Source: an uncultured Clostridia bacterium
GTDB taxonomy: Bacteria; Bacillota; Clostridia; Christensenellales; UBA1242
Assembly: GCA_944345365.1 (NCBI GenBank)
Contig: CALVMJ010000002.1
Coordinates: forward strand, 15,517 to 79,516
DNA length: 64,000 nt
Reading direction: 5' to 3'
The notes beneath the pieces are model-generated. The model was not told where the DNA came from. It saw only the letters and a list, made by a program, of their open reading frames with translations, and ran no database searches. This document shows positions 1-64,000 of the stretch, piece by piece. Numbering within the stretch: the first letter of the stretch is position 1; each line of letters begins with the position of its first letter. A program made the translations under genes and the position numbers.

Positions 1-197
1 TTGAGAGGATAATGAATTTTGGTGCATTCGTTGAGCTTGGCGGAGGAAAAGAAGGAATGATTCACATCTCAAAGCTTTCCGAAAAAAGAGTTGAAAAAGT
101 CGAAGATGTTGTAAAAATTGGTGATGAGGTAGTTGTTGAAGTTATCAAAATTGACGACAAGGGTAGAGTTGATTTAAAGCTAATTTCAAAGAAATAA
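1..197 (+). CDS. pnp: Polynucleotide phosphorylase, C-terminal S1 RNA-binding domain (5' end outside window)
   Basis: Frame is open from position 3 (..[60 protein letters not shown]). This is the typical terminal S1 fold of PNPase. A terminator follows, and a ylxY-like deacetylase lies downstream as in Bacillus. Confidence 0.85.
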
Positions 198-203
198 ACT
201 AAA

Positions 204-232
204 AAAGTGGGAATATGCCCACTTTTTTTTAA
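204..232 (+). terminator. Rho-independent terminator after pnp
   Basis: AGTGGG (206-211) / CCCACT (218-223) stem with a 6-nt loop, followed by a T8 run. Confidence 0.8.
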
Positions 233-317
233 AAATATTCATTTTTTTTGAATATTGATATTGACAAACGAATTATTATGGGATAGAATATACATAGATA
301 AAGGTTTGGAGGTTGTT

Positions 318-1568
318 ATGTCAACGATTATTTTTAATATTGTGATAATTTTGTGCATAATTATTGCAGGAGGCTACATACTCTTTGTTCTTGGAAGCTT
401 GATCTTTGCTAACAGGGAAAACAAAGAGGAAAAGAAAGAAGTTGTAGATGTTGATTGTGAAATTAAAATACTAGAAGCAAGACAAAGGGTTATTTACAAT
501 CGTCTTCTTGAGCTTGAAAGAGAGGAGCTTAAAAAGCAAGAGGCTGTTGTAGAAAAAACAGAAGAAGTGGAGAAGAAGGAAGAAATAATAGAAGAGCCTA
601 ACACAGAAGATGTTGTTTTAGAGGAAGAAACATTGAGTGTAGATGAGGAGCAAGTAGAAAAAGCCGAAGAAGAGTTGATTGAAGAGATTGAATCAGTCGA
701 TGAAGGTCAATCTGTCGAAGTAGAGGGTGCTCCTGTGGTTGAAAACAAAAAGAAGATCCCTTCAAAAAGAAGAAGTTTTGCTCTTAAACTTTCTTCGTCA
801 ACTCAATCTACTAAGAAATATTTTAGTGAAGTAACAAACAAGCTAAGACAGTTTGGTCTTACTGCAAGAATAGGAAAGTCAAAAGTTATGTTTAGGGCAA
901 ACAAAGAAGTTTATGCAAAAATGGTTTTTAAAGGGAAAAGAATTGTGTTATGCCTTCCACTTGATCCAAATGATCCAAAATATGATATTGCAGTTTACAA
1001 ACAAATTGATTATTCAAACAAAAAAGGATTTGAAACACTTCCTTTTGGGATTAAGCTTTTAAACAAAAAAATGATGGAACTTGTTGATGGATTAATACAA
1101 GAAGTAATTGCAAAATTTAACTTTGAAGAAAATCCAAAATTTAAGCCTATTGATTATGTTGAAAAATACCCTGATATATACACTGAATTTGAGAAAAATG
1201 GCTATGGATATCTTTTGAAAACAGAAGTTCTCAAAGAAGATGTTGAGAAATATGACGACAGATTTGCAGAAAAAATTATCTTAGAGCAAAAGCTTGAAGA
1301 CAAACAACCAAAGAGATTGATTAAGGCAGAAATCAGAATTGAAGAATTTAATAATCGCTACACAGACACAACAATACCTGTTAACCTTGAAAGGCTTAAA
1401 GCAAGTGATTTAATAGGGAAGAATGTGAATTATTTGATTATTAAAGCAAGTTCAAGAATAGACAAGCCTTTTGTTGTGATTGCCAATGAGTTCGAGCCAG
1501 ACGCTGTAAAAATGATTTGTATGGTCGGAGGAAAGGCAATAAAGACTACATATTCTGAAGTTGAATAA
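318..1568 (+). CDS. Membrane-anchored acidic coiled-coil protein of unknown function
   Basis: ATG 318 lies 5 nt after GGAGG (308-312), so the TTG at 255 in the ORF track is unlikely to be the start. It has an N-terminal TM helix (IIFNIVIILCIIIAGGYILFVLGSLIF), a ~120-aa Glu/Lys-rich linker and a globular C-terminal half. I recognise no family. Confidence 0.6.
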   Translation: MSTIIFNIVIILCIIIAGGYILFVLGSLIFANRENKEEKKEVVDVDCEIKILEARQRVIYNRLLELEREELKKQEAVVEKTEEVEKKEEIIEEPNTEDVVLEEETLSVDEEQVEKAEEELIEEIESVDEGQSVEVEGAPVVENKKKIPSKRRSFALKLSSSTQSTKKYFSEVTNKLRQFGLTARIGKSKVMFRANKEVYAKMVFKGKRIVLCLPLDPNDPKYDIAVYKQIDYSNKKGFETLPFGIKLLNKKMMELVDGLIQEVIAKFNFEENPKFKPIDYVEKYPDIYTEFEKNGYGYLLKTEVLKEDVEKYDDRFAEKIILEQKLEDKQPKRLIKAEIRIEEFNNRYTDTTIPVNLERLKASDLIGKNVNYLIIKASSRIDKPFVVIANEFEPDAVKMICMVGGKAIKTTYSEVE

Positions 1569-1573
1569 TTTTA

Positions 1574-1597
1574 AAAGCAGGCTTGCCTGCTTTTTTG
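1574..1597 (+). terminator. Rho-independent terminator
   Basis: GCAGGC-tt-GCCTGC hairpin followed by T6. Confidence 0.8.
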
Positions 1598-1665
1598 ATT
1601 CTATCAAATCCTAAACAATAGTATAATCCTGGCATATTTAAGTTCATGAGTTCATATTATACAGT

Positions 1666-2388
1666 ATGAAGAAGATTTATTTTGGAGTTTATAAGTTTAG
1701 AAAAATTTTTGTTAATTTTTGCATCGTTTTGCTTCTTGGCATTATTACTGCTGTTGCATTTTTGGGTGGGAATGATTTACCTGTTTCAAACATAACAAAT
1801 GGTGTTTATTACAGTGGACAAAAAGAGGGGAACAAAGTTTCTTTAATGATCAACGTTTATTGGGGCGAGGAATACATCGAAGATATGCTTAATGTTTTCT
1901 CCGAAAAAGGGGTTAAAACAACTTTCTTTCTTGGTGGAATGTGGGTGCTTGAAAATGAAGATTTGGTTATGAAAATTTTAAACGATGGACACGAAATTGC
2001 AAATCATGGCTATAAGCATAAAAGTCAAGATAAAATCTCTTATGATGATGCAAAATTTGAAATAGAGACAACACATAATTTAATTGAAAAATTAACTAAC
2101 CAGCAAATGACACTTTTTGCGCCTCCAAGTGGAGCCTACAACGAGCAAACAGTGGAAGTGGCAAAAAGCCTTGGTTATAAAACCATTATGTGGACTAGAG
2201 ATACTATTGATTGGAGGGATCATAATACCCAATTAATTTATTCTAGAGCTATCAAAGATTTAAGTGCTGGGGATTTGATCTTAATGCATCCAACAGATGA
2301 AACATTACAAGCTCTTCCAAAGATAATTGATTTTGTCTTATCTCAAAATCTAATTGTTTCAACAGTGTCTAATTGCCTGTCAAATTAA
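1666..2388 (+). CDS. Polysaccharide deacetylase (NodB homology domain), YlxY/PdaB-like
   Basis: N-terminal membrane anchor plus NodB-type motifs (TFFLGGMW, HEIANHGYKH, TIMWTRDTIDW). It sits downstream of pnp, like Bacillus ylxY. Confidence 0.8.
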   Translation: MKKIYFGVYKFRKIFVNFCIVLLLGIITAVAFLGGNDLPVSNITNGVYYSGQKEGNKVSLMINVYWGEEYIEDMLNVFSEKGVKTTFFLGGMWVLENEDLVMKILNDGHEIANHGYKHKSQDKISYDDAKFEIETTHNLIEKLTNQQMTLFAPPSGAYNEQTVEVAKSLGYKTIMWTRDTIDWRDHNTQLIYSRAIKDLSAGDLILMHPTDETLQALPKIIDFVLSQNLIVSTVSNCLSN

Positions 2389-2566
2389 AAATTGCTTTTT
2401 AATTCTATCCTAGGAAGGAGGCTTTTTACCTCCTTTCTTAATTTTTTTGTTATTTTTAATTAACGATTTTATATCACAAAAAAAGTCTTTTTTTTTCATT
2501 AAAAATGTAAAAGTATGTTTGATTTTTTTTATTTATGTGTTATACTTAAATCATTAAGAGGGGATT

Positions 2567-5215
2567 ATGGCCGTATTTAAAATTAAAGATAAGAAAAAAA
2601 ATCCAAGAAACATTAAAAAAAATTCTGGAATAGTTTTATTGGTTGTTTCTTGTGTGTTTTTGTTTTGCCTTATTACAAACATAATTCCTTTTATGCACAG
2701 TTTTTTGCTTGGTACATTTGGGCTTTTTGGCTATCCAATGTCGGCGTTAATGTTTTTAGTTGCAGTAGCATTAATAAATAATAAAAATTACACACAATCC
2801 AAAAAATACACTATATTTTTGAGTTTTGCTGTTATATTTTTATTGTGTGTTATTCAAATGGGGATAGTTGGGCCAGAAAAAGTTGGTGAAAAAACTCTTA
2901 ACTATGGAGAGCATCTTGCTCTTTCTTATTCTAAAAAATATACTGCAGGTGGAATACTCATTGGACTTTTGACCTCATCGCTTACTTATCTTATTGGTTA
3001 TGTTTGGGCGTATGTTGTCTTTTGTGTTCTTTTAGTTATTTTTGGAAGTCTTTACGCTGATTGTCTGATTCATCTTATTAAAGAAAAGAGGGAAGGAAAA
3101 CCTGTAAAAATATCTATAAAGGAAATAAAAAAGCAAGATAAAATTCCACAGGTCAACATTGTTTCAAAGGGGGAAAGAGAAAAGATGTCCAAAAAGCAAG
3201 AGGAAGCGAAAGAATCCCTTGGACTTTTAAGGAAAAATCCTGAAACATTTGAAAAAAAGATAGAGAAGCTAGAAGAAAAAAAGGAAGAAAAAATTTCGAT
3301 TTTAACTCCACCAGAAATTGATTTAGACAAGTTCTTTGGAAGGAAAACATCTGATGACAAAGTACCACCAACTGGGTCAGAAATCAGAAATGGGATTTCA
3401 AAATTAAAAGAAGAATCTATTTCTCCTGAGCAAACAATTCATAATGAAAGTTTTTCTATTTCAAGACAACCTCGTCTAAGAGGAAATCTTCCTGAAATTA
3501 AGCCAGAAGAGGTCGTGAATGAAGTTGACGAAATAATCAAAGAAGTTGTTAAGGAAAGTGGTGGAGAGGTAACTTCGAGTGACCATAGCAATCAAGATCG
3601 AAGAAGAGAGGACTTTTCGAGGGAACGAGGGCTTGACAGAAGAATTGATAGAGAGCAAAGCAATTTTTCAAGCGACAGAGAAAAGCGTTTTGTTGATTTT
3701 GAAAGAAAAACTGAACCGCTTGATTCAAAAATTGAGACTGAAGAAAATGTGAAACCATATACTTACTCCAAACCCCCAATAGATTTAATAACAACCTCTT
3801 CAACTGATATGAGTGATTTAGATGAGGGAATTGCCAACAAAACGATAATTTTGGAAAACACATTGCAAGAGTTTGGTGTTGCTGCAAAAGTTCAAGATGT
3901 GGTTATTGGACCAGCAGTTACAAGGTATGAATTAGAAATGCCATCAGGTGTTACCGTAAAAAAAATCTTAAACCTTTCAAGCGATATTGCGTTAACATTG
4001 GAAGCCAACGGAGGTGATGTGCGAATTGAAGCTCCTGTGCCGGGTAGAAATGTTGTTGGTGTGGAGGTTCCAAACGACAAAGTTGCAACTGTCAGCTTAA
4101 AAGATGTGCTTGGCTCTGTTGAATTTAAAAACTCTAGGTCGCCTTTATCATTTGCTGTTGGAAAAGATATAACCGGCAATGTTATAGTTGGAGATTTGGG
4201 AAAAGCACCACATTTATTGATTGCAGGAACTACTGGTTCTGGTAAGAGTGTTATGCTTAATGGAATCATTTTAAGTTTGATCTACAAGTCTTCTCCCGAA
4301 GATGTTAGGTTAATTCTTATTGATCCAAAACAGGTTGAGTTTAAGATTTATGAAGGAATTCCTCATTTACTCACTCCAAGAGTTATAACAGATGTAGTGA
4401 AGGCATCAAATGCACTCCAATGGGCTGTTGACGAAATGGAAAGAAGATTTAAACTTATAGGAGATGCCTTTGTTAGAGACATTGGAGAGTATAACAGGCA
4501 AGAGGCAGTTCTTTCTGGAAAGAAGAAGAAAATGCCATATATTGTTTTAATAATAGACGAATTTTCTGATTTTATGATGACAAGCAAGAAAGAAGTTGAG
4601 GACAGAATTATAAGACTTGGACAAAAAGCCAGAGCAGCAGGAATTCATATGATTTTGGCAACCCAAAGGCCTACAATAGAAAGTGTGACTGGTGGAATTA
4701 AGGCTAATTTTCCATCAAGAATCGCATTTAAGGTTGCAGGCAGAGTAAATTCTGATGTTATACTTGGAATGAATGGTGCTGAAAAGTTGCTTGGCAGAGG
4801 AGATATGCTCTATGCACCTATAGAATATAGCGCCTCTCCAAAAAGGGTTCAAGGCTGTTTCATAACAACGGAAGAAGTGTCAAATATTGTTAATTATGTC
4901 AGCCTAAACAATGAGCAGGATTTTGATCCAGAAATTCAAGACGCAATTAACAATGTTAAAAGAAATGGTGCAAGCAACGATGAAAAAGCAATGGACCCAT
5001 TGCTTCCAGAAGCTCTCAAGATCTGTATTGACAGTAATCAAGCCTCTGGCTCAATGATTCAAAGAAGACTTAGTATTGGATTCCCTAGAGCTGGCAAGAT
5101 TATAGATCAAATGACGGCATTTGGCTATATTTCAGCCGCTGATGGTGCAAAACCAAGAAAAGTTTATATAACCTTAGAAGAATATTATAAAATATTTGGA
5201 AATAACTACGATTAA
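2567..5215 (+). CDS. ftsK: DNA translocase FtsK/SpoIIIE
   Basis: N-terminal TM helices and a long charged linker. The motor domain has Walker A GTTGSGKS and Walker B VLIIDEF. A C-terminal gamma winged helix is present (GSMIQRRLSIGFPRAGKIIDQM). Confidence 0.95.
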   Translation: MAVFKIKDKKKNPRNIKKNSGIVLLVVSCVFLFCLITNIIPFMHSFLLGTFGLFGYPMSALMFLVAVALINNKNYTQSKKYTIFLSFAVIFLLCVIQMGIVGPEKVGEKTLNYGEHLALSYSKKYTAGGILIGLLTSSLTYLIGYVWAYVVFCVLLVIFGSLYADCLIHLIKEKREGKPVKISIKEIKKQDKIPQVNIVSKGEREKMSKKQEEAKESLGLLRKNPETFEKKIEKLEEKKEEKISILTPPEIDLDKFFGRKTSDDKVPPTGSEIRNGISKLKEESISPEQTIHNESFSISRQPRLRGNLPEIKPEEVVNEVDEIIKEVVKESGGEVTSSDHSNQDRRREDFSRERGLDRRIDREQSNFSSDREKRFVDFERKTEPLDSKIETEENVKPYTYSKPPIDLITTSSTDMSDLDEGIANKTIILENTLQEFGVAAKVQDVVIGPAVTRYELEMPSGVTVKKILNLSSDIALTLEANGGDVRIEAPVPGRNVVGVEVPNDKVATVSLKDVLGSVEFKNSRSPLSFAVGKDITGNVIVGDLGKAPHLLIAGTTGSGKSVMLNGIILSLIYKSSPEDVRLILIDPKQVEFKIYEGIPHLLTPRVITDVVKASNALQWAVDEMERRFKLIGDAFVRDIGEYNRQEAVLSGKKKKMPYIVLIIDEFSDFMMTSKKEVEDRIIRLGQKARAAGIHMILATQRPTIESVTGGIKANFPSRIAFKVAGRVNSDVILGMNGAEKLLGRGDMLYAPIEYSASPKRVQGCFITTEEVSNIVNYVSLNNEQDFDPEIQDAINNVKRNGASNDEKAMDPLLPEALKICIDSNQASGSMIQRRLSIGFPRAGKIIDQMTAFGYISAADGAKPRKVYITLEEYYKIFGNNYD

Positions 5216-5224
5216 GAGGTGTAA

Positions 5225-6544
5225 ATGACAAAAGAAGAATTATTGCAGAAAAAAATTTCAGCAATTTCACTTGGTTGTGATAAGAATAGAGTTGATTTAG
5301 AAAAGATATTGTTTTCATTAAAAACCTGTGGTTACACAATCGTTGAAGATGTTTTAGATGCAGACATTGTAATAATAAATACTTGTGCTTTCATTCTTCC
5401 AGCAAAGGAAGAGTCAATCTCTCAAATTATTGAAATGGAGTTTTTAAAAAGAAAAGGAAGGATCGAAAAAATTCTTGTAACAGGGTGCTTCCCTGAAAGA
5501 AATTTTGAGGAGCTTAAAGAAAATTTCCCTGATATTGACGCGTTTGTGAGAATAAAAGAGAATGAAAATATTCCAAATATTATTGGGGGACTATATAACC
5601 TCTCTCAAGACAATCAAAAAGTAAAAAAAGGAAGGCTTTTAACGACTCCATCTAGTTATGCTTATCTAAAAATTGCAGACGGCTGTAACAATGCTTGTTC
5701 ATATTGTGCAATTCCAAGAATAAGAGGAAGGTATAAAAGCGAAACTATTGAAAATTTGGTGTCTGAGGCGGAGGAACTTGTGGAGAAAGGTGTGAAGGAG
5801 TTGATCTTAGTTGCACAAGATGTTTCTAGATACGGTGAGGATCTTTATGGAGAAAATAAGCTTATACCTCTTTGTAAAAAACTTATCAAGATTAAAGGCT
5901 TAACAAAAATCAAACTTCATTATTTATATCCAGAAAAAGTCACAGATGAATTATTAGATTTTATTTCAAAAGAAGAAAAGATTTGTGATTACATTGACTT
6001 GCCTTTACAACATATTGATGATAAAATATTAAAGAGCATGCGAAGAAGGATGGGAGAAGGTGATACTAGGCAATTATTAGCAAAGATAAAGGAGAATTAT
6101 CCAAACATTGCTTTAAGAACTACATTTATTGTTGGTTATCCTGGTGAAACGGGTAAAATATTCAAAAAGCTGTGCGATTTCATTAAAGAAACAGAATTTA
6201 ATTATGCAGGATTTTTCCCTTATTTTAGAGAGGAAAACACAGCTAGTTACTTTATGAAAGGGCAGATACCTAAATGGAAGAAACTCTATAGATTAAAAAA
6301 GATAAAAAAGCTACAAGAAAAAATTATGTCAAAGAATATAGTAAATTCTATTGGTAGTGAAGTAGAGGTGCTAGTTGATGCTTTTGACGATTCAAAGGGC
6401 ATTTATATTGGGCATACCCAAAAGCAATCGCCTGGTGTTGATTTTGGAGTTGAAGTCGATGGGGAGAATATAAAAGTGGGTGATTATGTGAAGGTTAAAA
6501 TTTTAACCTTTGATGGTAATAATTTTGGAGGTGTAAAATGTTAA
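5225..6544 (+). CDS. rimO: Ribosomal protein S12 methylthiotransferase RimO
   Basis: UPF0004 N-domain (SLGCDKNRVDLE, IINTCAF), radical-SAM CNNACSYCAIP, and a C-terminal TRAM-like barrel (GSEVEVLVDAF...VKVKILTF). Confidence 0.85.
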   Translation: MTKEELLQKKISAISLGCDKNRVDLEKILFSLKTCGYTIVEDVLDADIVIINTCAFILPAKEESISQIIEMEFLKRKGRIEKILVTGCFPERNFEELKENFPDIDAFVRIKENENIPNIIGGLYNLSQDNQKVKKGRLLTTPSSYAYLKIADGCNNACSYCAIPRIRGRYKSETIENLVSEAEELVEKGVKELILVAQDVSRYGEDLYGENKLIPLCKKLIKIKGLTKIKLHYLYPEKVTDELLDFISKEEKICDYIDLPLQHIDDKILKSMRRRMGEGDTRQLLAKIKENYPNIALRTTFIVGYPGETGKIFKKLCDFIKETEFNYAGFFPYFREENTASYFMKGQIPKWKKLYRLKKIKKLQEKIMSKNIVNSIGSEVEVLVDAFDDSKGIYIGHTQKQSPGVDFGVEVDGENIKVGDYVKVKILTFDGNNFGGVKC

Positions 6545-7239
6545 ATTTACCAAATAAAATTTCATTAATAAGGATAGCCTTAATACCTTTGGTTATATTT
6601 TTCTACTTAGCGGATTTCATTCCTTATGGTAAGCTTGTGGCTTTTATTATTTTTGTTGTCGCAAGTTGCACCGACTTTATTGATGGCATGATTGCTAGAA
6701 GAAGAAATATGGTAACTGATCTTGGCAAATTACTTGACCCAATTGCGGACAAATGCTTGACAATGGTTGGATTAATTTTAATTATTTCTTGGCCAGTTGC
6801 AGGTGGACTTCCTATTGTTTCGTCAAACCCTAACTATGTTGGAATTGTGGGAATCGTCGGAACAATTATAATTCTTGCAAGAGAGTTTATAATCAGTGCT
6901 TTTAGACAACTTGCTGCAAGCAAAAACTTTATTATGAAAGCAGATAAAATGGGAAAACTTAAAACCGTTTTCCAAGACATCGCTATTCCGGGGTATATCT
7001 TTTATGCTTTTTTAGTAACAGAGTTTGAACTTAGCAAAACAGTTAATGCTGTTTTTGGGTTGCTTTTATTAATTTTATTTTGCATTTCAGTTTTGCTTAC
7101 AATTATTTCGGGGATCAACTATATACTCAAAAACAAAACCCTTTTGCTTCCTGAAAAAAAACAAAATAGCTATGATAATGTTGTTGAAAGCAAATTAGAC
7201 AAGCCTGTTGTAAAAAAGAATAAGGATGAAAAGAAATAA
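6538..7239 (+). CDS. pgsA: CDP-diacylglycerol--glycerol-3-phosphate 3-phosphatidyltransferase
   Basis: CDP-alcohol phosphatidyltransferase motif DFIDGMIARRRNMVTDLGKLLDPIADK, multi-TM topology, and pgsA-cinA-recA synteny. Confidence 0.9.
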   Translation: MLNLPNKISLIRIALIPLVIFFYLADFIPYGKLVAFIIFVVASCTDFIDGMIARRRNMVTDLGKLLDPIADKCLTMVGLILIISWPVAGGLPIVSSNPNYVGIVGIVGTIIILAREFIISAFRQLAASKNFIMKADKMGKLKTVFQDIAIPGYIFYAFLVTEFELSKTVNAVFGLLLLILFCISVLLTIISGINYILKNKTLLLPEKKQNSYDNVVESKLDKPVVKKNKDEKK

Positions 7240-8263
7240 TATGCAATGTAAAATTGTCATACTTTCAGATAAAGTATTAAAAGGCGAAAAACATATTGAT
7301 ATTTTTAAAATTTCCAAAATACTACTTGGATATGGTTTGTTTTTAAGCGAAGTAATTATTAAAGGTGAAGACGAAATTTTTGATGATTTTTCTTCTTCTA
7401 CCTTTTTGTTTTTACATGACGAAAAGATAGATGATTTTATTTCTAGATCAAAAGTTTTCTACTCTACAAAAAGTGAAATAATTAATGGTGAGGCAGTTTT
7501 GGCAGGAGAGGAAGCGTTCATTTCAGTTATTCCTATTGAGGCAGATTTAACAAAAATTATTAAGGATTGTCTTGAAGTGATAAGAATAAGATTTAAATTA
7601 AATAAATTATCAGTTTTTCGTCTTTTTGGTAGAACTGCAAATCAAGTTGAAGAGCTTTTAAACAAAGAAGATATCAAGTCCGAAAATTTTGTTTTAGGAG
7701 ATGGGTTGCTTTGCGACATTTTTTTGGAAAATGATTCAAACTCGTCGCTAATTTCAGAAGATGAAGTCAAAATAAGTCAGCTTTTTGCAGATAACATATA
7801 TGCACAAAGTAATCTCGAAATGCAAGAGATAATTTCAAAAATGCTCTTGCTATCAAACTTAAAAGTGAGTGTTATGGATTCATTCACGGGCGGTGAAATT
7901 GCAAGAACTTTGTTAAGAAATAATTCAATAAGCAACATTGAAAGCCAAACTTTTTCGGTTATTTATGAAAACAGCTTTGTAAAAGACTCAAAACAAGGCA
8001 CATGTTATAAAAACGAATCAGAAATGGCAAGGCAGATGGCATATTTAAAGGCGGGAAGCGAAAACATTGATATTTCACTCGTCGTAACTGGGCAAAAAAC
8101 AGAAAATGGATATAAAGTTTATGTCGCCATTGCAAATAAAAAATTAATTGATATCTATAATCTAGCAATAGAGGGATCTGTTGATGATGCTATTTCTGTT
8201 GCCAGAGATTTTGCATTATTTAACTTAATAAAAAAACTTAGAGTGAAAGATTTTGAAAAATAA
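7226..8263 (+). CDS. cinA: Divergent CinA-like (competence/damage-inducible) protein
   Basis: It occupies the conserved slot between pgsA and recA. The C-terminal PncC-like segment reads [17 protein letters not shown] (canonical ESCTGG). The N-terminal half only weakly resembles the MoCF-type CinA domain. 345 aa is shorter than typical. Confidence 0.5.
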
Positions 8264-8313
8264 AAAAAATAGTGTATTATAAAAGAGTAAAACTTTTTTT
8301 AGAGGTGAAAGTT

Positions 8314-9318
8314 ATGGAAAAAAAGACAAATATAAAAAATGACGCGTTAGATCAAGCACTCTTACAAATTGAAAAGCAATACGGAAAAGGTTCTATTATG
8401 AAGCTTGGAGATAATATTGAGCAAAAAATAGATGTTATTTCTACCGGCTGTTTGACCCTTGATATTGCACTTGGAATTGGGGGAGTTCCTCGTGGAAGAA
8501 TTATTGAGATTTACGGGCCAGAATCATCTGGTAAAACGACAGTTTCTCTTCATATCATTGCACAAGCACAAAAAGAGGGCGGAGTTGCTGCTTTTATTGA
8601 TGCAGAGCATGCGTTAGACCCTTCATATGCAGAAAAGCTTGGAGTTAATATAAAAGACTTATATGTTTCTCAACCAGATAATGGAGAACAAGCCCTTAAT
8701 ATTTGTGACACTCTTGTCAGGTCAGGTGCAGTTGACATTGTGGTTATTGACTCAGTTGCAGCCCTCACTCCTAAGGCAGAGATTGATGGTGAAATGGGAG
8801 ATAACCATGTGGGGCTTCAAGCGAGAATGATGAGCCAAGCTTTAAGAAAATTGACAGGAATAATTAACAAATCTAACACAACAGTGATTTTTATTAATCA
8901 GTTAAGAGAAAAAGTTGGTGTTATGTTTGGATCTCCTGAAACAACAACGGGAGGAAAGGCATTAAAATTCTATTCCAGCGTGAGGCTTGATGTAAGAAAA
9001 ATTGACGCAATTAAGGAAGGTGTAGATATTATTGGGAATAGAACAAGGGTTAAGGTTGTTAAAAACAAAATGGCGCCTCCATTTAAGACAGCAGAATTTG
9101 ACATAATTTATGGAAAAGGGATTTCAGCTGTGGGATGCATAGTTGACCTTGCTACTGATCTTGGTATTATCAAAAAATCTGGTTCATGGTTTTCATATAA
9201 TGATGAGAAGATTGCGCAAGGCAAAGAGAATGTTAAAGAAGCTCTTTTAAAAAATCAGGAATTATATAATGAAATCGAAAAGTTGATTTTAAAGCAGGTT
9301 AAAACTAGCGAAGAATAG
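8314..9318 (+). CDS. recA: Recombinase RecA
   Basis: ATG 8314 follows AGAGGTGAAAG. Walker [10 protein letters not shown], plus canonical L1/L2 regions ([22 protein letters not shown]). Confidence 0.97.
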
Positions 9319-9331
9319 AAATTTTTAATAT

Positions 9332-9363
9332 AAAAAAAACGGATAATTATTATCCGTTTTTTA
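9332..9363. terminator. Bidirectional terminator between convergent recA and PBP genes
   Basis: ACGGATAA-t-TTATCCGT perfect hairpin flanked by an A-run on the left and a T-run on the right. Confidence 0.8.
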
Positions 9364-9398
9364 TCGTATATTTCTTAATATAATTTCTTTAGAGTTGC

Positions 9399-11576
9399 CT
9401 AATTTTTTGTTTTAAACTTATACTCAGTTACGCTTGCTTCTTTGGAATCAATATATTTTGTTTTTATTGTTATAAGATCGGAATTAACCATTATTTCAAC
9501 GGTTTCATTTTTTTCTGAAATAGATTCAATAAGGTTTTTATTATCGTCATATATATCATATATAAGATATTTTTTCGCTTCTATCTCTATGTAATTTTTC
9601 CCTTCAACGAACTTTGTTTTTGTTTGTGGTTTTGGCAAGTTTGCAAAATTTTCACTTTTACTAGGAAGATTGAAAATTGAAAACAGACAGTTTTCTTTAA
9701 ATCTTTCAGGAGTGTATTTATTTGCCAAAGTTACTTTGTGATTTTCTTGTAAGTCAATCAGGTCAATTTCTCTTTCAACAACTTCGTTTGGTTTTTCAAA
9801 ATGTTTGTTTTTTTGGCCACCGTAAAAAGATTTCACTACTTCTGTTGGTTGGTTGCCTCCAGCAATGTCAATAGGGGTGTTATCTAAATTTCCCATCCAA
9901 ACACCACATACCGTGTCGGGTGTGTAGGAGATGTTCCAAGCATCAAGATTTTGATTTGATTGCTTTTTTCCAACAGTTCCGGTTTTAGATGCTATTTCAA
10001 TGCCAAGCGATGAGAGTTTTTTTGCAGTTCCTTCAGTAGCAGTATGTTTTAAAATATCGGTGATAAGATAGGAAGTATCTTCCCTAAAAACTGTCTTTTC
10101 AAATGGAATGTGTTTGTATATGATTTTGCCATCTTTGTTTGTTATAAAAGAGATGAATCTTCCTTCTGAGAATTTACCTTTGTTAGGAAAAGTTGAATAT
10201 GCAGAGCATAAATCTTTAAGATTAACTCCATATGTCATTCCTCCAAGAGCCAGTGCGTAACTATCATCTTTTTTATCAAAATTTATTCCAGCTTGGCTTG
10301 CATAACTCTTTGCTTTTTCTATTCCAACATATGAAAGTACCTTGATTGCAGGTATGTTGACCGATTTTGCCACAGCATCTTTAACAGAAACGTAGCCGTT
10401 ATATTTTCCATTAACATTTTCAGGAGAATATTCTCCTATTTTAATTTTTTCATCTAGTATTTGTGTTGTGGGAGTTATAATATCCTCGTTAATTGCAGGA
10501 GCATAGACCAAAACAGGCTTTATGCAAGAACCGGGCTGTCTTTTTGCTTCTAAAATTTTGTATGGACTTTTGCCAACATACGCCAAAACGCCATGATTTT
10601 CTACCCCCAAAACAATTCCGGCATAATCACAAGAATAACTTGACATTTGATTAAAGGAATTAATAAGTTTAGATTGTAAGTCCTTATCCTGATATGTGTG
10701 AATTTTGTAACCGGCAAGTGCAATTTGTTTTGCTGGTAGATGTAATAGTTTTTCTGCTTCATCAATAACGGCTTCACTGTAAGAATTTAATCTGTTTTCA
10801 TTATTTGAGTTTAGGTTGAGGACTATATCTTTATTTTTTGCTGTAAAAAATTCTTCTTCAGTGATTAATTTATCGTTTTTCATTTCTCTTAAAACTAAAT
10901 CTCTTCTTGCTTTTGCCTGTTCGGGGTGAGTAATTGGTGAGTATTTACTTGGAGCTTTGATTAGTCCAGCTAGCAGGGCGCTTTCTTCTAGGTTTAAATC
11001 TTTACACTCTTTGGAGAAATAATATGAAGATGCAGAAGAAATTCCATAGCAGTTATTACCAAAGTAAATCAAATTTAAGTAACTTTCCAAAATTTCTTCT
11101 TTGCTAAGCGTTTTTTCAAGTTTTCTTGTCAGGACGATTTCCTTAATCTTTCTCTCTATTGTTTTTTCAGATGACAAATGAGTATTTTTGATTAATTGCT
11201 GACTTATCGTTGATGCTCCTTGTGAAAAGGAGAGGTTTTTTATGTTTTTTAATGTTGCTACGGCAATTCTTTTAAGATTAATTCCATTGTGTCTATAAAA
11301 ATTCTTATCTTCAATTGAAATAAAGGCTTGATAAGTATGAGGTGGCATTTGACTAAGTTTTGCATAAGGGTGAGTGGTGGTGTTTTCATCGTTTATAATT
11401 TTATTATCATTATCATATATGGGAATGCTTATATTTGAAGATGTGATAGCATTTAAATCTAGTTCTAAATTGCTGTATTTAACAAAATTTGATGTGAGAT
11501 AAAATCCAGCGCTCAAAACGCAAAGTAGGCCGACAAAAATCGCAGTTAATGTTAGAATTTTGACAAATTTCTTCAT
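9399..11576 (-). CDS. Class A penicillin-binding protein (glycosyltransferase GT51 + transpeptidase)
   Basis: GT51 motifs EDKNFYRHNGIN and GASTISQQLIKN. Transpeptidase motifs SCIKP (SxxK), KSVN (SxN) and KTGT. N-terminal TM anchor. The start is uncertain: ATG at 11576 or TTG at 11597. Confidence 0.9.
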   Translation of the reverse strand: MKKFVKILTLTAIFVGLLCVLSAGFYLTSNFVKYSNLELDLNAITSSNISIPIYDNDNKIINDENTTTHPYAKLSQMPPHTYQAFISIEDKNFYRHNGINLKRIAVATLKNIKNLSFSQGASTISQQLIKNTHLSSEKTIERKIKEIVLTRKLEKTLSKEEILESYLNLIYFGNNCYGISSASSYYFSKECKDLNLEESALLAGLIKAPSKYSPITHPEQAKARRDLVLREMKNDKLITEEEFFTAKNKDIVLNLNSNNENRLNSYSEAVIDEAEKLLHLPAKQIALAGYKIHTYQDKDLQSKLINSFNQMSSYSCDYAGIVLGVENHGVLAYVGKSPYKILEAKRQPGSCIKPVLVYAPAINEDIITPTTQILDEKIKIGEYSPENVNGKYNGYVSVKDAVAKSVNIPAIKVLSYVGIEKAKSYASQAGINFDKKDDSYALALGGMTYGVNLKDLCSAYSTFPNKGKFSEGRFISFITNKDGKIIYKHIPFEKTVFREDTSYLITDILKHTATEGTAKKLSSLGIEIASKTGTVGKKQSNQNLDAWNISYTPDTVCGVWMGNLDNTPIDIAGGNQPTEVVKSFYGGQKNKHFEKPNEVVEREIDLIDLQENHKVTLANKYTPERFKENCLFSIFNLPSKSENFANLPKPQTKTKFVEGKNYIEIEAKKYLIYDIYDDNKNLIESISEKNETVEIMVNSDLITIKTKYIDSKEASVTEYKFKTKN

Positions 11577-11632
11577 TAGAGTTATTATGTACCCCAAAAA
11601 GAAAAATTATTTGTAAAAAAAATTAAAAATCA

Positions 11633-11661
11633 TTGTTTATTTTATCAAAATTTAGTATAAT
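11633..11661 (+). promoter_or_regulatory. Sigma-A-type promoter for miaB (leaderless-type spacing)
   Basis: TTGTTT (11633-38), 17-nt spacer, TATAAT (11656-61). The ATG at 11671 is only 9 nt downstream and there is no SD. Confidence 0.5.
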
Positions 11662-11670
11662 TAATGTGTT

Positions 11671-12801
11671 ATGAAATACTTTATTGTTACATTTGGATGC
11701 CAAATGAATGTGCACGATTCCGAAAAAATTGCGGGAATATTAGAGCAAAAAGGATATGAAAGAGCCTCCTCAAAGGAAGAGGCTGATATTATTGTTTTTA
11801 ATACTTGTGCAATTCGTGAAGGGGCAGAAGACAGAGTTTTTGGAAATGTGGGAGCTTTAAAAAAGATGAAAAAGGAGCGCCCTGATTTAATTATTGCCGT
11901 TTGTGGCTGTATGACTCAAAAGGAGCAAACGGCTTTAGAAATGAAGAAAAAATTTCCATTTGTTGATATAATTATTGGCACTTTTAATGTCGTAAAACTT
12001 GGCGAATACATTGACAAACTTAAAGAAAGCAGAAAAAAGCAAGTTGAAGTTTTTGAAGAGGGTGATATAGATGAATTATTGCCATATAAAAGAACGAGTG
12101 GGGAAAACGCGTGGGTAAATATCATACAAGGCTGTAATAATTTTTGTACATATTGTATTGTTCCATATGTCAGAGGAAGGGAAAAGAGTAGAGAAAAAGA
12201 GGCAATTTTATCAGAAATAAAAGAGCTGGTTAAAAGTGGAAAATATAAACAAATTACTCTTCTTGGACAAAATGTTAACTCTTATGGAAAAGATTTAAAA
12301 AATCCTTGTTCTTTTGCTCAGTTGTTGAGTGAAATATGCAAAATCGAAGGCGATTTTAAGGTTTGGTTTATGACATCACACCCAAAAGATTTAAGCGACG
12401 AGGTAATAGATGTTATTGCAAAAGAAGACAAAATCCTAAAAGATATTCATCTTCCTGCGCAAAGTGGAAACAACAGAATTTTGGCAAAGATGAATCGAAA
12501 ATACACAAGAGAGGATTATTTAAAAATAATAAAAAAAATTAAGAGAAAAATACCAAGTGTAAGACTTACATCTGACTTCATTGTCGGATTTCCAACCGAG
12601 ACCGAAGAAGAGTTTTTGGACACATATTCATTGATAGAAGAAGTCAGATTTGACAGCATTTTTGCTTTTATATATTCAAAAAGAGAAGGAACTGTTGCAA
12701 GCAAAATGGATGGGCAGATTGACGAAGAAACGAAAAGGATAAGAGTTAATAAACTCCTAGACCTAGAAAAGAAAATACAAAAAGAGGACAACAAAAAATG
12801 A
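11671..12801 (+). CDS. miaB: tRNA-i6A37 methylthiotransferase MiaB, apparently lacking the C-terminal TRAM domain
   Basis: UPF0004 domain (TFGCQMNVHDSE, FNTCAIRE) and radical-SAM CNNFCTYCIVP. The protein stops at 376 aa, right after the radical-SAM core. Its stop overlaps the mutS start (ATGA). Confidence 0.85.
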   Translation: MKYFIVTFGCQMNVHDSEKIAGILEQKGYERASSKEEADIIVFNTCAIREGAEDRVFGNVGALKKMKKERPDLIIAVCGCMTQKEQTALEMKKKFPFVDIIIGTFNVVKLGEYIDKLKESRKKQVEVFEEGDIDELLPYKRTSGENAWVNIIQGCNNFCTYCIVPYVRGREKSREKEAILSEIKELVKSGKYKQITLLGQNVNSYGKDLKNPCSFAQLLSEICKIEGDFKVWFMTSHPKDLSDEVIDVIAKEDKILKDIHLPAQSGNNRILAKMNRKYTREDYLKIIKKIKRKIPSVRLTSDFIVGFPTETEEEFLDTYSLIEEVRFDSIFAFIYSKREGTVASKMDGQIDEETKRIRVNKLLDLEKKIQKEDNKK

Positions 12802-15362
12802 GTTTAACACCAATGATGGAGCATTATTTTGAGGTGAAAGAGAGATACAAAGATTGTGTCATCTTTTATCGACTTGGGGATTTTTATGAAATGTTCTATG
12901 AAGATGCCAAAACGGTTAGTAAGGCTCTTGATTTAACGCTGACATCAAGGGGAGGGGCGCCTATGTGTGGCGTTCCTTTTCATGCAGTTGAAACATATCT
13001 TGCAAAACTTATTAATCAAGGATTTAAAGTAGCAATTTGCGAACAGTTAACTGAGGCAAAAAAAGGTCAAAAGGTTGAAAGAGATGTTGTTAGAGTTGTA
13101 ACACCTGGAACAGTAACTGAAGACTCTATTTTGGAAGAGGGCAGGAATAACTACATTATGTCAATTTATGCAAATGAGAAAAGCATTTCAATTTGTTATA
13201 GTGACATAACAACAGGTGAATTTAAGGTGCAAAAAATCTCTTCAGTAGAAGATTTGACAGATGCATTGACAAGAATAATGCCCAAAGAAGTGCTTGGGAA
13301 TGATGTAGCAAAGCAGGTTTATGAAAATTTAGCTATTTTAAAGCTTGGTATTTTGCCTAGATTGAGCCTATACTATCCTTGGGCTTTTGGATATGACAGA
13401 GCTGATAAAAATCTTAAATCTCAGTTTGGAGACAACTATAAAAAGGTGTTTGACCTAAACGATAACAAAGACGAAATTATAGTTGCAGGAGCATTAATAG
13501 AATATCTCAACGAAACACAAAAACGTTTAATGACAAACATCAATAAAATTCAAAAAGTTCAAAACACCGAGTTTATGATGATAGATCCTAACACAAGACG
13601 AAATCTTGAACTCACAGAAACAATAAGAGAACGAAAAAAATACGGCTCGCTCCTTTGGCTTTTGGACAAAACAAAAACAAGTATGGGGGCAAGAAGGCTA
13701 AGAAAAATATTCGACGAACCATTAAAAGATTCAAAGAAAATCAATGAAAGGCTGGATTTAGTTGAAGAACTTGTAAAAAAAATATTACTAAGAGACAGCC
13801 TTGCAGAGAAATTATTAAAGGTTAATGATATTGAAAGATTGTCAGGTAAAATTGCCTATGGAAATGTTAATCCAAAAGATTTGCTTTCCTTAAAAAATTC
13901 TTTAAAAGTTTTGCCTGAAATTAAAAATCTGTTATACACAAGTGAAAAATTAAAAAAATATTGTGATAATATATTTGAGCTGTCAGATATAACGAACCTA
14001 CTTGAAAATGCAATAAAAGAAGATGCCCCTTATGTTTTAAGAGATGGTGGATTCATAAAAAGTGGTTTTAACAACGAACTTGATACTTTAAGAAGTATGC
14101 ACACTGATGCAACATTATGGAAGGATGAAATTGAAAAGAAAGAAAAAGAAAGCACAGGGATTTCCAATCTTAAAATAGGATACAACAGAGTTTTTGGTTA
14201 TTATATAGAAGTAAACAAAAAGGATTCAAGCAAAGTACCTCTTTACTATGAGAGAAAGCAAACAATTTCAAATAACGAAAGGTATATAACCCAAGAATTA
14301 AAGGAATTAGAAGAAAAAATTTTGGGAGCAAACGAAAATGCAATAAAGCTTGAAAATAAAATTTTTGCAATGCTAAAAGAAAAATTATTAACAGTTGTTA
14401 AAGACATTCAAATAACAGCAAATGCTATTGCCGAAATAGATTGTATATTGTCCCTTGCTCTAAGTGCAATAAAATATAGTTTTTCAAAACCAACGATAAA
14501 CAAAAGCATTAAGCACATAAAAATTCACGAGGGCAGACACCCGGTTGTCGAAGAGTTTATGAAAGAGGGAAGCTTTATTGCAAATGATTGCTACCTAAAT
14601 AGCTCCGACAGCAGAACTATGATTATAACAGGTCCAAATATGGCCGGAAAAAGCACATATATGAGACAGGTTGCGCTTATAACTTTTATGGCGCATATAG
14701 GGTCGTTTGTTCCGGCTAGTGAAGCAGAAATAGCAATCACAGACCGAATATTCACAAGAGTTGGAGCAAGTGATGACCTTGCGTTTGGTCAAAGTACATT
14801 TATGGTTGAAATGAGTGAAGTTGCAAATATTTTGGCAAGTGCAACAAATGAAAGCTTAATTATACTTGACGAGATTGGAAGAGGGACATCAACTTTTGAT
14901 GGATTAAGCATCGCTTGGGCAGTTGTAGAACATATTTCAAAAAAACTTTTTGCAAAAACTCTTTTTGCAACCCATTATCACGAATTAACCGAACTTGAAG
15001 GGGTTTTAGATGGTGTTAAGAATTATAAGGTTGCAGTAAAAGAATTTGAGGACAGGGTTATTTTCCTTCATAAAATTGTGAGGGGTGGCGCAAATAAGAG
15101 TTTTGGAATTGAGGTTGCAAGACTTGCAGGTGTTCCGAGCGAAGTTTTGGATAGGGCAAAGGAAATAAGCAAAAATCTTGAAAAAGTAAATCAAAAGCTA
15201 GATCTTGATATATTTAAGGAAGATAAATCAAAAGCAGAAGAGAACACAAAGCTTGCTTTGAGTATTGTGAATGTAATAAAAGATATCGATATAAACAGGA
15301 TTTCACCGATGAGTGCATTTGATATTTTGGTTGATTTGGTTAGTAAGGTGAAGAAAGATTAG
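12798..15362 (+). CDS. mutS: DNA mismatch repair protein MutS
   Basis: N-terminal mismatch-binding region (MTPMMEHYFEVKERY..GDFYEMF), Walker A GPNMAGKST, and the STFMVEM motif. Confidence 0.97.
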   Translation: MSLTPMMEHYFEVKERYKDCVIFYRLGDFYEMFYEDAKTVSKALDLTLTSRGGAPMCGVPFHAVETYLAKLINQGFKVAICEQLTEAKKGQKVERDVVRVVTPGTVTEDSILEEGRNNYIMSIYANEKSISICYSDITTGEFKVQKISSVEDLTDALTRIMPKEVLGNDVAKQVYENLAILKLGILPRLSLYYPWAFGYDRADKNLKSQFGDNYKKVFDLNDNKDEIIVAGALIEYLNETQKRLMTNINKIQKVQNTEFMMIDPNTRRNLELTETIRERKKYGSLLWLLDKTKTSMGARRLRKIFDEPLKDSKKINERLDLVEELVKKILLRDSLAEKLLKVNDIERLSGKIAYGNVNPKDLLSLKNSLKVLPEIKNLLYTSEKLKKYCDNIFELSDITNLLENAIKEDAPYVLRDGGFIKSGFNNELDTLRSMHTDATLWKDEIEKKEKESTGISNLKIGYNRVFGYYIEVNKKDSSKVPLYYERKQTISNNERYITQELKELEEKILGANENAIKLENKIFAMLKEKLLTVVKDIQITANAIAEIDCILSLALSAIKYSFSKPTINKSIKHIKIHEGRHPVVEEFMKEGSFIANDCYLNSSDSRTMIITGPNMAGKSTYMRQVALITFMAHIGSFVPASEAEIAITDRIFTRVGASDDLAFGQSTFMVEMSEVANILASATNESLIILDEIGRGTSTFDGLSIAWAVVEHISKKLFAKTLFATHYHELTELEGVLDGVKNYKVAVKEFEDRVIFLHKIVRGGANKSFGIEVARLAGVPSEVLDRAKEISKNLEKVNQKLDLDIFKEDKSKAEENTKLALSIVNVIKDIDINRISPMSAFDILVDLVSKVKKD

Positions 15363-15371
15363 GAGGAACAA

Positions 15372-17294
15372 GTGAAAATAAATGTCCTAGATTCAAAAGT
15401 CTTTAACAGAATCTCTGCCGGAGAAGTCGTTGAAAAGCCAGCCTCAATAGTGAAAGAAGTTGTCGAAAATTCAATAGACGCAAAGGCTACATCAATTAAA
15501 ATTGAAATTGTTGATGGAGGAATTAAAAAAATAGTCGTTTCTGACAATGGAACGGGTATAGAGAAAGATGATGTTGCCCTTGCATTTTTACCACACGCAA
15601 CAAGCAAAATTAAAAATGTTGAAGACTTGGATAATATTGAAACGCTTGGGTTTAGAGGTGAGGCACTTGCCAGCATTGCCTCTGTTTGTCATGTAACGCT
15701 TTCTTCTAGGTCAAAAGAGTCTGAGATAGGTTATATAATAAGCATTGATGGAGGTGAATTTGGTAAAATTCAAGAAATTGCCAGAAATCGTGGGACTACA
15801 ATAGAAATTTCTGACCTTTTTTATAATACTCCTGTTAGAGCAAAATTTTTAAGAAAACCAAAGAGCGAAGAAGCAGAGATAACTCATCTAGTTCAAAGAT
15901 TTATGCTTGCTCACCCTGAAATTGCATTTACCTATGTGGTAGATGGAAAACAGATATATAACACAAAGTCTTCTGAGTTATCTGACATAATATATACAAT
16001 ATATGGAAAAGAGGTTTTTGAAAATTTAATTGAAGTAGACTATACGGAAGGAGATTTTTCATTAAAGGGCTTTGTTGTTTCGCCAAAAATATCAAAACCA
16101 AACAGAACATATCAAACTTTGTTTGTCAATAATAGATATGTTGAAAATTACTTGATTTCATCTTCAATTCAATCTGTTTTTGAATCATTTTTGATGAAAG
16201 GAAAATTTCCAGTCTATGTGTTAAATTTGATTGTTTTGCCAAGCAGTGTAGATGTTAATGTTCATCCTACAAAGAAGGAAGTTAAGTTTGAAGAGCCAAA
16301 CAAAATCTATTCATTTGTAAAAAGAGCAATTGAAGGGGCTTTGACTGGAATTGATTACATAGCAAGTCTTGATTTTGAAGATGACGGCATTATAGATACA
16401 TTTCCAGGAAAAAAAGTTAATGTTATTCCAGTAAGAGAAGCTCAAAACATTTTGCAAAGCGAAGGAAGCTCTTTTTCTGGAAAGCTAGGAAGCAATGAAA
16501 TAATTGAAAAAGACATTTTAACAACACTGCATGATAAGCAAATCCACGGTTTAGAAAAAAGGGAAATTGAAGCAGAAATTGATATAACATCTTCCAATTT
16601 AAATCCCGTAACGCTAGATACTGGCATGGAAAAAAGATTCTTTTTTGACCAAAGTCAAGAAAAACATTTTTACAGAGATTTTATCAAAGAAAAAAAACCC
16701 GATGAAAAACTTTTTAAAAGTTCCCCAAAAGATGAAATTAAAGTTGTAGGTGTTTTATTTAACACTTATATCGTAGCCGAACTTGGCGAAAGTATTTTCC
16801 TAGTAGATCAGCATGCAGCTCATGAAAGACAACTTTATGATAAGCTTATAAATCGAATATCAAATGAAGATGTTATTGCTCAGCCACTTCTTTTGCCGTA
16901 TTCTTTTAGGGTTAATGAAAGGGAGTATCTGATTATTGAAAATTCTTTAAAGGCATTAGAAGAACTTGGTTTTAAGATAACAAAGGGACAGAATCAATTC
17001 CAAATAGAAGAAATTCCTATGGTTTTAGATGGACTGGATCTTAAAAAGTTTATAGAAGATGTTTTAACAGAAGGCGAGATTTGGAGCAAAAAATCAAGTG
17101 ATATAATAAAGGAAAAACTTGCACAAAATGCTTGTAAGCATGCAATCAAAGGAGGACAAGAAATTTCTATTGAAGCCCTTGTTGACCTTGTTGAGCAAAT
17201 GAAAGAGGGAGTTCTTCTTTGTCCGCATGGAAGACCTATAATGGTTAAGGTTACAAAAAAAGATCTAGAAAAATTGTTTAAAAGAATTGTCTGA
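15372..17294 (+). CDS. mutL: DNA mismatch repair protein MutL
   Basis: GTG start follows AGGAGG. GHKL ATPase motifs (VVKEVVENSIDA, DNGTGI, GFRGEAL). The C-terminal dimerisation/endonuclease region has DQHAAHER. Confidence 0.95.
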   Translation: MKINVLDSKVFNRISAGEVVEKPASIVKEVVENSIDAKATSIKIEIVDGGIKKIVVSDNGTGIEKDDVALAFLPHATSKIKNVEDLDNIETLGFRGEALASIASVCHVTLSSRSKESEIGYIISIDGGEFGKIQEIARNRGTTIEISDLFYNTPVRAKFLRKPKSEEAEITHLVQRFMLAHPEIAFTYVVDGKQIYNTKSSELSDIIYTIYGKEVFENLIEVDYTEGDFSLKGFVVSPKISKPNRTYQTLFVNNRYVENYLISSSIQSVFESFLMKGKFPVYVLNLIVLPSSVDVNVHPTKKEVKFEEPNKIYSFVKRAIEGALTGIDYIASLDFEDDGIIDTFPGKKVNVIPVREAQNILQSEGSSFSGKLGSNEIIEKDILTTLHDKQIHGLEKREIEAEIDITSSNLNPVTLDTGMEKRFFFDQSQEKHFYRDFIKEKKPDEKLFKSSPKDEIKVVGVLFNTYIVAELGESIFLVDQHAAHERQLYDKLINRISNEDVIAQPLLLPYSFRVNEREYLIIENSLKALEELGFKITKGQNQFQIEEIPMVLDGLDLKKFIEDVLTEGEIWSKKSSDIIKEKLAQNACKHAIKGGQEISIEALVDLVEQMKEGVLLCPHGRPIMVKVTKKDLEKLFKRIV

Positions 17295-18193
17295 TGAAAA
17301 AAATACTAATTATTCTTGGCCCAACAGCAGTTGGGAAGAGCGAGTTTGGCGTCTTTCTTGCTAAAAAATTTAATGGCGAGATTATTTCTGCCGATTCTGT
17401 TCAAATTTACAAGGGATTAGATATTGGTTCGGCAAAGGTTACAAATGAAGAAATGGAAGGGGTAAAACATCACTGCATAGACATTATTGCCCCAGAGAGT
17501 GAATTTAGCGTTTTTGATTTTGTGAAATTGACAAGAGAAAAGATTGATGAAATAATTGAAAGAGGAAAGCTTCCTATAATTGTTGGTGGAACGGGACTTT
17601 ATGTTAAAGCATTGCTTGAAGGATATGATTTTGGCGGGCAGGGTAAGGATGAAGAATATAGAAAGAGGCTTGAAAAAAAGTGGGAAAAAGAAAGTGATGG
17701 ATTGTATGAAACTTTGAAGCTTAAACAACCTGATCTTGCCTTGAAAATTAAGCCCAATGATAAGAAAAGAATTATAAGAGCGCTTGAAATTTCTGAATTT
17801 GGATCCTTGCCAACATCTTCAAAGTCAGAATTTGACGCCCTTGTAGTAACGCTAAATATGGACAGGCAAAAGCTTTATGATAGAATCAACGAAAGAGTGG
17901 ATAAAATGATTGGCTTAGGGCTTGTTGAAGAGGTTAAAAAACTTATTGCCTTGGGCTTAAAAAAAGAAAATCAATCTATGAAAGCAATAGGTTACAAAGA
18001 GGTAATTTCTTTTTTAAGTGGCGAAATTGATGAGCAAAGAATGGTTGAATTAATTAAGCAACATTCAAGAAACTATGCAAAAAGGCAGATGACATTTTTT
18101 AGATCTTTACAAGATTCTTTTGTTGTTGATGTGGAAGACAAAAAACAAGCAGTGATAGAATTAGAAAAAAGGATTAAGGGGTGGTTATGTTAA
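17294..18193 (+). CDS. miaA: tRNA dimethylallyltransferase MiaA
   Basis: P-loop GPTAVGKS, SADSVQIYKGLDIGSAK, VGGTGLY. Confidence 0.93.
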   Translation: MKKILIILGPTAVGKSEFGVFLAKKFNGEIISADSVQIYKGLDIGSAKVTNEEMEGVKHHCIDIIAPESEFSVFDFVKLTREKIDEIIERGKLPIIVGGTGLYVKALLEGYDFGGQGKDEEYRKRLEKKWEKESDGLYETLKLKQPDLALKIKPNDKKRIIRALEISEFGSLPTSSKSEFDALVVTLNMDRQKLYDRINERVDKMIGLGLVEEVKKLIALGLKKENQSMKAIGYKEVISFLSGEIDEQRMVELIKQHSRNYAKRQMTFFRSLQDSFVVDVEDKKQAVIELEKRIKGWLC

Positions 18194-19389
18194 TTGAGGA
18201 GTGTGAAAAAAAGTTACAAAATAAGTTTAAGGAATTAGAAGAGATTTCTTTTTTTAATCAAAAGAAGGTTTTAGATGCCTTTAAGGAGTGTAGAGTTAGC
18301 ACAAATCATTTCTTCGGTAGTTCTGGATATGGTTATGATGATGTCGGCAGAGATACTTTGCGCAAGGTTTATTCCAAAGTTTTTAAAACTGACGACTCTA
18401 TTGTTTCGCCTTTAATTACTTGTGGTTCACACGCCATATCAATTGTTTTGTATGGCCTTTTAAGACCGGGAGATACTCTTTTGTCAATTTCTGGTGATCT
18501 TTATGACACCTTAAAAGAAACATTGTTTGGTGATGGTAATGGTTCACTAGAAGATTTTGGAATTTCATATAGGCAAGTTGAGATGAATGAAAGCGAATTT
18601 GATTGTAATGCTATAATCTCAACGATTTTAAAATTAAAACCAAAAGTAATATTTATTCAAAGGTCAAGGGGATATTCATCAAGGAAGGCTCTTTCTTGTC
18701 AAGCTATGGGTGAAATTTTTTCTAAGATAAGAGAAGTTTACAAAGAGGGATTTATTGTTGTAGATAATTGTTATGGAGAGTTTGTCGAAAAAACAGAACC
18801 AACCGAGGTCGGGGCAGATGTTGTTGTGGGTTCACTCATAAAGAATCCGGGCGGAGGATTGGCACCAACAGGTGGCTATATTGCTGGAAAGCAAGATGCG
18901 ATTGATTTAATTGCTAAGAGATTCACTTCACCTTCCTTGGGACTTGAAGTGGGGTCGTTTGAAATGGGATATAGGCTTTTCTATCAAGGTTTATTTCTTG
19001 CTCCTCATGTTGTAAAAGAGACCATCAAGGGGGCATATTTGGTTGGGAAACTTATGGAAGAAAAAGGGTATAAAGTCATTCCTTCCTCAGAAGAAAAAGC
19101 ATTTGACATAATTAAATCAATAGTCTTTAACACCGAAGAGGAATTGGTAAAGTTTGTTCAAAACATTCAAAAAATATCTCCCGTTGACAGCTTTGTGTTG
19201 CCACTTCCTTGGGATATGCCGGGATATAACGACAAAGTAATTATGGCGGCGGGAACATTTGTAAGTGGCGCTTCAATAGAGCTTTCGTGTGATTCTCCTA
19301 TAAAGAAACCATACATTGCTTATTTCCAAGGAGGCTTAACATACGAGCACATAAAAATACTAGCAGAAGAATTGGAGAAATTGTATTAA
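18187..19389 (+). CDS. Aluminium-resistance/YnbB-family PLP-dependent enzyme (Cys/Met metabolism fold)
   Basis: Family-typical N-terminus (SSGYGYDDVGRDTLRKVYSKVF, LRPGDTLLSISGDLYDTL). Commonly found downstream of miaA in Firmicutes. Confidence 0.75.
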   Translation: MLIEECEKKLQNKFKELEEISFFNQKKVLDAFKECRVSTNHFFGSSGYGYDDVGRDTLRKVYSKVFKTDDSIVSPLITCGSHAISIVLYGLLRPGDTLLSISGDLYDTLKETLFGDGNGSLEDFGISYRQVEMNESEFDCNAIISTILKLKPKVIFIQRSRGYSSRKALSCQAMGEIFSKIREVYKEGFIVVDNCYGEFVEKTEPTEVGADVVVGSLIKNPGGGLAPTGGYIAGKQDAIDLIAKRFTSPSLGLEVGSFEMGYRLFYQGLFLAPHVVKETIKGAYLVGKLMEEKGYKVIPSSEEKAFDIIKSIVFNTEEELVKFVQNIQKISPVDSFVLPLPWDMPGYNDKVIMAAGTFVSGASIELSCDSPIKKPYIAYFQGGLTYEHIKILAEELEKLY

Positions 19390-19399
19390 AGGTGAAAAA

Positions 19400-19428
19400 A
19401 AAGACAAGGAAGTCCTTGTTCTTTTTTT
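19400..19428 (+). terminator. Rho-independent terminator
   Basis: ACAAGGA-ag-TCCTTGT hairpin followed by TCTTTTTTT. Confidence 0.8.
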
Positions 19429-19452
19429 CGACAAAAGATAATAAAATATTAT

Positions 19453-20058
19453 ATGTTTAATCGTAATAGAACAAAATCCATTCTTTCAGGTTTTTCTTTT
19501 TCTTGCAAGTCTTTGATGGCAGAGTGCAAGATAAGATTAATCATAACTTATTTTCTGATGCTCATTGGAATTTTTTTTGGTATTTTTTTGGCTGTTAGGT
19601 TAAATAATCAAGGAATTCTTGACAAAGCCGGCGATTATGGATATATTAGTTTTTCAATTGTTAAAATATCTTCTTTTTCCTCTTTTTTATGGAGATTTAT
19701 TTCGGTTGCTTTAATTGCTGGAATGTTAATGTTATTTTCACTTTCAATTTTTCTTTATCCAATCGGGCAAATTGTGTTGCTTTACAGGGCATATCTTATT
19801 GGACTTAATATTGTAATCATTATTTTATTGGGAGGTTTTGGAGGATTATTTACCGGACTTTTGATAATTTTACCTTGTCAACTAATTAATCTTGCGATAC
19901 TTTCCACCTTTTTCTGTATTTACACAAAAAACAGAAGAAGTGATTTAAGGGAAAGATTAAAAATTTTTGGAATAACTCTTTTGTTGTTATTAATAGTGGA
20001 TATTATTGAAAGTCTTTTGCTTTTAGTATTTGGTGCAAATATTATTTTGGTGATTTAA
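19453..20058 (+). CDS. Multi-pass membrane protein, possibly SpoIIM-like (DUF95)
   Basis: 201 aa with about 5 TM helices. The segment LLIILPCQLINLAILSTFF sits where SpoIIM has LPHGIxExPA. Weak by-eye similarity only. Confidence 0.35.
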   Translation: MFNRNRTKSILSGFSFSCKSLMAECKIRLIITYFLMLIGIFFGIFLAVRLNNQGILDKAGDYGYISFSIVKISSFSSFLWRFISVALIAGMLMLFSLSIFLYPIGQIVLLYRAYLIGLNIVIIILLGGFGGLFTGLLIILPCQLINLAILSTFFCIYTKNRRSDLRERLKIFGITLLLLLIVDIIESLLLLVFGANIILVI

Positions 20059-20126
20059 ATTTGTCCCGCATATTTTAAGGCAATTTGAAGAAACTACTTT
20101 TAAGAAAAAAAATCTTGGAGGTAGTA

Positions 20127-21278
20127 ATGAGAAAACTTTTATTAATTAGTATTCTTTTGTTTGCGATGTTTGCGGGTTTGTTTGAATTTAAAACCTCAGA
20201 TATAGTAACAAAAGCAGAGGTAGGCATTGAGTCAAAATCGGCTTGTTTGATGGATTTTAAATCTGGTGAAATCCTTTATGAAAAAAATCCTCACGAAAAA
20301 TTGCCGGTAGCAAGTATGGTCAAGATGATGACAATTCTTCTTACTCTTGAAAACCTAGAAGAGGGAAGGATTTCTCTAGATGACAAGGTTTTTACATCTG
20401 AAAAAGCTGCTGGAATGGGAGGATCTCAAGTTTTTATTGACCCATATCAAGATTATTTGCTTTCAGATTTATTAAAAAGTGTTATAATGGCTTCTGCTAA
20501 TGATGGGAGTGTTGCACTTGCCGAATATATAAGTGGAAGCGAAAATAACTTTGTCAAGCAAATGAATAAGAGGGCAAAAGAGCTTGGCATGAATGACACA
20601 AACTATGTAAATTCAACCGGCCTGCCTGCTCCGGAGCAATATTCTTCTGCATATGACTCTGCCTTGGTGCTTAGCGAAGTTGTTAAGTATGACACATATC
20701 ACAATTACAGCACGATCTGGATGGACAAACTCATTCACCCATCAGGCAGGGTAACAGAGCTTGTTAACACAAACAGGCTTGTTAAATATTACCAAGGTTG
20801 TGATGGTGGAAAAACGGGTTCCACTGATGAAGCAGGCTGTTGTTTGTCTGCATCAGCAGTGAGAGATGATATGAGATTAATATCCGTTATTGTTGGAGCT
20901 GAAAATAGTAGCAAGAGATTTAATGAATGCTCAGAACTTTTTAACTATGGATTTTCAAACTTTGAAAGTAAAAATTTAGTTTCCACTCAGCAAAGCCTTG
21001 GAATCATACCGGTTTCAAAAGGAAAGGTTGAAAATGTTGATGTTTATGCAAAAGAAGATTTTTCGGCTGTTGTAAGAAAAAATGAAGAAGACGGTTATAA
21101 AATAGTTCTAGACTTGCCAAAGAGTGTGAAAGGTGGAACTAAAACTAGCGACAATGTTGGGTTGGTGTCAGTTTTAAGAAACGGCGAAGTAGTTAAAGAA
21201 ATTCAAGTTGGGTTAAAGGAAGATTTGGATAAGATGAGTTACTTTGATGGAGTTAAAAAGGTTTTGCAAGGATGGTAA
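20127..21278 (+). CDS. dacB: D-alanyl-D-alanine carboxypeptidase (peptidase S11, DacB/DacF-like)
   Basis: ATG 20127 follows TTGGAGG. Signal peptide present. Motifs SMVK (SxxK), SANDGS (SxN) and KTGST. Lies close to scpA-scpB as in Bacillus. Confidence 0.85.
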   Translation: MRKLLLISILLFAMFAGLFEFKTSDIVTKAEVGIESKSACLMDFKSGEILYEKNPHEKLPVASMVKMMTILLTLENLEEGRISLDDKVFTSEKAAGMGGSQVFIDPYQDYLLSDLLKSVIMASANDGSVALAEYISGSENNFVKQMNKRAKELGMNDTNYVNSTGLPAPEQYSSAYDSALVLSEVVKYDTYHNYSTIWMDKLIHPSGRVTELVNTNRLVKYYQGCDGGKTGSTDEAGCCLSASAVRDDMRLISVIVGAENSSKRFNECSELFNYGFSNFESKNLVSTQQSLGIIPVSKGKVENVDVYAKEDFSAVVRKNEEDGYKIVLDLPKSVKGGTKTSDNVGLVSVLRNGEVVKEIQVGLKEDLDKMSYFDGVKKVLQGW

Positions 21279-21289
21279 TCAAAATAGAC

Positions 21290-21328
21290 AAAAAACGGGA
21301 CTCTTTTTACAAATAGCCCGTTTTTTTG
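21290..21328 (+). terminator. Probable terminator after dacB
   Basis: AACGGG ... CCCGTT stem with a large loop, followed by T7. Confidence 0.55.
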
Positions 21329-21329
21329 T

Positions 21330-21357
21330 TTGATTTTGTGTGTTTTTTTGATATAAT
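21330..21357 (+). promoter_or_regulatory. Extended -10 promoter, leaderless-type spacing
   Basis: TTGATT (21330-35), 16-nt spacer, TGaTATAAT (21349-57). The ATG at 21367 is 9 nt downstream with no SD. Confidence 0.5.
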
Positions 21358-21366
21358 AAAAAAGCA

Positions 21367-22029
21367 ATGATTTATTTTATTTTTACGCTGGGGTTGTCTG
21401 GCTGGAATTTAATAGCTTTTTTGGTGGCTTATGTTATCGCCATTTGTTTTTCAATTCTTGCCCACGAATATTCTCACGCATTGGTTGCTTATAAGTTTGG
21501 AGATCCAACTCCTAAATTATTAAAAAGACTGAGTTTGAATCCTTTAAATCATTTTGATATGTGGGGGATAATTTCATTTTTGGTAATAGGCTTTGGCTGG
21601 GCTAAACCTGTTCCGGTTAATCCTAATAATTTCAGAAATTATAATCGTGGAAGGAGATGGGTTTCGCTTTCAGGAATTTTGACAAACCTCATTTTTGCTT
21701 TTGTTTTTAGTGCGTTTTACTATTTCTTTTTTGATAAGCTGTTGAGTATGGGAAATGTTTTCTTGTCGTTTTTAGGGTATCTATTTATGCTTGCAACGGT
21801 AATTAATCTTTCTCTTGCAGTGTTTAATTTGTTGCCAATTTACCCATTAGATGGTTTTAACTTTATTTCTACCTTTTTAAGACCTGACAATAAATTTGTG
21901 CAATTTATGAGAATGTATGGTTCTTGGGTTCTATTGATTTTTATTATATCACCACTATTTGACTACGTTTATTCTTTTGTTATAAACGGGATACAAACGG
22001 GTCTATTTTTATTTTGGGGGCTTTTCTAA
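21367..22029 (+). CDS. Site-2 protease family zinc metalloprotease (peptidase M50, YwhC-like)
   Basis: HEYSHAL (HExxH) in a TM helix plus NLLPIYPLDGF. 220 aa, polytopic. Confidence 0.8.
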   Translation: MIYFIFTLGLSGWNLIAFLVAYVIAICFSILAHEYSHALVAYKFGDPTPKLLKRLSLNPLNHFDMWGIISFLVIGFGWAKPVPVNPNNFRNYNRGRRWVSLSGILTNLIFAFVFSAFYYFFFDKLLSMGNVFLSFLGYLFMLATVINLSLAVFNLLPIYPLDGFNFISTFLRPDNKFVQFMRMYGSWVLLIFIISPLFDYVYSFVINGIQTGLFLFWGLF

Positions 22030-22817
22030 TGAATGATGTACTAAACGAAAAAGTAATTGAAGAAGCAAAAGAAACGGAGCAATTAAATTTTCTAGACAAT
22101 AAATACAGATTTAAATTGGAAAACTTTGAGGGTCCTTTAGATCTTTTGCTCCATTTAATTAAGGGAGCTAAAATGGACATTATGGATGTCAAGCTTTCCG
22201 AGATAACCGAGCAATATATGGAGTTTATGAAGGATCTTTCCGAGATTGATATGGAAAGAGCCAGTGAATTTATTATAGTTGCTGCAACACTTCTTGAAAT
22301 AAAATCAAAACATCTGCTTCCAGTTGAAACAGAGCAAGAAAGTATTGAAGAGGAGGACAGTGAGGCACTTCTTCTTAGAAGGTTAAAGGAATATGAAATC
22401 TTCAAACAAGTCGGACAGGATTTAAGAAATATTGAAGATATTAACAAGTTTTACAGAAAGCCGGGTGAAGAAACAGAAAAAGTTAAGATTATTATAAAAG
22501 ATATGGTGCTTGATAAACTTTTAGATGCTTTTGCTAATCTTCTTGTCAAAGAGAAACTTAGAAAAGATGAAAAACCAGAGCCTAAAAAGATAATAAAAGA
22601 CAGGTTTACGGTCGCAGAAAAAATTATTTCGATAAGAAACTATTCAAAAGAACATAAAAGATATGTATTTGAAGATTTATTTACACAAGATATGACAAAA
22701 AGTGAAATGATTAATGTCTTTCTTGCATTGCTTGATTTGTTAAAACTTCAAGTAGTAAGAGTAGAGCAAAGTTCAAATTTTGAGCAGATTAACATCATTT
22801 CAAATGAGGAGGAATAA
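22029..22817 (+). CDS. scpA: Segregation and condensation protein A
   Basis: FEGPLDLLLHLIKGAKMDIMDVKLSEITEQYMEFM. The ATG overlaps the previous stop (TAATG). Confidence 0.9.
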   Translation: MNDVLNEKVIEEAKETEQLNFLDNKYRFKLENFEGPLDLLLHLIKGAKMDIMDVKLSEITEQYMEFMKDLSEIDMERASEFIIVAATLLEIKSKHLLPVETEQESIEEEDSEALLLRRLKEYEIFKQVGQDLRNIEDINKFYRKPGEETEKVKIIIKDMVLDKLLDAFANLLVKEKLRKDEKPEPKKIIKDRFTVAEKIISIRNYSKEHKRYVFEDLFTQDMTKSEMINVFLALLDLLKLQVVRVEQSSNFEQINIISNEEE

Positions 22818-23485
22818 TGGCAAACATAGAAACAGAAATTAACTTAAAAGAGGTGATTAAATCAATATTGTTTGTTGCAGGAGAAGGTGTTGAAAAGAGT
22901 TTGCTTGCAGAAAAACTTGACACGCCATTAAGCAAAATTGAATATGCAATCAGCGAGCTAAAGAAAGAGTTTTGTGATGAAAATGGAATACATATAATCT
23001 GTTATAAGGACAAGGTTCAACTAACATCAAACCCAAATTATGCAAATCAAATTTCTGATGTATTAAGTCCTATAAGAGAAAAGTCATTAACAAGAGCGGC
23101 ACTCGAAACACTTGCAATAATTGCTTACAAACAGCCAATCACAAAACTTGAAATTGAAGATGTTAGAAGGGTGAATTCTGACTATGCTGTTCAGGCTTTG
23201 TTAGATCAAGATATGATTGAAATTGTTGGAAGAAAAGATGCGGTGGGCAGGCCTTTGCTCTTTGGAACAACAGAGAATTTCTTAAAGAGATTTAATATTT
23301 CTGATGTTTCCGAGCTGCCTGACTACGAAGAGCTTCTTGAAAGAATTAAATTGATAAGAGAAGAGGAGGATTCACAAAAATCAGACTCTCTCTTTAAAAA
23401 TCCAGATGATTTTAAATTCGAGGACGAAGAACTTCCAGACTTTTTGTCAGAGGAAAGCGTTGAAAAATTTGATGCAGAGGAATAA
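22817..23485 (+). CDS. scpB: Segregation and condensation protein B
   Basis: ILFVAGEGV..., TRAALETLAIIAYKQPITKLEIEDVRRV, GRPLLFGTTENFLKRF. Confidence 0.9.
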   Translation: MANIETEINLKEVIKSILFVAGEGVEKSLLAEKLDTPLSKIEYAISELKKEFCDENGIHIICYKDKVQLTSNPNYANQISDVLSPIREKSLTRAALETLAIIAYKQPITKLEIEDVRRVNSDYAVQALLDQDMIEIVGRKDAVGRPLLFGTTENFLKRFNISDVSELPDYEELLERIKLIREEEDSQKSDSLFKNPDDFKFEDEELPDFLSEESVEKFDAEE

Positions 23486-23547
23486 TTTTCACACTAGAAA
23501 ATTTTTCTTAATATAATAAAGAAGGATAGACAAGCATAATATATGTT

Positions 23548-23700
23548 ATGCAGGATAGAAAGATTAAAGCAACAGCCGTTAAGCATAAACCATTTTCGAG
23601 AAAGTATAAAGTAAATTTAAGATTTGTCTTAAAAATATTGATTGTGAGTTTGTCAATTTCCTTGATTGTGCTTATAGGGTTGTTTCTGGGTGGGTATTAG
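23548..23700 (+). CDS. Candidate 50-aa basic single-pass membrane mini-protein (not in the ORF track)
   Basis: MQDRKIKATAVKHKPFSRKYKVNLRFVLKILIVSLSISLIVLIGLFLGGY. Its TAG stop (23698-700) directly abuts the TTG start of the spoIVFB-like gene, in the same frame. There is no convincing SD. A TATAAT lies at 23512-17. Confidence 0.35.
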   Translation: MQDRKIKATAVKHKPFSRKYKVNLRFVLKILIVSLSISLIVLIGLFLGGY

Positions 23701-24558
23701 TTGAAAAATGCCCTAAAAAAACTTCCTTTTCATCCTGCATTTTTTTTGCTTTTAATTTGGTTTTCAATTAGCGGAAGAGTGATTGATTTTATCGTGTTTT
23801 TTATTGTTCTTCTTATTCACGAGTTTGGTCACTATATCGTTGCAAAAAAGCTGGGATATAAACTCAGTGCTTTCTACCTCACACCTTGCGGAGCAAAACT
23901 TAGCTACGAGGAGCACTTTTTTAGCTACAATGATGAAATAAAAGTAGCACTTGCTGGGCCATTTTTTAATCTTTCTTTTGCAGTTATTTTTACCTCATTA
24001 TGGTGGGTGTTTCCAAGTATATATTTTTTTACTTTTCCTTTTGTTTATCAAAGCATATTTTTGGCGCTATTTAATTTGCTCCCAGCATTTCCTCTTGATG
24101 GGGGAAGGGCTGTTGTTGCATTGTTTTCAAATTTTGTTCCAAGGGTAAAAGTCTTAAAAATCTCAAAAATCAACAATTTGATTTTTTCAGGAATTTTTTT
24201 AATAATGTTTATCATTTCGTGCTTTGTTGATTATAACCCAACGCTTGCGCTAGTTGTTGTGTTCTTACTCTTGGGTCTTTTAGATGTCAATAAAGAAGTT
24301 AAGTATGAGCTTTCATATTTTTATAAAAAAATCAACAAAAATTTTACGAAAGCAAGGATTTATTATGTAAATGAAAATGTTTCTTTATGCGATTTAATCA
24401 GGAAAATAGAAAAAAATAAATTTACGCTTTTTTATGTTGAATTTAATGATAGTAAATCAAAAATATTGGAAGAAAAAAATATAATTAAATTAAGCGTAAA
24501 ATATCCCTTAAACACAAAATTATGCGAAATATTTAATAAAAAAACAGCAAATTATTAA
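23701..24558 (+). CDS. spoIVFB: SpoIVFB-like site-2 metalloprotease (peptidase M50)
   Basis: By eye it aligns from its first residues with B. subtilis SpoIVFB (LPFHPAFFLLLIW.. / IHVHPFLWIIA..). Motifs HEFGHYIV and NLLPAFPLDGGR are present. 285 aa versus 288 aa. TTG start follows GGGTGGG. Confidence 0.7.
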   Translation: MKNALKKLPFHPAFFLLLIWFSISGRVIDFIVFFIVLLIHEFGHYIVAKKLGYKLSAFYLTPCGAKLSYEEHFFSYNDEIKVALAGPFFNLSFAVIFTSLWWVFPSIYFFTFPFVYQSIFLALFNLLPAFPLDGGRAVVALFSNFVPRVKVLKISKINNLIFSGIFLIMFIISCFVDYNPTLALVVVFLLLGLLDVNKEVKYELSYFYKKINKNFTKARIYYVNENVSLCDLIRKIEKNKFTLFYVEFNDSKSKILEEKNIIKLSVKYPLNTKLCEIFNKKTANY

Positions 24559-24575
24559 TTGCTGTTTAATTTTTA
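24541..24575. terminator. Hairpin between convergent genes
   Basis: AACAGCAA (24543-50) / TTGCTGTT (24559-66), overlapping the spoIVFB-like stop codon. Confidence 0.5.
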
Positions 24576-25019
24576 TTCAACCAAAAATGGAATTAGGTTG
24601 TTTATATTATCCCTTTCAAGGGTCTTTAATCTATTTATTATCTCGTCTAATTCTGGTGAAATATTTTTATGATCAAATTCGTCTTTTATGCAGGTAATTA
24701 CTCCCATAAAGGTTCCAAGTAGCATCAGTTCTGCAATTTTTCTGTTTGATTTATCTGTTAGTGTTGAGATATTTATTGATGTCCAAAGTTTAGCTTTTTC
24801 AATCCAATTATTGTCTTTAATTCCCTCAATTTTTTCACTTTTGGCAAAAAGCTCACACTCTCTTGCTATTATGTAATATGCGTCCTGTTCCTTTGCAATT
24901 TCGTCCTTTAAGTTTTTGCATTCAATTTTAGGTAAAATTTCCTCGATTGATTGAAGGGCTGTTTTGGCATTTTGATAAATTGCATTTAAGTATTTAGTTA
25001 TTTTCTCTTTTTTATCCAT
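24573..25019 (-). CDS. Hypothetical all-helical cytoplasmic protein (148 aa)
   Basis: Good SD (GGAGGAtaaATG on the minus strand). Predicted helical bundle. No family recognised. Confidence 0.6.
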   Translation of the reverse strand: MDKKEKITKYLNAIYQNAKTALQSIEEILPKIECKNLKDEIAKEQDAYYIIARECELFAKSEKIEGIKDNNWIEKAKLWTSINISTLTDKSNRKIAELMLLGTFMGVITCIKDEFDHKNISPELDEIINRLKTLERDNINNLIPFLVE

Positions 25020-25109
25020 TTTATCCTCCTATAAATATTTTGGAGGTTAATTCAAAAACTATTCAAAAAATTTAAGAATACAAATTAAAAATTTTAACAA
25101 AATAAAGAT

Positions 25110-26528
25110 ATGAGATTGTCAACAAAAATATTTTTAATAATTTTTATCATAACGCTAATACCAAGTGTTATTTTTTCAAAGTACATTTTTCAAGGGATAA
25201 AAGTAACCGAAGCTGGTTTTAGTGTTAATTTTGGTACTTTAGCGATAGTCGGGCTTTGCTTTATGGGGCTTAATACTATATTTGGAACAATATGTTATAT
25301 CAGATTTTTGAGAGGTTTAAAACTCTCCAAGGTGCTTTTTTTTGCTCTTGCTCCTTTGACAATTTTGTATGGTGCTGGGATATATTTAATAGCCGATCTT
25401 GCCAAATTGCCTCCACAAACTGCTAAGGCCGTTAGAACAATTTTAAATATTGGCACAGAAAATCAATATAATTCTGTTTTATGGGCAATCTTGTTAACTC
25501 TTATTTATATTTTAATTTCCTTTTTAACCTTTGCTTATGTTTGCAGACCTATTCAAAAAATTGAAAAAGTTACGGCAAAATTGGGCGATGGAAGAATCAA
25601 TGAAAAATCGATAAATATAGGAAAATCAAAACAGTTTAAAAAAATTGAAAATTCTTTGGAAAAAATTAATTACAATTATAAAGAAAAGGAGAATAAAGTT
25701 AAACAAGTTGATTTAGAGGCTCAAAAATTCATTCCTAAACAATTTTTAAGATTTTTGGGAAAAGGTTCAATAGCAGAACTAGAGCTTGGAAATCAAGTAC
25801 AAAAAAGGGCTACGACGCTTTTTTGCGACCTTTTAAGTTCCACAAAAGTCAGCACAACTTTAAGCCTAGAAGAAAACTTTAATTTCATTAATTCATACCT
25901 AAATGTTATTTCACCTTTAATAAGAAAATACGATGGCTTTGTTGACAAATATCTTGGAGATGGAATTTTAGCTGTTTTCCCAAGGGCCGAAAGAGCTGTT
26001 GAATGTGCTCATGCAATTATAAGGATAATTGAGGTTAAAAACAAATCGCAAAAGGATTTGCCTGACATTGACACAAAAATATCAATTAATACAGGAGAAA
26101 TTATATTTGGAGTTGTTGGTGAAGAAGAAAGAAAATCTCCCACAATTATTTCTGATGTGGTAAATCTTGCTTCAAAAATGGAGGAGATTAATAAATATCT
26201 TGGAACAAAAATGGTTTTTTCAAAGCAAACTCTCAATGAATTCCCTGAGAAATTTGAGATTGCATACAGGTATATTGGCTCGCTCTCTATTGAGGGAGGT
26301 GTTTTTCTGCCATTGTTTGAAAGCTTGGAAATTTATTCAAAAAACACAAGAGAAAAACTTGTTAGACTTAAAGCAAAATTTGAAAACGGTGTTAGAGAAT
26401 ATAACGATGGTAAATTTAAAGATGCAAAACAAAGTTTTGAAGAAGTGTTAAGGTATTTGCCAGAAGACAAGCCTTCATATGTTTACTTTAACAAGTGTGT
26501 TGAAAAATTGAGCAAACAAGAAATATAA
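25110..26528 (+). CDS. Membrane-bound class III nucleotidyl (adenylate) cyclase with C-terminal TPR-like segment
   Basis: About 4 N-terminal TM helices and a linker. Cyclase core motifs: LFCDLLSST (metal Asp), FVDKYLGDGILAVFP (Lys + metal Asp), and GVVGEEERKSPTIISDVVNLASKMEE (Asn present; the usual Arg of N-x-A-x-R is Lys). Confidence 0.75.
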   Translation: MRLSTKIFLIIFIITLIPSVIFSKYIFQGIKVTEAGFSVNFGTLAIVGLCFMGLNTIFGTICYIRFLRGLKLSKVLFFALAPLTILYGAGIYLIADLAKLPPQTAKAVRTILNIGTENQYNSVLWAILLTLIYILISFLTFAYVCRPIQKIEKVTAKLGDGRINEKSINIGKSKQFKKIENSLEKINYNYKEKENKVKQVDLEAQKFIPKQFLRFLGKGSIAELELGNQVQKRATTLFCDLLSSTKVSTTLSLEENFNFINSYLNVISPLIRKYDGFVDKYLGDGILAVFPRAERAVECAHAIIRIIEVKNKSQKDLPDIDTKISINTGEIIFGVVGEEERKSPTIISDVVNLASKMEEINKYLGTKMVFSKQTLNEFPEKFEIAYRYIGSLSIEGGVFLPLFESLEIYSKNTREKLVRLKAKFENGVREYNDGKFKDAKQSFEEVLRYLPEDKPSYVYFNKCVEKLSKQEI

Positions 26529-26539
26529 AGATTAAAATG

Positions 26540-26569
26540 TTGACTTTTGTAAAATTTTTGTTGTAAAAT
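26540..26569 (+). promoter_or_regulatory. Promoter with leaderless-type spacing for the TM2 gene
   Basis: TTGACT (26540-45), 18-nt spacer, TAAAAT (26564-69). The ATG at 26576 is 6 nt downstream with no SD. Confidence 0.5.
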
Positions 26570-26575
26570 ATTAAC

Positions 26576-27157
26576 ATGCAATTAAAGGGAAGAGTTAATA
26601 AAAAATGCCCTAGGTGTGGGAATGAATGTCTGCTTACTCAGGTTGAGTGTGATGAGTGTGGCTTAGTTTTTTCTAAGATTGAAAAAGCGACAAATAAAGA
26701 GGGCAAAAGAAGACTTTTAAGGGGAGAAAAAGACCTTGTAATATATGTAAAAAAATGTCCTATAGATGTTAAAAAGTGGAAGTTAATTTTAATAACAATT
26801 TTTGCTGGACTTTTTGGGACTCATTACTTTTATGTTGGCAGGTGGAAGTGGGGTCTTTCAATTCTTTTGTATTTTTTTGCAGTGTTATTTATGGGTGTTG
26901 TTTTTAATGCTTATTTTTTGACCATCTGGGAAGGGACTTTTTTTTCAGTTTTCGGGCCTTTAACAGGAATTTACACTATCATTTGGTTGAATGATATAAG
27001 AAAAGTTTGTTTTAACAGATTTAAAATTCCTGTGTCAATAATTTCTTTAAGTGAAGAGGAAGAATATCAAAAGCAAAAAGAAGATAAGAAAAAACAAAAA
27101 GAAAAGTTAAAAGAACTCAAAAAGAAGAAAAGTGAATTTAAAAAAATTAGTGATTAA
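26576..27157 (+). CDS. Zinc-ribbon + TM2 domain membrane protein with Lys/Glu-rich tail
   Basis: CPRCGNEC...CDECG zinc ribbon. TM2-type pair of helices (FAGLFGTHYFYVGRWKWGL). C-terminal KKKQKEKLKELKKKK tail. Confidence 0.75.
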   Translation: MQLKGRVNKKCPRCGNECLLTQVECDECGLVFSKIEKATNKEGKRRLLRGEKDLVIYVKKCPIDVKKWKLILITIFAGLFGTHYFYVGRWKWGLSILLYFFAVLFMGVVFNAYFLTIWEGTFFSVFGPLTGIYTIIWLNDIRKVCFNRFKIPVSIISLSEEEEYQKQKEDKKKQKEKLKELKKKKSEFKKISD

Positions 27158-27223
27158 ATAATTTATAATTTTGTAATAGATAAAATAATGTAAAATTTCT
27201 GTAAAATAAAATGAGGTAGAATT

Positions 27224-28303
27224 GTGAGAGTTGTTGTTGGAATAAGTGGTGGAGTTGATTCCTCTGTTGCAGCTTATCTTCTTAAAAAGCAAGGGTATGA
27301 TGTAATAGGTCTATTTATGGTTAATTGGGAAGAAAGAGATGGAACTTGTACAGCTGAAAGTGACTATGAAGATGTCAAAAGGGTTTGCAATAAAATAGGG
27401 ATTCCATACTTTTCGGTTAATTACTCAAAAGAGTATTATGAAAGGGTATTTGAAAGATTTTTAGAGGAATATAAAAAAGGAAGAACTCCGAACCCAGACG
27501 TGCTTTGCAACAGGGAAATTAAATTTGGTCCATTTTTAGAGCAAGCAAAAAAACTGGGCGCTGATTTTATTGCCACAGGACATTATTGCAAAAAAATTGA
27601 AAAAGACGGAAAATATTATTTAGCAAAAGCAGACGACCTAAATAAAGACCAATCATATTTTTTAAATCAGCTTTCACAGGACCAACTAAAAAGCGTGATT
27701 TTTCCATTACAAAATATAGATAAGCCGACTGTGAGAAAAATTGCCAAGGAGCTTGGATTGTCAACGGCTGAAAAAAAAGATTCCACCGGAATATGTTTTA
27801 TTGGAGAGAGAAATTTCAAAAATTTTCTCAAAGATTTCCTTCCTGCAAAACAAGGGGTTATAAAGAGAATTTCAGACGGAGAAATTGTTGGTAAGCACGA
27901 CGGGCTTATGTGTTATACATTAGGACAACGAAAAGGATTAAACATTGGAGGAAGAAGTGACGGAGATGGCCAAAGATGGTTTGTAGTTGAAAAAGATTTA
28001 AAAAATAATGTCCTATATGTTTCTCAAGGCGAAGATGACAAACTTTTTTCTGATGGACTTTTTGCAAGTGAAATGAATTTTATTCCCGAAACACCAAAAC
28101 AAAAAAAGTTTAGATGCTTTGCAAAGTTCAGATACCGTCAACCAGATCAAGAAGTGGAAGTCGAGGTTCTATCTGACAACGAAATAAAAGTAGTCTTTAA
28201 AAATCCACAAAGGGCAATTACACCCGGACAATATGTGGTTTTATACGATGAAAAAGGTTTATGCTTAGGCGGAGGAGTTATTGATAATTCATTCAAAAAT
28301 TAG
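27224..28303 (+). CDS. mnmA: tRNA 2-thiouridine(34) synthase MnmA
   Basis: PP-loop [17 protein letters not shown], catalytic Cys region [10 protein letters not shown]. Confidence 0.95.
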
Positions 28304-28329
28304 GCACTTAAATAGTGCCTATATTTTTT
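28301..28329. terminator. Bidirectional terminator shared by convergent mnmA and uvsE
   Basis: TAGGCAC (28301-07) / GTGCCTA (28315-21) hairpin overlapping both stop codons, with A/T runs on both sides. Confidence 0.6.
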
Positions 28330-29198
28330 ATAAAATCATAATAATTTAAAACCGAAAAATTTTTATCTTTTACTTCAAACATCACATCAATTTCTTTTGG
28401 AAGAATTTTAGCAAATTCATAGAATTGTTCTGGATCTATAAAATCAGAATGAGATCCAAGTTTTTTCCCTTCTGCTTGCTGAGAATAATGGATTTTTTGT
28501 GTGCCATCTTTCTTTTTCCAAGTGGCTCGACATTTTTCAATTCTTTCAAGTGGATCTTTTTCATTTTCATAATGATTGAGTAAAAAGTGAAGGTAGTCAA
28601 AAACGACGGGTATTCCAGTTTTGCTTGATATATATAAAACATCTTCAACGGTATAGCATCTGTCGTCGTTTTCAATAACTAGCCTATTTTTAATGTTTTG
28701 TGGAAGCTTTTCATAGTTTTCTATAAACTTTTCCATGGTTTTTGATTTATCTTTGTATGTTCCTCCAATGTGTAGTATGACCTTGCAAGAAGAGGGCATT
28801 CCCAGTGCGTCAAGATAAGAAGTGTGATAACTTAATTCTAAAACAGACCTTTTAGTTAAATCTTCATTTTCAGAGCATAAAATTGTGTATTGACCGGGGT
28901 GCATAGAAAGTCTTATCTCATTTTTTAATGCTTTTTTCCCGACTTTGGAAAACTTGTCGCTTAATATATTTTGCCAGTTTAGCTTGCAAACTTCATGAGA
29001 TGCAAACGGGACGGCGCAAGAGCTTATTCTAAATAAATGTACATCGTTTTCAATTAAATAATCTAATATCTGATCCAGAACATTTAAGTTAAATTCAGCG
29101 AGCTGTTGCAACCTTTGACAGGAAGCATTTTTTAATATGCAACTTTTCATTTTTATTTCATTTTCACCTAAAATCATTCCGACAAAACCGATATTCAT
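28308..29198 (-). CDS. uvsE: UV damage endonuclease UvsE/UVDE
   Basis: By eye it is collinear with B. subtilis UvsE: LFRISS, SMHPGQYT, ILHIGG, LVIENDD, VVFDYLHF, GSHSDFID, DVMFEVKDKN. Confidence 0.88.
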   Translation of the reverse strand: MNIGFVGMILGENEIKMKSCILKNASCQRLQQLAEFNLNVLDQILDYLIENDVHLFRISSCAVPFASHEVCKLNWQNILSDKFSKVGKKALKNEIRLSMHPGQYTILCSENEDLTKRSVLELSYHTSYLDALGMPSSCKVILHIGGTYKDKSKTMEKFIENYEKLPQNIKNRLVIENDDRCYTVEDVLYISSKTGIPVVFDYLHFLLNHYENEKDPLERIEKCRATWKKKDGTQKIHYSQQAEGKKLGSHSDFIDPEQFYEFAKILPKEIDVMFEVKDKNFSVLNYYDFIKNIGTI

Positions 29199-29204
29199 AA
29201 AAAA

Positions 29205-29233
29205 CCTCTCTTTTTATTATTTGCAAAGAGAGG
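29205..29233 (-). promoter_or_regulatory. 5'-UTR hairpin sequestering the uvsE Shine-Dalgarno
   Basis: Minus-strand RNA reads CCUCUCUUU-gcaaauaauaa-AAAGAGAGG-uuuuuu-AUG. This gives 9 perfect bp whose 3' arm is the SD. A TATAAT on the minus strand (29245-29240) would start transcription at the hairpin. Confidence 0.5.
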
Positions 29234-29511
29234 AATTTTATTATATTTCAAAATCAAGAAGGTAATTAATCCATTTTTCTTGATTATAATTACAAATTAA
29301 TTTCATAATGAATTTTTCTACTCCCTTAAAATTTTTTAATTAAGATAAGTTAATAAAGCTTTAGGGTGACTCGGTAAATGTATTCATGGGAAGAGTCACA
29401 AACCTGCCAGACGGACATCGAAGGGCTGGGCCGACTGCGAGAGTAGGTTCGCTTTGCGTGAAGCAAAGAAAAAGCACAGCTTTTTATCCTGTGCATCTTC
29501 GTTGTTTTTAC

Positions 29512-29532
29512 TGGCGGAGCACACAGGATTCG
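29512..29532 (-). other. Orphan 21-nt copy of the tRNA-Ser 3' end (T-loop to CCA), att-core-like
   Basis: tggcggagcacacaggattcg is identical to 29684-29704. Similarity to the tRNA stops there (gtgt versus aacc). Confidence 0.85.
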
Positions 29533-29633
29533 GTGTAGTGACTCGGTGAATATATTCACGGGAAGAGTCACAAACCTGCCAGACGGACATCGAAGGGTTG
29601 GGCCGACTGCGAGAGCAGGTTCGCTTTGCGAGA

Positions 29634-29666
29634 AGCAAAGAAAAAGCACAGCTTTTTATCCTGTGC
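29634..29666 (-). terminator. Terminator of tRNA-Ser (an identical second copy lies at 29462-29494)
   Basis: Minus strand reads GCACAG-gauaaaaag-CUGUGC followed by UUUUUCUUU, 17 nt after the CCA end. Confidence 0.75.
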
Positions 29667-29683
29667 ATCTTCGTTGTTTTTAC

Positions 29684-29772
29684 TGGCGGAGCACACAGGA
29701 TTCGAACCTGCGGTGCCTTGTTAGCACACCCGCTTTCCAAGCGAGCACATTAGACCACTCTGACAATGCTCC
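29684..29772 (-). tRNA. tRNA-Ser (anticodon GGA), CCA encoded
   Basis: Minus strand: GGAGCAU acceptor pairing with GUGCUCC-G-CCA. Anticodon stem CUCGC/GCGGG with loop UUGGAAA. Long variable arm GUGC..GCAC. T-arm GCAGG-UUCGAAU-CCUGU. Confidence 0.9.
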
Positions 29773-29783
29773 ACATAGGTTAT

Positions 29784-29811
29784 ATTTTACAAAAAAAAAT
29801 AAAAATGTCAA
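29784..29811 (-). promoter_or_regulatory. Promoter of tRNA-Ser
   Basis: Minus strand has TTGACA (29811-29806), a 16-nt T-rich spacer and TAAAAT (29789-29784), about 12 nt before the mature 5' end. Confidence 0.65.
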
Positions 29812-29840
29812 GTTAAAATTAATTAATTATTTACAGATTA

Positions 29841-29870
29841 TTGACAAATTGTCAAAAATTACCTTATAAT
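29841..29870 (+). promoter_or_regulatory. Promoter with palindromic operator-like -35 region
   Basis: TTGACA (29841-46), 18-nt spacer, TATAAT (29865-70). The -35 is part of the perfect palindrome TTGACAA-a-TTGTCAA (29841-55). Confidence 0.55.
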
Positions 29871-29899
29871 TTTATTAGCTATAAATTAAAAGGATACAT

Positions 29900-31111
29900 A
29901 TGAAGAGATTATTTAGGATAGGAGCTGGATTATTTTTTTATTCAATTATACCAATACTTTCTTGGCTTCTTTTAGCAATAATCTTAAATGACAGCAGAAT
30001 TTCAAATGCTTTTTCAATTACATATGCACTTCAATTTGTTTGGGCGATATTGGTATATTTGTTTGGAAGTGGAGCAAATATTTATAAGGAGAAGAAAAAA
30101 GATGATAATGCTGTTTGGAATAGTATATTTTGGGGGGTTATATTTTCTGTTGTAATTTTTTCAATACCTTTAATCTTCGTTGATAATTATATTGCATTTT
30201 TTGGTCAAGATGTAGAGTTTTACAGGATTTTTGTTATTTATAGTATCATTTTATTCTTTTTGCAAACCGTATTTTCAATTTTGATTCAAAAATTTTACTT
30301 TGAAGATAAAGAAAAAACAGCAAATCTTTATTTAATAATTTATAATTTATTAAATTTTAGTATATTAATTTTAACTTGCTTAATAACAAAAAAAGCTTGG
30401 ATAGGCATATTGGTGACGCTATTAATCTTGTTTATATATATTCTTTTCCTTTTTATCAAGGAATTTAAAAAATTTAAAATTAATTTTAAATTTATTTACA
30501 GTTTTAAATACGAATCAGCAAATATACTTTCTTCCATTTTTATGCTTTTGATATATTTATTTGGGTTTAAAAATGCATTTTCTGCAGGCCCTGAATATTT
30601 ACTTGCTTTAAACTTTGTCACTCTTTGTACTGATTCGCAGTGGGATTCATTAAAAGCAATTAGTATAACAACAAAGGTTGATATTTCAAAACAAAGATTA
30701 AAATATAATAAGCATTTGAAGGATTCATATATTTATTGTTTATGTATAATTGCTTTAAGTGTTGTTATGGTTTTTTCATTATTCAGTCTTTACGGAGTTG
30801 TTTTAGAAATTGCATTAATATATTTATCATTTAATGTGTTTGATATGTTCTTGCATCCATATAAAACATTAATAGAAATTTACACACAGCTAGAATATTC
30901 ATCTACAATTAATACTATTATTGCTTTGAGTTTAAAGTTTATCAGGTTTTTATTATCTATTCTAATTTTATCTCCATTTTGCACTGAATTTGGACAAGTT
31001 ACACAAGGAATACTAGGGTTTATTATTTATTTAATAATAAGATTAACTCTGTATAAAAATATTGAAGGAAAATTAAAAATAAAGAGTTTAAAAGCAAATA
31101 AAATCAAGTAA
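29900..31111 (+). CDS. Polytopic membrane protein (about 10-12 TM), possibly Wzx/MOP-type flippase-like
   Basis: 403 aa, very hydrophobic with short basic loops. Extremely AT-rich codons. The family assignment is a guess from topology only. Confidence 0.35.
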   Translation: MKRLFRIGAGLFFYSIIPILSWLLLAIILNDSRISNAFSITYALQFVWAILVYLFGSGANIYKEKKKDDNAVWNSIFWGVIFSVVIFSIPLIFVDNYIAFFGQDVEFYRIFVIYSIILFFLQTVFSILIQKFYFEDKEKTANLYLIIYNLLNFSILILTCLITKKAWIGILVTLLILFIYILFLFIKEFKKFKINFKFIYSFKYESANILSSIFMLLIYLFGFKNAFSAGPEYLLALNFVTLCTDSQWDSLKAISITTKVDISKQRLKYNKHLKDSYIYCLCIIALSVVMVFSLFSLYGVVLEIALIYLSFNVFDMFLHPYKTLIEIYTQLEYSSTINTIIALSLKFIRFLLSILILSPFCTEFGQVTQGILGFIIYLIIRLTLYKNIEGKLKIKSLKANKIK

Positions 31112-31162
31112 ATGTTTGACATTTGCTAGTTCTTTTATTATGCTTAATAAAAGGAGAAAAAA

Positions 31163-31744
31163 ATGAGGATTGGAGTGGATTTAGATGGGGTTGTTTATAA
31201 TTCAGAAGATTACTTTAGAGCGGAAGGGGAGTTACTTGACATAAAATTAAATGGTAAAGGAGTTGTTGATTACGAATCTTTTGATTTAATTAAAAAATTT
31301 GGATGGAAAGACAAACTTAATGAATCACTAGAAAAAGAAATAATACGCCTCAAAACTATGATTGTTAAAAAAGCACCATTTATTCCATGCTCAGTAAAGG
31401 TATTAAATATGCTGAAAAATGATGGTCATGAAATTATTATTATAACTAACAGAGGTCAAGGAAATCCTCCTGAAATTCCAATAACAAAAAAAAGGTTAAA
31501 GAGAGACAAAATACCATATTCAAAGATAATTTTTTGTGAAAATTCTAAGAAAGATAGTTGCATTGAAAACAAATTAGATGTAATGATTGATGACAGGCAC
31601 ACCTTAATAAAAGAGATTTGCGAAGTTGGAATAAAAGGACTGTATTTTAGAAATCCAGAGCTTCCAAAAATTAATCATGAAAATGCGACAGAAGTTCACA
31701 ATTGGGGAGAGATATACAGGGAGATTTCAAATTTAAAAATATAA
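31163..31744 (+). CDS. HAD-superfamily 5'(3')-deoxyribonucleotidase-like phosphatase
   Basis: Starts MRIGVDLDGVVY (DxDxV nucleophile motif). IIIITNR and MIDDR motifs. Size and layout resemble NT5C/YorS-type enzymes. Confidence 0.5.
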   Translation: MRIGVDLDGVVYNSEDYFRAEGELLDIKLNGKGVVDYESFDLIKKFGWKDKLNESLEKEIIRLKTMIVKKAPFIPCSVKVLNMLKNDGHEIIIITNRGQGNPPEIPITKKRLKRDKIPYSKIIFCENSKKDSCIENKLDVMIDDRHTLIKEICEVGIKGLYFRNPELPKINHENATEVHNWGEIYREISNLKI

Positions 31745-31801
31745 TTTAAAGGTTTGACTTTTATAACTTCTTTTAGTAAGATATATTTTGAGGAGAAAAA
31801 T

Positions 31802-32650
31802 ATGATAAAAATTACAACTGATTCAACTTGTGATTTACCAAAAAAATTATTAGAGGAAAATAATATTTCAGTTTTACCATTAATCGTAACACTTGGTGAT
31901 GAGGAATTTTTTGATAATGGGAAGGATATAAGTCAAGAAGTGATTTTCGACTTTGTTAAAAGGACAAAAACCCTTCCAAAAACAGCTGCAAGAAGCGTGA
32001 TGGACTTTGTTGACTTTTTTAAGCCGTTTGTTGACAATGGAGACACTGTTATTCATATTGGAATAGGAGCAGATTTATCAAGTTGCCACAGAAACGCAGT
32101 CCTTGCAAGCGATGAAATAGGAGGAGATAAGGTTGTTATTCTTGATAGTAAAGCACTTTCATCAGGGGTTGGTTTACTTGCCCTAGAAGCATCAAAGATG
32201 GCAAAGGAAGGGAAAAGTGTGCAAGAAATTTGTGCAGAAATTGAGAGGCTTTCTTCAATCGCCCAGGTTTCTTTTGTTGTTGACAGACCAGATTTCCTCT
32301 ATAAAGGCGGAAGGTGTTCAAGATTTTCTTTCTCTATGGGAGCAATGCTTAAAATTAAGCCAAGACTTCAAGTAATTGATGGGAAAATGATTAACACAGC
32401 AAAAGACATGGGACCAATGAGAGTTGTTCTAAAAAAATATATTGATGCGATGCTTGAAAAATATCCAAATGTTAAAAAAGAAAGGTGTTTTTTGGCTCAC
32501 ACAAAAATGGACGAAAATTTACTTAAAGAAATTGTTGAGTATGTTAAAAGCAAAAATATATTTGATGAGGTTATTCCTCAAGATGCGGGCAGTGTTATAA
32601 CAAGTCACTGTGGAGAAGGTACACTAGGAATATTATATTTGTGTGACTAA
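31802..32650 (+). CDS. DegV family fatty-acid-binding protein
   Basis: ATG 31802 follows GAGGAG. MIKITTDSTCDLP start and typical DegV length and layout. Confidence 0.85.
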   Translation: MIKITTDSTCDLPKKLLEENNISVLPLIVTLGDEEFFDNGKDISQEVIFDFVKRTKTLPKTAARSVMDFVDFFKPFVDNGDTVIHIGIGADLSSCHRNAVLASDEIGGDKVVILDSKALSSGVGLLALEASKMAKEGKSVQEICAEIERLSSIAQVSFVVDRPDFLYKGGRCSRFSFSMGAMLKIKPRLQVIDGKMINTAKDMGPMRVVLKKYIDAMLEKYPNVKKERCFLAHTKMDENLLKEIVEYVKSKNIFDEVIPQDAGSVITSHCGEGTLGILYLCD

Positions 32651-32659
32651 GGAGAGTTT

Positions 32660-33061
32660 ATGAGTTGCATATTTTGTGAAATTGTGAAGGGGAAAATACC
32701 TTGTTATAAAATTTATGAAGATGAACATACACTGGCTTTTTTGGATATAGGTCAGGAGGGATTTGGTCATACCTTGGTAATTCCAAAATCTCACTCAGAA
32801 AGTTTTATAAATTCAAACTTAGAGGAATTGACTTATTGTATTAAAACTGCCGAAAAAATCTCTAAGCATTACATTCAAAATTGTGGGTTTAGTGGAGTAA
32901 ATATACTTATCAATAATGGAGAGTCTGCTGGGCAAAGTGTAATGCATTTTCACATTCACATTATTCCAAGAAAAAATGGCGACAATATTTTGAATTGGAA
33001 AATACCAAAAGATGAAACTTCACTAGAAGAGGTGAGAAAAATGTTGGAGGTTAAGGAGTGA
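32660..33061 (+). CDS. HIT family (histidine triad) nucleotide hydrolase
   Basis: CIFCEI... N-terminus and HFHIHIIP histidine triad. Confidence 0.9.
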   Translation: MSCIFCEIVKGKIPCYKIYEDEHTLAFLDIGQEGFGHTLVIPKSHSESFINSNLEELTYCIKTAEKISKHYIQNCGFSGVNILINNGESAGQSVMHFHIHIIPRKNGDNILNWKIPKDETSLEEVRKMLEVKE

Positions 33062-33495
33062 AAAAAATAACGCTATACACCGATGGAGCTTGTTCAGGAA
33101 ATCCGGGAAAAGGTGGATACTGCGCTATATTAAAGTGGAAAGACAAGGAAAAGGTCATAAGTGGTGGTGATCAAAACACAACCAACAATCGAATGGAGCT
33201 TATGGGTGTCATAGAGGGGTTAAGTGCCTTAAAGGAAGCTTGTGAGGTGGATATATACAGCGATTCTGCTTATGTAGTAAACGCATTTTTACAAGATTGG
33301 ATCAGTTTTTGGCTTTTAAATAATTGGAAAACAAAAGGCAAAAAAGAGGTTCAAAACATTGATTTGTGGGAAAGATTAATAACACTAGTAAGAAAGCATA
33401 AAGTAACTTGGAACAAGGTTAAAGGTCACAGTGACAACGAACTAAACAACAGGTGTGATCAAATAGCAAGAGCCGAAATATTAAAATTTAATTAA
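33058..33495 (+). CDS. rnhA: Ribonuclease HI
   Basis: LYTDGACSGNPGKGGY, NNRMEL, YSDSAYV, GHSDNELNNRCDQIA (DEDD catalytic set). Confidence 0.92.
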   Translation: MKKITLYTDGACSGNPGKGGYCAILKWKDKEKVISGGDQNTTNNRMELMGVIEGLSALKEACEVDIYSDSAYVVNAFLQDWISFWLLNNWKTKGKKEVQNIDLWERLITLVRKHKVTWNKVKGHSDNELNNRCDQIARAEILKFN

Positions 33496-33520
33496 AAATC
33501 ACGGTCAATTCCGCGATTTT

Positions 33521-34087
33521 TTATTCATTATTTACAAGCGATTCATAAACATATTCATAAATGCTTGGCGCTAGACGCTTCCATTTTTGTTCAGCTTCAG
33601 TTGCGCTTTGTCTTGATGGCGCCTTAATTTTAATTTCAAACATAGGAGAGCTTATCATTGGCTCGTAAATTCTTAAAGCAACAGTATATGACCCGTCATC
33701 ATTCTTAGTATAGTTTGTTGTGTATTCCTGTGATGTTTTAACAAAAAGTTTGTTCTTCTTAACATATTCGGTTATCTTTTCTCTTAAAACATAAGGAATT
33801 CTTGTGTAGAGCTGTGCCAGACAATTTCGCCCTTCGTAAGTTATTGAATAAAGCTCTTCGTTTTCAATGTTTTGATTTTTATAGATAAAGTTTGTTTCAC
33901 TTAGGTCAATTATTATCGACACACATTCCATATAGCTTATCCAATCATTTTCCAGCGAGCAGATGTCAAGTATTGAATTTTTAGTCAAAGGAATTTCCAT
34001 TTTTTCCATAAAAAACAGAAGAATAAGTTTGTTTTTTACTTTTTCTTCATTGTTGATTTCGTCCGATATTATATTATCTATGCTCAT
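33521..34087 (-). CDS. Hypothetical protein, possibly DUF4364/PadR-like winged-helix
   Basis: SD GAGG present. N-terminal region KLILLFFMEKMEIPLTKNSILDICS looks like a winged-helix. Assignment is from memory of the family only. Confidence 0.4.
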   Translation of the reverse strand: MSIDNIISDEINNEEKVKNKLILLFFMEKMEIPLTKNSILDICSLENDWISYMECVSIIIDLSETNFIYKNQNIENEELYSITYEGRNCLAQLYTRIPYVLREKITEYVKKNKLFVKTSQEYTTNYTKNDDGSYTVALRIYEPMISSPMFEIKIKAPSRQSATEAEQKWKRLAPSIYEYVYESLVNNE

Positions 34088-34199
34088 TTGTAACCTCGTT
34101 ATTAATTTAGCAAATTTTTTTTAAAAAAGCAATTTTTTTAATATGATTATTTGTATTTTTTAATTAAATATGTTAATATAAAAAATAATGAGGTGAAAT

Positions 34200-35036
34200 A
34201 TGTTTGCACAAAGCAGTGGGGCAAAAGATGTTATAGCAGTTTGCAATGAATTTATTGAAAGCAAAATTCTTTTTGCCGACAGAAAAATTGAAAAGATTTT
34301 GGAAGCGATTGCCGAAAATGATGATGTCTACAATTTGATTGGAGAGTGCTTGGCTGTTTTTAACAAAGACAAAGAGTTCGACAAGGCTTTCACTGTTAGC
34401 TCTTCAGGGAAGGGGCATTTCATACTTCCAAGAGATGAAGCAAAAATTATTGCGTTGGTTTTTTGCTTGCTTGTTGATATAAATTCGGCAAAGTTTAGCG
34501 TTGATGAGGTTGTTGGAAAGTACTTTTTAAATGAAGAAGGAAAAAAAGATTATAAGATGTTTATGGAAAAAGTAATTGTACCTTTCAGAGATTTAATAGC
34601 TGAGGCTTTTTCAGTTTCGACTAATATTACTACACCAGAGGCGATTCAAGAAATGAAAGAAGAGAGCGAAGATTTGGATGTTGATCAGATATATTTTGAT
34701 GAAGAGGACGAACTGCCTAGCGAAAAAGACGAAAAAATTGGAGAGCTTAGCTTTAAATTTAATGATATGGAAAACTTAGAGCGAACTTTTGAATTTTCAA
34801 AAAGTATTGCTACTCAGATGTTTGAATTATTAAAACAAGAAAGAAAACAATCGGAAGAAATTAAAGATGCCAAAATCATATTAAATTCTGTCGCTAATGC
34901 TTGCGATAATAAAGACTTTCAGTTGCTTTATGCTCTTGTTTTAGGTGGAAAATATGCTTTGCGAGGAGTAAAAAGCCTCAGATTTTTAACGAAAGAGCTA
35001 TGCGATGTTGTAACATCTCAACTTTATTGTGATTAG
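34200..35036 (+). CDS. Hypothetical cytoplasmic protein (278 aa) with acidic central linker
   Basis: SD GAGGTG lies 5 nt before the ATG. No motif recognised. Confidence 0.6.
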   Translation: MFAQSSGAKDVIAVCNEFIESKILFADRKIEKILEAIAENDDVYNLIGECLAVFNKDKEFDKAFTVSSSGKGHFILPRDEAKIIALVFCLLVDINSAKFSVDEVVGKYFLNEEGKKDYKMFMEKVIVPFRDLIAEAFSVSTNITTPEAIQEMKEESEDLDVDQIYFDEEDELPSEKDEKIGELSFKFNDMENLERTFEFSKSIATQMFELLKQERKQSEEIKDAKIILNSVANACDNKDFQLLYALVLGGKYALRGVKSLRFLTKELCDVVTSQLYCD

Positions 35037-35998
35037 AAAATTATTAAACATAAAATAAAAGTTATAAAAGTTGATATAATTGCCTGAGTTAATTTTTCAA
35101 GAGTAAAGAGCCATATAGGCATCTTTACTTTTTTTAATATTGTTATAGATTGAAAGATAGTCGAAAGGCCTCCAAAAGTTATGATAAATGAGCAAAGAGG
35201 AAGGCATATTAATAAATTTTTGTAATTAGACAAATCTAAGCATCCTTTTGTTATCTCAATTAAACCTTCAAAGAATGAAGATATTGGCTGAGGAAACAAT
35301 GAAAAAACAGGATTTAAACATTCAATAATTATGAAAAACAAGCAAATAATTGCGCCCACGCTCAAAATTGATTGAACAGCAGAAAGTATAATGTCTGAAA
35401 AACTAAACTCAACTTTATTTCTCTCAGTTTTTAATTCTTTTAAATAATTTTCATTACTTGTTCTTAAATTTCTGTATAACAAACCGTTAATTAAGGCTGA
35501 AAAAATATGTGAGGCCAAAATAATATATCCGGCTAAGGGATTAAACAGCATTCCAACTCCAACGCTTCCCACAATAAACATTGGGCCACTGTTTGAACAA
35601 AAACTGCTCATTTTAAAGGCCTCTTCTTGTGATATTGTGCCGTTTTCATATAGGTCAGCGATCATCTTTGACCCAACTGGATAGCCAGATAGAATACTCA
35701 TTAAAAAAATATATCCTGAATTAGATTTTGTTTTGTAGATTTTTTTAAACGGAGAATTTATTATGCTTAAAGCATTTTCAAAACTTCCTAGATCTATTAT
35801 AATCCTTGTTAAAATCATAAACGGCAGAACGCTTGGCAAAACATTAAATGTCCAAGCAGAAATTCCGTTCATTGAAGCAGAGATAAATTTGGCAGGAGAA
35901 ATTATTATGCAGGCAATTATAATAAAAATAAGAATAGAAAAAATAAGCTTCAAATTTTTCAAAAAACACCCCTTATTGTTTGACATAAAACCTAGCAA
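35033..35998 (-). CDS. Nucleoside-recognition (Gate) domain membrane protein, YlbJ-like
   Basis: Polytopic, with Gate-domain-like segments (SGYPVGSKMIADLYENG). Shorter (321 aa) than B. subtilis YlbJ. Start codon is uncertain (TTG 35998 or ATG 35986). Confidence 0.45.
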   Translation of the reverse strand: MLGFMSNNKGCFLKNLKLIFSILIFIIIACIIISPAKFISASMNGISAWTFNVLPSVLPFMILTRIIIDLGSFENALSIINSPFKKIYKTKSNSGYIFLMSILSGYPVGSKMIADLYENGTISQEEAFKMSSFCSNSGPMFIVGSVGVGMLFNPLAGYIILASHIFSALINGLLYRNLRTSNENYLKELKTERNKVEFSFSDIILSAVQSILSVGAIICLFFIIIECLNPVFSLFPQPISSFFEGLIEITKGCLDLSNYKNLLICLPLCSFIITFGGLSTIFQSITILKKVKMPIWLFTLEKLTQAIISTFITFILCLIIF

Positions 35999-36076
35999 AT
36001 GATATACTAAAAATGCTTAAAAATTATCATAGAAATATTCTATGCAAACTATATCAATATAAGAAGGAAATAAGAA

Positions 36077-37069
36077 ATGTTTAAAAGTAAAGATATATTA
36101 AAACGAGCAAAAAAGCTTAAGAAAACCGTTGTTTTTCCTGAAGCAGGTTTTAGTGACAGGACGATTGAGGCTGTTAAATATTTAAAAAAGAAAAAAATTG
36201 TTGAATGTCTGCTGGTTGCAGATGAGAGTGCTTTGGTTTTAAGGGATAAATCACTTGGAGAATTTAAAATTATTAACCCAAAGACATCTCATCTTAAAGA
36301 TAAGTTGATTAAAATTCTCCTATCAAAGAGAAAGGATAAGGGAATGACAAGGGAAGAAGCTGAAGAGTTAATTTTGGATCCATATTACTTTGCGACTCTT
36401 CTTGTTGAGGCAGGTGTAGCAGACGGTATGGTTTCTGGAGCAGAATCGTCAACTGCACAAACGATAAGGCCGGCGCTTCAAATTATTGGCCCTTCAAGAA
36501 AGGGAGAACTGATTTCTTCGTGTATGCTTATGTATGGTAAAAACAAGTTTTTAAAAGACAAAACTCTTTTAATAGGAGATTGTGGCGTTATACCAAATCC
36601 AAATACCGATGATTTAATCTCCATTGCAAGTCAAACTGTTGACACTTATTTCCAGCTAGGATTAAAAGATCCAAAATTAGCATTTTTATCTTATTCAAGT
36701 AAGGGAAGTGCAAAAGGGGAAAGTGTTGAAAAGGTTCAAAAGGCATTTGAGGGACTAAGAAAACAAAATGTCGTCTTTGACGGAGAGTTGCAATTTGATT
36801 CGGCAATGGTTCCAAAAGTTGCTATGCATAAAGCACCAAACAGTCCTTTAAAAGGTGACGCCAATATTTTAATTTTTCCAGACTTAAATTCGGGTAACAT
36901 TTGTTATAAAGCATTGCAATATGTCGGCGGGCTTAAAGCTATTGGTCCAATATTACAAGGGCTAAAAAAGCCGGTCAATGACCTTTCCAGAGGTTGCTCT
37001 GTAAAGGATATTATAATTTTAGCAGGAATAACTGCTATGCAAAGTGAAAAAAAGGAGAAAAGAAAATGA
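36077..37069 (+). CDS. pta: Phosphate acetyltransferase
   Basis: Short-form Pta (330 aa): VVFPEAGFSDRTIEA, GMVSGAESSTAQTIRPALQII, NDLSRGCSV. Followed by ackA. Confidence 0.92.
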   Translation: MFKSKDILKRAKKLKKTVVFPEAGFSDRTIEAVKYLKKKKIVECLLVADESALVLRDKSLGEFKIINPKTSHLKDKLIKILLSKRKDKGMTREEAEELILDPYYFATLLVEAGVADGMVSGAESSTAQTIRPALQIIGPSRKGELISSCMLMYGKNKFLKDKTLLIGDCGVIPNPNTDDLISIASQTVDTYFQLGLKDPKLAFLSYSSKGSAKGESVEKVQKAFEGLRKQNVVFDGELQFDSAMVPKVAMHKAPNSPLKGDANILIFPDLNSGNICYKALQYVGGLKAIGPILQGLKKPVNDLSRGCSVKDIIILAGITAMQSEKKEKRK

Positions 37070-38262
37070 ATATATTAGTAATTAATGCAGGAAGTTCATC
37101 ATTAAAATTCCAGCTTATAAATATGAAGAATGAGAAAATTATAGCAAAAGGAAATTGTGAGAAAATAGGCATTTCAGGTTCATTTTTAAAGTATAAAGCA
37201 AATGGACAAGAATCAAAGTTTGATTTTGAAATGAAAGATCACGATGTTGCAATTAAAAAAGTATTAAAGGTTTTGGTTGATGAGAAAATCGGTGTAATAA
37301 AATCCTTAAAAGAGATTTCTGCTGTTGGGCACAGAGTTTTGCATGGGGGTGAAATTTATAAGGATTCTGTTTTAATCGATGCAAAAGTGATGAATAATCT
37401 TAAAAAACTTGTTCCTCTTGGACCTCTTCATATGCCTGCAAATATAACAGGAATAAAAGCCTGCAAAAAGGCAATTCCAGGAGTGCCAAATGTTGCTGTT
37501 TTTGACACAGCTTTTCACGCAAATATGCCAAAAGAAGCATTTTTATATGCCGTGCCTTATGAATTATATACAAAAGACAAAGTAAGAAGATATGGATTCC
37601 ACGGAACAAGTCATAAGTTTGTTTCAAATGAAGTCGCTAAATTGTTAAAAAAGCCTCTTAAAAAACTTAAAATTATCACAATTCACCTTGGCAACGGATC
37701 AAGCATGGCTGCTGTTAAAAATGGCGTCAGCATTGACACTTCAATGGGATTTACTCCACTTGAAGGACTAATAATGGGAACAAGGTCGGGTGACATTGAT
37801 GCATCTGTTGTTGGATACATTGCAGATAAATACAATTTTTCAGGGAATGAAGTTGTAAATTATCTCAACAAAAAGTCAGGTATAGAAGGCATTAGTGGTG
37901 TATCAAGTGATATGAGAGATGTTAACAGTGAGGCAGAGAAAGGAAATGAAAGGGCAAAATTGATCGTTCCAATGATGGCATACAGAGTAAAAAAATACAT
38001 TGGTGCATACGCAGCTGCTATGGGAGGAGTTGATGCGATTGTCTTCACAGGTGGAATAGGCGAAAATCAGGAAGATTTGAGAGACTATTCAACAAGAGGC
38101 CTTGAGTTTTTGGGTATAGAGATTGACAATAAGAAAAACTACTCATTGCCAAGAGGCACGGTTGAAAAAATATCAACTAAAAAATCAAAAGTTGCAGTTT
38201 ACAGAATTCCAACAAACGAAGAGCTTGTTATTGCAAGAGATGCAATGCAACTTATAAAATAA
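37066..38262 (+). CDS. ackA: Acetate kinase
   Basis: ILVINAGSSSLKFQL, GHRVLHGG, FDTAFH, GFHGTSH, FTGGIGEN. Confidence 0.96.
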   Translation: MNILVINAGSSSLKFQLINMKNEKIIAKGNCEKIGISGSFLKYKANGQESKFDFEMKDHDVAIKKVLKVLVDEKIGVIKSLKEISAVGHRVLHGGEIYKDSVLIDAKVMNNLKKLVPLGPLHMPANITGIKACKKAIPGVPNVAVFDTAFHANMPKEAFLYAVPYELYTKDKVRRYGFHGTSHKFVSNEVAKLLKKPLKKLKIITIHLGNGSSMAAVKNGVSIDTSMGFTPLEGLIMGTRSGDIDASVVGYIADKYNFSGNEVVNYLNKKSGIEGISGVSSDMRDVNSEAEKGNERAKLIVPMMAYRVKKYIGAYAAAMGGVDAIVFTGGIGENQEDLRDYSTRGLEFLGIEIDNKKNYSLPRGTVEKISTKKSKVAVYRIPTNEELVIARDAMQLIK

Positions 38263-38285
38263 TTATAAAAATAATACGCAAACAC

Positions 38286-38314
38286 TTGACAAAGCTCAAA
38301 AAAAAAGATATAAT
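38286..38314 (+). promoter_or_regulatory. Consensus sigma-A promoter of rpmF
   Basis: TTGACA (38286-91), 17-nt spacer, TATAAT (38309-14). Confidence 0.75.
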
Positions 38315-38358
38315 TCAATGGACTTTGAAAATAGATAAAGATTAACAAGGAGGAAATT

Positions 38359-38553
38359 ATGGCTGTTCCAAAGGGTAAGGTTTCAAAAGCAAGAAGAAAT
38401 AGCAGAAATTCTGCAAATTTTAAGGCAAGTGCTCCAACACTTGTTGAGTGTCCAAAATGCCACGAACTTAAACAACCACATCTGGTTTGTGCAAAATGTG
38501 GGACATATAAAAATGAAACTGTTATAAATAAAGAAGAAAAAAATAGTAAATAA
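38359..38553 (+). CDS. rpmF: 50S ribosomal protein L32 (zinc-ribbon form)
   Basis: MAVPKGKVSKARRNSRN... with CPKC...CAKCG. AGGAGG SD present. Confidence 0.93.
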   Translation: MAVPKGKVSKARRNSRNSANFKASAPTLVECPKCHELKQPHLVCAKCGTYKNETVINKEEKNSK

Positions 38554-38577
38554 AATTGTTATTTTGTAACTATTATG

Positions 38578-38617
38578 GCATAATACAAACAAGATGTTGT
38601 GGTATTATGCTTTTTTT
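38578..38617 (+). terminator. Rho-independent terminator after rpmF
   Basis: GCATAATAC / GTATTATGC 9-bp stem followed by T7. Confidence 0.8.
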
Positions 38618-38728
38618 ATTTAAAAATATTAATACAGTATTAAATTATTAAAACTGTATTATTTGCTTTACTAATTCATTATATTTTGTTAAAATATATG
38701 CATAGATTAGTTATAAATGGAGATGATA

Positions 38729-39733
38729 ATGAAAATTGTTATTGACGCATTTGGGGGGGATAATGCTCCAAAAGAAATTGTTGAAGGAGCTATTTTAGCG
38801 ATAAATAAATATAGTAACCTAAATATCATCTTATGTGGAGATGAAAAGAAGATTAGGGAAATACTAAACGGCAGAGATGAAAGAATAGAAATTTGTCATG
38901 CGCCTTTGGTAATCAGCAATGATGATGTGCCAACGGAGGCTATTAGAGGCAAGAAAGAATCTTCGCTTGTTAAAGCTTTTGACATTTTAAAAGAAAGGGA
39001 AGATGTAATATCGTTAATTTCTGCTGGAAGCACAGGAGCAATATTAACTGGGGCTATAATGAAAATTGGAAGAATAAAGGGGATTTCTAGGCCTGCGCTT
39101 GCTCCGATTTTGCCGACAAAGAAAAAATCTGATGTCATTTTAATTGACAGTGGGGCAAACATTGATTGTAAATCCATAAATCTTTATCATTTTGCTGTCA
39201 TGGGGTCGGCTTATTATTCAGCGCTTTATAATGTAAACAAACCAAGGGTGGGGCTTTTAAATATAGGAGTTGAAGAGCACAAAGGAACTGAGCTTACGCG
39301 GGAGGCTTATTCTCTTATCAAGGATTCTGGTCTTAATTTTATTGGCAATGTTGAGGCAAGGGAATATATGTCTGGAAATGTTGATGTTATGGTCGCAGAT
39401 GGATTTGCTGGAAATGTTTTGTTAAAAGGAAGTGAGGGTGCTGTTGGAGCTTTGCTTTCTGTATTAAAAAACAGCATAAAATCACATACAATGAGCAAAA
39501 TTGGTGCATTGTTTATGAGAAAAACATTTAAAGAGATAAAAAATCGTATGGACGTTTTGTCAAGGCATGGTGGTTCTCCATTCTTGGGTTGCAAAAAACT
39601 TGTTATGAAAAACCATGGTTCTTGCAAAAGGGAAAATATTCTTGCAAGTGTTGATCAATCCATTATTTTATATCAAAACAAATTAATTGAAAAGATTGAA
39701 GATTTAATAAAGAAACAGGTCGGTGAAGAATGA
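38729..39733 (+). CDS. plsX: Phosphate acyltransferase PlsX
   Basis: MKIVIDAFGGDNAP start, GSTGA, GLLNIGVEEHKG, VADGFAGNV. Confidence 0.94.
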   Translation: MKIVIDAFGGDNAPKEIVEGAILAINKYSNLNIILCGDEKKIREILNGRDERIEICHAPLVISNDDVPTEAIRGKKESSLVKAFDILKEREDVISLISAGSTGAILTGAIMKIGRIKGISRPALAPILPTKKKSDVILIDSGANIDCKSINLYHFAVMGSAYYSALYNVNKPRVGLLNIGVEEHKGTELTREAYSLIKDSGLNFIGNVEAREYMSGNVDVMVADGFAGNVLLKGSEGAVGALLSVLKNSIKSHTMSKIGALFMRKTFKEIKNRMDVLSRHGGSPFLGCKKLVMKNHGSCKRENILASVDQSIILYQNKLIEKIEDLIKKQVGEE

Positions 39734-40344
39734 TAGAATTAGGATATGAATTTAAAAACAAGGATTTGCTAAAAAGAGCAACAACACATTCTTCAAAATC
39801 CCCTGAAAATTATGAAAGATTAGAGTTTTTAGGAGACAGTATTTTAGATTTTGTTGTTGGAGAATATCTCTTTGTTAACAGTGATAAGTCTGAGGGGGAA
39901 TTAACTGTTTTGCGTTCGCATTTTGTTTCCGAGGCTAATTTGTGCAAAGTTTTTGATGAGCTTGACATTGAAAAAGAAATTATTCTTGGTAAAAGTTGGA
40001 AGGGAGCTCTTTCCAAAGCAGTTAAGTGCGATATTGTTGAAGCTATCATTGGCGCAATATATATTGATTCCGGACTTGATGATGCAAAGAAGTTTATTGT
40101 AAGTAAACTTAGACTAGATGAATTTGACAGCATCGAGGACGACAACTATAAGTCCAAATTACAAGAGCTAATTCAAGCCAATTTTAAGTGCAAGATGAGT
40201 TATGTAACAGAAAAAGATGGCGAGGGATTTTCTTCGAGTTTTTATATGGACGAGGACAAAATTTCTTCGGGCTTTGGAATGGACAAAACATCGGCTGAAC
40301 AAGATTGTGCTAAAAAAGCAATAAAAGTGTTGTTTAAAGTTTAA
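39730..40344 (+). CDS. rnc: Ribonuclease III
   Basis: Signature ERLEFLGDSILDFVV, EAIIGAIYID, and a C-terminal dsRBD. Compact at 204 aa. Confidence 0.9.
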   Translation: MIELGYEFKNKDLLKRATTHSSKSPENYERLEFLGDSILDFVVGEYLFVNSDKSEGELTVLRSHFVSEANLCKVFDELDIEKEIILGKSWKGALSKAVKCDIVEAIIGAIYIDSGLDDAKKFIVSKLRLDEFDSIEDDNYKSKLQELIQANFKCKMSYVTEKDGEGFSSSFYMDEDKISSGFGMDKTSAEQDCAKKAIKVLFKV

Positions 40345-40371
40345 AAATCAGGAGATAAAGGAAAGATAAAT

Positions 40372-43300
40372 ATGATTTTGAAGAAGATTGAGATGGCAGG
40401 ATTTAAATCATTTGCTGATAAAACAGTTTTGGACTTTAGCGAAAATTTCTCTGCTATTGTTGGACCAAATGGATGTGGCAAAAGCAATGTTGCTGATGCA
40501 ATAAGGTGGGTTCTTGGAGAGCAAAAGGTTAAAGATTTGCGTGCAGACAGTATGCAAGATGTTATTTTTAACGGAACTGAAAAGCGAAAAAGTTTGTCTT
40601 ATTGCGAAGTTTCATTATACTTTGACAATTCTACAAGGTTTTTTCCAAATTTTGATTACGACGAATTGATTATCACGAGAAAACTTTATCGTTCGGGAGA
40701 AAGTGAATATTTAATAAATAAAAACACTTGCAGGCTTTTGGATATTAACAATATTTTATATAACAGTGGATTGGGTAAAAACGGTTACTCTATTATAGGA
40801 CAAGGAAAAATCACTGAATTAGTTGAAGCAAAACCTGAAAACAGGAGGTTTATGTTTGAAGATGCAGCAGGAATATCAAAATATAAAAAAGATAAGACTG
40901 ATGCTGAAAACAAACTTTCAAGAACCCGCCTTAATTTAGAAAGAGTTAATGATATTTTGCAAGAGATAGAAAGGCAGATGGGACCTCTTAAAAAGCAAGC
41001 CGAAACAGCAAAAAAATATCTTGAACTAAAAGCCCAATTAAAAGATTTGGAAGTTAATGCCTATGTATATCAATATGAAAACGCAAACGATGCAAAAGAA
41101 AAAATTAGGCTAAAATTAAGGGCAATAGAAGAGGAATTAGGACTTAGACAAGCCGAATTTGACAAGGTTAATTCAGATTACAGCATTTCAATGGAGCAAT
41201 CGCTTACATTTGACCAAAAGTTATCAAAGCTTAATGATAAAATATTGGAATTAACTGTCAGTCTTGAAAAGCAAGAAGGTGAAACAAAAATTGCCAGAGA
41301 AAGAATTATATTTACTCAAAAAGAAAATGACAGGATTAACCTTGACCTAACAAATGCAAGCAAAATGCTTGATTATGCATTAAAGCAAAATGAGGAAAAA
41401 CACAACGATTTAAATGAATTAAAAAGCAAACTTTTATCCTTGGAAACATCATTTGATGAACTTTCAAAAAGTTATTCATCTATTGCACAGGAATTATATT
41501 TAAGCGAAGATGAAGCAGGACAGTCACAACAAAAAATTATTGAAACTCTTGGGTCTTTGTCCGATGTAAAAAGCAATCTTTCAAGACTCCAAGCCGAAAA
41601 AGAAATTTTGTCATCAAGACTTGAAAATATATCAAGAGCGATAGACGAGCAAGGAGCAAAGAAGGAAGATATCGTAATAAATCATCAAAAGACAGTTAAA
41701 AATATTGAAAATATCAATAACATAATTAAACTAACAGAGGCTTCTTTCCAAGATTTTTCTTTAAAAATTTCTTTTGCTGAGAAGTCTTTAAGAGAAAATC
41801 AAGAGGAAAAGGCCAATATAATTACCCAAATCAAAGTTTGCGAAAACAGGAAAAAACTTCTCTCAGAAATGCAAGCTGATTACGAAGGCTATGCTTATAG
41901 CGTTAAGAAATTGTTAAAAGAAGGAGAAAGGAACAATTACATACGATCTAAAATGGTTGGTGTAGTCGCCTCTTTAATCAATGTTCCGACTAAATTTGAA
42001 ACAGCAGTTGAAGTTGCTCTTGGAAACAGTTTGCAAAATATAGTAACCTTTGATGAAAATGGGGCAAAGGAATTAATAAATTATTTAAAGGACAATCATT
42101 TTGGCAGGGCCACTTTCCTTCCTATCTCGTCTATGAAAAGAAGGGATTTTGATAAAAAACTAATTTCTGGCTACAAGGGCTGTTTTGGAGTGGCGTCTGA
42201 CCTTATAGAATTTGATAGCAAGATAGATAATGTTATTTCAAATCTCTTAGGAAGTACAGTTATTGTAGATTCACTTGAAACAGCAATAGCACTTGCAAAA
42301 GAACAAAAGTTTGCGTTTAGAATAGTAACTCTTGAAGGAGATTTAGTAAATCCTCAAGGGTCTATGACTGGTGGAAGTAAGAAAACAGAAAGCGTAAATT
42401 TAATTAATAGGCAAAGAGAAATTGACGACTTGTCAAAAGAAATTGAAAAGCTTGAAAGAAGAAAAAACGAAATTGAACAAGATGAAAAAATTGCCGTTCA
42501 AAAAGTTTCTGAGTATAGGCTTGAGTTGCAAAAAATAGCTGAAACAAAGAGCAAAAACTCCATTGAATTTACTGCGGAAAAAAGCAAAGAAGAAAACCTT
42601 AAAAATTCTTTGAATGAAGTTGAAGATGACCTTAAAATCTCTTTAATGGAAAAAGAGAGTGTTGAAAATAAAATAGCTCTTATTTCGCAGGAATTGCAAA
42701 AATCCAGCACTTTGCAAAGTGCTTTAAGTGGTAATAAGGAAGATGCTGATCTTTTGATTAAGCAAAGAAAGGAAGAATACGAAAAACTTAGATTAAAAAG
42801 AGACGAAGTTAGCTCTAATATAACAACAGTTAAAGTTGAAATTGCATCTGTTAAAGCCAACATTGAAAGTGTTGCAAATGAAATAGCAAGGCTTGAAAAT
42901 GAAATTGGAAAACAAAAAAGCAACATTAATATATACCAAGAGCACCTGCAAAGCAACAATGAATTTATTGAAAGTGCAGAGCAGATGATTAAGTCAAAGC
43001 TTGAACAAGCACCTACATCAAAAAGCAAACAAGAATTATTGCTATTAAAAGATCAAAGAGAAAATATTGAATCCGAGAAGCAAAATCTTTCAAGAAAAAT
43101 TAAAGAGCTTGACAGTTTAAAAAACACAATAATGGAAAATCTTACAAGAATTAATGACAAAAAGTATAGGGAAGAAATGAATCTTTCAAAAGTGGATTCT
43201 GATATTGAAGTTATGCAGGAAAGAATTTTTGAAGAATATTCCATGACTTATGCTAATTGTTTGGAACATAAACGACCTGATTTTGATATTTCTTTTGCTA

Positions 43301-43953
43301 TGCCAGAAATTAGCAGAATTAAAAGAGCGATATCAAATCTTGGTGCAGTTAATGTTAATGCAATAGAGGATTGTTCGGCATTATTAGACAGATTTAATGA
43401 GATGAATGGACAAGCTGAAGATTTGAAAAAAGCAGAAGAAGATCTAACAAAGATTATAAAAGATTTGTCTGGCATTATGATAGAGAAATTTTTGGCAGAG
43501 CTTAATAAAATCAACGAAAGCTTTAAGATTACATTCAGAGAGCTTTTTGGCGGAGGAAATGCAAAGCTTGAACTTACCGATCCATCTTCGCCTCTTGAAT
43601 CAGGGGTTGAAGTATTCGTTCAACCACCTGGCAAAAAGATTCAAAATATGTCGCTTTACAGTGGTGGTGAAAAATCTCTTACTGCAATGGCTATAATATT
43701 TGCAATACTAAGAATTAAACCTCTTCCATTTTGCTTGTTTGACGAAGTAGAAGCCGCTCTTGATGATTCTAATGTTGAAATAGTTGACAAATATCTTAAA
43801 AAACTTTCAAATGAAACTCAATTTATTTTGATTACTCACAAAAAACCAACAATGGAAAATGCTGATGCCTTGTTTGGTGTAACGATGGAAGAAAAAGGAG
43901 TGTCGAAAATCGTTTCTGTTAAGCTGGCTGATGCTATTAAGCAAGCACAATAA
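40372..43953 (+). CDS. smc: Chromosome partition protein Smc
   Basis: Walker A GPNGCGKSN, long coiled coils, hinge (GVASDLIEFD..), signature LSGGEKSL, Walker B LFDEVEAALD. Confidence 0.97.
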   Translation: MILKKIEMAGFKSFADKTVLDFSENFSAIVGPNGCGKSNVADAIRWVLGEQKVKDLRADSMQDVIFNGTEKRKSLSYCEVSLYFDNSTRFFPNFDYDELIITRKLYRSGESEYLINKNTCRLLDINNILYNSGLGKNGYSIIGQGKITELVEAKPENRRFMFEDAAGISKYKKDKTDAENKLSRTRLNLERVNDILQEIERQMGPLKKQAETAKKYLELKAQLKDLEVNAYVYQYENANDAKEKIRLKLRAIEEELGLRQAEFDKVNSDYSISMEQSLTFDQKLSKLNDKILELTVSLEKQEGETKIARERIIFTQKENDRINLDLTNASKMLDYALKQNEEKHNDLNELKSKLLSLETSFDELSKSYSSIAQELYLSEDEAGQSQQKIIETLGSLSDVKSNLSRLQAEKEILSSRLENISRAIDEQGAKKEDIVINHQKTVKNIENINNIIKLTEASFQDFSLKISFAEKSLRENQEEKANIITQIKVCENRKKLLSEMQADYEGYAYSVKKLLKEGERNNYIRSKMVGVVASLINVPTKFETAVEVALGNSLQNIVTFDENGAKELINYLKDNHFGRATFLPISSMKRRDFDKKLISGYKGCFGVASDLIEFDSKIDNVISNLLGSTVIVDSLETAIALAKEQKFAFRIVTLEGDLVNPQGSMTGGSKKTESVNLINRQREIDDLSKEIEKLERRKNEIEQDEKIAVQKVSEYRLELQKIAETKSKNSIEFTAEKSKEENLKNSLNEVEDDLKISLMEKESVENKIALISQELQKSSTLQSALSGNKEDADLLIKQRKEEYEKLRLKRDEVSSNITTVKVEIASVKANIESVANEIARLENEIGKQKSNINIYQEHLQSNNEFIESAEQMIKSKLEQAPTSKSKQELLLLKDQRENIESEKQNLSRKIKELDSLKNTIMENLTRINDKKYREEMNLSKVDSDIEVMQERIFEEYSMTYANCLEHKRPDFDISFAMPEISRIKRAISNLGAVNVNAIEDCSALLDRFNEMNGQAEDLKKAEEDLTKIIKDLSGIMIEKFLAELNKINESFKITFRELFGGGNAKLELTDPSSPLESGVEVFVQPPGKKIQNMSLYSGGEKSLTAMAIIFAILRIKPLPFCLFDEVEAALDDSNVEIVDKYLKKLSNETQFILITHKKPTMENADALFGVTMEEKGVSKIVSVKLADAIKQAQ

Positions 43954-43966
43954 TTAAGAGGTAGTT

Positions 43967-44863
43967 ATGGGATTTTTTAAAAAAATAGGGGAAGCATTAA
44001 GAAAAACAAGAGAAGCTTTTGCCAGAAAAATTGATGCAATTATGAGTCATGGAGAACTTGACGATGATTTTTATGATGATTTAACAGATATTTTAATTTC
44101 TTGTGACATTGGCGTAAAGACAAGTATGCAAATTGTTGATGATTTAAGAGTTTATGCAAGAAAAAACAAAATAAGGACTTCGACTGATGTTAAAAATGCC
44201 TTAAAAGAAATTATAATAAACGAGTTTGAAAACTTGCCTAAGATTGAGATTGAATATCCAGCAATAATAACAATTATCGGTGTCAATGGAGTTGGAAAGA
44301 CGACAACAATTGGCAAAATGGCAAAATATTTTAAAAATCAAAAAAAAGAAGTTACGCTTGTTGCAGGAGACACATTCAGAGCTGCGGCATCAGAACAGCT
44401 TGCGATGTGGGCAAACAGGACAAAAACAAGGATTATTAAGCACGAAGAAGGAGCTGATTCGGCTGCTGTTGTATTTGATGGAATAAGCAGTGCAAAAGCT
44501 AAAAATACAGATGTTTTAATAGTTGACACAGCTGGAAGATTGCATACCAAAACAAACCTTATGGAAGAGTTAAGGAAGATAGATAAAATTGAAAACAGGG
44601 AATATCCTGACGCACATAAATATACTTTTATAGTTTTGGATGCAACGACTGGACAGAATGCTCTTGCTCAAATCTCTGCATTTAACGATTTTGTTAAAAT
44701 TGATGGGATTATTCTTACTAAACTCGATGGAACAGCAAAGGGTGGAGTGGTTATTGCAATTGAAAAGGAGTATAAATTACCGGTTGTCTTCATTGGAGTG
44801 GGAGAAAAGGAAGACGATTTAGAAAAATTTGAGGCAAAAGATTTTATAAACAATCTTTTCTAG
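43967..44863 (+). CDS. ftsY: Signal recognition particle receptor FtsY
   Basis: NG domain only: GVNGVGKTTTIGK, DTAGRL, TKLDGTAKGG. Confidence 0.95.
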   Translation: MGFFKKIGEALRKTREAFARKIDAIMSHGELDDDFYDDLTDILISCDIGVKTSMQIVDDLRVYARKNKIRTSTDVKNALKEIIINEFENLPKIEIEYPAIITIIGVNGVGKTTTIGKMAKYFKNQKKEVTLVAGDTFRAAASEQLAMWANRTKTRIIKHEEGADSAAVVFDGISSAKAKNTDVLIVDTAGRLHTKTNLMEELRKIDKIENREYPDAHKYTFIVLDATTGQNALAQISAFNDFVKIDGIILTKLDGTAKGGVVIAIEKEYKLPVVFIGVGEKEDDLEKFEAKDFINNLF

Positions 44864-44872
44864 AAAAAAATT

Positions 44873-44907
44873 AAAGGGCAATAAAATCATAGCCCTTATT
44901 TTTTTTG
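44873..44907 (+). terminator. Rho-independent terminator after ftsY
   Basis: AAGGGC / GCCCTT stem followed by ATTTTTTTT. Confidence 0.7.
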
Positions 44908-44962
44908 TTGTCCAAGCAAGATGCGACAAAATCTGACATATATTACCCCGAAAGGAGTTTAT

Positions 44963-45676
44963 ATGTTTTTTGAAAGTTTTTCTTATTTTCTATCAAAAAT
45001 AAATTGCTTTTCGGCGTTTATTAACACAGCGGAAGGCTTTCCAAAACCTCTTTCACGAGAGGAGGAAAAAGAAACATTTGAAAAATTTAAAAAAGAAAAA
45101 GATATGCAAGCAAGACAAAAACTGATTACGCATAATCTTAGGCTTGTTGTGCATATTGTCGGGAAATATGCTGGAAGCGTTAAAGTCGAAGCCGATGATT
45201 TAATTTCGGTTGGGACAATTGGGCTTATGAAGGCAATTGACTCTTTTGACTACGACAAAGGCGTTCAGCTTGGAACTTATGCTTCAAGGTGTATTGACAA
45301 TGAAATTTTAATGGTTCTTAGGGCAAATAAAAAATATAAGGAAAATATGTCTTTAAACAGTGTTATTGGAGGGGATAAAGATGGCAACGATTTTATGCTT
45401 ATGGACATTATTCCTTCCGACGAAGATGATTTGGAAGATATTGCTGACACGAATTTTTTAATTGATAAAATTTGCAAAAGTGTTAATAACTGTTTAACAA
45501 AGCGAGAAAAAGAAGTCTTAGAAAGAAGGTATGGTCTTAATGGGAAAAAGGTTTTAACTCAAAAAGAACTTGCCAAAGAGCTTGGTATATCAAGATCCTA
45601 TGTTTCCAGAATAGAAGCAAAGGCTTTGCAAACTATTAAGGACGGTATCAACGATCAATTTCAAATTAATGAATAA
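44963..45676 (+). CDS. sigK: Sporulation-type sigma-70 family factor with N-terminal pro-sequence (sigma-K-like; sigma-E not excluded)
   Basis: ATG 44963 follows AAAGGAG. A hydrophobic pro-peptide precedes GFPKPLSREEE (B. subtilis pro-sigma-K has NAFPQPLS). Also HNLRLVVHIV, DLISVGTIGLMKAIDSF, TYASRCIDNEILMVLR, and region 4.2 ISRSYVSRIE. Confidence 0.6.
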   Translation: MFFESFSYFLSKINCFSAFINTAEGFPKPLSREEEKETFEKFKKEKDMQARQKLITHNLRLVVHIVGKYAGSVKVEADDLISVGTIGLMKAIDSFDYDKGVQLGTYASRCIDNEILMVLRANKKYKENMSLNSVIGGDKDGNDFMLMDIIPSDEDDLEDIADTNFLIDKICKSVNNCLTKREKEVLERRYGLNGKKVLTQKELAKELGISRSYVSRIEAKALQTIKDGINDQFQINE

Positions 45677-45751
45677 AAATTAAAAAAACATTTGCTTTTT
45701 TTTATAATAATAGTGTAATCTAATAAAAAAGTGTTGTTTTTAGAGGGAAGT

Positions 45752-47116
45752 ATGGATAAAGAAAAATTTTATAAGGTCTTGGATAAATTAATACTGCCAT
45801 TATTTACTGGTTCAAGCTTTGTCGGGGAAGAGGAATCTTCGCCTAGAGATGCAGAGGTTGCCCTTGGAAAGCAAAACACCTTACTTTTAAAATTAAACAA
45901 GAATGATGATTATAGAATTGCGATAAAAAGGGGTAGGCCTTTCCAACAATTTGAGGTTAATCTTCTTAGAATTGCATTAAAGGAGTTAAACGATATTTAT
46001 GAGCTTCATTTGCAAGATGCTAACTACGAGCAAGTTTTGCAACAAAAAGCAATAGAAAAGGCAATTTGTGAGTCGATATCTCCTTCAACAGCAAATACAA
46101 TGCTTGGATTAATAACAGAAATGGAGTCTTGGTCAAATAGAACATATGAAGGGAAAAGAACTACATTTGGATTAATAATTAATCAATCAGATCTTGAAGA
46201 AAATCAGCAAAAAATTCATTATTCTGATATATTAAACAAGGATTTTTCGGCTTTATTATCTGATGGAAAAAGTTCTTATATAGAGTTTAATAAAGATGGT
46301 TTTTTGATGGGGTATATCTCTTTGGCTAAGGTTAGAAGTTATGTTACGACAACTCCTAATGAATTTGAATTTGTAGCAAGGTATTGTAACGAAAGAAGAA
46401 TAGGGATTGCTCTAACAGAAAATGGAGATTTGCTTGTTTTTAGAAATAGATCATTAATGTTTGCAAAAAGAAAGGGTGTTTGGAATGTTTATAGCCACGA
46501 AGAGGTGATACAGCTTTTATCATACAGAAGCAATCACTCATTAAAAGATATAAGAAGAGCGATATATTTCACGGCTCTTGACTGTTCCTTTGCGTATAAC
46601 GGAGGTGTGCTAGTTTACTTAAACAAGGATATGGCTCAAAAAGCCCTTGCTTTTATCAATGCAAAAGATATTTTGCTTGAGGAATATTTTGAGATGAAAA
46701 AAGAGTTAGAACTTGATGAGGCAGGAAAGCTTTATAATGTCGCAACAGCTGTTCAAACTAAGAAAATGTTTGATTGCTCTTATGAGGAATTCCTTGAAAA
46801 AAATAACTGTGTAAAGACGCTAACTTTAAGAAAAATTATAGCCGGTAAAAAATTCCAAGAACTTGGAAGAAAAATGAGGGAAGAACTTGTTGGAATGGAC
46901 GGGGCTGTTGTTATAGATTTTGATGGAAGCATAATAGCTGTTGGAGCAATACTAAAAATTGAAGCAGGAAGTAACGAAGGAGGAAGACTCGCGGCGGCAA
47001 TGAATTTGGCAAAATACGGCGTTTCGATTAAGATTTCTCAAGACGGGCAAATGAGAGGGTTTAGTCCTGATAAAAAATATTCAAACGGAATTAAGGCATT
47101 ATTTACGGTTAACTAA
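45752..47116 (+). CDS. Hypothetical protein with two apparent DAC (DisA_N)-like half-degenerate domains
   Basis: ATG 45752 follows AGAGGGAAG. The C-terminal module reads MDGAVVIDFDGSIIAVGAILK...GGRLAAAMNLAKYGVSIKISQDGQ. It parallels CdaA HDGAVII..G.I.AA..LPL...GTRHRAA...VIVVSEETG. An upstream module has TFGLIIN...SDGKSSYIEFNKDGFLMGYISL...RRIGIALTENGDLLVF. Confidence 0.4.
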   Translation: MDKEKFYKVLDKLILPLFTGSSFVGEEESSPRDAEVALGKQNTLLLKLNKNDDYRIAIKRGRPFQQFEVNLLRIALKELNDIYELHLQDANYEQVLQQKAIEKAICESISPSTANTMLGLITEMESWSNRTYEGKRTTFGLIINQSDLEENQQKIHYSDILNKDFSALLSDGKSSYIEFNKDGFLMGYISLAKVRSYVTTTPNEFEFVARYCNERRIGIALTENGDLLVFRNRSLMFAKRKGVWNVYSHEEVIQLLSYRSNHSLKDIRRAIYFTALDCSFAYNGGVLVYLNKDMAQKALAFINAKDILLEEYFEMKKELELDEAGKLYNVATAVQTKKMFDCSYEEFLEKNNCVKTLTLRKIIAGKKFQELGRKMREELVGMDGAVVIDFDGSIIAVGAILKIEAGSNEGGRLAAAMNLAKYGVSIKISQDGQMRGFSPDKKYSNGIKALFTVN

Positions 47117-47120
47117 TTCG

Positions 47121-48251
47121 TTGATTAAAAAAATCTTTTTTGGAAAATATTTTTATATGACCAAAAAAGATTATATTTTTAATATGAGCAATCTTATAAA
47201 AAACAGGGCTATATATCATGCACCTGTAAGTTATAATGGTGATGTTGATTTTGAAAAAATTATGGCAAAAGGCGTGGATCTTTCTTTGCCTGTTTTTATA
47301 ATGGAAAAACCACTGAAAAAGCTTATAATAAAGTCTTTTATAAAAGCGCAAAAGGAAGTTGATTTTAACTTAATTTTAAGAGAAAAAAATAAAAGAATAA
47401 TGAAGAAAATTAAACGATGCTTTGTGATAAAAAGAGAGGAAATCCCATCGTTAGATAAGCTTAATATTAATTATAAAACCTGCTCAAAATATAATAAAGT
47501 TGAACAAGGAAATTATATAAAAATAGGAGAAGTAATAAAGGATTTTGAGGAAAAGCTGTTTTATCTAGAAAAAAAAGATCTGTTTGATGAAGTTTATTTT
47601 ATAGTTAAAAAATATTTGCTTAACGGAGAAAATATTCAAATAGAAGTTACAAACACTTCTAATAAGACAAAGATTTTCGAAATAGAGTATAACCATGACC
47701 TTGAAAGGGGCTATTATAACTTTCAAAAAATTAAAAACGGTCTTAAAATAACAAACCTTTTTAATAATAAAGAAATATTCTTTAATGCAAGTTTTGGCAG
47801 AGTGGAGGAAAGGTATTCTTGTATCGATGGTGTTGAAAACTCAACTTTTGCAAGAATTAATTTTAAGGCTAATGTAATGTTAAAACCATTTGAGAAAAGA
47901 GTTTTTTTTCTCAATCTAGGAAATAAGAACTTTAATCTTGCAAATATATCAGAAATGAATTACTATTTTGAATTATCACAGAAAAAAAATTTTGAAATTT
48001 TCGACACCAAAATAATTAGCGAAAACAAATTTTTTGAAAGAAATTTTAACAAGATTTTGCCTGTTAAGATATGGAGGGCATGGCTTGAAGGGAAAAGGGA
48101 TATGGAAAGCGAAAATCAATATAGTAAGATAAAAAACAATATTATATTAAACAACAAGAAAAAGCCGATTTTTCAGAACAATTCCTATAAAATTAGTGAA
48201 ATTTTCTTATATAACGGAAATGAATATAAGAAAATTGCTAAATCTCAGTAA
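47121..48251 (+). CDS. Hypothetical Lys/Asn-rich protein; central part resembles the N-terminal beta-sandwich of GH94-type phosphorylases
   Basis: A 376-codon ORF in very AT-rich DNA, unlikely to stay open by chance. No SD at any candidate start. IQIEVTNTSNKTKIFEIEYNHDLE and VMLKPFEKRVFFLNLG resemble the RLxLxNxSxxxRxLxxxxYxE and LxPGExxxxxFxLG patterns. Confidence 0.35.
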   Translation: MIKKIFFGKYFYMTKKDYIFNMSNLIKNRAIYHAPVSYNGDVDFEKIMAKGVDLSLPVFIMEKPLKKLIIKSFIKAQKEVDFNLILREKNKRIMKKIKRCFVIKREEIPSLDKLNINYKTCSKYNKVEQGNYIKIGEVIKDFEEKLFYLEKKDLFDEVYFIVKKYLLNGENIQIEVTNTSNKTKIFEIEYNHDLERGYYNFQKIKNGLKITNLFNNKEIFFNASFGRVEERYSCIDGVENSTFARINFKANVMLKPFEKRVFFLNLGNKNFNLANISEMNYYFELSQKKNFEIFDTKIISENKFFERNFNKILPVKIWRAWLEGKRDMESENQYSKIKNNIILNNKKKPIFQNNSYKISEIFLYNGNEYKKIAKSQ

Positions 48252-48316
48252 AAATAGGTAAATTAGCAAAAAAATATAGCCATAATTTTAAAAATTTAAA
48301 ATTTTACAAAAAATAG

Positions 48317-48345
48317 TTGTATTTTTCTTGTCGTGGTATTATAAT
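48317..48345 (+). promoter_or_regulatory. Promoter of rarA with near-leaderless spacing
   Basis: TTGTAT (48317-22), 17-nt spacer, TATAAT (48340-45). The ATG at 48356 is 10 nt downstream. Confidence 0.5.
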
Positions 48346-48355
48346 ATAGAAGATT

Positions 48356-49618
48356 ATGAACAATGAAAAAACACCGTTAGCACAAAAACTAAGACCAACT
48401 AGCTTAAAGGATTTTGTTGGTCAAAAACACATAGTGGGCGAAAATAAAATGCTTTATAGGGCTATTAATTTTGGTCATATTGGTAGCTGTATTTTTTATG
48501 GACCTCCTGGAACAGGTAAGACAACACTTGCAAATATAATTGCAAAATCACTTAATGGAAATTTTCAAAAAATAAACGCAGTTAGTAGTGGAGTAGGTGA
48601 TGCAAAGGCAATCATAGATAGGGCAAGAAAAGATAAAGCAATGTTTGGGATTGATACATACTTACTTCTCGACGAATGTCACAGATGGAGTAAAGCTCAA
48701 AGCGACTGTGTTTTGGAGGCGATTGAAGACGGAAGCATTATCTTTATTGGATCAACTACTGAAAATCCATACACATCTATGACAAGAGCGATTGTTTCAA
48801 GATGTCATGTTTTCGAGTTTAAGAAACTTGATTTGGAAGATATTGTCAATCTTATTAATCGTGCATTAAAAGAAGGATTTGAGTTGCCGATAGAGATGAC
48901 GGAAGGTGCAAAAAAATATCTTGCTGATGCTTGTGGAGGAGACGCAAGGCTTGCGCTTAACTCACTAGAACTTGCTGTTATGACTACAAATTTTTCAACT
49001 GACAAAAAAATTCATATTGATGAAAAGATTATTTCAGAATCTATAAATAAAAAACCCCTTTCAATCAGTGTTGATATGTATTACGATTTATTGTCAGCAT
49101 TTTGTAAAAGCATAAGGGGCAGTGACAGCGAGGGGGCATTATATTATGCTATGAGGTTAATAAAAAGTGGGATTGATCCATTAATTATTGCAAGAAGACT
49201 TATTGCCCATTGTTCGGAAGACATTGGAATGGCAGATAGTAATGCAAGCTTGTTGGCCTTAAACGCTTATTTAGCAATTGAAAAAATGGGCTTGCCAGAG
49301 GGATTATTGCCACTTAGCCATGCAATTATTTATGCATGCGAGGCAGAAAAATCAAACTCTGTGTATTTAGCAATGCATAAGGCAGAAGAAGATGTTGAAA
49401 AATATGGCGATTTACCTGTTCCGAGCCACCTAAAAAATCACCCAGTAACAAATGCAGATGGGCATGGTAAATATTTGTACCCACACGATTTTGGAGGTTA
49501 TTGTAAGCAACAGTATTTGCCAGATGAAATAAAAAATCACACATATTACATTCCTAGTTCCAATGGGAGGGAAAAAAATTTAGTTAGAAAGAAAAAGCGA
49601 GGAAATAAAGATGTTTAA
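48356..49618 (+). CDS. rarA: Replication-associated recombination protein A (AAA+ ATPase RarA/MgsA)
   Basis: LAQKLRPTSLKDFVGQKHI, Walker A GPPGTGKTT, LLLDECHRW, and the C-terminal MgsA helical domain. Confidence 0.93.
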   Translation: MNNEKTPLAQKLRPTSLKDFVGQKHIVGENKMLYRAINFGHIGSCIFYGPPGTGKTTLANIIAKSLNGNFQKINAVSSGVGDAKAIIDRARKDKAMFGIDTYLLLDECHRWSKAQSDCVLEAIEDGSIIFIGSTTENPYTSMTRAIVSRCHVFEFKKLDLEDIVNLINRALKEGFELPIEMTEGAKKYLADACGGDARLALNSLELAVMTTNFSTDKKIHIDEKIISESINKKPLSISVDMYYDLLSAFCKSIRGSDSEGALYYAMRLIKSGIDPLIIARRLIAHCSEDIGMADSNASLLALNAYLAIEKMGLPEGLLPLSHAIIYACEAEKSNSVYLAMHKAEEDVEKYGDLPVPSHLKNHPVTNADGHGKYLYPHDFGGYCKQQYLPDEIKNHTYYIPSSNGREKNLVRKKKRGNKDV

Positions 49619-50675
49619 GAAAAGAAGCGATGGTTACTTAGTTAAAGGTCTAGATACAATTTCAAAGGCAGGCCCATTTTTTATGCCAACAAGAATAGAA
49701 AGTCAAAATACTTGTTTTAATCCGATTAGATGTGAGGCTCTAGATGAATTTATTGCAAGAGAAAAAAGAGCCGGAAACAGCTTTACTTACACACATTTTG
49801 TCATAGCTTCTTTGGTAAGACTTTTTTATCTTAGACCAAAGCTAAACTATTTTGTCTCACACAATGTTATTTACGAACACAAGAATATTGAGGTTTGTAT
49901 GGTTATAAAAAAAAGTTTAACAGATGATGGTGAGGAAGTTACTCTAAAGATTCCATTTACAGGCAGGGAAAGTATTTTCGAAGTAAAGGAAAAATTGGAC
50001 AAGGAAATTGAAGCTAACCTTAGTTTGAATGCCGAAAAATATGACACGACAAAAAAGGCTGGTGCGCTAAATATGTTGCCAAACTGGGGTTTTAGATTAT
50101 TTATGAAACTTGCTAGGTTTATGGATAGGCACAATATTCTGCCCAAATCCTTGATAAAGGCAAGTTGCTTCCATTGTAGTGTTTTTGTTACTAATTTAAA
50201 ATCACTAAAAATAGATGCTATCAATCATCATTTATATGAGTTTGGAACTTGCAGTTTGTTTGTTGCAATGGGAAAGGAAAAAATGGTACCCGTAGTTGAG
50301 GGGAATAAAGAGTTAAAGATTGGAAAGGTAATGAACATTGGAATTAACATGGATGAAAGAGTAGCCGACGGATTTTATTATGCAAAAAGTCTTAGAATGT
50401 GGAACGATATGTTTGCAAACCCTGATTGCCTAAAACAAGCTATGCCTGATGATGGTTCTAAGAAGATGGTAATAAAGAAAAAACGCAAGTCAAAAAAGGA
50501 TCAAACAACAAAAAAAGTGAAAAACAAGAGTGAGAAAACAAAAAAATCCAAAAAAAGAAAAAAAACAAAGGAACAAATTGAAAAACAAAAACTTTTAAAA
50601 AAGCAAATAAAGGAAGAAAAAGAGGAGCTTAGATTAAAAATTAAACAGCAAAAATCTGCTATGAAAGAGTTATAA
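49611..50675 (+). CDS. 2-oxoacid dehydrogenase E2/CAT-fold acyltransferase-like protein with altered active site and poly-Lys tail
   Basis: SVFVTNLKSL, SLFVAMGKE and MNIGINMDERVADGFYYAKSL parallel the E2 motifs TxSNLG, AILGxG and DHRxxDG. There is no lipoyl domain. The last ~75 aa are Lys-rich. The start overlaps the rarA stop by 8 nt. Confidence 0.55.
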   Translation: MFKKRSDGYLVKGLDTISKAGPFFMPTRIESQNTCFNPIRCEALDEFIAREKRAGNSFTYTHFVIASLVRLFYLRPKLNYFVSHNVIYEHKNIEVCMVIKKSLTDDGEEVTLKIPFTGRESIFEVKEKLDKEIEANLSLNAEKYDTTKKAGALNMLPNWGFRLFMKLARFMDRHNILPKSLIKASCFHCSVFVTNLKSLKIDAINHHLYEFGTCSLFVAMGKEKMVPVVEGNKELKIGKVMNIGINMDERVADGFYYAKSLRMWNDMFANPDCLKQAMPDDGSKKMVIKKKRKSKKDQTTKKVKNKSEKTKKSKKRKKTKEQIEKQKLLKKQIKEEKEELRLKIKQQKSAMKEL

Positions 50676-50692
50676 AGAATAAATTTAAAAAT

Positions 50693-50724
50693 AAAAAAAG
50701 CAGTGTGTCTCACTGTTTTTTTCT
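50693..50724 (+). terminator. Rho-independent terminator
   Basis: CAGTG-tgtct-CACTG followed by T7. Confidence 0.75.
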
Positions 50725-50794
50725 TGTAAATAATATAGTATCAATTTTATTTGGTAATTTTTGTGTTTTGTGATAATCTAGTTTAGAGGTAATT

Positions 50795-51082
50795 ATGAAA
50801 AGGATTATTTATTTCATTCTTTCTGTTTTGGGAATTGTCTATATCTTTTCTTTATCAGCAGTTGCAATTGTTCCAGATTTGGTGAGTAGAGGCTGGTTTG
50901 GAGAGGTGTTATACTATCTGAGCGTTTATGGCGGTGCAGGCATCATTTTTTTATTAGCATCAGTTAATTTTAGCGGTAATATTTTTAAAATTATATTAAA
51001 TATTTTGCTAATTTTGGTAACAGTACTATATATAGTGATCACAATCGTTCCAGAAAAGTTTGCTGGGTTATTTGGATTTTAA
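50795..51082 (+). CDS. Small membrane protein (95 aa, 3 TM)
   Basis: SD AGAGG, with the extended -10 TGtGATAAT upstream. Three hydrophobic helices. Confidence 0.6.
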   Translation: MKRIIYFILSVLGIVYIFSLSAVAIVPDLVSRGWFGEVLYYLSVYGGAGIIFLLASVNFSGNIFKIILNILLILVTVLYIVITIVPEKFAGLFGF

Positions 51083-51094
51083 AGGGGATAATTT

Positions 51095-53596
51095 ATGAAA
51101 AGGCTTTTTTTGATTGACGGCAACAGCTTGGTAAACAGGGCATTTTATGCAATGCCTTTTTTGACCAATTTTAAGGCAGAGCCTTCCGGTGCTGTTTTTG
51201 GTTTTGCCAATTTGATTATAAAGCTTATCACCGAGGAAAAGCCCGATGAGATCATAGTTGCATTTGACCACGCAAGAAAGACTTTTAGAAATGAGATTTT
51301 TGCTAAGTATAAAGGAACAAGAAAGCCTATGCCAGAAGAGCTTAAATCTCAATTTCCAGCAATAAAAGAAATGTTAAAACTAATGGGGATAACAACCATC
51401 GAGTCTTCGGGGATTGAAGCGGACGATATTTTGGGAACGCTTGCAAAAACAAACACTGATTCACAAAAAATAATAATATCCGGGGACAGAGATTTATTGC
51501 AATTAATTGATGACAAGACTGAGGTTTGGTTGACGAAAAAAGGTGTTACAGATTTGCAAAAACTTGACGAAAAAGAGTTGATGAATGTTTATAAAATAAA
51601 GCCTTTTCAAGTTGTTGAAATGAAAGCTCTTATGGGGGATTCATCGGATAATATTCCCGGAGTTGAGGGAATTGGTGAAAAGACAGCCTTAAAACTTATT
51701 GAGAGTTATGGTGATATAGATAATCTTTATCAGCATATTCAGAAAATCTCGGGGAAACTAAAAGAAAAATTATTAGAGCAAAAAGAAATGGCCTATCTTT
51801 CAAGAGAGCTTGCAACAATAAAGACAGATTGTGGTTTAGTATATGAAATTTCTAATTACAAATTTCCTTTTAGCATAGGGGTTTACAACTTTTTTAAAGA
51901 CTGGTCCTTTTCCTCTCTTATAAAAAAAGAAAGTTTGTTTGAAGAAATAGAAAACAAAAATGATCCCATAGCGATTGCAAAGAGAACAAAGATTGAAAAA
52001 ATTGAAGATGTTAGCAACCTAAAATCAAAGATAAAAAAGGAGTTTGCTTATTCTTTAGAAAAATTTGAATTTTCTCCAAACTCAAATGAAATTTTTTACT
52101 TAGAACCTGTCTTAACAATGTTTAATGACACTTTATCAGTGGAAGAAATTTTGAAAGAGTTAAAGGAGACTTTTGAAAATAAAGACATTTTAAAAATCAC
52201 AACATCTGCAAAAAAAGATATGAAAAAGCTAAAAGAGTTGTCCATATCTTTGGAAAACTTTTTTGACTTGGAGATTGCAAACTACCTTGTTTATGCTGGT
52301 ATTAAAACTAATAATAATGATATATTTTTAAACGAATATTTCTATGAAAAAGAGCTTTTGTCAAAAAAAATTAAAGAATATGGACTAGAAAATCTCCTTT
52401 ATGGTTGTGAATTTCCTCTTACTTATGTGCTTTGTAATATGGAAAACAATGGTTTTATGATAGATAAAGATTATCTCTTAAAACTAAATGAAGAGTATTC
52501 ATCTGACCTAAAAATACTTGAAAAAGAAATTAAAGAGTTTGCAGGGGAAGAATTTAACATAAATTCTCCAAAGCAAGTTTCAGATGTTCTTTTCAAAAAA
52601 TTAAACTTGTCCAGTTACAATAATAAGAAACTTTCTACACGGGCAGATATACTTGAAGAAATGATTGATCAGCATCCAATTGTAGAAAAAATTTTGACTT
52701 ACAGAAAACTTTACAAAATACAAACAACATACCTTAATGTCTATCTCACAATATGTGAAAAGAGTGGGCCATTGATCCATACAATTTTTAATCAAACTGT
52801 CACAAGTACTGGAAGACTTTCAAGCACCGAACCAAATTTGCAAAACATTCCAACAAGAGATGACCTTGGAAAAAAGATAAGAAAACTTTTCATATCAAAG
52901 TTTAAAAACGGCAAGATAATGTCGGCTGATTATAATCAAATAGAGCTCCGCCTTATGGCTGATATGTCTGGCGAGGAAGAATTAATAAACGCCTACAAAA
53001 GGGGCGAAGACATTCATTCCTTAACGGCTTCTCAGATTTTTAATGTTCCAATTGATCAAGTCTCACAAAGCCAAAGACGAGAGGCAAAAGCTGTTAATTT
53101 TGGAATTATTTATGGTATAAGTGATTATGGTCTTGCTCAAAACATAAAAACAAGTAGATTTAGAGCAAAGAGTTATATTGATTCCTATTTCCTAAAATAT
53201 CCAAAAGTTAAAGAATTCTCTAATCAAAACATTGATTTTGCAAGAAAAAATGGATATATTAAAACATTGTTTGGAAGAATAAGACATATTCCCGAAATCA
53301 ATTCATCAAATTATAACACTAGAACATTTGCCGAAAGGGTTGCAATGAATATGCCTTTGCAGGGAAGCGCCTCTGACATAATTAAATTTGCTATGATAGA
53401 AATCGATAAAAAGTTAAAGGGCTATAAAAGTCAGCTCATACTACAAATACACGACGAGTTAGTTGTTGATGTATTCCCAGGAGAGGAAGAAAAGGTTAAA
53501 AACATTCTTTTAGACTCAATGGAAAATGTTGTAAAGCTCAAAGTCAATTTACCTGTTTCAATAAATGTTGGGCAAACATTGTATGATTGCAAATAG
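51095..53596 (+). CDS. polA: DNA polymerase I
   Basis: 5' nuclease domain (LIDGNSLVNRAFYA, SGDRDLLQL). Polymerase motifs A (ADYNQIELRLMA), B (RREAKAVNFGIIYG) and C (QIHDELVV). The central 3'-5' exo-like region lacks obvious DxE. Confidence 0.96.
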   Translation: MKRLFLIDGNSLVNRAFYAMPFLTNFKAEPSGAVFGFANLIIKLITEEKPDEIIVAFDHARKTFRNEIFAKYKGTRKPMPEELKSQFPAIKEMLKLMGITTIESSGIEADDILGTLAKTNTDSQKIIISGDRDLLQLIDDKTEVWLTKKGVTDLQKLDEKELMNVYKIKPFQVVEMKALMGDSSDNIPGVEGIGEKTALKLIESYGDIDNLYQHIQKISGKLKEKLLEQKEMAYLSRELATIKTDCGLVYEISNYKFPFSIGVYNFFKDWSFSSLIKKESLFEEIENKNDPIAIAKRTKIEKIEDVSNLKSKIKKEFAYSLEKFEFSPNSNEIFYLEPVLTMFNDTLSVEEILKELKETFENKDILKITTSAKKDMKKLKELSISLENFFDLEIANYLVYAGIKTNNNDIFLNEYFYEKELLSKKIKEYGLENLLYGCEFPLTYVLCNMENNGFMIDKDYLLKLNEEYSSDLKILEKEIKEFAGEEFNINSPKQVSDVLFKKLNLSSYNNKKLSTRADILEEMIDQHPIVEKILTYRKLYKIQTTYLNVYLTICEKSGPLIHTIFNQTVTSTGRLSSTEPNLQNIPTRDDLGKKIRKLFISKFKNGKIMSADYNQIELRLMADMSGEEELINAYKRGEDIHSLTASQIFNVPIDQVSQSQRREAKAVNFGIIYGISDYGLAQNIKTSRFRAKSYIDSYFLKYPKVKEFSNQNIDFARKNGYIKTLFGRIRHIPEINSSNYNTRTFAERVAMNMPLQGSASDIIKFAMIEIDKKLKGYKSQLILQIHDELVVDVFPGEEEKVKNILLDSMENVVKLKVNLPVSINVGQTLYDCK

Positions 53597-53678
53597 GAAA
53601 TATTCATAATTTAGAAAAAATAGCTTATTTTATTTGACTAATCTTAAAAAAATGAGATATAATCAAATTGGTGATAAA

Positions 53679-54098
53679 ATGCAATACAGACGAAAGATGG
53701 GAATAGATTACGGAGATAAGAGAATAGGAATTGCCTTTACCGATCTTCTTGGTTTGATTTCTTCGGCATATGATGTTTATGAAAATAAAAACACAGAAAC
53801 ATCGTTAAGCTATTTATCAGAGCTAGCAAAGGAAAAAAATGTTGATGAAATCGTGATTGGACTGCCTCTTAGTATGGATGGGTCTGAAAATGAGAGGACA
53901 GCTGTTACCAAGAGTTTTGGAGAAAATTTAAGCAAACTATCTGGTATCAAAGTTGTCTATGAGGACGAAAGGCTTTCATCTTATGAGGCGGAGGAGATTT
54001 TGAAAGAAGCAAAACTTCCTTGGGAAAAAAGGAAACAGATTCTTGATAAGGTTTCGGCTCAGGTCATATTGCAAAGCTATCTAAACAACAAAAAATAA
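53679..54098 (+). CDS. ruvX: Putative pre-16S rRNA nuclease / Holliday junction resolvase-like YqgF (RuvX)
   Basis: MGIDYGDKRIGIAFTD, IVIGLPLSMDGSE, DERLSS. The start could be 53679 or 53697. Confidence 0.88.
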   Translation: MQYRRKMGIDYGDKRIGIAFTDLLGLISSAYDVYENKNTETSLSYLSELAKEKNVDEIVIGLPLSMDGSENERTAVTKSFGENLSKLSGIKVVYEDERLSSYEAEEILKEAKLPWEKRKQILDKVSAQVILQSYLNNKK

Positions 54099-54111
54099 AA
54101 AGGAGAAAATT

Positions 54112-54537
54112 ATGGCTACTACAAAAACAACAAAAACTGCCACAAAAACAGCAACAAAAACAACAAAAAAAGCACCAGAAAAGAAAGAGGAAATGGTGAA
54201 GGTTGATTTATTGGAAGTGCTTTTAGATGAAAAAAACACAGCTCCAATATTTATGCTTGATGAGAAAGGAAATCAAATCGAGTTTGAACAAGTTGCAGTG
54301 ATTCCTTATGGGGAAGATGACCTCTATTGCATATTAAAACCTATTACAAAAATAGAAGGTATTAATGATGACGAAGCTGTTGTATTCCTTGTAACAGAGG
54401 ATGAAAATGGAGAGTCAATTCTCAAAGTTGAGGATCGTGAAGAAGTTGCCATTTCTGTTTTTGACCAATACTATAACCTTATTGAAGAAGCAGCTGCTGA
54501 AAAAAAGAAGAAGAAAACAACACCTAAGAAAAACTAA
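54112..54537 (+). CDS. DUF1292 family protein (YrzB-like) with Thr/Lys-rich N-terminal extension
   Basis: Core LDEKGNQIEFEQVAVIPYGEDDLYCILKPI...DEAVVFLV resembles YrzB. It is the usual partner downstream of ruvX in Firmicutes. Confidence 0.75.
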   Translation: MATTKTTKTATKTATKTTKKAPEKKEEMVKVDLLEVLLDEKNTAPIFMLDEKGNQIEFEQVAVIPYGEDDLYCILKPITKIEGINDDEAVVFLVTEDENGESILKVEDREEVAISVFDQYYNLIEEAAAEKKKKKTTPKKN

Positions 54538-54637
54538 TAAATTTTGCTGAAAAAGAGTTTTAATTTTTGTATAAAAAAAGTTTTTTTGCCTAACATATTA
54601 TTACAAGGGAAACCTTGAATAATGGGAGGTGAAAACT

Positions 54638-54796
54638 ATGTTTGGAAGAAAAAACTCAAAAGCTAGCAAAGAGTCTAGAAGAAAGAGTGGAAACGCTGAA
54701 GCTGGCATGGATATGTCAACAAGTTCTTCAAGATCAAATTCTTCAAGCAGTTCACAAAGAAACTGCTCAAACTCTTCTAGCAGAAACAGTAAATAG
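54638..54796 (+). CDS. Candidate 52-aa Ser/Arg/Asn-rich small protein (not in the ORF track)
   Basis: MFGRKNSKASKESRRKSGNAEAGMDMSTSSSRSNSSSSSQRNCSNSSSRNSK. GGGAGGTG ends 7 nt before the ATG. Its own strong terminator begins 10 nt after the TAG. Confidence 0.55.
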   Translation: MFGRKNSKASKESRRKSGNAEAGMDMSTSSSRSNSSSSSQRNCSNSSSRNSK

Positions 54797-54805
54797 TTTT
54801 TTGCC

Positions 54806-54841
54806 AAAAAAAGACAGGGGGAATGCCCCCTTCTTTTTTTT
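54806..54841. terminator. Strong (bidirectional-looking) terminator
   Basis: A-run, GGGGG-aatg-CCCCC, then TTCTTTTTTTT. Confidence 0.85.
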
Positions 54842-54929
54842 GTTTATTGCGTTTCTTCTCAACAAAATACTCTAAAATTTGTAGAGTATTTTTTTTATGA
54901 TTGCATAGAATAGTGTTGTAGGAGATTTT

Positions 54930-55700
54930 ATGTGGGAGTATTCTATTAATATTAAAAACTCCAACCCCCAAATTATTTCCTATATATTTTCTGCTTCAAA
55001 GAAATATATAGAAAAATTAGGTGGTGTTGCGACTATATATGCCGAAAAAGAACATTCTTGGATAATTCTTGCAGTTAATGAGCAAAGCAAGGAAAAAGCT
55101 CAAAACTTTTTATGTAAGTGTTTGACAAGAGTAATTTGTAGTTTTTTTAAGACTGATTTTTTGGAGAAAAAATTAAATTTGCCAATTAAAGATAAAATGG
55201 AGGTTTTGGCTTTTAAAAAGGCACTTATCAATTTTGATAAAGAAACTGATTTTTATATTATTTCAAAAAATTTATCTTTTGATAGCGTGCTTTATCTTGA
55301 ATCTTTTTATAATTTCAGACTTATTAAGCTAAGAGACAAATGGGAGGAGCTTATCTCTCTTGCAAACGAGAACAAGGATTACCTCATAAATTCCGAATCT
55401 TTTTTCGATTTATTAAAATTTTTGGTGGATAATATTGACATTAATGAGCCGGAGATTGATATTATAGAAGGCGATGATGGTTACAGGATTTTTAGTGGAG
55501 ATGAAGAAAACTCAATGGAGGGGTTGACATCAGAAAATTTAATTTCTTCTGTAATAGATCTGTCCCCCCAAAAGATAAACTTATATTGCAAAAAGGAAAA
55601 TTGTGCTACTGATTTAATAAAAAGAATATACGAAAAGCGAGTTAATTTAAAATTTTCAAAGGAATCTAATAAAGAATGCTTAACTTTTTCAAAAATTTAA
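54930..55700 (+). CDS. ytxC: YtxC-like sporulation protein (by position)
   Basis: A 256-aa cytoplasmic protein immediately upstream of the thrS T-box, the conserved position of ytxC in Bacilli and Clostridia. Sequence similarity was not verifiable by eye. Confidence 0.4.
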   Translation: MWEYSINIKNSNPQIISYIFSASKKYIEKLGGVATIYAEKEHSWIILAVNEQSKEKAQNFLCKCLTRVICSFFKTDFLEKKLNLPIKDKMEVLAFKKALINFDKETDFYIISKNLSFDSVLYLESFYNFRLIKLRDKWEELISLANENKDYLINSESFFDLLKFLVDNIDINEPEIDIIEGDDGYRIFSGDEENSMEGLTSENLISSVIDLSPQKINLYCKKENCATDLIKRIYEKRVNLKFSKESNKECLTFSKI

Positions 55701-55708
55701 AATTTTGA

Positions 55709-55737
55709 TTGACTTTTTAAAAATTTTGTCATATACT
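55709..55737 (+). promoter_or_regulatory. Promoter of the thrS leader
   Basis: TTGACT (55709-14), 17-nt spacer, TATACT (55732-37). Confidence 0.65.
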
Positions 55738-55743
55738 TACCTT

Positions 55744-55943
55744 AACTTAATAGCTTAGTCAAAGACAAGTAGCTTTTTATGAGTTTTTACAGAGAGGGAT
55801 TGGTTGGTGAAAAATCTTAAAACAATTTAAAGTGAAACCACTTTGATGTTGATGGCAAAAAATATTAATAAGTGGCAATATGATTGCAATTAAGGTGGAA
55901 CCGCGGTTAATTAATCGTCCTTAGAGATTCTAAGGATTTTTTT
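55744..55943 (+). promoter_or_regulatory. T-box riboswitch leader, threonine specific
   Basis: Stem I elements AGAGAG and GGTGAAA. Specifier region GAA-ACC-A (ACC = Thr). T-box sequence AATTAAGGTGGAACCGCGG (55888-906). Terminator TCCTTAGA-gat-TCTAAGGA + T7 (55918-43). Confidence 0.85.
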
Positions 55944-55961
55944 ATTATTAAGGAGGTTATT

Positions 55962-57713
55962 ATGGAAAACGAATCATTACAAATTTCAAGACATTCAATG
56001 GCACACGTGCTTGCAAAGGCTGTTGTGGAATTATACCCAACGGCAAAATTAGCAATTGGACCTGCAATTGATAATGGGTTTTATTATGATATAGACTTAG
56101 ATGAAGCTTTGTCTCCATCAAATTTTTCTGTTATAGAGAAGAAGATGAAAGAAATAATTAACAAGGGTGGGGAGTTTAAAAGAAAAGAGATTTCTAAACA
56201 AGAGGCTCTTGATTTGTTTAAGGGAAATGAGTATAAAGAAGAAATCATTAAAGATCTTCCAGAAGGTGAAAAAATAAGCGTTTATTATTTAGGAGAGAAC
56301 TTCCTTGATTTATGCAGAGGCCCTCATGTTGAAAGCACTAGAAATCTTCAAAACTTTGCTTTTAAAATAGCAAAAGTCAATGGCGCTTATTGGCGAGGCA
56401 ACGAAAAAAACAAGATGCTACAAAGAATCTATGTTTATGGATTTTTAAACAAGCAACAGTTAAATGATTATATAAATAAAATGGCTGAGGCCGTCAAAAG
56501 AGATCACAACAAGCTTGGCAGAGAACTAGAACTGTTTACTACCGTGGATTATATCGGTCAAGGACTTCCTATTCTTCTTCCAAGAGGGGCAAAAATCATA
56601 CAGTTACTTCAAAGGTTTGTGGAAGATGAAGAAGAAAAAAGAGGCTGGCAACTCACAAAAACACCTTTCTTTGCAAAGAGTGACCTCTACAAGATTTCGG
56701 GGCATTGGGATCACTATAAAGACGGAATGTTTGTAATTGGTGACGAGAAAGAAGGGGAGGTTTTTGCATTAAGACCTATGACTTGTCCCTTCCAATATCA
56801 ATGTTACCTCAACAAGCCAAGGTCATATAGAGATTTGCCTTTAAGGTATAATGAAACCTCAACTCTTTTTAGAAATGAAGCAAGTGGTGAGATGCACGGG
56901 CTTATCAGGGTAAGACAGTTTACTATTTCGGAAGGGCATTTGATGTGCACGCCTGACCAACTTGAAGAGGAATTTAAAAACTGCCTAGAACTTGCAATTT
57001 ATATGTTAAAGACGCTTGGGCTTTATGAAGATGCTTCATATCGTTTTTCTCAATGGGATCCAAATAACACTGAAAAATATATCGGAACAAAAGAGCAATG
57101 GGATGAAGCTCAAAGTGCAATGAAAAACATCTTAGATCACTTGCAAATCCCTTATAGCATTGGAATAGGAGAAGCGGCATTTTATGGTCCAAAACTTGAC
57201 ATTCAAATAAAGAATGTTTGGGGGAAGGAAGACACCTTAATAACAATACAAATTGATCAACTTCTTGCCCAAAAATTTGGAATGGAATATACTGATAAAA
57301 ATGGATTAAAACAAAATCCTTATATAATTCACCGAACAAGTATTGGTTGTTACGAGAGAACTCTTGCTTATTTAATTGAAAAATATGCCGGAGCATTCCC
57401 TCTTTGGCTTGCACCAGAACAAGTAAAGGTTTTGGCTTTAACCGACAGAAATAATGATTATGCTTTAAAAATCGCCGAAAAGCTTAAATCGGAAGGATTA
57501 AGAGTCGAACTGGACACAAGAAATGAAAAAATTGGATATAAAATCAGGGAAGCGCTCTCAATGAAAATTCCTTACTTAGTTATTGTCGGAGATGAAGAGG
57601 AAGCAAATCAAACAATTTCCATAAGAGGCAGAGGGAATGAGAATAAATCTGGGCTAAATTTGTCAGATTTTGTAATAAGGCTAAAAGAAGAAATAAAAAT
57701 CAAGAAAATATAA
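55962..57713 (+). CDS. thrS: Threonine--tRNA ligase lacking the N-terminal TGS domain
   Basis: Starts within the editing/second-additional domain (RHSMAHVLAKAVVELYP). Class II core (FRNEASGEMHGLIRVRQFT, HRTSIGCYER) and C-terminal anticodon-binding domain. 583 aa. Confidence 0.95.
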   Translation: MENESLQISRHSMAHVLAKAVVELYPTAKLAIGPAIDNGFYYDIDLDEALSPSNFSVIEKKMKEIINKGGEFKRKEISKQEALDLFKGNEYKEEIIKDLPEGEKISVYYLGENFLDLCRGPHVESTRNLQNFAFKIAKVNGAYWRGNEKNKMLQRIYVYGFLNKQQLNDYINKMAEAVKRDHNKLGRELELFTTVDYIGQGLPILLPRGAKIIQLLQRFVEDEEEKRGWQLTKTPFFAKSDLYKISGHWDHYKDGMFVIGDEKEGEVFALRPMTCPFQYQCYLNKPRSYRDLPLRYNETSTLFRNEASGEMHGLIRVRQFTISEGHLMCTPDQLEEEFKNCLELAIYMLKTLGLYEDASYRFSQWDPNNTEKYIGTKEQWDEAQSAMKNILDHLQIPYSIGIGEAAFYGPKLDIQIKNVWGKEDTLITIQIDQLLAQKFGMEYTDKNGLKQNPYIIHRTSIGCYERTLAYLIEKYAGAFPLWLAPEQVKVLALTDRNNDYALKIAEKLKSEGLRVELDTRNEKIGYKIREALSMKIPYLVIVGDEEEANQTISIRGRGNENKSGLNLSDFVIRLKEEIKIKKI

Positions 57714-57763
57714 GTTAAATCATTTGCAAAAATTCTTTGTATATGTTAAAATTTGGAGGTAAA

Positions 57764-57838
57764 ATGACATTTGCAGAAATATTTATACCAATAGGCATAA
57801 TTATAATTTTGATCATTTTAGGATTTTATTTAAAGTAA
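57764..57838 (+). CDS. Candidate 24-aa hydrophobic micro-protein upstream of yajC (not in the ORF track)
   Basis: MTFAEIFIPIGIIIILIILGFYLK. GGAGGT (57756-61) lies just upstream of the ATG. It ends 12 nt before the yajC start. Confidence 0.4.
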   Translation: MTFAEIFIPIGIIIILIILGFYLK

Positions 57839-57850
57839 AAGGAGATTAAT

Positions 57851-58333
57851 ATGGGAGTAACTCAATGGGTTTTAATAGCTTTTATTGTTGTTTTGCTTAT
57901 TGCATATCCTCTTTTAATGTCAAGGAGAAACAAAATTGAAAATCAAAAGATGCAAGAACAAGCAAACAGCCTAAAAAGAGGTGATGAGGTTATAACATCA
58001 GCCGGAGTTTATGGCAAGGTGCTTGAAGTAAAACAAGACGGAGAGGCTAAAAAGGTGGTTATTGAAACAGGGAGTGACAAAAACAAAAGTTTCTTGACAG
58101 TGGACGCCTATTCTATTTATGCTGTTTTAAACAAAAAGCCAGCCGAGCCAGTTAAAGAAAAAAAAGAAGAGGTTAAAAACGAAGAATTAAAGAAAGAGCC
58201 ATCAGAAATAACAAACGAGTCAAAAGTTGTTGATGAAAAAAAAGAAGAGCCTAAAAAGGAAAAAACTTCTTTAAAAACATCAAAACCAAAGAAAGAAGTA
58301 AAAAATAAAGAAAAAAAAGCAAAGAGTGAGTAA
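57851..58333 (+). CDS. yajC: Preprotein translocase subunit YajC with long Lys/Glu-rich C-terminal extension
   Basis: N-terminal TM and YajC core LKRGDEVITSAGVYGKVLEV. About 70 extra charged residues. Confidence 0.85.
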   Translation: MGVTQWVLIAFIVVLLIAYPLLMSRRNKIENQKMQEQANSLKRGDEVITSAGVYGKVLEVKQDGEAKKVVIETGSDKNKSFLTVDAYSIYAVLNKKPAEPVKEKKEEVKNEELKKEPSEITNESKVVDEKKEEPKKEKTSLKTSKPKKEVKNKEKKAKSE

Positions 58334-58342
58334 ATTTATTAA

Positions 58343-58378
58343 AAAAGAACCTAACAAAGAAGTAAGGTTCTTTTTTTT
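58343..58378 (+). terminator. Rho-independent terminator after yajC
   Basis: AGAACCT / AGGTTCT stem followed by T8. Confidence 0.8.
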
Positions 58379-58433
58379 AATGTAATAATTTCTTAAGAAT
58401 TTTTAGCTCCCTAAAGATTTGTTAAATTGAGTA

Positions 58434-58462
58434 TTGACAACTATTGATTTTTATTTTACAAT
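58434..58462 (+). promoter_or_regulatory. Sigma-A-type promoter
   Basis: TTGACA (58434-39), 17-nt spacer, TACAAT (58457-62). Confidence 0.65.
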
Positions 58463-58486
58463 ATTGTAATAAAAAAAGGAGTGAAA

Positions 58487-59704
58487 GTGAATTTATTAAA
58501 AAAATTTTATTTAAAAAGAGTTGTTAACGAAGGTTTTAATCTTAAATACGTTCCTAAATCACTTAGAAAGGATAAGGATATTGTTTTGGGCGCTGTGAAA
58601 AAATATGCTTGGGGTTTTAGGCATGCTGATGAGTCTCTTAAAAAAGATAAAGAATTTGTTTTGTTGATTGTAAATGAATGTGGATACGCACTTAAAGATG
58701 TCGATGAATCTCTTAAAAAGGATATGGATGTTGTTAAAACTGCGGTCCAAAAAAATGGATATAGCCTTGAATTTGCTGATCAATCTTTAAGAAAAAATAA
58801 GGACATTGTTTTATTAGCTATAAAACAAGAGCCTAAAAGTCTTCAATTTGCAGATGACTCTCTTAGAAAAGATAAGGAAGTTGTTTTAGAAGCTGTAAAG
58901 AAAAATGGTATGGCTCTTGAGTTTGCAGATGATTCTCTTAAAAAAGATAAGGAAGTTGTTTTAAAAGCTTTAAAAAAGGACGGCTGTGCACTTAAATTTG
59001 CTGATAGATCTTTGTATAAAAATCAGGATATTATCAAATTTCTTATAAATAACTATGAACCTCCTGCTTTGAATTATTATTATGAAAATAATAGAGATTT
59101 AATTTTAGAGCTTATTAAAGAATGTCCTCAAATTTTTAAATATGTTAATGAATCTTTAAAGAATGATAGAGAAGTCGTTTTTACGGCTGTAAGTATCGAT
59201 GGAAAAAATCTTCAGTTTGCTAATAGTTCCCTTAAAAATGATAGAATAATCGTTCTTGAAGCACTTAAGAATAATAGGGTTGAAATTGGACAAATTGCAA
59301 ATAGTATATCCTCTAAATTAAAAAAAGAAGATCAAGAAATCAATTTTATATGTGAAAATAGTGAGATTATAAAACAAATTTATTTTAATCCAGAAATATT
59401 TTTACAGTTAACGACTGAACATTTTAAACATAAAGAATTTATATATATTGCTCTTGCAACAGTAAAAAGCTCTTTAAAGGATAACGTGAAAGATATGAAG
59501 GAATTTAGTGATGATTATACTAATGGTGTAAAAAAATTACTTAATTCCATTCAAGATAATACCAAAAAACAGATGGATATAATCGCTGAAGAAAAGAAGT
59601 TTCAAAAATTTCAAAAAGAGCAAGAAGAAAAAAAAGGTTTAGAAAACAAAGAAAAGCGAGAAGAAATTAACAAGTTTATCGATGATTTTGATTTAAATTT
59701 ATAA
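58487..59704 (+). CDS. DUF4116 repeat protein
   Basis: At least 7 tandem ~30-aa repeats of the form A(V/L)KKNG.AL.FAD.SLKKDKE(V/I)VL.A. The GTG at 58487 is better spaced from GGAG than the GTG at 58481. Charged C-terminal tail. Confidence 0.7.
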   Translation: MNLLKKFYLKRVVNEGFNLKYVPKSLRKDKDIVLGAVKKYAWGFRHADESLKKDKEFVLLIVNECGYALKDVDESLKKDMDVVKTAVQKNGYSLEFADQSLRKNKDIVLLAIKQEPKSLQFADDSLRKDKEVVLEAVKKNGMALEFADDSLKKDKEVVLKALKKDGCALKFADRSLYKNQDIIKFLINNYEPPALNYYYENNRDLILELIKECPQIFKYVNESLKNDREVVFTAVSIDGKNLQFANSSLKNDRIIVLEALKNNRVEIGQIANSISSKLKKEDQEINFICENSEIIKQIYFNPEIFLQLTTEHFKHKEFIYIALATVKSSLKDNVKDMKEFSDDYTNGVKKLLNSIQDNTKKQMDIIAEEKKFQKFQKEQEEKKGLENKEKREEINKFIDDFDLNL

Positions 59705-59789
59705 ATATTGATGGATTGTCAAAGTGAAAAAAAACTTTATTAAAATAGTTGAGGAAAAAATTGATAATATTCAAAAATCAATTAAGAAA

Positions 59790-59821
59790 AAAGGCTGATT
59801 AATAATTCAGTCTTTTTTTTG
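59790..59821 (+). terminator. Rho-independent terminator
   Basis: GGCTGA / TCAGTC (one G-U) stem followed by T8. Confidence 0.7.
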
Positions 59822-59879
59822 TTTAACTTTTTCATAATTATTGTTTTGCTAGCATACCTTATAGCAAAAAGGAGTGGCT

Positions 59880-60290
59880 ATGAAGATTAAAGCAACTAGC
59901 TTAAATGAAAAAAAGGGCCATTTGGCTGTTTCTGTTATTAAAGGTTCGCTGATAGCTTTATGTATTTCTTTGATTGGAATTTTGTTATTTGCGTTTTTAT
60001 TAAAGTTTACAAATATATCTGATGGATTAATAGTTCCTATTAACCAAGTAATCAAGGGAATAAGCATATTTTTGGGGGTTTTTATTGGCCTTAAAAATGA
60101 AAAAAAGATGGGGCTTGTTGGGGGATTTTTAGTTGGGTTAATCTACACAATTATAGCTTTTTTGTCATTTTCAATTCTAGATGGGAGCTTTTCTTTTGAT
60201 AAAACTTTGTTAAATGATGTAATATTTGGTTCTATTATTGGTGGAATTTGTGGGATAATATCAATCAATATTAAAAAATCTTCAAACTAG
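59880..60290 (+). CDS. TIGR04086/YrzE-like small membrane protein
   Basis: ATG 59880 lies 5 nt after GGAG. Four TM helices with Gly-rich segments (GLVGGFLVGLIYT, GSIIGGICGIIS). Adjacent to secDF as in Bacillus yrzE. Confidence 0.6.
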   Translation: MKIKATSLNEKKGHLAVSVIKGSLIALCISLIGILLFAFLLKFTNISDGLIVPINQVIKGISIFLGVFIGLKNEKKMGLVGGFLVGLIYTIIAFLSFSILDGSFSFDKTLLNDVIFGSIIGGICGIISINIKKSSN

Positions 60291-60301
60291 GCTAAAAAAG
60301 T

Positions 60302-60330
60302 TTGACAACTTTCCCTTATATAGCTATAAT
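60302..60330 (+). promoter_or_regulatory. Consensus sigma-A promoter of secD
   Basis: TTGACA (60302-07), 17-nt spacer, TATAAT (60325-30). Confidence 0.75.
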
Positions 60331-60357
60331 TAAAAAAGTAAAAATTAAGGGGAAGCA

Positions 60358-61734
60358 ATGACGAAGAAAAAAGCTAGAATAGGTTTTATAATTTTAGGAA
60401 TATTTACAATTATAGGAATAATACTTTCTGTTTGCAGTTTTAATATTCCTTTCACATATTCAAGATACAATGGTTTTGCAAATTCAATATCACTTGGCTT
60501 AGATTTGTCGGGTGGTATTTCTGCCGTTTATGACTGCTCGCTTTCCGATGACAGTGGGACAGGGGATTTGTCGAGTGCAATTGACGCTACAATAACAAGA
60601 CTTGAAGGAATTTTATATGGTGAAGGATTTTCCGAGGCAACAGTAACAAGGCAAGACAGCAGTAAAATTCGTGTTGAAGTTCCAAATCTTTCCGACTCAG
60701 AGGAGCTTTTTGATTTGATAGGAAAACCTGCATCGCTTTATATTTCAACAAACAGTTCATTCGATGTAAATGAGCCAGCAGGAGATTATGTTTCTGGAAA
60801 AAACATCAAAGATGTTTATGTGAGTTATAATAATGAAAACTCAAATTATGGTGTTGTGCTTAATTTTGATGAAACAGGGACTTCTTTGTTTTCTAAGATA
60901 ACAGAAGAAGCCTCAAATGGGGACAAGACTCTTTATATTAACATTGGAGATGATGAGCCATTGCAAGTTACTTGTGAAGAAAAAATGACACAGGGAACAA
61001 CTTTTGTTTATGGTGGTTCAATTCAAGACTACGAAAGTGCAAAAGAATATGCAATGATGATTATGAGTGGAACATTTAGTGCAAACCTCGAAATGGTTGA
61101 GTGTACTGTTGTTTCAGCAACTCTTGGTAAAAACGCATTGCTTTATGGAATTATTGCAGGTGGAGTAGCACTTCTTCTTGTTATGGGAATTATGTGGTGG
61201 AGATATGGCCGTTTAGGACTCCTTGCAAACTTTTCTTTAATTATATATATGATTTTAATGCTATTTTTCTTGCAAGCAATTCCTTTTATCCAATTAACTC
61301 TTCCAGGGATTGCAGGTATAATTCTTAGCATAGGAATGGCAGTTGACGGAAATGTCATCATTTTTGAAAGAATTAAAGAAGAGTATGCCTCAGGCAAGAA
61401 AATTCATCTTGCAGTTAAGGGAGGTTTTTCAAAAGCTTTTTGGCCTATTTTTGACTCAAACATTACAACAATTATAACATCAATAATCCTCTATATTTTG
61501 GGAACTGCGTCGATAAAAGGTTTTGCCTTGACCCTTCTTTTGGGCATAATTTTATCGATGTTCTCAACGCTTGTAATGACAAGAATCCTTGTGAAATGGG
61601 CTTTGCCATTTAATGCCAACAAGCCAAACAAACTTAAATTAAAAAGAAGTAAAAAAGACAAAGATGTTGCTATAATTGAAGAGGGCGGAGAAGACAAAAA
61701 TGTCCCTGAAAACGAAATTGTGGTGGAGGGATAA
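60358..61734 (+). CDS. secD: Protein translocase subunit SecD
   Basis: N-terminal TM, periplasmic-type domain (LGLDLSGG), and a C-terminal 5-TM bundle (LPGIAGIILSIGMAVDGNVIIFERIKEE). Confidence 0.93.
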   Translation: MTKKKARIGFIILGIFTIIGIILSVCSFNIPFTYSRYNGFANSISLGLDLSGGISAVYDCSLSDDSGTGDLSSAIDATITRLEGILYGEGFSEATVTRQDSSKIRVEVPNLSDSEELFDLIGKPASLYISTNSSFDVNEPAGDYVSGKNIKDVYVSYNNENSNYGVVLNFDETGTSLFSKITEEASNGDKTLYINIGDDEPLQVTCEEKMTQGTTFVYGGSIQDYESAKEYAMMIMSGTFSANLEMVECTVVSATLGKNALLYGIIAGGVALLLVMGIMWWRYGRLGLLANFSLIIYMILMLFFLQAIPFIQLTLPGIAGIILSIGMAVDGNVIIFERIKEEYASGKKIHLAVKGGFSKAFWPIFDSNITTIITSIILYILGTASIKGFALTLLLGIILSMFSTLVMTRILVKWALPFNANKPNKLKLKRSKKDKDVAIIEEGGEDKNVPENEIVVEG

Positions 61735-61737
61735 CCT

Positions 61738-62844
61738 ATGAAGAAATTTAAATTTAACAAAGAAAAATTATCCCTTGATAATTTGATTGAGAATTCAAAA
61801 TTTGACTATTGCAAAAACTTAAAGTGGATTATAATCGCACCCCTCGTTTTGATTTTTGTTGGCATAGTTTTGCTCTCAACAATCGGCTTTAACCTTGGTC
61901 TTGATTTTACTGGTGGATCTGTTTTAACCGTTTATTCAAATAACGGTGGTGAGATTTTGCAAGATGATGGCGTAACATCAGCAAAAAAATATGATTTAAG
62001 CAAAGACAGTGATTACAACCAATTTAAAAGAGAAATTGAAAATGTCTTAAAGAGTTGTGGAATAGGCGGAAATTTTGTTTTCCAAACAACAACAATTGAT
62101 ATCGATGACCTTGGCGTTTCTGATGGAGAAGCTGTTTTGGTTAAATATCAAAATATTGATGGAGCTACATCTGAGCAGATAACAGAAAAAAATCTTGAAA
62201 TAAAAGATGCCTTACTGGAAAGGTTTGGCTATGATATAGAAGTAGATTATGAAAAAGCGGTTGTTCTTGGAGGAGTTATAACTCCAACTGCAAGCCAAGA
62301 GTTATTGATGAAAGCTTTTATTGCTATGCTTGTTGCAATGCTTTTAATTTTAATCTACATTATTTTCAGATTTGAGCTTACAAGTGGATTTGCTGCAATT
62401 CTTGCACTTTTCCATGATTTGTTGGTGGTTACAAGCTTAATGCTTATTTTCAGAATAACCATTAACAGTTCCTTTATCGCAGCTATTGTTACGATTTTGG
62501 GATACTCAATCAATAACACCATTATTATATTTGACAGAATAAGAGAAAATATTAGAAGTGGCGTTTATGAAAAAGCTAGCAATAGTACCATTGCAAATAT
62601 TTCAGTTAAAGAGACAATGACAAGATCTGTTTACACAACATTAACAACATTTATAACAATCGCCTTAGTTGCAATAATTGGTGTGTCTGATATAAGAGAC
62701 TTTGCTCTTCCTATTGTTTTTGGTATTCTTGCAGGCTTCTATTCCTCAGTATTTATAACTCCTGGGTTATGGGCGATGGCTTACAGAGGATCAAAGAAAG
62801 CAAAGATTAAAATGCCAAAAGACAAAGAAAAATATGAAGTATAA
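61738..62844 (+). CDS. secF: Protein translocase subunit SecF
   Basis: GLDFTGGS, ALFHDLLVV, LGYSINNTIIIFDRIREN. Confidence 0.93.
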   Translation: MKKFKFNKEKLSLDNLIENSKFDYCKNLKWIIIAPLVLIFVGIVLLSTIGFNLGLDFTGGSVLTVYSNNGGEILQDDGVTSAKKYDLSKDSDYNQFKREIENVLKSCGIGGNFVFQTTTIDIDDLGVSDGEAVLVKYQNIDGATSEQITEKNLEIKDALLERFGYDIEVDYEKAVVLGGVITPTASQELLMKAFIAMLVAMLLILIYIIFRFELTSGFAAILALFHDLLVVTSLMLIFRITINSSFIAAIVTILGYSINNTIIIFDRIRENIRSGVYEKASNSTIANISVKETMTRSVYTTLTTFITIALVAIIGVSDIRDFALPIVFGILAGFYSSVFITPGLWAMAYRGSKKAKIKMPKDKEKYEV

Positions 62845-62851
62845 CATTAAA

Positions 62852-62883
62852 AAATTGCGAGTAAATGCTTGCAATTTTTTTTT
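62852..62883 (+). terminator. Rho-independent terminator after secF
   Basis: ATTGCGAG / CTTGCAAT stem (one G-U) followed by T9. Confidence 0.7.
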
Positions 62884-62897
62884 GGATATTATATAAT
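62869..62897 (+). promoter_or_regulatory. Promoter of rpsB-tsf
   Basis: TTGCAA (62869-74), 17-nt spacer, TATAAT (62892-97). This implies a 5' UTR of about 125 nt. Confidence 0.55.
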
Positions 62898-63030
62898 GTT
62901 TAAGTCATTGAGACAAATTAACACCCATTACTTATTTAACAGCCGTTGCCTGTGTTTTTCTCTCAAACAGAGGTTGTTGTTAGAGTTATGACAGAGTGGG
63001 GAAGACTAAAAACAAAAAGGAGGAAATAAA

Positions 63031-63900
63031 ATGTCGGTTATATCAATGAAAGAATTTTTAGAAGCCGGTGTGCATTTCGGACATCAAACCAGAAAATGGA
63101 ATCCAAAAATGAAACCTTACATTTTTATGGCAAGAAACGATATTCACATCATCAATCTTGAAGTTACTACTCAACAAGTCGATAATGCTTACAGCTTTAT
63201 TAGAGATGTTGTTGCTTTAGGAAAATCAATACTCTTTGTTGGAACAAAAAAGCAAGCACAGGAAGTTTTAAAAGAAGAAGCTGAAAGATGCGGAATGTTT
63301 TATGTTACAACAAGATGGTTGGGAGGAACACTTACCAATTTCAAAACGATCAGAACAAGAATTGACAGGCTTAACAAGCTAAATCAAATGGAAAAAGTGG
63401 GAGAATTTGACCTCCTACCTAAAAAAGAAGTTGCTCTTTTAAAAGCAGAAAGAGACAAACTTGAAAAGAACCTTGGTGGAATTAAAGAAATGAGAGAACT
63501 TCCAGGTGCGATTTTCGTAGTTGATCCATCTTGTGAACACATCTGCGTAAGAGAAGCTAAATCATTAAAAATCCCTATGGTTGGACTTGTTGACACAAAC
63601 TGTGATCCATCTGGAATCGATTATGTTATAGCTGGAAACGATGATGCTATCCGTTCTGTTAAATTAATTACAGCTGCCATGGCAGATGCTGTTATTGAAG
63701 CAAAGGAAGGTGTTGCACCAGCAAAAAAAGAAGAAGTAACTGAAGATGTTAACCTTGAAGAAGCTATGAAAGAAATGACTCTTATGGTTAAGGCAGAAGA
63801 CAAAGATAAAAAACCTGCAAAAAAACCTAGGGCAAAGAAGGTGGAAAAGGTTAAAGACGATCAGAAAGTTGAAGAAAAAACAGAAAAAGGAGAAGAATAA
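63031..63900 (+). CDS. rpsB: 30S ribosomal protein S2 with Lys/Glu-rich C-terminal extension
   Basis: [49 protein letters not shown] present. Confidence 0.96.
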
Positions 63901-63901
63901 T

Positions 63902-64000
63902 ATGTTTACTGCTCAAGATGTTGCAAAACTTCGCGCTCAAACTAATGCGGGAATGATGGATTGTAAGAAAGCTCTTACGGAAACAAATGGTGATTTTGAA
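63902..64000 (+). CDS. tsf: Elongation factor Ts, N-terminal UBA-like domain (3' end outside window)
   Basis: [33 protein letters not shown]. Confidence 0.9.

Follow-up and report, generated by a model that had tools for sequence, protein, structure and literature searches.

A gene-less, 172-bp-period tandem repeat carrying a displaced tRNA-Ser(GGA) 3' end in an uncultured Clostridia bacterium

Genomic islands whose tyrosine integrases target tRNA and tmRNA genes reportedly include a class that uses sites in the T-stem and T-loop, as Williams is said to have set out in 2002. A regenerated tRNA gene accompanied by a displaced 3' fragment is the accepted signature of a tyrosine-integrase island, and in the Islander collection, which requires an integrase gene and applies a length filter, 1836 of 3919 islands occupy T-stem-region sites and tandem arrays are known (PMC4383910). 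The attP of Ms6 is described as lying in the T-loop of tRNA-Ala (PMC1762012). In Streptococcus salivarius, gene-less, att-bounded relics of cis-mobilizable elements, termed microCIMEs, span 130-220 bp and sometimes stand two in a row; the published examples lie at the 3' ends of the protein genes rpmG, rpsI, fda, and rplL, came to light solely in tandem arrays with an ICE or IME, and always stand farthest from the target gene in those arrays, the most decayed element being the outermost (PMC7563491).

We analyzed a stretch of 64,000 nucleotides from an uncultured Clostridia bacterium (hereafter, the window), in which a 172-bp-period repeat adjoins the gene for tRNA-Ser(GGA). The locus shares with microCIMEs the absence of genes, the size class (172-bp period, 151-bp body), the direct repeats expected of att sites, the presence of two units in a row, and the distal position of the decayed copy. 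It differs from them in that the target is a tRNA T-loop and not the 3' end of a protein gene, that no ICE, IME, or integrase is present, that the outer copy is without a distal att site, and that part of the sequence and a predicted closed fold are conserved over two species-level clades. With the T-stem/T-loop islands of Islander it has in common a regenerated tRNA gene with a 3' fragment in the same orientation, a duplicated block running from the T-loop to the 3' end, and a tandem arrangement, whereas the interval in the window is ~150 bp long and holds neither integrase nor cargo (PMC4383910). The likeness to the ssrA-bounded tandem island arrays of Dehalococcoides lies in site-specific integration at the 3' end of a small structured-RNA gene, putative in our case, but the units described there are kilobase islands with integrases (PMC3146451).

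The tRNA gene, its displaced 3' end, and the repeat

The only tRNA gene of the window, tRNA-Ser(GGA), was identified by ARAGORN on the minus strand at 29684-29772, with an encoded CCA end, and scored 42.8 bits against the Rfam tRNA model. A candidate promoter for it (TTGACA, 16-nt spacer, TAAAAT; minus strand, 29784-29811) was located in a consensus scan with 11 of 12 positions matching, and is a consensus match only. The last 21 nt of the tRNA, the proximal core (29684-29704, minus strand), recur exactly as an orphan core that runs from the T-loop CGAAT through CCA (29512-29532, minus strand). The corresponding 21-mer TGGCGGAGCACACAGGATTCG is antisense to the tRNA between T-loop C56 and CCA and has precisely two occurrences, 29512 and 29684, both on one strand, where 0 are expected; the intact gene and the orphan fragment named in the original prediction are thereby borne out. 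The block of identity, CGAAT-CCTGT-GTGCTCC-G-CCA, begins 2 nt into the T-loop and continues to the 3' end, a start within the 7-nt loop that is typical of integrase islands, as is the direct repeat formed by an intact gene and a displaced 3' fragment in the same orientation. The adjacent hairpin GCACAG/CTGTGC had been called a terminator. Its 6-bp stem is present, but that label needs qualifying: the hairpin is weak, with a 9-nt loop, it was missed by the terminator scan, and its bases can alternatively form the self-contained palindrome AAAAAGC-ACA-GCTTTTT.

Tandem Repeats Finder reported a single array, at 29366-29704, with a period of 172 bp, 2.0 copies, 96% matches, and 0 indels. Direct base-by-base comparison resolved 2 copies of 167 bp each (29366-29532 and 29538-29704) that differ by 6 substitutions, and the two methods agree with the dimensions first described. 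The substitutions are at unit positions 11, 15, 22, 61, 79, and 94, within the first ~95 bp as had been noted, and the identical tail is 73 bp long where 72 bp had been counted. The copies are joined by the pentamer GTGTA (29533-29537, no strand; base comparison), for which sibling strains and the sister clade have GTGCA. No further copies of the unit were found elsewhere within the 64-kb window.

Each unit carries three or four hairpins, with H1, H2, and H3 confirmed by sequence and hairpin analysis at the places predicted for them. In the tRNA-proximal module, copy 2 (29538-29683, no strand; sequence and fold analysis), whose body we call X, H1 (29538-29571), H2 (29573-29621), and H3 (29624-29640) are followed by the small palindrome AAAAAGCACAGCTTTTT (29641-29657), by ATCCTGTGC (29658-29666), and by a spacer (29667-29683); the fold z-scores of this copy are -2.4 for the plus strand and -4.0 for the minus strand. 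The distal module, copy 1 (29366-29511, no strand), has H1 at 29366-29399, H2 at 29401-29449, H3 at 29452-29468, the palindrome at 29469-29485, ATCCTGTGC at 29486-29494, and the spacer at 29495-29511. Its outer side has no core or pentamer, and its outer edge in the window coincides with the exact base of H1. Judged by its sequence, the distal copy is the more decayed of the two: with sibling strains as reference, 4 of the 5 polarisable substitutions are derived in copy 1 versus 1 in copy 2, and the substitutions in copy 1 weaken H1 and H2.

The open reading frames that span the unit are mechanical calls overlapping with the tRNA, and no credible one lies between the cores, in agreement with the earlier observation that neither integrase nor cargo is found there. 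A simple tandem duplication would join the unit end to the unit start with no foreign bases, but here a 5-bp filler intervenes, and the same filler is found in the second clade. GTGTA differs from TTAGG, upstream of copy 1, and from AACCT, downstream of copy 2; since neither the flank upstream nor the remainder of the tRNA matches the filler, a plain tandem duplication does not account for the repeat.

We searched for a parent element at several levels. No integrase, transposase, relaxase, or reverse transcriptase was identified between the cores or in the 38 window ORFs scanned against Pfam, and in ~20 related contigs there was no integrase, transposase, or relaxase beside the tRNA, where integrase islands hold the enzyme gene inside or adjacent. 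An ICE or IME of the same att specificity, as a microCIME origin would call for, was found in none of the window, the related contigs, plasmids, phages, and viral contigs. A phage or plasmid attP was rejected as the source, with BLASTN (distant mode) of the loci of both clades against phages and plasmids returning nothing relevant; a viral attP was likewise rejected, with pattern scans of viral contigs giving chance hits or a tRNA-Ser(TGA) of a jumbo phage only.

Sibling strains, a sister clade, and the surrounding locus

The order flank-unit-core-GTGYA-unit is present in the independent sibling assemblies L001, L121, and L124 (UvdE at least 96% identical), so the repeat is no assembly artefact. 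L001 appears to be this locus assembled a second time, identical outside gaps, and L121 and L124 carry SNPs of their own. Two scaffolds have N gaps inside the repeat (L001 at about 2408-2512, L121 at about 1217-1315; ENA), and their contig ends at the gaps overlap or abut, which fits two copies as far as assemblies, as distinct from reads, can tell; more than two copies hidden by assembly was rejected at this same assembly level. L117 has one unit versus two in its siblings, on a contig of 2x coverage that may be collapsed. Sibling strains read GTGCTTC and GTTGATTTTAC at places where both copies of the window carry GTGCATC and GTTGTTTTTAC, which we take as signs that the copies may evolve in concert within the window species.

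The window species is not among the GTDB representatives, where its best UvdE match is L003, an uncultured Clostridia MAG (70% identical). Downstream of its own tRNA-Ser(GGA), L003 has a homologous module; the breakpoint of its orphan core is the one seen in the window, and its junction, TGGCGGAGCGCACAGGATTCG-GTGCA-GTGATC..., is near-identical. The blocks conserved between the clades comprise the core with GTGYAGTGA, TCACAAACCTG, CCGACTGCGARAGCAGGTTCGC, AAGCAAA, and ATCCTGTGC. Outside these blocks the clades are unalignable, yet hairpins stand at the same places, with H1 stems of GTGACTC/GAGTCAC in the window clade versus GTGATC/GATCAC in the sister clade and with unrelated inner stems. Relatives with a single, nonconserved spacer, the finding that would have spoken against the original prediction, were thus not what we saw, as module, hairpin layout, and junction are all retained in the sister clade. 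In the window, its siblings, and the sister clade, the core-GTGYA-GTGA-hairpin junction breaks the tRNA at the same nucleotide. This combination of tRNA nucleotide, 5-bp filler, and hairpin foot would have been either inherited by two species-level clades or remade by a site-specific process; since it is common to both clades, it did not arise by a recent random or local duplication.

Among 11 sister-clade contigs, three haplotypes were distinguished. Haplotype D2 (L125, L126) consists of flank, small hairpin, four ATATCATT repeats, terminator, orphan core, GTGCA, full module, and tRNA; D1 (L003) is like D2 with longer repeats and a 39-bp partial extra module adjoining the flank; and in S (seven contigs) the flank is joined mid-H1 and the orphan core is absent. 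In D2, a single 177-bp unit lies between the intact tRNA and a terminator ~10 nt past the displaced CCA. When these 177 bp, core to core, were removed in silico from L125 and L126, tRNA-CCA was followed ~10 nt on by AAAAAGCC-GAGA-GGCTTTTTT, which would amount to a normal tRNA gene with its terminator, and X would thus behave as a discrete insert with 21-bp direct repeats. One hairpin that both clades have in full is missing its 5' half in haplotype S, whose junction falls between two TYGCAC microhomologies present in D2; S therefore looks derived, the orphan fragment having probably been lost by deletion. An empty site, in which the tRNA is followed by the terminator without X, was seen in neither clade.

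The module is absent from three further lineages, L118-L120 (UvdE 65-67% identical), that have the tRNA. A scan of a metagenome collection for a 21-nt conserved block returned L003 itself, one S-type relative, and GC-rich chance hits, with no exact match outside this locus. L118, whose tRNA is at 1707-1794, has no module otherwise; ~40 nt downstream of that gene it shares 12 exactly matching nucleotides, CAACAGGTTTGT, with the place where H2 and H1 of the L003 module meet. The match is inverted relative to the tRNA and may be a last remnant or chance. The module-less L120 holds a 71-aa fragment of an rve domain (IS3-type transposase) at 590-805, ~3 kb from tRNA-Ser, which is the only mobile-element protein signature near this tRNA among the contigs examined. 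A separate observation concerns the 3' trailer of tRNA-Ser(GGA), which in three lineages contains 8-10 nt complementary to the T-stem 3' strand and the start of the acceptor of that same tRNA, a stretch that in the sense of the tRNA is (GC)ACAGGAT(T); the sites are at 29658-29666 and 29486-29494 in the window, at about 2268-2277 in L003, and at 3799-3806 in L120, where, with no module present, the site directly abuts the CCA.

In the sister clade, the Gut-1 RNA motif (Rfam RF01706) matches the arrays of iterons and mini-hairpins beside the orphan core, at 1914-1991 (plus strand) and 2013-2085 (minus strand) of L003 and at 1574-1643 (minus strand) of L125, with scores of 51.7 (which exceeds the gathering score), 42, and 31.6 bits. 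The match is located just beyond the terminator after the displaced tRNA-Ser 3' end of an uncultured Clostridia MAG. Gut-1 was described from human-gut metagenomes only, without a known host or function (PMC2864571).

The near neighbors of the repeat are housekeeping genes, including mnmA, uvdE, and those for a nucleotidase, DegV, and HIT, with recA, miaA, scpA, pta-ackA, plsX, rnc, and ftsY farther away. Across the contigs compared, the tRNA locus is a hot spot of gain and loss; unrelated strain- or clade-specific genes of 403, 257, 360, and 133 aa flank the tRNA, and its orientation relative to uvdE flips between lineages. The 403-aa gene (29900-31111, plus strand), for a predicted membrane protein, lies between the tRNA promoter and the nucleotidase gene and is missing in sibling strains; in L121, the nucleotidase gene directly follows the tRNA promoter. 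The 257-aa gene lies between the repeat and uvdE and is intact in the siblings L117, L121, and L124; in the window, a 788-bp deletion has left its last 13 codons and stop, QEKWINYLLDFEI (29241-29282, minus strand). None of the four flanking proteins had a PADLOC hit or a significant Pfam hit, and type III toxin-antitoxin repeats or a defence context were rejected on these null results. Directly upstream of the uvdE start codon (29198, minus strand) there is a hairpin, CCTCTCTTT/AAAGAGAGG (29205-29233), which on the minus strand forms a terminator-like stem followed by U6, and its 3' arm holds the likely Shine-Dalgarno sequence GAGAGG; it could stop read-through from the tRNA and mask the uvdE ribosome-binding site. 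In the window, 51 of 56 gene-like ORFs are on the plus strand, and the tRNA and uvdE are among the few minus-strand features, against the presumed direction of replication.

T-arm pieces and a predicted closed fold

Past H1, the orphan tRNA piece resumes for 7 nt, AACCTGC (29573-29579), the antisense of the T-stem 5' strand, as identified by sequence reading and a short-match test; the orphan piece is therefore 28 nt long and interrupted in the T-loop. Downstream on the plus strand, GCAGGTTCG and (A)ATCCTGTG(C) together make up the sense T-arm, its loop interrupted by hairpins, and the module thus holds an inverted, interrupted copy of the T-arm. Shuffled sequences did equally well in the short-match test in 73/2000 and 39/2000 cases (one figure per clade), a modest significance, with the same pieces recovered in both clades; the half-sites GCAGGTTCG, (A)ATCCTGTG(C), and AACCTG(C) are kept in both. 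Given these pieces, core and module are predicted to fold, as DNA or RNA, into a closed multi-branch junction (29522-29665, no strand; MFE). Its closing stem forms between CACAGGAT, which belongs to the orphan core, and ATCCTGTG (29658-29665), and surrounds H1, H2, H3, and the small palindrome, and in the predicted fold this stem and the outer stem of H2 (AACCTGC/GCAGGTT) jointly spell both strands of the T-arm. The closed fold of the window is in the MFE structure both as DNA (z -5.3) and as minus-strand RNA (z -4.2), and L003 has an equal architecture (z -4.5 and -4.6).

Where the lineages differ, each has a self-contained palindrome of its own, AAAAAGCACAGCTTTTT for the window and CCAGACGAATGTCTGG for L003; because such palindromes can come from DNA template switching, apparently compensatory changes are no proof of RNA. 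Compensatory evolution of H3 between the clades was rejected, as another alignment pairs H3 of the window with H4 of L003 and leaves the remainder as insertions of self-contained palindromes, and RNAalifold detected no compensatory pairs in the MAFFT alignment. Covariation of the junction pentamer with an acceptor-stem base (GTGTA/CACAC versus GTGCA/CGCAC) was also rejected, as sibling strains pair GTGCA with a CACAC core. A G-U pair in H2 had been read as the sign of a plus-strand transcript, but over all variants 5 wobbles favour the plus strand and 3 the minus strand, so wobbles are uninformative as a strand indicator and that reading was abandoned. We dropped the idea that X descends from a second, decayed tRNA, as in local alignment with positions 1-60 of the tRNA the X of the window did no better than shuffles and that of L003 was marginal, with 29/1000 shuffles equal.

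Integron attC sites and the attP of CTX-phi are recombination sites folded from single strands, in which an imperfect long palindrome extrudes hairpins and the rebuilt duplex mimics the chromosomal target. The fold of core and module, which by predicted folding only rebuilds both T-arm halves, resembles these sites without belonging to them: the attC core motif (GTTRRRY/RYYYAAC) and a dif-like XerCD site are absent, and neither an integron nor a phage surrounds it.

Origin of the repeat and its meaning

With moderate confidence, we read the units as gene-less, att-bounded relics of the microCIME type, accreted in tandem and left by an integrative element that targeted the tRNA T-loop, the outer copy being without its far end. 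This reading is favoured because the period is 172 bp, genes are absent, the cores act as boundaries, and the distal copy is the most decayed, and because D2 presents a discrete insert. Also in its favour are the block of identity from T-loop to CCA, the junction common to both clades, and the turnover of flanking genes and of tRNA orientation at the locus. By the measure of published microCIMEs (gene-less, 130-220 bp, an att site on both sides), copy 2 has a 151-bp body between two cores and copy 1 has a core on one side only. A tyrosine-integrase element specific for the T-loop would have inserted with its own copy of the tRNA 3' end, keeping the gene intact and displacing the original 21 nt; it would then have shrunk to little beyond its two att arms, fused back to back. 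Re-integration or unequal exchange between the cores would have added the second copy, and the outer, older one would have lost its far att end through deletion. For the single insert of the L125 type, excision would be expected to yield a circle junction ...GATCACTGCAC-core-TTTTTTTATTCAT and an empty site GCAGGTT-core-AGCAAAAG.

We infer an integrase origin of the repeat, and the conserved T-arm-like blocks and hairpins would then represent the architecture of a recombination site, with putative binding sites for a recombinase that recognizes the T-arm; the half-sites of the module appear to be arranged as expected for the core-type sites of a recombinase. Three options had been offered at the outset, namely a scar, a miniature element using the att core, and a structured RNA; comparison favours the first two, which are really one, a gene-less att-bounded relic, and it leaves the third less probable. 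Against the relic reading, a distal copy that ends exactly at the foot of H1 would need an extra deletion landing on the element edge, and the conservation of 11-22-nt blocks and a closed fold amid unalignable intergenic DNA suggests ongoing constraint over a dead scar. The searches that turned up no integrase, parent element, cognate attP, or empty site also weigh against it, as do the streptococcal origin, the protein-gene targets, and the ICE or IME company of the published microCIMEs.

An ancient local duplication is a less likely alternative. A single replication-based event in the common ancestor (template switch or MMBIR, leaving the 5-bp filler) would have copied the tRNA 3' end together with a native, hairpin-rich flank, gene conversion or unequal crossing-over would have kept the copies alike, and the module would be nothing other than the conserved 3' flank of the tRNA, with no site-specific recombinase involved. 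The distal copy of the window clade meets an unrelated flank without an outer core, as expected of a native module; L003 retains a 39-bp partial second module adjoining its flank; and the signs of concerted evolution in the window (GTGCATC and GTTGTTTTTAC in both copies) and the finding of an integrase nowhere point the same way. L125 and L126, however, have one module and yet an orphan core followed by a terminator and Gut-1-like repeats, so the distal module would have to have been replaced with its 21-nt core kept. Moreover, the chance of a random break falling in the 7-nt T-loop, to give exactly the integrase-typical block from T-loop to CCA, is ~8%, and an unselected 172-bp tandem repeat is not expected to outlast ~30% protein divergence.

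Somewhat less probable again is an undescribed structured RNA linked to the tRNA, with the closed multi-hairpin fold as its functional form. It would be either read-through from the tRNA promoter ending in a second tRNA-like 3' end, CGAAUCCUGUGUGCUCCGCCA, or an antisense RNA with 21 nt complementary to the tRNA 3' end. The unit has a GC content of 49% versus 32% for the window and the genome, in both clades either strand gives a significantly stable fold, the hairpin layout is retained despite differing stem sequences, and the 22-nt block CCGACTGCGARAGCAGGTTCGC bears a GNRA loop on the plus strand; the terminator past the orphan CCA in L125 and L003 means that tRNA, X, and core could be one transcription unit. 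These features are countered by the family search, as cmscan of the unit at E up to 10 returned the tRNA only, other overlaps being at chance level (E above 4), and the L003 and L125 modules had no Rfam match at the same limit, with Gut-1 present only in the neighboring repeats; the known RNA family that would have explained the repeat away is hence absent as well. In addition, a weak terminator (window) or a U8 run (L003) directly follows the tRNA ahead of the X body, no convincing plus-strand promoter was found and L003 and L125 have a bidirectional terminator just upstream, in the majority of sister-clade strains half of H1 is gone together with the orphan core, wobble pairs favour no strand, and RNAalifold counted zero compensatory pairs. 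Perfect palindromes with 2-nt centres and lineage-specific palindromes are equally typical of template switching at the DNA level.

We give only a slim chance to X being still at work, whether as a miniature integrative element or as a structured nucleic acid tied to the tRNA, and conserved in structure more than in sequence. A single strand of ~170 nt would then take the form of a closed five-way junction in which two interrupted half-copies reconstitute the T-arm duplex, and the folded att site would mimic the tRNA target, in the manner of integron attC or CTX-phi attP, and be mobilised in trans by a recombinase encoded elsewhere. A miniature transposon, either an IS200/IS605-like, palindrome-associated element inserting 3' of TTCG on one strand or another MITE, is very improbable, for although three independent plus-strand breakpoints lie right after TTCG (core|GTGYA, GCAGGTTCG|hairpin, and CTTCTTCG| in L003), subterminal hairpins are present, and all events are on the would-be lagging-strand template as judged from gene orientation, there are no dispersed copies (none further in 64 kb, no exact metagenome match of the 21-nt block beyond this locus), such elements make no 21-bp duplication, TnpA/TnpB were not seen, and every TTCG site derives from the T-loop, so that T-arm pieces may be all that the pattern reflects.

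Returning to the microCIME-type reading, the feature is most likely a real but fairly ordinary genomic scar, and its T-arm-mimicking fold would be the only part of wider interest, and that only if functional. Units of this kind have practical consequences, as 172-bp tandem repeats disrupt short-read metagenome assemblies (N gaps in two scaffolds) and can pass for small RNAs. If the relic reading is true, gene-less micro-relics of integrative elements would not be limited to the ICE/IME arrays of streptococci; they would escape island finders that demand an integrase, and they would also persist alone at tRNA genes of uncultured gut or environmental Clostridia over long evolutionary times.
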